A program made the translations under genes and the position numbers. Below are positions 1-15,423 of a DNA stretch of 15,423 nucleotides, piece after piece; positions within the stretch are counted from its first letter, which is position 1, and the number at the start of each line of letters is the position of its first letter. A model generated the notes under the pieces. It searched no databases. It saw only the letters and a program-made list of their open reading frames with translations, and was not told where the DNA came from. This stretch comes from a virus (Duplodnaviria > Heunggongvirae > Uroviricota > Caudoviricetes): the IMG/VR virus record IMGVR_UViG_2698536618_000026, positions 1-15,423 of that record. The stretch is one strand, 5' to 3'.

Positions 1-7166: not shown

Positions 7167-7293
7167 ATCCTGTGGGTTTCTTTACAAGGATAAATCTTTA
7201 CTTGATTTTAGTGTATTCGATCCTTTTGCAACTTGCATGTTAATTTAAACTTGATGTATTCTTGATTTATAAAGTTAATATTGGTGATTTGTT
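7167..7293. promoter_or_regulatory. cI-cro divergent promoter/operator region (PRM/PR-like)
   Basis: 127-bp AT-rich spacer between divergent repressor and cro-like genes. Three CTTGAT motifs (7201, 7250, 7262) and TTGCAA/TTGCAT -35-like hexamers. Exact -10/-35 assignment not resolved by eye. Confidence 0.5.
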
Positions 7294-7566
7294 ATGAAAG
7301 GAAATGATTACGACAAACTTCGTACATTAATTGCGCAAAATGCCATAGCGCGAAATCTTGGTGTGACGCCGCAAGCGGTGAATCAGTGGTTTTCAAAAAA
7401 CACAATTCCTGCTCGTTTTGTTTTACGCGTATGTGAAGTAGTTGCATGGAAGGTCACGCCACATGACTTAAGGCCAGATCTTTATCCTCACCCTGAAGAT
7501 GGAATTCCTGATTCGTTACGCAAAATTTCAAATCCAAGCCTAGCGCACACGGAAGATGGGAAGTGA
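7294..7566 (+). CDS. cro: Cro/YdaS-like HTH regulator
   Basis: 90 aa. LGVTPQAVNQWFSKNTIP HTH and a DLRPDLYP segment resemble YdaS/Cro-type proteins. First gene rightward of the repressor. Confidence 0.65.
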   Translation: MKGNDYDKLRTLIAQNAIARNLGVTPQAVNQWFSKNTIPARFVLRVCEVVAWKVTPHDLRPDLYPHPEDGIPDSLRKISNPSLAHTEDGK

Positions 7567-7636
7567 TGGTGGTGATATGAGCGAAAAAATAACTATTAAA
7601 TACGATGGGACAACCATTTCGATTGCCCCGATCACA

Positions 7637-7930
7637 TTAGCGTTCGCTGAGAAGTTGTTGGTAAGCCTTAAAGGATGCGAACTGCATTCTACCTTCGGCA
7701 TTGATTCCAATGCCTTCGCTTGTACACCAAGCGATGAACTCGGCTGTATCCGCTTCAACTTTAATAACTCGTTGCCCGCCTCTTTCGACACGCTTAATCA
7801 ATTTTTCAGCGTCGTGTTTCCACTCGGTGTAACTGTCGGAGAGCACATCAGCATCAGTAAAAATATTTTTGAGCTCATGATACTGAATCGCATCGCGAAA
7901 CCAGAATAAACCAACGGCCTGAACTTTCAT
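7637..7930 (-). CDS. Hypothetical 97-aa protein encoded opposite to the early-right operon
   Basis: Strong AGGAGG SD 6 nt upstream of the ATG at 7930. Globular-looking composition, whereas the overlapping plus-strand ORF 7556..7909 looks like antisense translation (S/L/F-rich). No family recognised. Confidence 0.55.
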   Translation of the reverse strand: MKVQAVGLFWFRDAIQYHELKNIFTDADVLSDSYTEWKHDAEKLIKRVERGGQRVIKVEADTAEFIAWCTSEGIGINAEGRMQFASFKAYQQLLSER

Positions 7931-8007
7931 GTCGAACCTCCTTTGGTTCTTTTGTTTATAGGGATCAAAAGGATAACTGAAGGAAGGTTCGGCACCAATA
8001 AGTACGA

Positions 8008-8757
8008 ATGTGCGGAATCTTAAAAGAATTTATCCGTAAGGAGATGGCAGTGAACACCGCAATTTTTAACGGCAAAGCATCCATGACCAGCCTTGAAATC
8101 GCAGAGCTGGTGGGTAGTCAGCACTCAGATGTTAAACGTAGTATCGAACGCCTGGTTGCTAAAAACATCATCCGGAAACCGCCAATGGCTGTTTCCGAGA
8201 AAATCAATAACTTAGGTTTTAAAGTTCAATATGAGCATTACCTGTTTGAAGGAGAACAAGGTAAACGCGACAGCATCATTGTCGTCGCTCAGCTCTGCCC
8301 TGAATTCACTGCTCGCCTGGTAGATCGCTGGCGCGAACTGGAAGAACAGATCCGTAAGCCAATGAGCGAAATCGAAATGGTTGCCGCGATGGCTCTTGAA
8401 GCTGTTCGTCAGCAGAAACGGATCACTCAGGTGGAAGAAAAAGTCAGCCACGTTGCCGAAACAGTTGAGCAAATCAAAAAGGGCACCATTCGTGAGGGCT
8501 ATGCCGGATATCGCCAACTGAAAGCGAAAACCGGTTTGTCAGATGATAAATGCCGCAATCTGGTGAACGCTTATCAAATTCCTACAGACACCCATGAGTT
8601 CATGACGCCGGACGGATTGTTGTCACGTCGCGCAATTGTTGCCGTGGAACCGTTTATGGCTGCTTTTTATCGGGTTATGGAGGAAGCAGAACCGCGAGGG
8701 ACTCGCTGGTATCACCCGAAAATGGGGTTATTTCAGGTTATTGGTTGGCAGCGGTGA
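8008..8757 (+). CDS. Rha-family phage regulatory protein
   Basis: N-terminal ...NGKASMTSLEIAELVGSQHSDVKRSIERL matches the Rha signature. The true start may be ATG 8044 or GTG 8050 (AAGGAG at 8038-8043) rather than 8008. Confidence 0.7.
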   Translation: MCGILKEFIRKEMAVNTAIFNGKASMTSLEIAELVGSQHSDVKRSIERLVAKNIIRKPPMAVSEKINNLGFKVQYEHYLFEGEQGKRDSIIVVAQLCPEFTARLVDRWRELEEQIRKPMSEIEMVAAMALEAVRQQKRITQVEEKVSHVAETVEQIKKGTIREGYAGYRQLKAKTGLSDDKCRNLVNAYQIPTDTHEFMTPDGLLSRRAIVAVEPFMAAFYRVMEEAEPRGTRWYHPKMGLFQVIGWQR

Positions 8758-8781
8758 AAAAAAGCCGGGAGTAACCCGGCT
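8757..8781 (-). terminator. Rho-independent terminator oriented leftward, abutting the Rha stop codon
   Basis: Minus-strand hairpin GCCGGG-UUACU-CCCGGC followed by 7 U. On the plus strand the hairpin is followed by UCACUC, with no U-tract. Confidence 0.55.
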
Positions 8782-9165
8782 CACTCAACATCAATAACGG
8801 GGAGCTGTTTCGCATAAAACGGCTCCGAAACATCCAAGAACAGTTCTAAAGATATCAGCAGCTATATGATCATTTCAAGACCAAATATTGATTCTGCAAT
8901 TCCGGGACGTTACACTGTTCAGGCACCTTATAAAGCGGGTGCCGGGGGTCGCAGCCCGGAATTGTCAACGGCGATATATGACGCGCCAGCGTCTTTTTTA
9001 TCGTCCGCGCTCACGCACGCCAGAATTATGGTGGGCTGGGCAGGGGAGCCGAAAGGCTCGCCGGTCTCCGTTGACGCCGGTACTGCGAACCCTGTTCAGT
9101 CTGCCACCAGTGAGTTTCGCAGCTCCGGTGGTGGAAGTTTTCCACAGTCAACGGAGGCTGCCATC

Positions 9166-9528
9166 ATGGCTACAGTCCCAACCCACTCATTCCTCAAAAT
9201 TGAGAGCGTCAACGGCAAGGCCGTTATTTTCTCCCTGCATGTTGCCTGCCACTTTAAGCGCATGCACCAGAACATCGTCGACAAAATCGAGTATCTGAAC
9301 TGCTCACGCGAGTTTTTTACCCGTAATTTCATACCGGGTACTTATCACATCTATGGCGATTCCCTGCGTGGTTATTACATCACCCTTGATGGGCTGATGA
9401 TGCTTCAGCTTGGGTTAAGTCTGCGCACAATGCGGTACTACGAGAGCTGCATTGAAGCATTCCATGAGGCTGAAACCAGTCTGAATCACACTGCTTTCCG
9501 CCGTAATCAATGGGAGGTGCGCCCATGA
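9166..9528 (+). CDS. Small Rha-like domain protein (120 aa)
   Basis: GGAGG SD 8 nt upstream of the ATG at 9166. LKIESVNGKAVIFSLHVACHFKRMHQNIVDKIEYL parallels the N-terminus of the 8008..8757 Rha protein; YYITLDGLMMLQLGL fits the Rha core. The track extends this frame to 8866, but that extension has a low-complexity A/G/S/P-rich composition. Confidence 0.5.
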   Translation: MATVPTHSFLKIESVNGKAVIFSLHVACHFKRMHQNIVDKIEYLNCSREFFTRNFIPGTYHIYGDSLRGYYITLDGLMMLQLGLSLRTMRYYESCIEAFHEAETSLNHTAFRRNQWEVRP

Positions 9529-9749
9529 TTCGTCGCGTTGTGAATTCTCTGTATCACCGATACAACCGTTGCCCCCGAGTGGGGCAGTGGTTTACCACCA
9601 GCAACGGCCTCGTTCTGCGGGTTTGCCTGGTCAATGCAGAAAGTCAGAAGGTTGTCTGCCAGGTGCAGGGGCGTACTTATACCCTGAGTTACCCGCTGGT
9701 GGCGTTTCAGTCCGGAAAAATGTTTAAGCGTCTGGGAGGTGTCGTATGA
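9525..9749 (+). CDS. Small phage protein (74 aa), paralog of the 1806..2048 product
   Basis: GGGAGGTG SD 5 nt before the ATG at 9525. ATGA overlap with the upstream stop and with the downstream start. Shares the pattern GQ-aromatic-aromatic-T...G...V with the left-arm 80-aa protein. Confidence 0.5.
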   Translation: MIRRVVNSLYHRYNRCPRVGQWFTTSNGLVLRVCLVNAESQKVVCQVQGRTYTLSYPLVAFQSGKMFKRLGGVV

Positions 9750-10672
9750 GTAGCAAGATCCTCGGTAATGTCTGGGATGCATGCGCAGCATATGGCGTCA
9801 AAGGTGCAAAACTGATGATTATGGCGCGCCTGGCTGATTATTCGAATGATGACGGGGTGTGCTACCCGGGTGTTGAAACCATATGTCGACAGCTTGGATT
9901 GGGAGAAAGTACAGTCAGAACGGCAATCTCCGAACTGGAGGCTGATGGCTGGCTGACGCGTCAGTCACGCCGCAAAGGTAACCGTAATACGTCCAATCTT
10001 TATCATCTGAATGCTGATCGGCTTGAGCAGCTTGCCAGAACTGAGCGGGATAAGGTTGCAGAACTGAAACAGCAGCGCAGACTTTCAGTATTACGTGACC
10101 CTTCAGATTCTGAACCTTCAAAATCTGAACCGTCAGAATCTGTATGTTCAGGCGTGTTTGACCCTTCAGATTCTGGCAAAAATACGCGTTTGACCCTTCA
10201 GAATCTGACTCCAGATCCACAAGGTTTAAAACATGAACCACCAGTAAATTCAAAACATGAACCGCAAGATATTGGCGCATCCGCTGACGCGTCTGCACCA
10301 GCGCGTTCTGCCAGACAGGAATATTCACCGGAATTTGAACAGGCCTGGCAGGAATATCCCAAACGTGCTGGTGGTAATTCAAAATCCGCCGCTTTTAAAG
10401 CCTGGAAAGCCCGAATCAGGGAAGGTGTGACACCCGAAACCATGCTCGACGGTGTGAAACGCTATGCCGCCTGGGTGCGTGTCTCTGGAAATACCGGTAC
10501 CCAGTTCGTGAAGCAGGCGTCGACGTTCTTTGGTCCCGATCGACACTTTGACGAATCCTGGCAACAGCCTGCCGTTCCCGGAGGTGGGCGGCAAAGACAG
10601 GTCGATGTCCTGTCTGGCCTTGGTGCCATGTCTGACAAATTCGGTAAATCCAGCGACAAATTGACATTCTGA
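9746..10672 (+). CDS. Replication initiation protein (O-like; N-terminal winged-HTH) with intragenic iterons
   Basis: 308 aa with GGGAGG SD. N-terminal wHTH-like region (CYPGVETICRQLGLGESTVRTAISELEADGWL). Its central part is encoded by a DNA iteron array, as in lambda O/ori. Followed directly by loader and helicase genes. Confidence 0.7.
   Translation: MSSKILGNVWDACAAYGVKGAKLMIMARLADYSNDDGVCYPGVETICRQLGLGESTVRTAISELEADGWLTRQSRRKGNRNTSNLYHLNADRLEQLARTERDKVAELKQQRRLSVLRDPSDSEPSKSEPSESVCSGVFDPSDSGKNTRLTLQNLTPDPQGLKHEPPVNSKHEPQDIGASADASAPARSARQEYSPEFEQAWQEYPKRAGGNSKSAAFKAWKARIREGVTPETMLDGVKRYAAWVRVSGNTGTQFVKQASTFFGPDRHFDESWQQPAVPGGGRQRQVDVLSGLGAMSDKFGKSSDKLTF
10096..10207. repeat. Iteron array (putative replication origin) inside the initiator gene
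   Basis: Direct repeats TGACCCTTCAGATTCTG at 10096 and 10159 and TGACCCTTCAGAATCTG at 10191, plus degenerate copies AACCTTCAAAATCTG (10113) and AACCGTCAGAATCTG (10128). Followed by an AT-richer stretch containing AAAACATGAACC twice (10229, 10252). Confidence 0.6.
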
Positions 10673-10682
10673 GGTGACAGCG

Positions 10683-11561
10683 ATGATGACGTTTAACCTG
10701 CGTGAACAACAAACAAGACTACAGACGCGAATGGACGAGTTACGGGCAGAGATTGCATTTGCTCAGAAGGGCGAAAAGCCATGGCCTTATCGTTCCTGCC
10801 TGATGCGTGAAGATCGCGGATATTGCGAAAAACACGGTAAATATCGTACGCATATACTGGTGTGGAGCGATCGTAATGGCGAGGACAGAGAAAAAATTTC
10901 ATGCTGTCCTGACTGCTTGATCGCTGAGGCCAATGATTTGACCATGGAACTGTCGTCCCTCAAGGCGGAAGAGCTGACTGATAACGCCGGAATTACTCTG
11001 CGTTTTCGGGACTGTGAGTTTGATAATTATCTGGAGGTTAATCCTGACGCAGCCAGAAATCTTGCGGCCTGTCGCCGCTATGCGGAGAACTGGCCAGATA
11101 TGCTGGAGAACGGTACCAGTCTTGTTATGACCGGCAGTTGCGGTACCGGGAAAAATCATCTGGCGGTATCAATGGCAAAACACATCATCCGTAACTATCT
11201 GGCCAGTGTGGAGATCACCGACGTGATGCGCCTTACGCGTGCTGTGAAAAACTGCTGGCGGAATGACAGTGAAAAAACAGCGGATGACGTCATTGAGCAT
11301 TATGCGTCACTGGATTTGCTGATTGTCGACGAAGTCGGCGTTCAGTTTGGCAGTGCGGCTGAAATGGCCATTTTGCAGGAAATTATCAATGCCCGGTATG
11401 AGGGTATTTTGCCAACTATCCTGATCAGCAACCTTTCACCGGAAGAATTGTGGGCGTTCATCAGTCCCCGGATTGCCGACAGGATCACCGATGGCGGGCG
11501 CAACTGGTTGTCGTTTAACTGGCCCAGCTACCGTTCTCGTATCGGAGGTGTTGCCGCATGA
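10683..11561 (+). CDS. DnaC-like helicase loader (AAA+ ATPase)
   Basis: Walker A GSCGTGKNHLA and Walker B LLIVDEVGVQ (DnaC-like GVQ). Start ambiguous (GTG 10674, ATG 10683 or 10686; GAGG at 10671-10674). Its stop overlaps the helicase start (ATGA). Confidence 0.8.
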   Translation: MMTFNLREQQTRLQTRMDELRAEIAFAQKGEKPWPYRSCLMREDRGYCEKHGKYRTHILVWSDRNGEDREKISCCPDCLIAEANDLTMELSSLKAEELTDNAGITLRFRDCEFDNYLEVNPDAARNLAACRRYAENWPDMLENGTSLVMTGSCGTGKNHLAVSMAKHIIRNYLASVEITDVMRLTRAVKNCWRNDSEKTADDVIEHYASLDLLIVDEVGVQFGSAAEMAILQEIINARYEGILPTILISNLSPEELWAFISPRIADRITDGGRNWLSFNWPSYRSRIGGVAA

Positions 11562-12958
11562 CCAGCAAGAACACCCCGGCATGGCGTAACGATGACCTGG
11601 AAGGCGCTGTCATCGGTGCGTTTTTTCTGCGTGGGGCCGATCCGGAAGTGATGGATATTCTGGCCACACTTCCGGCGGATGTATTTTTTGTGCGTCAGTA
11701 CCGGGATATTTACGCGGGGATTTGCAGACAGGCTCGCATATCCGGCGTCATTGACCCCGTACTGCTGTGCAATGAGATGCCGGAACTTGCCCCGGTGATT
11801 ACCGACACCGGACGCAAAACCTGGGTGAAGTCTTCACTGGAGCACTATGTCGCAGCGTTGCGGCGCAATGCCGCACTGCGCGATGCAGAAAAAACACTGA
11901 CAGAAGCATTACAGAATTTACGTGATGCGCATACCTGTGAAGCAGCCGAGGATGCCCTGAAGGATGCGCAGAACATGATGGCCTCACTGTCGACCGGAAA
12001 GGGCGTCATTCAGCCGGTTCACATTGATGATGTCCTTCCGGAAGTGGTAGACCGTGTTGAATGCCGCAATCAGGGACTGGAGAAATCCAGGGCGCTGATG
12101 ACCGGTATTGATGAACTGGACGCAAAAACGGGCGGTATGGAGCCCGGAGACCTGGTATTCATTGCGGCTCGTCCTTCGATGGGGAAAACCGAACTTGCGC
12201 TGGATATCATCGACAAGGTGACTGAGCAGGGGCATGGCGTGCTTCTGTTCACTATGGAGATGGCGAACATCCAGATTGGTGAACGTATGGTGTCTGCTGC
12301 CGGAGGAATGCCGGTATCCCGTCTTAAGTCTGTTGCCCGTTTTGAAGATGAAGACTGGGCACGTTTCTCGCAGGGTGTGAGACGAATGACGGGGCGTAAT
12401 ATCTGGATGGTGGACCTGGCAAACCTGACCATTGATGAGATATGTGCAACCACGAAGCACCACCGGATGAAACACCCGGAAACGGCGCTGGTTGTGGTCG
12501 ATTACCTCGGCCTGATTAAAACCCGCAGCACGGGGCGTCACGACCTTGCTGTGGGGGAAATCTCAAAGGGACTTAAAAGCCTGGCAAAATCCGGCGGTTT
12601 TCCGCTGATTGCTCTGAGCCAGCTCTCCCGTGGCGTGGAATCCAGACCCAATAAACGCCCCATGAACTCGGACCTGAAAAACTCCGGGGAAATAGAGGCG
12701 GATGCAGACATCATTCTGATGCTTTACAGGGATGAGGTGTACAACCCGGAGACACTGGCGAGAGGCATAGCAGAAATCAACATCACGAAACAGCGTAATG
12801 GCACGCTGGGTACCATTTACCGGCGTTTTCATAACGGGCATTTTCTGCCTGTGGATCAGGAGAGTGCCCGGGTTCTTTCCACTCCCATGACGCCGGGCAA
12901 TCCGCGCAGATACAGCAATAACCGCATGTCGGGTAGTAAAACGGAGCGTTTATTTTGA
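11558..12958 (+). CDS. Replicative DNA helicase (DnaB family)
   Basis: 466 aa. Walker A ARPSMGKTELALD. DnaB-like C-terminal RecA-fold motifs (LFTMEMANIQIGERM, VVVDYLGLI, ALSQLSRGVESR). GGAGGTG SD 6 nt upstream of the ATG. Confidence 0.85.
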   Translation: MTSKNTPAWRNDDLEGAVIGAFFLRGADPEVMDILATLPADVFFVRQYRDIYAGICRQARISGVIDPVLLCNEMPELAPVITDTGRKTWVKSSLEHYVAALRRNAALRDAEKTLTEALQNLRDAHTCEAAEDALKDAQNMMASLSTGKGVIQPVHIDDVLPEVVDRVECRNQGLEKSRALMTGIDELDAKTGGMEPGDLVFIAARPSMGKTELALDIIDKVTEQGHGVLLFTMEMANIQIGERMVSAAGGMPVSRLKSVARFEDEDWARFSQGVRRMTGRNIWMVDLANLTIDEICATTKHHRMKHPETALVVVDYLGLIKTRSTGRHDLAVGEISKGLKSLAKSGGFPLIALSQLSRGVESRPNKRPMNSDLKNSGEIEADADIILMLYRDEVYNPETLARGIAEINITKQRNGTLGTIYRRFHNGHFLPVDQESARVLSTPMTPGNPRRYSNNRMSGSKTERLF

Positions 12959-13212
12959 ACAACAGAACAACTACTGTTTCACCGGAACAACTTCGTCGGC
13001 AGGCGCAGGAGATGCTTCGTTGTGCTGAACAGATGGAAAAAACGAGCGTGGCAAAAGATACGCTCCGCAAGCAGCTTACTCCGGCGCTTCGTGATCTGCT
13101 GCAGGCAAAACACCGTACACAAAAGGCGGTGGATGAGCTGGTGGATTGCGTGGCGGAACTAGAAGGCCAGGTAAGCCAGTTTGAAACGCTGGTGAAGGAG
13201 TTTACTGCGTGA
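12955..13212 (+). CDS. Hypothetical helical protein (85 aa)
   Basis: TTG start with GGAG 8 nt upstream, overlapping the helicase stop. Charged, coiled-coil-like composition. No family recognised. Confidence 0.4.
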   Translation: MNNRTTTVSPEQLRRQAQEMLRCAEQMEKTSVAKDTLRKQLTPALRDLLQAKHRTQKAVDELVDCVAELEGQVSQFETLVKEFTA

Positions 13213-13258
13213 TGGCTGAATTTTTTTCTCCTGCGTTCATGCAATACCGTTCGCTGAG

Positions 13259-14254
13259 GTGGCCGTGAGAGCACTACTGACCCCTGAAATTGCCCCGCGT
13301 ATGGGGATCGTATTGTTCAGGCCAGGTTCAGAGCTGATGCCCCTGTTTATGCAGGGGCGTGTCCTGCTGGAGCCTGAGCCGGAACGTTATTCATCTTTCG
13401 CCAGTGGTGCCGTTCCGGCGGCATCACAACCGCTGGCGGATGATCCTGCCGTTCGGGCCGTGTTCCGCAATGAGGCGGTGATCCGTCGTGCTGGTGGCGT
13501 GGAATGCCTTGAGAGCTGGTTACTTCGTGAAAAGGGCTGTCAGTGGCCTCATTCCGACTGGCACAGCGAGAACATGACCACAATGCGGCACGCGCCAGGC
13601 GCAATCCGTCTGTGCTGGCACTGTGACAATCTTCTCCGTGACCAGTTCACGGAACGGCTGGAAGCAATGGCAACGGATAACTGTGCCCGCTGGGTGTTGT
13701 CTGTTGTGCGCCGTGATCTTGGTTTTGATGACAGTCACGTTGTGACAATGCCGGAACTGTGCTGGTGGCTGATTCGTAATGACCTGGCGGATGCCTTACC
13801 GGAAAGTGCAGCCCGTAAGGCACTGAGATTACCGAAGCCTGTTGTGCCGTCTGTCACCCGGGAAAGTGATCTTGTGCCTTCGGTTACTGCCACCAGCATC
13901 ATCCAGGATAAGGCGAAAAAGGTGCTGACGCTGAAAGTGGATCCGGAGTCGCCGGAGTCTTTTATGTTACGCCCAAAACGTCGTCGCTGGGTTAATGAAA
14001 AGTACACGCGCTGGGTTAAGACGCAGCCGTGTGCATGTTGTGGTAAGCCAGCCGACGATCCTCATCACCTGATTGGTCATGGTCAGGGTGGAATGGGTAC
14101 AAAAGCGCATGACCTTTTTGTGTTGCCTTTGTGCAGAAAACACCATGACGAACTGCATGCGGATACCGTGGCATTTGAAGAGAAGTATGGTTCCCAACTG
14201 GAGCTGATATTTCGTTTTATCGATCGCGCGCTGGCGATTGGTGTGCTGTCCTGA
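13259..14254 (+). CDS. Phage protein with C-terminal Cys/His zinc-ribbon/HNH-like motif (tentatively DUF968-like)
   Basis: 331 aa. C-terminal CACCGKPADDPHHLIGHGQGGMGTKAHDLFVLPLCRKHHDELH. GTG start (13259 or 13265) next to GAGGTGG. Confidence 0.55.
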   Translation: MAVRALLTPEIAPRMGIVLFRPGSELMPLFMQGRVLLEPEPERYSSFASGAVPAASQPLADDPAVRAVFRNEAVIRRAGGVECLESWLLREKGCQWPHSDWHSENMTTMRHAPGAIRLCWHCDNLLRDQFTERLEAMATDNCARWVLSVVRRDLGFDDSHVVTMPELCWWLIRNDLADALPESAARKALRLPKPVVPSVTRESDLVPSVTATSIIQDKAKKVLTLKVDPESPESFMLRPKRRRWVNEKYTRWVKTQPCACCGKPADDPHHLIGHGQGGMGTKAHDLFVLPLCRKHHDELHADTVAFEEKYGSQLELIFRFIDRALAIGVLS

Positions 14255-14271
14255 TTTTGTGGAGAAAGTTG

Positions 14272-14652
14272 ATGCGTGATATTCAGATGGTTCTTGAACG
14301 CTGGGGGGCATGGGCTGCAAGTGGTAACACCGGGGTGGACTATTCTCCGATCGCTGCCGGATTCAAAGGACTTTTACCATCTGCCACTAAACCACGTCCG
14401 GCCTGCTGCGATGATGACGGACTTATCATTGAAAACTGTCTTGCTCGTCTGAAGCAGAAAAAACCTGAGGAGTATTCGCTTCTCATTGCTCATTATTTGT
14501 TGCGAATATCAAAAAGACAGATAGCCAGGACGAGAAAGAAAAGCGAAAAAGCAATACGAATTGAGATGCAGATAGCCGAAGGGTTTATTGACGGATGTTT
14601 GTCTGTGCTGGGGGTAAGACTGGAGATGGACGGCTGGCTGCTAAAAAAGTAA
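14272..14652 (+). CDS. Q: Late-gene antitermination protein Q (small Q family)
   Basis: MRDIQMVLERWGAWAASGN... N-terminus and overall size match the short Q-antiterminator family of E. coli prophages. GGAG SD 7 nt before the ATG at 14272 (track start TTG 14257). Immediately followed by a terminator, as expected for a Q-pR'-tR' module. Confidence 0.65.
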   Translation: MRDIQMVLERWGAWAASGNTGVDYSPIAAGFKGLLPSATKPRPACCDDDGLIIENCLARLKQKKPEEYSLLIAHYLLRISKRQIARTRKKSEKAIRIEMQIAEGFIDGCLSVLGVRLEMDGWLLKK

Positions 14653-14722
14653 AAAATGATTAGTGCGGTCCGCAAAAAGTATGTCAGTATGTTAAGAGTG
14701 GTTACTTCGCCACACAGCTTAA

Positions 14723-14747
14723 ACCCGCCGCGAGCGGGTTTTTTTAT
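14723..14747 (+). terminator. Rho-independent terminator (tR'-like) downstream of Q
   Basis: Hairpin CCCGC-CGCGA-GCGGG followed by T7 (aaacccgccgcgagcgggttttttt), 70 nt after the Q stop. Confidence 0.65.
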
Positions 14748-14867
14748 GGCTGAAATCGGTCCAGTACAGTAAACGTGCTGGTGGCGGTGAATACCTGTCT
14801 TTCAGCTTGCTGGCTTTTTCGACAAGAGTTATTGGTGTGTCACGTTAACCGAAAAAGGGAAAAAGAC

Positions 14868-15065
14868 ATGCTGAAACAGCAGGATATGACAGAAACCGCC
14901 AGAGTGGTGTTTAATGAATTAAGCGTCACCGAACCGGCGACAGTCGGGGAGATTGCGCAGAATACTTACCTTTCACGCGAACGCTGTCAGTTAATACTGA
15001 CCCAGCTTGTTATGGCGGGTCTGGCAGACTATCAGTTCGGTTGTTACAGACGCCTTCCGCAGTGA
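14868..15065 (+). CDS. Small hypothetical protein (65 aa), possible winged-helix fold
   Basis: ATG at 14868 with AAGGGA SD. Track ORF starts earlier (14775), but that start lies within or just after the terminator. Its stop codon sits inside a terminator hairpin. Confidence 0.4.
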   Translation: MLKQQDMTETARVVFNELSVTEPATVGEIAQNTYLSRERCQLILTQLVMAGLADYQFGCYRRLPQ

Positions 15066-15077
15066 AGGCTTTTTTAT
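15052..15077 (+). terminator. Rho-independent terminator
   Basis: Hairpin GCCTTC-CGCAGT-GAAGGC followed by TTTTTTATTT, overlapping the stop codon of the 14868..15065 gene. Confidence 0.55.

Positions 15078-15423: not shown

Follow-up and report, generated by a model that had tools for sequence, protein, structure and literature searches.

A constrained minus-strand gene of the uncharacterized family phrog_4753 on an optional cassette next to cro in a lambdoid prophage

The 97-amino-acid (97-aa) open reading frame on the minus strand between cro and the Rha-family gene of a lambdoid prophage is a real, strongly constrained protein gene, and we hold it almost certain that this real gene sits on an optional cassette. 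It is a member of a catalogued, very large and wholly uncharacterized protein family, phrog_4753, and is an ordinary moron-type feature of its prophage. As an overall explanation of the locus we lean towards an autonomous accessory cassette (a moron) of ~500 bp placed at the 3' boundary of cro.

The minus-strand gene and the frame opposite it

The stretch of DNA analyzed here (15,423 nucleotides, called the window throughout) is a lambdoid prophage that adjoins mlrA and is 100% identical to E. coli O39:NM str. F8704-2; its gene order and the features discussed below are collected in Table 1. RefSeq already calls the 97-aa coding sequence on the minus strand, as a hypothetical protein, and all of the other annotated genes to the right of cro are on the plus strand. 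The predicted product has a mass of 11.2 kDa and a pI of 5.65, and the stop codons of the gene and of cro, which converge, are exactly 70 bp apart. An earlier reading made from the letters of this DNA alone (the sequence-only reading below) had pointed to the minus-strand frame with its AGGAGG Shine-Dalgarno (SD) sequence, to a gap of about 70 bp between the convergent stops and to the plus-strand orientation of the other right-arm genes, and each of these is borne out (the last for the annotated genes right of cro). The Rha-family gene next to the cassette begins at ATG 8008 when called mechanically (8008-8757); its true start is better placed at GTG 8050, which is preceded by AAGGAG and is backed by PGAP and by alignment with the Roi gene of PhiR49_2.

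Table 1. Positions of genes, signals and other features in the window.
Feature	Position	Strand	Basis or remark
Integrase	75-1361	-	Gene order
Leftward early arm	between integrase and CI-type repressor		Gene order
S24/HTH CI-type repressor (cI)	6471-7166	-	Gene order
YdaS/Cro-type gene (cro)	7294-7566	+	Gene order; stop codon TGA 7564-7566
Accessory cassette, ~500 bp	7539-8038	.	Presence/absence unit relative to PhiR49_2
Antisense shadow ORF, 117 aa	7556-7909	+	Fully overlaps the 97-aa gene; judged non-genic
3' stem-loop (7599-7638) with T-rich tail (7585-7598)	7585-7638	-	Flagged by consensus scan; terminator-like
97-aa gene	7637-7930	-	ORF and translation; RefSeq WP_000867909.1; phrog_4753 member
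Stop codon TAA of the 97-aa gene	7639-7637	-	Read directly
Long imperfect inverted repeat (hairpin)	7930-7994	.	Covers start codon, SD, 5' UTR and promoter spacer
Shine-Dalgarno AGGAGG	7937-7942	-	Read directly; 6-nt spacer to ATG 7930-7928
Sigma-70-like promoter candidate, TTGGTG-17 nt-TATCCT	7970-7998	-	7/12 consensus positions; weak
Rha-family gene, Ash-family gene, replication genes, Q	right of the 97-aa gene	+	Gene order

The coding strand was assessed in homologous loci from IMG/VR, one Phytobacter genome and E. coli genomes, which together represent 15 distinct DNA versions. Among these the variable columns are distributed 30/13/70 over codon positions 1/2/3 of the minus frame, and the dN/dS of the minus frame is 0.03-0.11 between lineages whose proteins are 73-81% identical, whereas that of the plus frame is about 1 (0.65-1.27 between deeper lineages). 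The SD, a strong one, is kept as AGGAG, GGGAGG or TGGAGG in diverged loci, and across the family the protein is conserved at 25-45% identity where the DNA can no longer be aligned.

The plus-strand frame opposite the gene (7556 or 7578 to 7909, co-directional with cro) would, if it were coding, be either the real gene or a second, overlapping one. It is open across most or all of the 97-aa gene in five lineages, has a start codon and an SD-like sequence after cro in four, and its first ~20 residues are superficially similar even in Elizabethkingia phage EKP1 and in Klebsiella phage Kp4865-4; in EKP1 it is the plus strand that GenBank annotates. However, this frame shares codon position 2 with the 97-aa gene and so meets a stop only opposite a TTA, CTA or TCA codon of the gene, and openness is to be expected from the small number of codons that could take these forms. 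Simulations that take account of the small number of Leu and Ser residues in the gene and of codon usage in the window give a chance of an open plus frame of P 0.09-0.32 per lineage and a combined (Fisher) P of 0.05-0.08 even with the lineages taken as independent, and when 90-codon windows of the other genes are read in the same register, about 11.5% of them are free of stops. In addition, a 1-nt deletion removes the start of the plus ORF in one lineage (L027-L032), the ORF is truncated in the window relative to the other lineages, the "conserved peptide" stretch at its N-terminus is the site of the minus-strand-specific hairpin and T-rich tail (below), and Pfam and PHROG searches gave no family match for it. 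From these observations and the dN/dS values (above) we conclude that the plus ORF is an antisense shadow of chance-level openness and not a gene, and a coding role for it is very improbable. The sequence-only reading had likewise taken the minus frame for the gene and the plus frame for antisense, and had named conservation of the plus ORF as the result that would speak against it; the comparison came out against the plus ORF instead. Dual coding by an antiparallel overlapping pair was considered and dropped on the basis of the stop-avoidance simulation, the dN/dS values, the L027-L032 frameshift and the coincidence of the peptide with the hairpin. The EKP1 annotation in question, "hypothetical protein 21" (L004, GenBank OM284015.1, 4001-4396), lies opposite a phrog_4753 homolog and is probably a strand mis-call. 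EKP1 itself resembles an enterobacterial lambdoid phage, having a DUF4222 gene and 66% nucleotide identity to window positions 9746-10269.

The cassette and its candidate transcription signals

The cassette is optional and moves between phages independently of immunity type. In local blastn comparisons phage PhiR49_2, whose cI, cro and Rha are the same, matches the window at 5912-7538 (96%) and again at 8039-9226 (86%), and between its homologous cro and its homologous Rha/Roi gene it has 30 nt in place of the intervening DNA, which makes the latter a clean presence/absence unit; the gene had been described from the sequence alone as inserted between cro and the Rha and replication genes, and it is indeed an insertion, and an optional one, at the 3' boundary of cro. 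E. coli SCU-387 carries a 100% identical cassette beside a different cI and cro. Distantly related lambdoid loci, from Phytobacter and from IMG/VR contigs, align with the window over 7586-8000 only, which comprises the gene, about 50 nt behind it and about 70 nt ahead of it; there this segment occupies the equivalent site, flanked by an unrelated cro and, on the other side, by a gene (CII-like or other) that is likewise unrelated. Of 5,426 complete E. coli genomes 75 have the cassette, in every case on the chromosome and with a hypothetical protein as the annotation. E. coli SE11 (NC_011415.1; 99% identical) is another strain that carries it. Two of 33 IMG/VR copies (L026 and L033, gene 4001-4291) have premature stop codons in place of W37 and E36, so the gene is dispensable in some prophages. 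A profile-based locus search with a diverse alignment gave nothing, as that alignment had no conserved stretch. Several features of the surrounding mosaic were also seen: many E. coli prophages share 7534-8757 (the cassette plus Rha) and have different immunity regions, other E. coli prophages share the immunity region and have no cassette, and window positions 7526-7538 are a recurrent mosaic junction at the cro end.

Behind the gene, beginning at its stop codon, lies a stem-loop followed by a T-rich tail that the consensus scan flagged as terminator-like. Its predicted folding energy is -18.3 kcal/mol (z -3.4) on the minus strand versus -7.0 (z -0.2) on the plus strand, and its inner 9-bp stem (7621-7629 with 7607-7615) is paired in all six of six diverged homologous loci, where the changes in the stem are one-sided wobbles only and are compatible with the gene's strand only; the U-tract behind the hairpin is interrupted and imperfect. 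We consider this 3' hairpin a candidate intrinsic-terminator-like element or 3' stabilizer of the gene's own mRNA. The sequence-only reading was mistaken in seeing no recognizable terminator between the two convergent genes, and the collision with the pR transcript that it envisaged is not a given with a strand-specific hairpin and T-rich tail behind the stop.

On the other side of the gene, the sigma-70-like promoter candidate falls below the scan threshold (7/12 against 9/12 consensus positions), and the consensus scan found no promoter at that site; its hexamers and 17-nt spacing are kept where the flanks are unrelated (TTGGTG or TTGGAG, then GATATT or TATCCT). A transcript from this candidate would start near 7965. 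The long imperfect inverted repeat at the 5' end of the gene is predicted to fold at -29.3 kcal/mol (z -5.4) on the plus strand versus -22.9 (z -4.1) on the minus strand; three of four lineages retain it, its G.U pairs can form on the plus strand only, and it has no Rfam match and no U-tract. It lies directly upstream of the ribosome binding site of the next early gene and may act there in the rightward transcript. In any transcript of the 97-aa gene begun upstream of 7994 this hairpin would sequester the SD, so that translation would depend on where the transcript starts. A plus-strand terminator-like hairpin at 7934-7949 was considered as a tR1 analogue and dropped, since it is not conserved in the other lineages.

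The protein family, its fold and the position of its members

The 97-aa protein matches the phrog_4753 HMM (PHROGs v4) over its whole length (residues 1-97 on profile positions 1-97 of 97; E 2.5e-49, 166.3 bits), and the same profile is matched by 138 of 138 sampled relatives, none of which matches a Pfam family. A word-indexed search reached close enterobacterial relatives only; an exhaustive HMMER search among 1.84 billion representatives (50% identity clusters) gave 1,118 clusters with E <= 1e-3. The function entry of the PHROG is "unknown", and neither Pfam nor NCBIfam has a model for the family. Whether the query was the 97-aa protein itself or one of two family profiles, nothing above noise came back from Pfam, NCBIfam, PADLOC or the PDB sequences. 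Likewise, we found no paper on the accession, the PHROG or the gene position, and no conserved operon partner, domain fusion or characterized relative that would indicate a biochemical function. The sequence-only reading had not recognized the family and had proposed profile HMM and structure searches, adding that homologs in a characterized housekeeping family would contradict it; the searches lead instead to the full length of uncharacterized phrog_4753 and to fold relatives that are uncharacterized as well (below).

Nearly all family members are stand-alone proteins of about 100 aa, and at least 93% of them retain each of seven near-invariant residues (W10, D26, W37, G52, W68, C69 and R81). 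Charge is not a consistent property of the family, whose median pI is 7.8 versus the 5.65 of the 97-aa protein. A few multidomain members were noted (P0020, P0025, P0036 and P0100), in which two or three copies of the domain with coiled-coil linkers occur, and the tail of one multidomain member weakly resembles the C-terminal part of ribosomal L7/L12 (E 0.015); as clues to function, such repeats and this weak tail are uninformative.

The 97-aa protein is a soluble, slightly acidic, single-domain alpha/beta protein in which no transmembrane (TM) segment, nuclease, NTPase or other effector or enzymatic domain was found. Its AlphaFold2 model (114-sequence alignment; pLDDT 92.7, pTM 0.83) consists of a strand at 5-10, helices at 14-21 and 34-50, a strand at 54-59, and helices at 62-72 and 78-96; neither the protein nor its 138 relatives match a helix-turn-helix (HTH) family, and the model has only this strand-helix-helix-strand-helix-helix order. 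Its near fold relatives are uncharacterized proteins only, and the sole one with a solved structure is SO3848 (PDB 2OX6), an Aca2/YdiL-like HTH regulator of unknown function. SO3848 of Shewanella oneidensis is described as a structural homolog of the anti-CRISPR-associated repressor Aca2, with an HTH and a C-terminal domain whose strands are longer and which has an additional helix as well as two additional terminal helices (PMC8434428). Because the order of elements in that C-terminal domain agrees with our model, and because Aca2 and YdiL themselves give no structural match to the 97-aa protein, we infer from the model that the protein may resemble the SO3848 C-terminal domain minus the HTH. 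Sequence identity between the two is 12-16% and the family profiles miss 2OX6. Unlike genes of Aca2-type regulators, the 97-aa gene has no linkage to acr genes.

Homologs adjoin cI or cro, oriented against the lytic operons, in at least 13 divergent temperate phages, with one exception. In seven lineages (type A: the window, L006, L036/37, L038, EKP1, P0200 and P0179) the homolog lies between a Cro-like gene and the remainder of the early operon and is opposite to both; in three (type B: Kp4865-4, a Salmonella prophage region and P0160) it sits on the far side of cI, in the gap before the leftward operon, and is convergent with cI; and in three more (type C, primase-carrying elements) it follows one small gene and converges on a small gene or on a YdaS-like operon. 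The exception is Bcep176, where the homolog is co-directional inside an operon, and so the anti-orientation is not universal. The HTH genes on which the homologs converge belong to varied families (YdaS-like, HTH_3 and others), and for this reason what recurs is a place next to immunity genes and a direction opposed to that of the flanking lytic operons; neither an orientation shared with the repressor nor partnership with a specific Cro is constant. Of the orientation described in the sequence-only reading, the part directed against pR is thus found in many phages, but "the same as the repressor" is not conserved, as three lineages converge on cI. A specific Cro partnership was rejected on the same ground and on the occurrence of identical cassettes with different cI and cro.

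A large subgroup, in Syntrophorhabdus among others, consists of chromosomal proteins of about 101 aa whose genes are monocistronic and stand in ordinary non-phage settings. Stress genes are often near these relatives (L046, L047, L056, L058 and L059); the neighbors include rubrerythrin/ferritin, flavin reductase, Flavodoxin_2/FMN_red (twice) and Flavodoxin_5, and also HMA, glyoxalase, Fur with catalase-peroxidase, ArsR and a TehB-like methyltransferase. The association with redox, metal and electrophile-stress genes is inconsistent and without statistical support, and these neighbors, together with the near-invariant Cys69, hint only weakly at a thiol or redox role.

What the cassette may do in the prophage

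The architecture of the cassette is consistent with the following scheme. While pR is repressed, i.e., in the lysogen, the gene would be transcribed leftward from its own weak candidate promoter, and most of this transcription would end at the 3' hairpin, short of cro; upon induction, transcriptional interference or read-through from pR would silence it. Judged from these signals, expression mainly in the lysogen seems somewhat more probable than other patterns. The protein would act via a conserved surface or pocket made up of the seven conserved residues (above), a proposal that is based on their conservation and their secondary-structure positions. It would have a generic target, either some host component or a small molecule or ligand, rather than the adjacent Cro or CI, because identical copies serve prophages with different cI and cro and because the invariant residues are common to the chromosomal non-phage relatives; we put the chances of a generic target at about even.

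A moron is expected to be present in one and absent from another of two homologous phages and to have its own terminator. The comparison with PhiR49_2 gives the former, and for the latter there are the scan flag, the strand specificity of the hairpin and its stem in 6/6 loci, with an imperfect U-tract. Examples of lambdoid morons and of immunity-region accessory genes that lysogens express are rexAB, bor and lom of lambda and BstA of BTP1-like phages. The cassette is like these in being optional, at a module boundary by the immunity genes and outside the pR and pL operons, and in having translation and terminator-like signals of its own; it differs in that its protein is unrelated to their products in sequence and fold and matches no defense model. 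It also differs from morons in composition, which is not anomalous (GC 0.436 versus 0.478 for the window).

The leading idea of the sequence-only reading was a prophage-encoded defense or superinfection-exclusion factor, made in the lysogen and blocking incoming phages, and this we consider unlikely. Its attraction lies in position: the cassette is optional, beside immunity genes and anti-oriented to the lytic operons, and three homologs use the gap between cI and the leftward operon, which is where the defense genes lambda rexAB and those of BstA type lie. Nonetheless, PADLOC-DB 2.0 gave no credible defense match (the best was BrxC, E 0.026, 10.7 bits over 34 residues), the protein is small and has none of the TM or effector domains listed above, its close fold relatives are uncharacterized only, and many of its relatives are single genes in ordinary bacterial chromosomes outside phages. 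A toxin-like function, offered in the same breath, finds no more support, as no toxin or antitoxin family was matched, the antitoxin model TIGR01552 (Phd/YefM) scored E 0.055 and 12.8 bits, under its cut-off of 20.8, and the cassette has no partner ORF for a type II toxin-antitoxin pair.

Improbable, too, is a modulator of the lysis-lysogeny switch that binds the adjacent Cro- or CI-like HTH protein as an anti-Cro or dimerization partner. The gene does almost always adjoin and converge on a switch HTH gene, and Aca2-like SO3848 has a comparable alpha/beta domain after its HTH that mediates dimerization (PMC8434428). However, the 100% identical cassette occurs with unrelated cI and cro alleles, the convergent partners come from different HTH families, convergence is sometimes on cI and sometimes on cro, which would have opposite regulatory meanings, Aca2 and YdiL are not structural matches, and the chromosomal relatives have no HTH neighbor.

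That the cassette works at the level of RNA or transcription, by convergent transcription or as an antisense RNA to the pR transcript or cro, with the protein incidental, has very little likelihood: the convergent layout, the 70 bp between stops and the two conserved RNA hairpins would suit it, but the protein is under strong purifying selection and is kept across the family beyond the reach of DNA alignment, the 3' hairpin is specific to the gene's mRNA and lies ahead of cro, which argues for a stop short of cro, and no Rfam family is matched. Lambda OOP RNA (from pO) and P22 sar RNA are leftward transcripts convergent with the rightward early operon. The cassette resembles them as a leftward unit between cro and the replication genes that converges with pR; it differs in encoding a strongly constrained protein and in having a terminator-like hairpin before cro.

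For the window itself, the autonomous cassette that we favor means mainly a tidier annotation: the minus-strand gene is real, the plus ORF is its shadow, and the cassette has its own terminator-like hairpin. A broader and doubtful reading is that phrog_4753 is a widespread, undescribed domain whose phage members are lysogeny-associated effectors with a conserved Asp/Cys/Arg/Trp site. It would cover temperate phages of alpha-, beta- and gamma-proteobacteria, in which the gene stands beside the immunity switch in anti-orientation, and would imply an activity in common with the chromosomal relatives, which tend to have redox and metal-stress genes nearby; one example would be a sensor that depends on a thiol or ligand and links host stress to prophage behavior or lysogen fitness. 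A very large family of small proteins that has one solved structural relative, and neither a Pfam model nor a literature, and whose phage members hold a strikingly constant position beside the lysogeny switch, is a cheap and well-defined target for functional work; a phenotype for any phrog_4753 member would annotate thousands of genes.

Directly to the left of the CI-type repressor, two minus-strand HTH genes (5882-6325 and 5633-5848) have weak PADLOC matches, at E 1e-7 to 5e-7, to RmrA and to HTH components.

Follow-up and report, generated by a model that had tools for sequence, protein, structure and literature searches.

What is the purpose of a transcription terminator that faces leftward, against the direction of rha, and ends exactly at the rha stop codon of a lambdoid prophage? 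The window analyzed here, a stretch of 15,423 nucleotides (IMGVR_UViG_2698536618_000026), is a lambdoid prophage located next to mlrA and is 100% identical to E. coli O39:NM F8704-2. An initial annotation of this DNA had proposed that the hairpin at the rha stop ends a short leftward RNA, transcribed from a weak promoter and comparable to the OOP RNA of phage lambda, or else that it insulates rha from antisense transcription. Judging from the sequences compared below, the terminator and the promoter that faces it are likely best read as a short leftward transcription unit, and we consider it probable that this unit is a real small RNA (sRNA) gene.

Terminator at the rha stop codon and candidate promoter

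By inspection, the sequence GCCGGG-AGTAA-CCCGGC forms a hairpin at 8764-8780 that is followed on the minus strand by seven U residues at 8763-8757 (Table 1). The TGA stop codon of rha occupies 8755-8757 and the A7 complement of the U run occupies 8757-8763; the first A of the run is the last base of the stop. On the plus strand, CTCACTCAAC directly follows the hairpin and no T run is present there, so that the hairpin is a canonical intrinsic terminator on the minus strand only. A terminator scan of the window ranked it 1st of 29 (8 pairs, 6 of them G-C, a 5-nt loop, and T7), which bears out the claim of a leftward terminator abutting the rha stop. That all neighboring genes lie on the plus strand, as was also stated, is not correct, since RefSeq annotates a 97-aa ORF on the minus strand between the cro-like gene and rha.

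The terminator stem was unchanged among the variants, save for one C-to-U change that gives a G.U pair on the minus-strand RNA (locus L106), and the U run measured 6 to 8 residues in every variant (∼135 loci) and never fewer than 6. The loops of the candidate sRNA, for their part, vary freely. Such a terminator is not general to rha genes: 13 distant rha loci in other genera read directly into the next gene, and distant rha genes of this kind, which lack the terminator, were found in Yersinia, Providencia, Proteus, Citrobacter, and other genera. A programmed frameshift on A_AAA_AAG and the hairpin was considered and rejected, because the slippery run comes only after the stop codon and varies in length from 6 to 8.

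A promoter scan of the window yielded a candidate minus-strand promoter with a score of 9/12 and a TG motif. The weak promoter of the initial annotation was recovered in part: its -35 hexamer, TTGAAA at 8878-8873, was found by the scan, but the register is an 18-nt spacer and TATCTT, not a 17-nt spacer and ATATCT. Alleles B and C (see below) carry TGgTATTTT at the 18-nt spacing, and a variant -35 hexamer, TTGGAA, occurred once among ∼135 loci. Promoter geometry predicts a start at 8845-8841, and the candidate leftward RNA, which should begin near 8842, would then measure ∼82 to 89 nt, in line with the ∼85 nt first predicted.

As a positive control, a scan of the lambda cII-O region recovered the genuine oop promoter (9/12 with TG) and its terminator. 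Given the 10 promoters and 29 terminators called over 30.8 kb of strand, we estimate that ∼0.6 to 1 promoter-terminator pair (no more than 150 nt apart) would arise by chance per window under the scan criteria. As such pairs are not rare by motif alone, the significance of this one rests on comparison rather than on motifs.

No ORF of at least 20 aa fits inside the candidate unit. The single minus-strand ORF found there (31 aa, 8738-8833) crosses the terminator, and we rejected the idea of a small peptide encoded by the RNA, as no reading frame has a stop codon within the RNA in any allele. No match to the cI-cro control region was found at the candidate sRNA promoter, which suggests that the sRNA is probably made in the lysogen. 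An operator common to both sites was rejected, the similarity being only 13 nt long and specific to allele A.

Table 1. Features of the window and of the candidate sRNA module, with their identity between alleles
Feature	Position	Strand	Remarks	Identity between alleles
int, xis			left end of the prophage gene order, followed by the leftward early genes	
Promoter match	6341-6368	+	TTTAAA-16-TATAAT	
Promoter match	6407-6379	-	TTGACA-17-TAATAT	
cI-like repressor gene	6471-7166	-	HTH and S24 peptidase	
cro-like gene	7294-7566			
97-aa ORF	7637-7930	-	RefSeq annotated; between the cro-like gene and rha; no Pfam match	
rha	8050-8757	+	Pfam Phage_pRha	
U7 tail	8757-8763	-	last U opposite the final A of the rha stop codon	
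Terminator hairpin	8764-8780	-	6 G-C pairs; loop of 5 nt, 6 nt in alleles B and C	
Terminator stem arms and loop	8764-8769, 8775-8780; loop 8770-8774		GCCGGG/CCCGGC; loop AGTAA; from the sequence	12/12 (both arms)
Single-stranded stretch GUUGAG(U/C)GA	8781-8789	-	just 5' of the terminator	8/9
Internal hairpin	8801-8826	-	GGAGC.GUUUU/GAAAC.GCUCC	sequence differs per allele
5' box GUUCUUGGAU	8832-8841	-	candidate seed	10/10 in A, B, and C
Inferred transcription start zone	8841-8845	-	5-8 nt past the -10; promoter geometry only	
Extended -10, TGaTATCTT	8849-8857	-	TG 8857-8856, hexamer TATCTT 8854-8849; 18 nt after the -35; promoter scan	TG 2/2; hexamer 5/6
Promoter spacer			18 nt in all alleles	8/15
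-35 hexamer, TTGAAA	8873-8878	-	promoter scan; identical in A, B, and C	6/6
isrK/C4 promoter	8888-8893, 8911-8916	+	TTGATT, 17 nt, TACACT; from the sequence	
isrK RNA	8923-8999	+	58.7 bits, above the Rfam gathering threshold; own terminator at 8980-8999	
C4 antisense RNA	9024-9111	+	78.8 bits, above the Rfam gathering threshold	
Replication genes	from 9746			
Q antiterminator gene	14257-14652			
DUF4222 cassette of related loci	455-650 (L158); 455-650 (L159); about 1300-1500 (L100-L105)		in the rha-isrK slot	

Alleles of the module and predicted RNA architecture

The 125-bp module between the rha stop and the isrK promoter was present in 237 of the 5,426 complete E. coli genomes (∼4%). The 146 bases around it were chromosomal in every E. 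coli genome match and always lay between rha and the isrK-side ORF. Carriers of the module include E. coli O111:H- 11128 (NC_013364.1, about 2,433,069-2,433,214), O145:H28 RM12761, and ATCC 43886, as well as phages ASU11 and Stx2_EH2201. Nine phage records carry this 146-base region at 99 to 100% identity, including six Stx2a-converting phages and one Stx2d-converting phage, and the module itself is 100% identical in Stx2a- and Stx2d-converting phages. It was also carried by 92 IMG/VR contigs and 35 metagenome contigs, gut metagenomes included; the terminator pattern and an independent pattern made of the promoter and the 5' box retrieved nearly the same IMG/VR contigs, ∼90 each.

Across the ∼135 loci from IMG/VR and metagenomes, 27 distinct module sequences fell into three alleles, A (that of the window), B, and C. 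Alleles A and B are 93 to 100% identical in their flanks but only 55 to 57% identical over 8803-8876. After optimal alignment, 13 of the 14 promoter positions were identical versus 39 of the 70 in the rest of the interior (Fisher P = 0.007), a result for which A versus B/C is the sole independent comparison, since B and C have one promoter in common. Part of the conservation of the terminator and of the -35 hexamer could reflect hitchhiking, as each borders a highly conserved flank, that of rha and that of isrK, respectively. The scan called the promoter and the terminator independently in alleles B and C. Within alleles, a tally of the variants placed the substitutions mainly in two loops (∼8 events at ∼12 loop positions versus ∼6 events at ∼79 others). 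Three stem substitutions give a G.U pair on the minus-strand RNA, and another two, found in allele A, yield G.U on the plus-strand RNA and A.C on the minus-strand RNA; we discarded wobble-compatible stem changes as a means of assigning the strand, three against two being uninformative.

The 5' box GUUCUUGGAU, which sits in a patch only ∼55% identical between alleles, extends to 14 nt (UGUUCUUGGAUGUU) between alleles A and B. In allele C, the UUCUUGG core of the putative seed is present twice in tandem (GUUCUUGGAUUCUUGGG, at loci equivalent to window 8825-8841, e.g., L002). The box was altered in one variant alone (v9, 2 loci, GGCU) and was unpaired in all predicted folds. Since allele B tolerates 6 additional nt between the box and its -10, a role of the box at the RNA level fits better than a role as a DNA site. 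As a separate observation, GGAUGU within the box of alleles A and B resembles the 3' half of the consensus obtained for CsrA by SELEX.

Stable internal hairpins with no sequence relation to one another occupy an equivalent location in the three alleles, with predicted free energies of -11.8, -10.0, and -10.3 kcal/mol and z scores of -3.1, -3.0, and -2.0 for alleles A, B, and C, respectively. A U-rich linker (UUAUUGAUGUUGAG or UUUACUAACGUUGAG) lies 5' of GUUGAGYGA, and the two together appear to resemble an Hfq module. From 5' to 3', the predicted RNA consists of a single-stranded box, the internal hairpin, the U-rich linker, and the terminator. Base-pairing (Hfq-type) sRNAs of enterobacteria are usually built in this way; in the candidate, the tail comprises 6 to 8 U residues, the internal hairpin recurs in all alleles, and the box has the conservation and the single-strandedness of a seed. 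Both strands of the module were predicted to fold well. In a MAFFT alignment of the RNAs, the terminator arm was misregistered because the loop lengths differ.

Neighboring RNA genes and comparison with known systems

To the right of the module lie isrK and C4, which the initial annotation had overlooked. The isrK promoter places its start at 8923, the exact start of the isrK Rfam model, and it stands back-to-back with the candidate sRNA promoter, 9 bp separating the two -35 elements. An exact complement of the C4 loop CUCCGUUGAC occurs at 9147-9156 (GTCAACGGAG) and includes the Shine-Dalgarno GGAGG of the ORF that begins at ATG 9166; a partial copy of this complement, GTCAACGG, is found inside isrK at 8964-8971. 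By their sequences, these elements have an a/b target arrangement like that of P1 immI. RefSeq draws a 220-aa "ash family protein" CDS (8866-9528, plus strand) over the candidate sRNA promoter, isrK, and C4. The Pfam Rha domain of this CDS is confined to its last 120 aa, from ATG 9166, and nonsynonymous differences separate the alleles at its first codons (I-I-S-R-P versus N-V-S-S-L). An overextension of the CDS by 300 nt is probable, and the RefSeq annotation is misleading here.

With the isrK/C4 module, known from P1/P7 immI and Gifsy-1 isrK-orf45-anrP, the candidate would form a divergent pair of RNA genes ahead of a Rha-domain (antirepressor-like) ORF, but it lies on the opposite strand, is unrelated in sequence, and matches neither Rfam model. 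Most isrK/C4-bearing phages are devoid of the candidate module. This is the case of Gifsy-1 itself, in which antQ is placed upstream of isrK (PMC4825925).

A small gene of the DUF4222 family lies directly upstream of the isrK promoter in Stx1a phages, phiP27, SfV, 2H10, and Salmonella 118970_sal3, and the identity of phages of this type to the window begins at ATATTGATT (about 8884). PPyecE_EH1910 and strain OkiPb01705 have rha with a different 3' end, then the DUF4222 gene, then isrK. Joints near 8720, 8884, and 8946 mark the region as a recombination hot spot. Morons are cassettes with their own promoter and terminator. The 125-bp unit has both, and in relatives the same slot holds the DUF4222 gene or nothing, with rha directly before the next gene, which argues that the unit is an alternative, moron-like cassette.

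The 97-aa ORF, with the cro-like gene on one side and rha on the other, appears to occupy a second moron slot. This ORF has its own terminator-like hairpin at 7629-7607 on the minus strand, and a bssS-family gene fills its slot in strain U90. A perfect 14-nt inverted repeat (CAACCATTTCGATT/AATCGAAATGGTTG, 7611-7624 and 8370-8383) is shared by the terminator of the 97-aa ORF and the middle of rha; ∼0.006 such matches are expected by chance in 1.8 kb.

The lambda OOP RNA is 77 nt long, is transcribed from the promoter pO, and is antisense to the 3' end of cII, of which it covers ∼55 nt of coding sequence. Like OOP, the candidate is a short leftward RNA with its own promoter and intrinsic terminator, placed within the rightward early operon of a lambdoid phage and upstream of the replication genes. 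For both, the promoter has an extended -10 and a score of 9/12, a strong intrinsic terminator lies at or within the regulatory gene upstream, and the RNA is necessarily antisense to the pR transcript, RNase III-type cleavage and effects of convergent transcription being plausible in either case. The promoter of the candidate is not, however, just upstream of the replication genes, where the initial annotation placed that of oop in lambda: it is back-to-back with the isrK/C4 promoter, and the replication genes begin ∼900 bp further right. The right-hand neighbor is thus the isrK/C4 module and not gene O. Furthermore, OOP substantially overlaps the 3' coding end of the upstream regulator, whereas the candidate touches rha only at the stop codon. 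The candidate also differs in having an invariant 5' box with allele-specific bodies, and the invariance of the box suggests a trans-pairing seed, which the oop analogy does not predict. Homology to oop was rejected: the local alignment score of 16 compares with 13.3 ± 2.2 for shuffled sequences, 80 of the 500 shuffles reached 16, and only the G+C stem and the T run aligned. What survives of the proposed oop-like RNA is the short leftward unit, with the named promoter and terminator kept in three alleles whose interiors are ∼55% identical, but not a sequence similarity to oop; as far as sequences tell, the candidate is like oop in layout and probable logic only and is not a member of the oop family.

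Two other phage systems invite comparison. The sar RNA of P22 is a 68- to 69-nt antisense RNA of the antirepressor operon. Both sar and the candidate are small antisense RNAs of temperate enterobacterial phages that are convergent with transcription toward an antirepressor-type gene (PMC12197685), but sar is located inside the arc-ant leader, over the ant ribosome site, whereas the candidate lies upstream of the isrK promoter and over no ribosome site. The anti-sRNAs AgvB and AsxR are prophage "moron" sRNAs of pathogenic E. coli (Tree et al. 2014, PMC4104026). They share with the candidate the organization of an autonomous promoter-to-terminator sRNA cassette in lambdoid prophages of STEC, an architecture compatible with Hfq binding, and the occurrence of members as related, nonidentical variants. 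In contrast, the anti-sRNAs are 51 to 60 nt long, are located downstream of PR', and vary at their 5' ends, their 3' parts being conserved (PMC4104026), while the 5' box is invariant and the middle varies in the candidate. The sequence of the candidate was absent from the supplements of that study (Tree et al. 2014, PMC4104026).

The candidate is predicted to be a phage-encoded small regulatory RNA, with no match among Rfam families or in literature searches by topic, catalogue, or sequence. An Rfam search of the region, in gathering and permissive E-value modes, gave only subthreshold, terminator-driven matches for the sRNA candidate (sroD, PrrF, and SorX/Y); the best one, sroD, reached 24.5 bits versus a threshold of 50 and covered the terminator part only, and the others scored 17 bits at most. 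Literature searches by topic and by literal sequence, and a search of the EHEC Hfq-CRAC sRNA catalogue and its supplements, returned no description of it.

Proposed function and alternative explanations

We lean toward the view that 8757-8878 is a self-contained leftward gene for a base-pairing sRNA, inserted like a moron to the right of rha, ahead of the isrK/C4 immunity RNAs. Leftward transcription would start near 8842 from a sigma-70 promoter of the extended -10 type, the hairpin and U7 would end the transcript at the rha stop codon, and the resulting sRNA would act by base pairing. Past rha, the first terminator on the plus strand is that of isrK at 8980-8999, so that early rightward transcripts must carry the complement of the sRNA. 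In cis, the sRNA would thus be perfectly complementary to the transcripts leaving rha and could form a duplex directly 3' of the rha stop. This duplex may be a substrate of the RNase III type, whose cleavage would remove the 3' hairpin of the rha message and cut or destabilize that message, and convergent transcription from the sRNA promoter would oppose read-through into isrK-C4. Such a cis mode would follow the logic of lambda oop. In trans, the invariant 5' box could serve as a seed for an additional or alternative target. That the box stayed invariant through three replacements of the body is not easily accounted for by pairing in cis only, and the box looks like a seed. Given a real gene, we hold cis-antisense pairing and trans pairing through the seed to be about equally likely as the main role.

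Searches for targets covered the 64-kb prophage (L001 plus L156). The box had no exact complement elsewhere in this prophage; its best match, with one central mismatch, was at the start of the lysozyme gene and was not judged credible. Duplex predictions were not consistent for pairing of the candidate sRNA with isrK/C4, nor for pairing with the rha translation start in the three alleles. A duplex at the int/xis junction (about 1370-1400) had a low energy but was rich in G.U pairs and involved allele-specific bases, and we treated it as due to chance.

If the terminator simply acted as a one-way insulator, halting stray leftward transcription antisense to rha and leaving the short RNA as a functionless by-product, one would understand its strength, its location exactly at the rha stop, and the outcome of the target searches in the prophage; with the nearest leftward promoter only ∼85 nt away, little else needs terminating. 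Yet, were antisense transcription merely harmful, loss of the promoter would be the easier remedy, and the -35, spacing, TG, and -10 are all kept in three alleles. Insulation also leaves the invariant 5' box and the recurring internal hairpin unexplained, and both the DUF4222-cassette phages and the distant rha genes do without such a terminator. Since the terminator has its own conserved promoter ∼85 nt upstream, insulation as the sole role, which had been offered as the alternative to an antisense RNA, appears unlikely. The recombination joints around the module and the frequency of promoter-terminator pairs under the scan criteria would also accommodate a fossil, that is, a terminator left by a former minus-strand neighbor gene after mosaic recombination, next to a coincidental promoter match. 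This is quite unlikely in our estimation, as all the functional motifs persist in three alleles that diverged long ago and whose remaining sequence has been replaced, and as the U run, a mutable homopolymer, never falls below 6 in ∼135 loci.

The module might also act on the other strand or as DNA. The early transcript must cross the region, with no plus-strand terminator before 8980, and the plus strand folds better still (-28.5 kcal/mol, z score of -5.9), so its hairpins could be a 3' stabilizer of processed rha mRNA or a site for RNase III or another protein, the minus-strand features being incidental. The two allele-A stem substitutions that are wobble compatible on the plus strand only fit this idea, but three others are compatible on the minus strand only. 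A plus-strand element would moreover account neither for the A6-8 run 5' of the hairpin nor for the conserved TTGAAA-18-TGnTATnTT on the other strand, and related phages manage without it; we give it little credence. Still more improbable is control at the DNA level, in which the islands at 8832-8841, 8849-8857, and 8873-8878 would be protein sites or an UP-like element for the isrK promoter. Relative to the isrK start (8923), the islands lie at about -45 to -90, with the -35 island only 9 bp from the isrK -35, which speaks for this view, but they fit the sigma-70 consensus with the correct 18-nt spacing and TG, and a DNA site would lose its register through the 6-nt indel found between the "-10" and the box. 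Most isrK promoters of other phages work with wholly different upstream DNA, and the terminator would be left unexplained.

Returning to the base-pairing sRNA, one may ask why its alleles have a promoter, 5' box, and terminator in common and bodies that are replaced. In what we regard as a long shot, alleles A, B, and C would be specificity types of an RNA-based, type-specific control, a second antisense determinant of immunity or exclusion beside the C4 RNA. The constitutive sRNA of a resident prophage would pair only with a matching rha-isrK junction, be it its own or that of the early transcript of a superinfecting phage, by analogy with the incompatibility types of plasmid antisense RNAs and with P1/P7 c4 heteroimmunity.

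If it is transcribed, the candidate would add a regulatory RNA, as yet unannotated, to the region that controls lysis versus lysogeny in a widespread group of E. coli prophages, including Stx2a- and Stx2d-converting phages, and would be paired divergently with the isrK/C4 RNAs, by which an antirepressor-like gene is gated. It could then influence prophage induction and hence toxin release, or act on host genes through the invariant seed.

Two further sites in the window drew our attention. The 120 bp between the cI-like gene and the next leftward genes (6341-6459) contain the two best promoter matches of the window, in opposite directions (Table 1), and a strong minus-strand terminator at 6459-6443 lies just past the stop of the cI-like gene. 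At the other end, a strong plus-strand terminator at 14721-14741 (AAACCCGCCGCGAGCGGGTTT followed by a T run) is found ∼70 nt after the Q antiterminator gene; it is likely a tR'-type site and, by analogy with Stx phages, could give rise to a short PR' RNA.

Follow-up and report, generated by a model that had tools for sequence, protein, structure and literature searches.

A candidate theta-type replication origin inside the initiator gene of a phiP27-like lambdoid prophage

The replication initiator gene in the window (the whole stretch of phage DNA analyzed here, 15,423 nucleotides) contains, in its middle, a set of short direct repeats, which raises the question of whether these sequences mark the site where replication of the prophage starts, or serve some other role. 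The sequence-only reading of this DNA had proposed an iteron-containing origin embedded in the initiator gene, in a layout resembling that of lambda, and every computational test that we applied supports such a candidate origin. We consider it likely, with a probability of about 80%, that positions ~10097-10270 are the theta-type replication origin of a phiP27-like lambdoid prophage, located in the linker-coding part of the initiator gene (Table 1). This reading is well supported but unsurprising, the lambda layout having long been known; here it occurs in an unrelated initiator family. In the literature on phiP27, Eru types, and HTH_36 initiators, we found no paper mapping an origin in this initiator family. 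A full-text search for the literal iteron sequences returned unrelated primer lists only, and publications that sort Stx phages by replication region are silent on origins for these types.

Table 1. Features of the candidate origin and of the neighbouring replication genes (window positions).
Feature	Position	Strand	Basis or remark
Replication initiator gene (308 aa), holding the candidate origin	9746-10672	+	ORF, HTH_36, PHROG 270
Predicted winged-helix DNA-binding domain (aa 1-88) and long helix (aa 90-116)	9746-10093	+	AlphaFold2
Iteron 1	10097-10112		GACCCTTCAGATTCTG; core 10103-10113
Iteron 2	10112-10127		GAACCTTCAAAATCTG; core 10118-10128
Iteron 3	10127-10142		GAACCGTCAGAATCTG; core 10133-10143
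Iteron 4	10160-10175		GACCCTTCAGATTCTG; retained in shortest natural variants
Iteron 5	10192-10207		GACCCTTCAGAATCTG; other frame (TLQNL); retained in shortest natural variants
A+T-richer, A-skewed segment, candidate unwinding element	10209-10269		GC, repeated units
C-terminal module: remaining linker and small helical domain (aa 195-247)	10270-10672	+	megablast junction, AlphaFold2 helices
DnaC-like helicase loader gene	10683-11561	+	PF01695, NF005931 DnaC, PHROG 50
DnaB-type replicative helicase gene	11558-12958	+	PF03796 (E 1.1e-72), TIGR00665, TIGR03600 phage_DnaB, PHROG 19

The product of the gene is matched by Pfam HTH_36 (PF13730) over residues 23-70 (E 9.5e-12; 45 bits against a cut-off of 25), and by PHROG 270, 'replication initiation protein', over residues 2-307 (E 1.4e-81). 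Its existing labels are 'helix-turn-helix domain-containing protein' in RefSeq and 'unknown' for L17 of phiP27. An AlphaFold2 model of low overall confidence (mean pLDDT 53.8) places helices at residues 3-14, 17-31, 43-50, and 54-66, a beta hairpin at 70-75/83-88, and a further helix at 90-116, and predicts residues 118-189 to be unstructured, the linker beginning at the first repeat. Foldseek on this low-confidence model gave weak matches to MarR/PadR-type winged helices (E ~3e-3), which indicate the fold class only, and a sequence search of solved structures returned only marginal matches to the winged helices of FadR and PaaX. What stays invariant among relatives of ~60% identity is the recognition helix (G53, S55-A60) together with the wing (R75-N84). 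The label 'replication protein O' carried by relatives is an annotation habit. Kinship with lambda O itself was considered and ruled out: the window's initiator has no PF04492 (Phage_rep_O) match at E <= 0.01, a family that lambda O, as a control, matches at 5.7e-36, and a BLASTP comparison of the two proteins gave nothing significant.

The initiator gene is followed, in this order, by the genes for a DnaC-like loader and a DnaB-type helicase. The start of the loader was set at 10683 after its RefSeq homologue, an alternative GTG start being available at 10674, and its Walker-A motif reads GSCGTGKN.

The array occupies codons 118-154 of the initiator ORF (10097-10207), directly downstream of the region coding for the DNA-binding domain. 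It consists of five direct copies of the 16-mer GAMCCKTCARAWTCTG, as had been noticed earlier, and these are unique to the array within the window; the spacings, given previously as 16, 16, 31, and 32, measure 15, 15, 33, and 32 bp from start to start. Each iteron has a palindromic core, TCAGAWTCTGA, which suits a dimeric winged-helix protein. This is the type of core that the sequence-only reading had quoted, except that iteron 2 differs from the quoted form by one base and has TCAAAATCTG. At up to two mismatches, the GAMCCKTCARAWTCTG pattern has seven matches in the 15.4-kb window, all inside 10097-10207 and two of them reverse-strand echoes of the palindromic core, against 0.14 expected in a shuffled window, and none of 200 shuffles reached seven. 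Tandem Repeats Finder calls iterons 1-3 as a 15-bp array, the sole sizeable tandem repeat of the window besides one cut by the window end, and a search of the whole window for a second iteron-like array found none. The repeats are translated as DPSDSEPSKSEPSES...DPSDSG, and the proposal of a repetitive, probably disordered linker agrees with this and with the AlphaFold2 prediction; iteron 5, however, does not encode the DPSxS peptide but lies in another frame and reads TLQNL.

We compared the locus with ~150 relatives from Enterobacterales prophages, with hosts such as Escherichia, Shigella, Klebsiella, Citrobacter, Proteus, Providencia, Yersinia, Rahnella, and Pantoea. Absence of the repeats from homologous initiator genes, which the sequence-only reading held would speak against an origin, was not observed: at least one core is present in 147/147 full-length relatives and at least two in 146/147, counts that are not independent events because the loci are related by descent. 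Of the core TCARAWTCTG there are 538 occurrences within nt 250-560 of 159 homologous genes, and two in the remaining 481 kb of the same loci. The repeats are non-random, and their inheritance goes with that of the N-terminal domain.

The array is followed by an A+T-richer segment, in which the sequence-only reading had pointed out a 12-mer present twice. This is real though modest: AAAACATGAACC has exactly two occurrences, 24 bp apart (10228-10239 and 10252-10263; 0.15 expected), and GC is 0.37-0.38 at 10200-10279 against ~0.5 in the remaining gene, with a strong A-over-T skew. The segment is built of the units GATCCACAAG (10214), GAACCACCAG (10235), and GAACCGCAAG (10259), 21 and 24 bp apart. 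In 135 of the 147 full-length relatives, the distance from the start of the last core to the first of two to three GAWCCNNNAG units, spaced by 24 bp, is 15-16 nt. Among relatives the density of GATC is enriched ~6-fold in the segment, its AT content across the family is 53.7% against 47.4%, and in Proteus prophages its sequence is nearly identical. However, the segment may not be the unwinding element, because it is just moderately unstable: the 40-mer of lowest stability in it is only among the top 4.3% of window 40-mers for instability, and the intergenic regulatory regions of the window are less stable. DnaA boxes are not enriched, TTWTNCACA with at most one mismatch having no match between 9812 and 10823. 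A candidate DnaA box at 10213 (AGATCCACA) was dropped, as it departs from the consensus at two positions and the SfIV clade has GATCCGTCA in its place. We also set aside a dip in cumulative GC skew over the repeats as evidence for an origin, since it reflects repeat composition.

Inheritance of the repeats with the N-terminal domain would not, on its own, separate an origin from other roles such as autoregulation. The alternative that survives best, improbable as we judge it, is indeed that the initiator-bound sites serve regulation, through autorepression or as a transcriptional roadblock in the replication operon, the true origin being elsewhere. The comparative data tie the repeats to the N-terminal domain and no further, winged-helix folds of the MarR/GntR-like type are typically those of repressors, and DNA that is more AT-rich and less stable lies elsewhere in the window, for example at ~7240 and 6312. 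However, the sites are situated mid-gene, a promoter/terminator scan gave no promoter-like site in or near the array, and the window holds no other array that could be taken for iterons. Moreover, the conserved AT/GATC segment always lies downstream at a fixed offset, the family is annotated and positioned as a replication initiator beside loader and helicase genes, and the layout equals that of the experimentally proven origins of lambda and SPP1.

The mosaic structure of these genes bears on which protein recognizes the repeats. One N-terminal domain, with its iterons and AT units, is coupled to at least three C-terminal clusters in many host genera, and which C-terminal domain is present correlates with whether a DnaC-like loader gene follows. 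As scored by tblastn, a DnaC-like gene lies downstream in 22/22 and 18/18 loci of two C-terminal clusters, and in 3/117 of the third (a Walker-A regular expression was discarded, having overlooked the window's own loader). Two other N-terminal modules, both with non-palindromic repeats of their own and an AT-rich stretch of their own behind these, are found fused to the window's C-terminal half at an identical junction. Megablast matches to ~30 Stx phages begin at query nt 525, corresponding to window position 10270; the boundary of mosaicism with other Stx-phage initiators coincides exactly with the end of the A+T-richer segment. From there on the gene is 88-94% identical at the DNA level to initiators with other N-terminal modules, and the junction, ...TATTGGCGCATCCGCTGAC, is the same in the three module types. 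Judging from these comparisons, a specificity module made of the DNA-binding domain and the iterons is exchanged as a unit, apart from the C-terminal domain.

Recognition of the repeats by some other protein, either a host factor or a phage regulator such as the upstream Rha/Ash, is very improbable. The GATC cluster beside the array does point to a possible action of host Dam/SeqA, but the repeats follow the N-terminal domain despite differing upstream genes, those of SfIV, LLS, and KpF5 being cII-like and other genes without Rha/Ash. In addition, a swap of the N-terminal module replaces the repeats while the upstream Rha/Ash and the downstream DnaC/DnaB genes stay unchanged.

It is scarcely credible that the element works as an RNA structure, acting on stability or translation of the replication-operon mRNA, rather than as DNA. 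A 191-nt segment folds well (-49.7 kcal/mol, z = -4.06), but a strong fold is the automatic outcome of a repeated palindromic core. Natural variants have 2 to 9 iterons in near-identical genes, and iteron spacing also varies between relatives, both of which would alter any fold, while the two other module types found at this position have non-palindromic repeats. The cores are invariant, and covariation is therefore uninformative on this point; a search of Rfam gave no match. PADLOC returned nothing at the repeat region.

A further explanation, that mosaic exchange at the module boundary is promoted by the conserved DNA, as a recombination linker or hot spot kept because exchanges occur there, would account for the junction at ~10270 and for the iteron deletions and expansions, which arise by recombination between iterons. 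We regard it as extremely unlikely, since the sequence at the junction (TATTGGCGCATCC...) is not part of the iterons, and since neither the presence of a palindromic site in five copies nor the tie of these copies to one DNA-binding domain is explained by it.

The codons used across the repeats indicate the level at which they are maintained. For 128 members, which share 66% identity with the window in the N-terminal domain, third codon positions match at 40% of identical residues, and synonymous sites in the domain adjoining the repeats are near saturation (0.40 identity). In the SxS peptides of the linker of those 128 members, the first serine is nevertheless encoded by TCA in 89% and the second by TCT in 86% of cases. 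When all 148 non-identical genes are taken, the values are 90% and 87%; serines elsewhere in these genes use the two codons in 17% and 11% of cases. The middle codon ends in A or T almost without exception (276 AAA vs 0 AAG, 151 GAA vs 0 GAG, 69 GAT vs 1 GAC, and 35 AAT vs 0 AAC). Seventeen repeat copies, iteron 5 of the window among them, are read in another frame, as LQNL or RQNL, and Proteus prophages keep CAGAWTCTG over a different peptide, HPPESG. The repeats are consequently selected as DNA and not as peptide, because synonymous positions are fixed, copies persist in a second frame, and the same DNA underlies a different peptide. That the repeats are merely a low-complexity linker, (D/E)PS(K/D/E)S, kept for protein reasons or by slippage, therefore has a practically negligible chance of being correct, even though its translation is repetitive, disorder is predicted there, and close homologues (285-328 aa) differ in length mostly in 5-aa steps.

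Returning to the origin reading, we infer from the analogous systems lambda O/ori and SPP1 G38P/oriL that the initiator would bind the repeats, that the DNA would unwind and the helicase be recruited, and that the origin would fire. Dimers of the N-terminal winged-helix (HTH_36) domain would bind the TCAGAWTCTGA cores and form a nucleoprotein complex, which would distort the DNA and aid opening of the adjoining A+T-richer segment. The C-terminal domain of the initiator would then recruit the DnaC-like loader and the DnaB-like helicase encoded by the phage itself immediately downstream, after which host primase and polymerase would act.

A more speculative extension, which we regard as possible but doubtful, combines a tunable dual-coding origin with an element made of GATC units. 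Regarding its first part, the array may both recruit the initiator and set the length of its linker in 5-aa steps. If so, changes between 2 and 9 copies would alter origin strength and protein geometry together, and copy number could set replication vigour, hence the induction burst and the dose of Shiga toxin in Stx-phage relatives. Concerning the second, the GATC-initial 24-bp units may be a Dam/SeqA-sensitive element for unwinding or helicase loading, common to different helicase-loading routes.

The initiator gene, whose candidate origin is unannotated, stands at the head of the replication genes in a group of prophages that is widespread in Enterobacterales and includes phiP27-like phages, and the same C-terminal half, loader, and helicase genes occur in Eru7-type Shiga-toxin phages. 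Prophage replication drives toxin gene dosage after induction, and the candidate origin, its core TCAGAWTCTGA, and the minimal variant of two iterons plus the AT segment could be used to study or block it. The codon signature TCA-RAW-TCT, together with the copy in a shifted frame, would be a clear case of a DNA-binding site imposing a peptide repeat. Finally, origins in many prophages could be annotated by the rule of an HTH_36 domain with its own repeats coming after it.

The closest parallel in layout is lambda, whose origin also occupies the middle of the initiator gene, with iterons coming right after the N-terminal DNA-binding domain: they start at codon 117 of lambda O (codons 117-145, after the PF04492 domain) and at codon 118 here. 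In both, the iterons have internal symmetry, an A+T-rich tract lies on their downstream side, and the two iterons nearest to it form the minimal set, the shortest natural variant of the present family retaining exactly these two. In comparisons of lambdoid origins (lambda, phi80, 82), the N-terminal half and the iterons swap together, and the C-terminal half goes with the partner that recruits the helicase. The initiators themselves are non-homologous, PF13730 (HTH_36) here and PF04492 in lambda O. Moreover, the iterons here are of 15-16 bp with a TCAGAWTCTGA core and partly in tandem at 15 bp, whereas those of lambda measure 18 bp and are spaced by 20-24 bp; the A+T-rich tract of lambda is more pronounced than the segment here, whose 21/24-bp units are often GATC-initial; and a DnaC-like loader and a DnaB-like helicase are encoded by the phage itself, while in lambda the P protein captures the host DnaB. 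The Salmonella phage P22 is a lambdoid phage with its ori in gene 18, which codes for a lambda-O-family protein, and with its own DnaB-family helicase (gene 12); we know of no separate DnaC-like loader in it. Iteron number also varies among lambda-type relatives, with four in lambda and six in Stx phages of the 933W type (PMC7466680). We rejected the 'P27' of that paper, which gives no accession, as the L17-L19 module of NC_003356, because it has a lambda-type O with six lambda-type iterons.

A second parallel is oriL of SPP1, which lies inside the gene of its own organiser, G38P, with AB boxes bound by this protein and an adjoining AT-rich unwinding element (PMC5737612). SPP1 has the same three-gene module in the same order as here (G38P organiser, G39P loader, and G40P DnaB-type helicase), although its host is Gram-positive (Bacillus) and its repeats differ. 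Its loader G39P is not known to be of the AAA+ DnaC type. An LLS-type relative, with an N-terminal domain and iterons of the window's type, matches the C-terminal domain TIGR02220 at 2e-19, a model that we take to be equivalent to pfam09524. G38P has been assigned to pfam09524 (PMC5737612). We do not claim such kinship for the window's own C-terminal domain, which has no TIGR02220 or PF09524 match, as an hhalign comparison of the window and LLS-type C-terminal alignments was too weak (16% probability, E 0.0016).

Lastly, in iteron plasmids such as pPS10, F, R6K, and RK2, winged-helix Rep initiators bind direct repeats beside an AT-rich unwinding element. Their iterons are situated outside the rep gene and control copy number by handcuffing, whereas those described here are intragenic and impose a repeat on the peptide.

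The window is the early region of a phiP27-type E. coli lambdoid prophage, the features of which are tabulated below. The loader ORF has two possible starts, GTG 10674 (2 nt past the initiator stop codon) and ATG 10683, and its RefSeq homologue uses the start equivalent to the latter. At the gathering score, Rfam gives two matches within the Ash/Rha ORF 8866-9528, 5' of the initiator gene: isrK Hfq-binding RNA (RF01394, 58.7 bits) and C4 antisense RNA (RF01695, 78.8 bits). They suggest that this early operon has an antisense immunity element of the P1/P7 type or a regulatory RNA of the isrK type. At 15389-15422, a tandem repeat of 12 bp, AGTGTCTGGCGC (2.9 copies), ends one base short of the window end at 15423 and may be truncated by it.

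Genes and RNA matches of the prophage early region (window coordinates)
Feature	Position	Strand	Family or source
Integrase gene	75-1361	-	
CI-like regulator gene	6471-7166	-	
Cro-like regulator gene	7294-7566	+	
Two Rha/Ash genes	8008-8757 and 8866-9528		
isrK Hfq-binding RNA and C4 antisense RNA matches	8923-8999 and 9024-9111	+	Rfam
Small ORF	9510-9749		
Replication initiator gene, 308 aa	9746-10672	+	HTH_36 (PF13730), PHROG 270
DnaC-like loader gene	10683-11561		
DnaB-type helicase gene	11558-12958		

The initiator gene is 99.2% identical to prophage genes of two complete E. coli genomes, 94.5% to that of the Stx2a phage Stx2_KH16-043, and 90.6% to phiP27 L17. Its product begins with the HTH_36 domain, and its match to PHROG 270 ('replication initiation protein') extends across the full length. 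An AlphaFold2 model from a 20-sequence alignment (mean pLDDT just 53.8, domains about 70-80) predicts a winged helix for aa 1-88 and a long helix for aa 90-116, followed by an unstructured stretch (aa 118-189) and a small helical domain (aa 195-247). Foldseek places the N-terminal domain, with weak E-values, among winged helices of the MarR/PadR type, which are typically dimers with palindromic sites; the recognition helix and the wing are its most conserved residues.

Within this gene, the 16-mer GAMCCKTCARAWTCTG occurs at 10097, 10112, 10127, 10160, and 10192, with a core, TCAGAWTCTGA, that is its own reverse complement. At up to two mismatches it has seven matches in the window, every one within 10097-10207 and two of them reverse-strand echoes of the palindromic core, against 0.14 expected; a count of seven was not reached in any of 200 shuffles. 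The five repeats noticed at 10096-10270 by the sequence-only reading are thus real, although their spacings are 15, 15, 33, and 32 bp rather than roughly 16, 16, 31, and 32 bp. Their proposed translation as a repetitive linker holds for four copies, which read DPSxS, but the fifth (10192-10207) reads TLQNL, because its 32-bp spacing is not a multiple of 3 and puts it out of frame with the others. That the linker is probably disordered agrees with the model, the predicted unstructured stretch of which begins at nt 10097, the first base of iteron 1. The AT-richer segment with a doubled motif is also borne out: GC falls to 0.37-0.38 3' of the iterons, with A in marked excess over T, and AAAACATGAACC has exactly two occurrences, 10228 and 10252, as part of three units beginning GATCC or GAACC at 10214, 10235, and 10259. 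The segment is just modestly AT-rich, however: among the 40-mers of the window, the least stable one in 10200-10275 ranks no higher than the top 4.3%.

Phage records, IMG/VR, and 185,579 species-representative genomes yielded about 160 loci encoding homologues of the N-terminal domain. Across 159 full-length genes, the interval nt 250-560 contains 538 occurrences of the core TCARAWTCTG, and the other 481 kb of their loci contain two. In the relaxed form YCARAWTYTG, at least one copy is present in 147/147 genes, none of these homologous initiator genes lacking the repeats, and four to seven copies in 127. Among 128 members whose N-terminal domain averages 66% identity to that of the window, third-codon positions at identical residues of this domain agree just 40% of the time, and synonymous sites are therefore near saturation. 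In the SxS peptides of their linkers, TCA encodes the first Ser in 89% of cases and TCT the second in 86% (90% and 87% in all 148 non-identical genes), against 17% TCA and 11% TCT for serines elsewhere in the 148 genes. For the middle codon the counts are AAA 276 vs AAG 0, GAA 151 vs GAG 0, GAT 69 vs GAC 1, and AAT 35 vs AAC 0. Moreover, 17 iteron copies, including the window's fifth, are read in another frame as LQNL or RQNL, and Proteus prophages keep CAGAWTCTG beneath a different peptide, HPPESG. The fixed codons, second frame, and different peptide show that the iterons are conserved as DNA, the peptide repeat being a consequence.

Copy number varies in nature. Among close homologues (88-97% identical), protein length ranges from 285 to 328 aa, mostly at intervals of 5 aa; most lengths in the 298-328 aa range follow this step, and shorter forms of 285-287 aa exist too. 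Near-identical prophage genes carry 2 to 9 iterons (loci L173, 1805-1995, and L175, 1805-2120, homologous to window 10050-10300). The 287-aa variant (seven contigs) has lost 63 bp via recombination between iterons 1 and 4 and retains just iterons 4 and 5 together with the AT segment, while the 328-aa variant has nine iterons, seven in tandem and two more; in both, the loader and helicase genes remain 3' of the initiator. The smallest natural set is the iteron pair adjoining the AT segment.

The AT segment itself is made of 21/24-bp units (10214-10269). Those of phiP27 (locus L001, 3468-3525) and of Proteus prophages (L016 and others) each begin with GATC, a Dam site, whereas two of the window's three begin with GAAC. 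In Proteus prophages they are perfect tandem copies of GATCCACAAGTAAATTCAAAACAT, nearly the window's sequence. In 135 of 147 genes a series of two or three 24-bp units begins 15-16 nt past the start of the last iteron core, and GATC density over the 80 nt that follow the last iteron is ~6-fold that in the rest of these genes (24.8 vs 4.2 per kb). Dam or SeqA could possibly act at the GATC units.

The repeats travel with the N-terminal domain. SfIV, SfII, LLS, KpF5, and YeP2, as well as many prophages of Klebsiella, Proteus, Providencia, Yersinia, Rahnella, Pantoea, and other genera, carry this domain at ~60-65% identity, with the same iteron core in the same place. Genes with the window-type domain split into at least three C-terminal clusters, a DnaC-like gene coming next in 22/22 loci of the window's cluster and 18/18 of the Proteus cluster, against just 3/117 of the SfIV/LLS cluster. 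In about 30 Stx phages, similarity to the window gene starts only at nt 525 (window 10270); the initiators of these phages have different N-terminal domains, each type with a repeat set of its own in the equivalent position. One sister module has GGGAAACC-type repeats, then CAGAGAATAC three times (Stx2_EH2201; Stx2_14040, the Eru7 representative), and in another (PhiR49_2, Min27-like) the repeats are of the ATTCACCAGGTGGT type; both meet the common C-terminal half at the identical junction TATTGGCGCATCCGCTGAC, and in the window's own clade divergence likewise starts directly after GATATTGGCG. Such a pattern would be expected of an N-terminal domain that recognises the repeats and a C-terminal domain that handles the helicase-loading partner. 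Separately, in E. coli ECDA1023 and ECGI0523 (loci L083 and L088, gene start 1501) an N-terminal-domain homologue (57% identity over 90 aa) runs into a 455-aa ORF without iterons, the C-terminal part of which resembles a terminase, judged by eye; it may be a rearranged prophage remnant.

An iteron-type origin in the linker-coding part of the HTH_36 initiator gene is therefore well supported, and conservation at the DNA level together with co-inheritance with the N-terminal domain favours the candidate ori first proposed there. The initiator would bind at this site, where unwinding and firing would follow. Conceivably, the same binding sites are purely regulatory or bound by another protein, but no promoter was found near the array, and the repeats change whenever the N-terminal domain changes while neighbour genes do not. 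A function as mRNA structure, suggested by an RNA fold z-score of -4.06, is less likely: this score is the automatic outcome of a repeated palindrome, an Rfam search of the segment gave no family, and such a structure is at odds with the variable copy number and with the non-palindromic repeats of the sister modules. Codon choice and the second reading frame exclude a pure peptide repeat. The origin assignment is of practical value for annotating and studying phiP27-like prophages, and the same rule extends to their Stx-phage relatives.

We found no experimental origin mapping for this initiator family in the literature, and papers on Stx-phage replication types (Eru1-13) do not discuss the origins of HTH_36 or Rha-led types. 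The names are a trap here: the Stx phage 'P27' of an O/ori binding study, which gives no accession, has a lambda-type O and six lambda-type iterons (PMC7466680), whereas the phiP27 record NC_003356 has an HTH_36, DnaC, DnaB module as in the window.

In lambda, retrieved as a control, O matches PF04492 at aa 22-115, and four annotated 18-bp iterons at codons 117-145 are followed by an A-rich tract. The layout is the same, and the lambda-like arrangement recognised by the sequence-only reading stands, with iterons inside the initiator gene after the N-terminal domain and then the A-rich tract or, in the window, the modestly AT-rich segment; however, the two proteins show no similarity and belong to separate Pfam families. 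Just right of lambda's A-rich tract (locus L176, 664-690), TCGTCAGAGAATTCTGGCG is similar to the window core CCGTCAGAATCTGG, which may be chance. LLS-type relatives of the window protein have a C-terminal TIGR02220 domain, which we take to be pfam09524. The closest characterised three-component analogue is SPP1, where the organiser G38P (assigned to pfam09524) binds the repeats of oriL within gene 38, next to an AT-rich unwinding element, and G39P (loader) and G40P (helicase) act afterwards (PMC5737612). A link between the window's own C-terminal domain and the G38P-type domain is at most suggested. By analogy, the candidate origin would function like lambda ori and SPP1 oriL.
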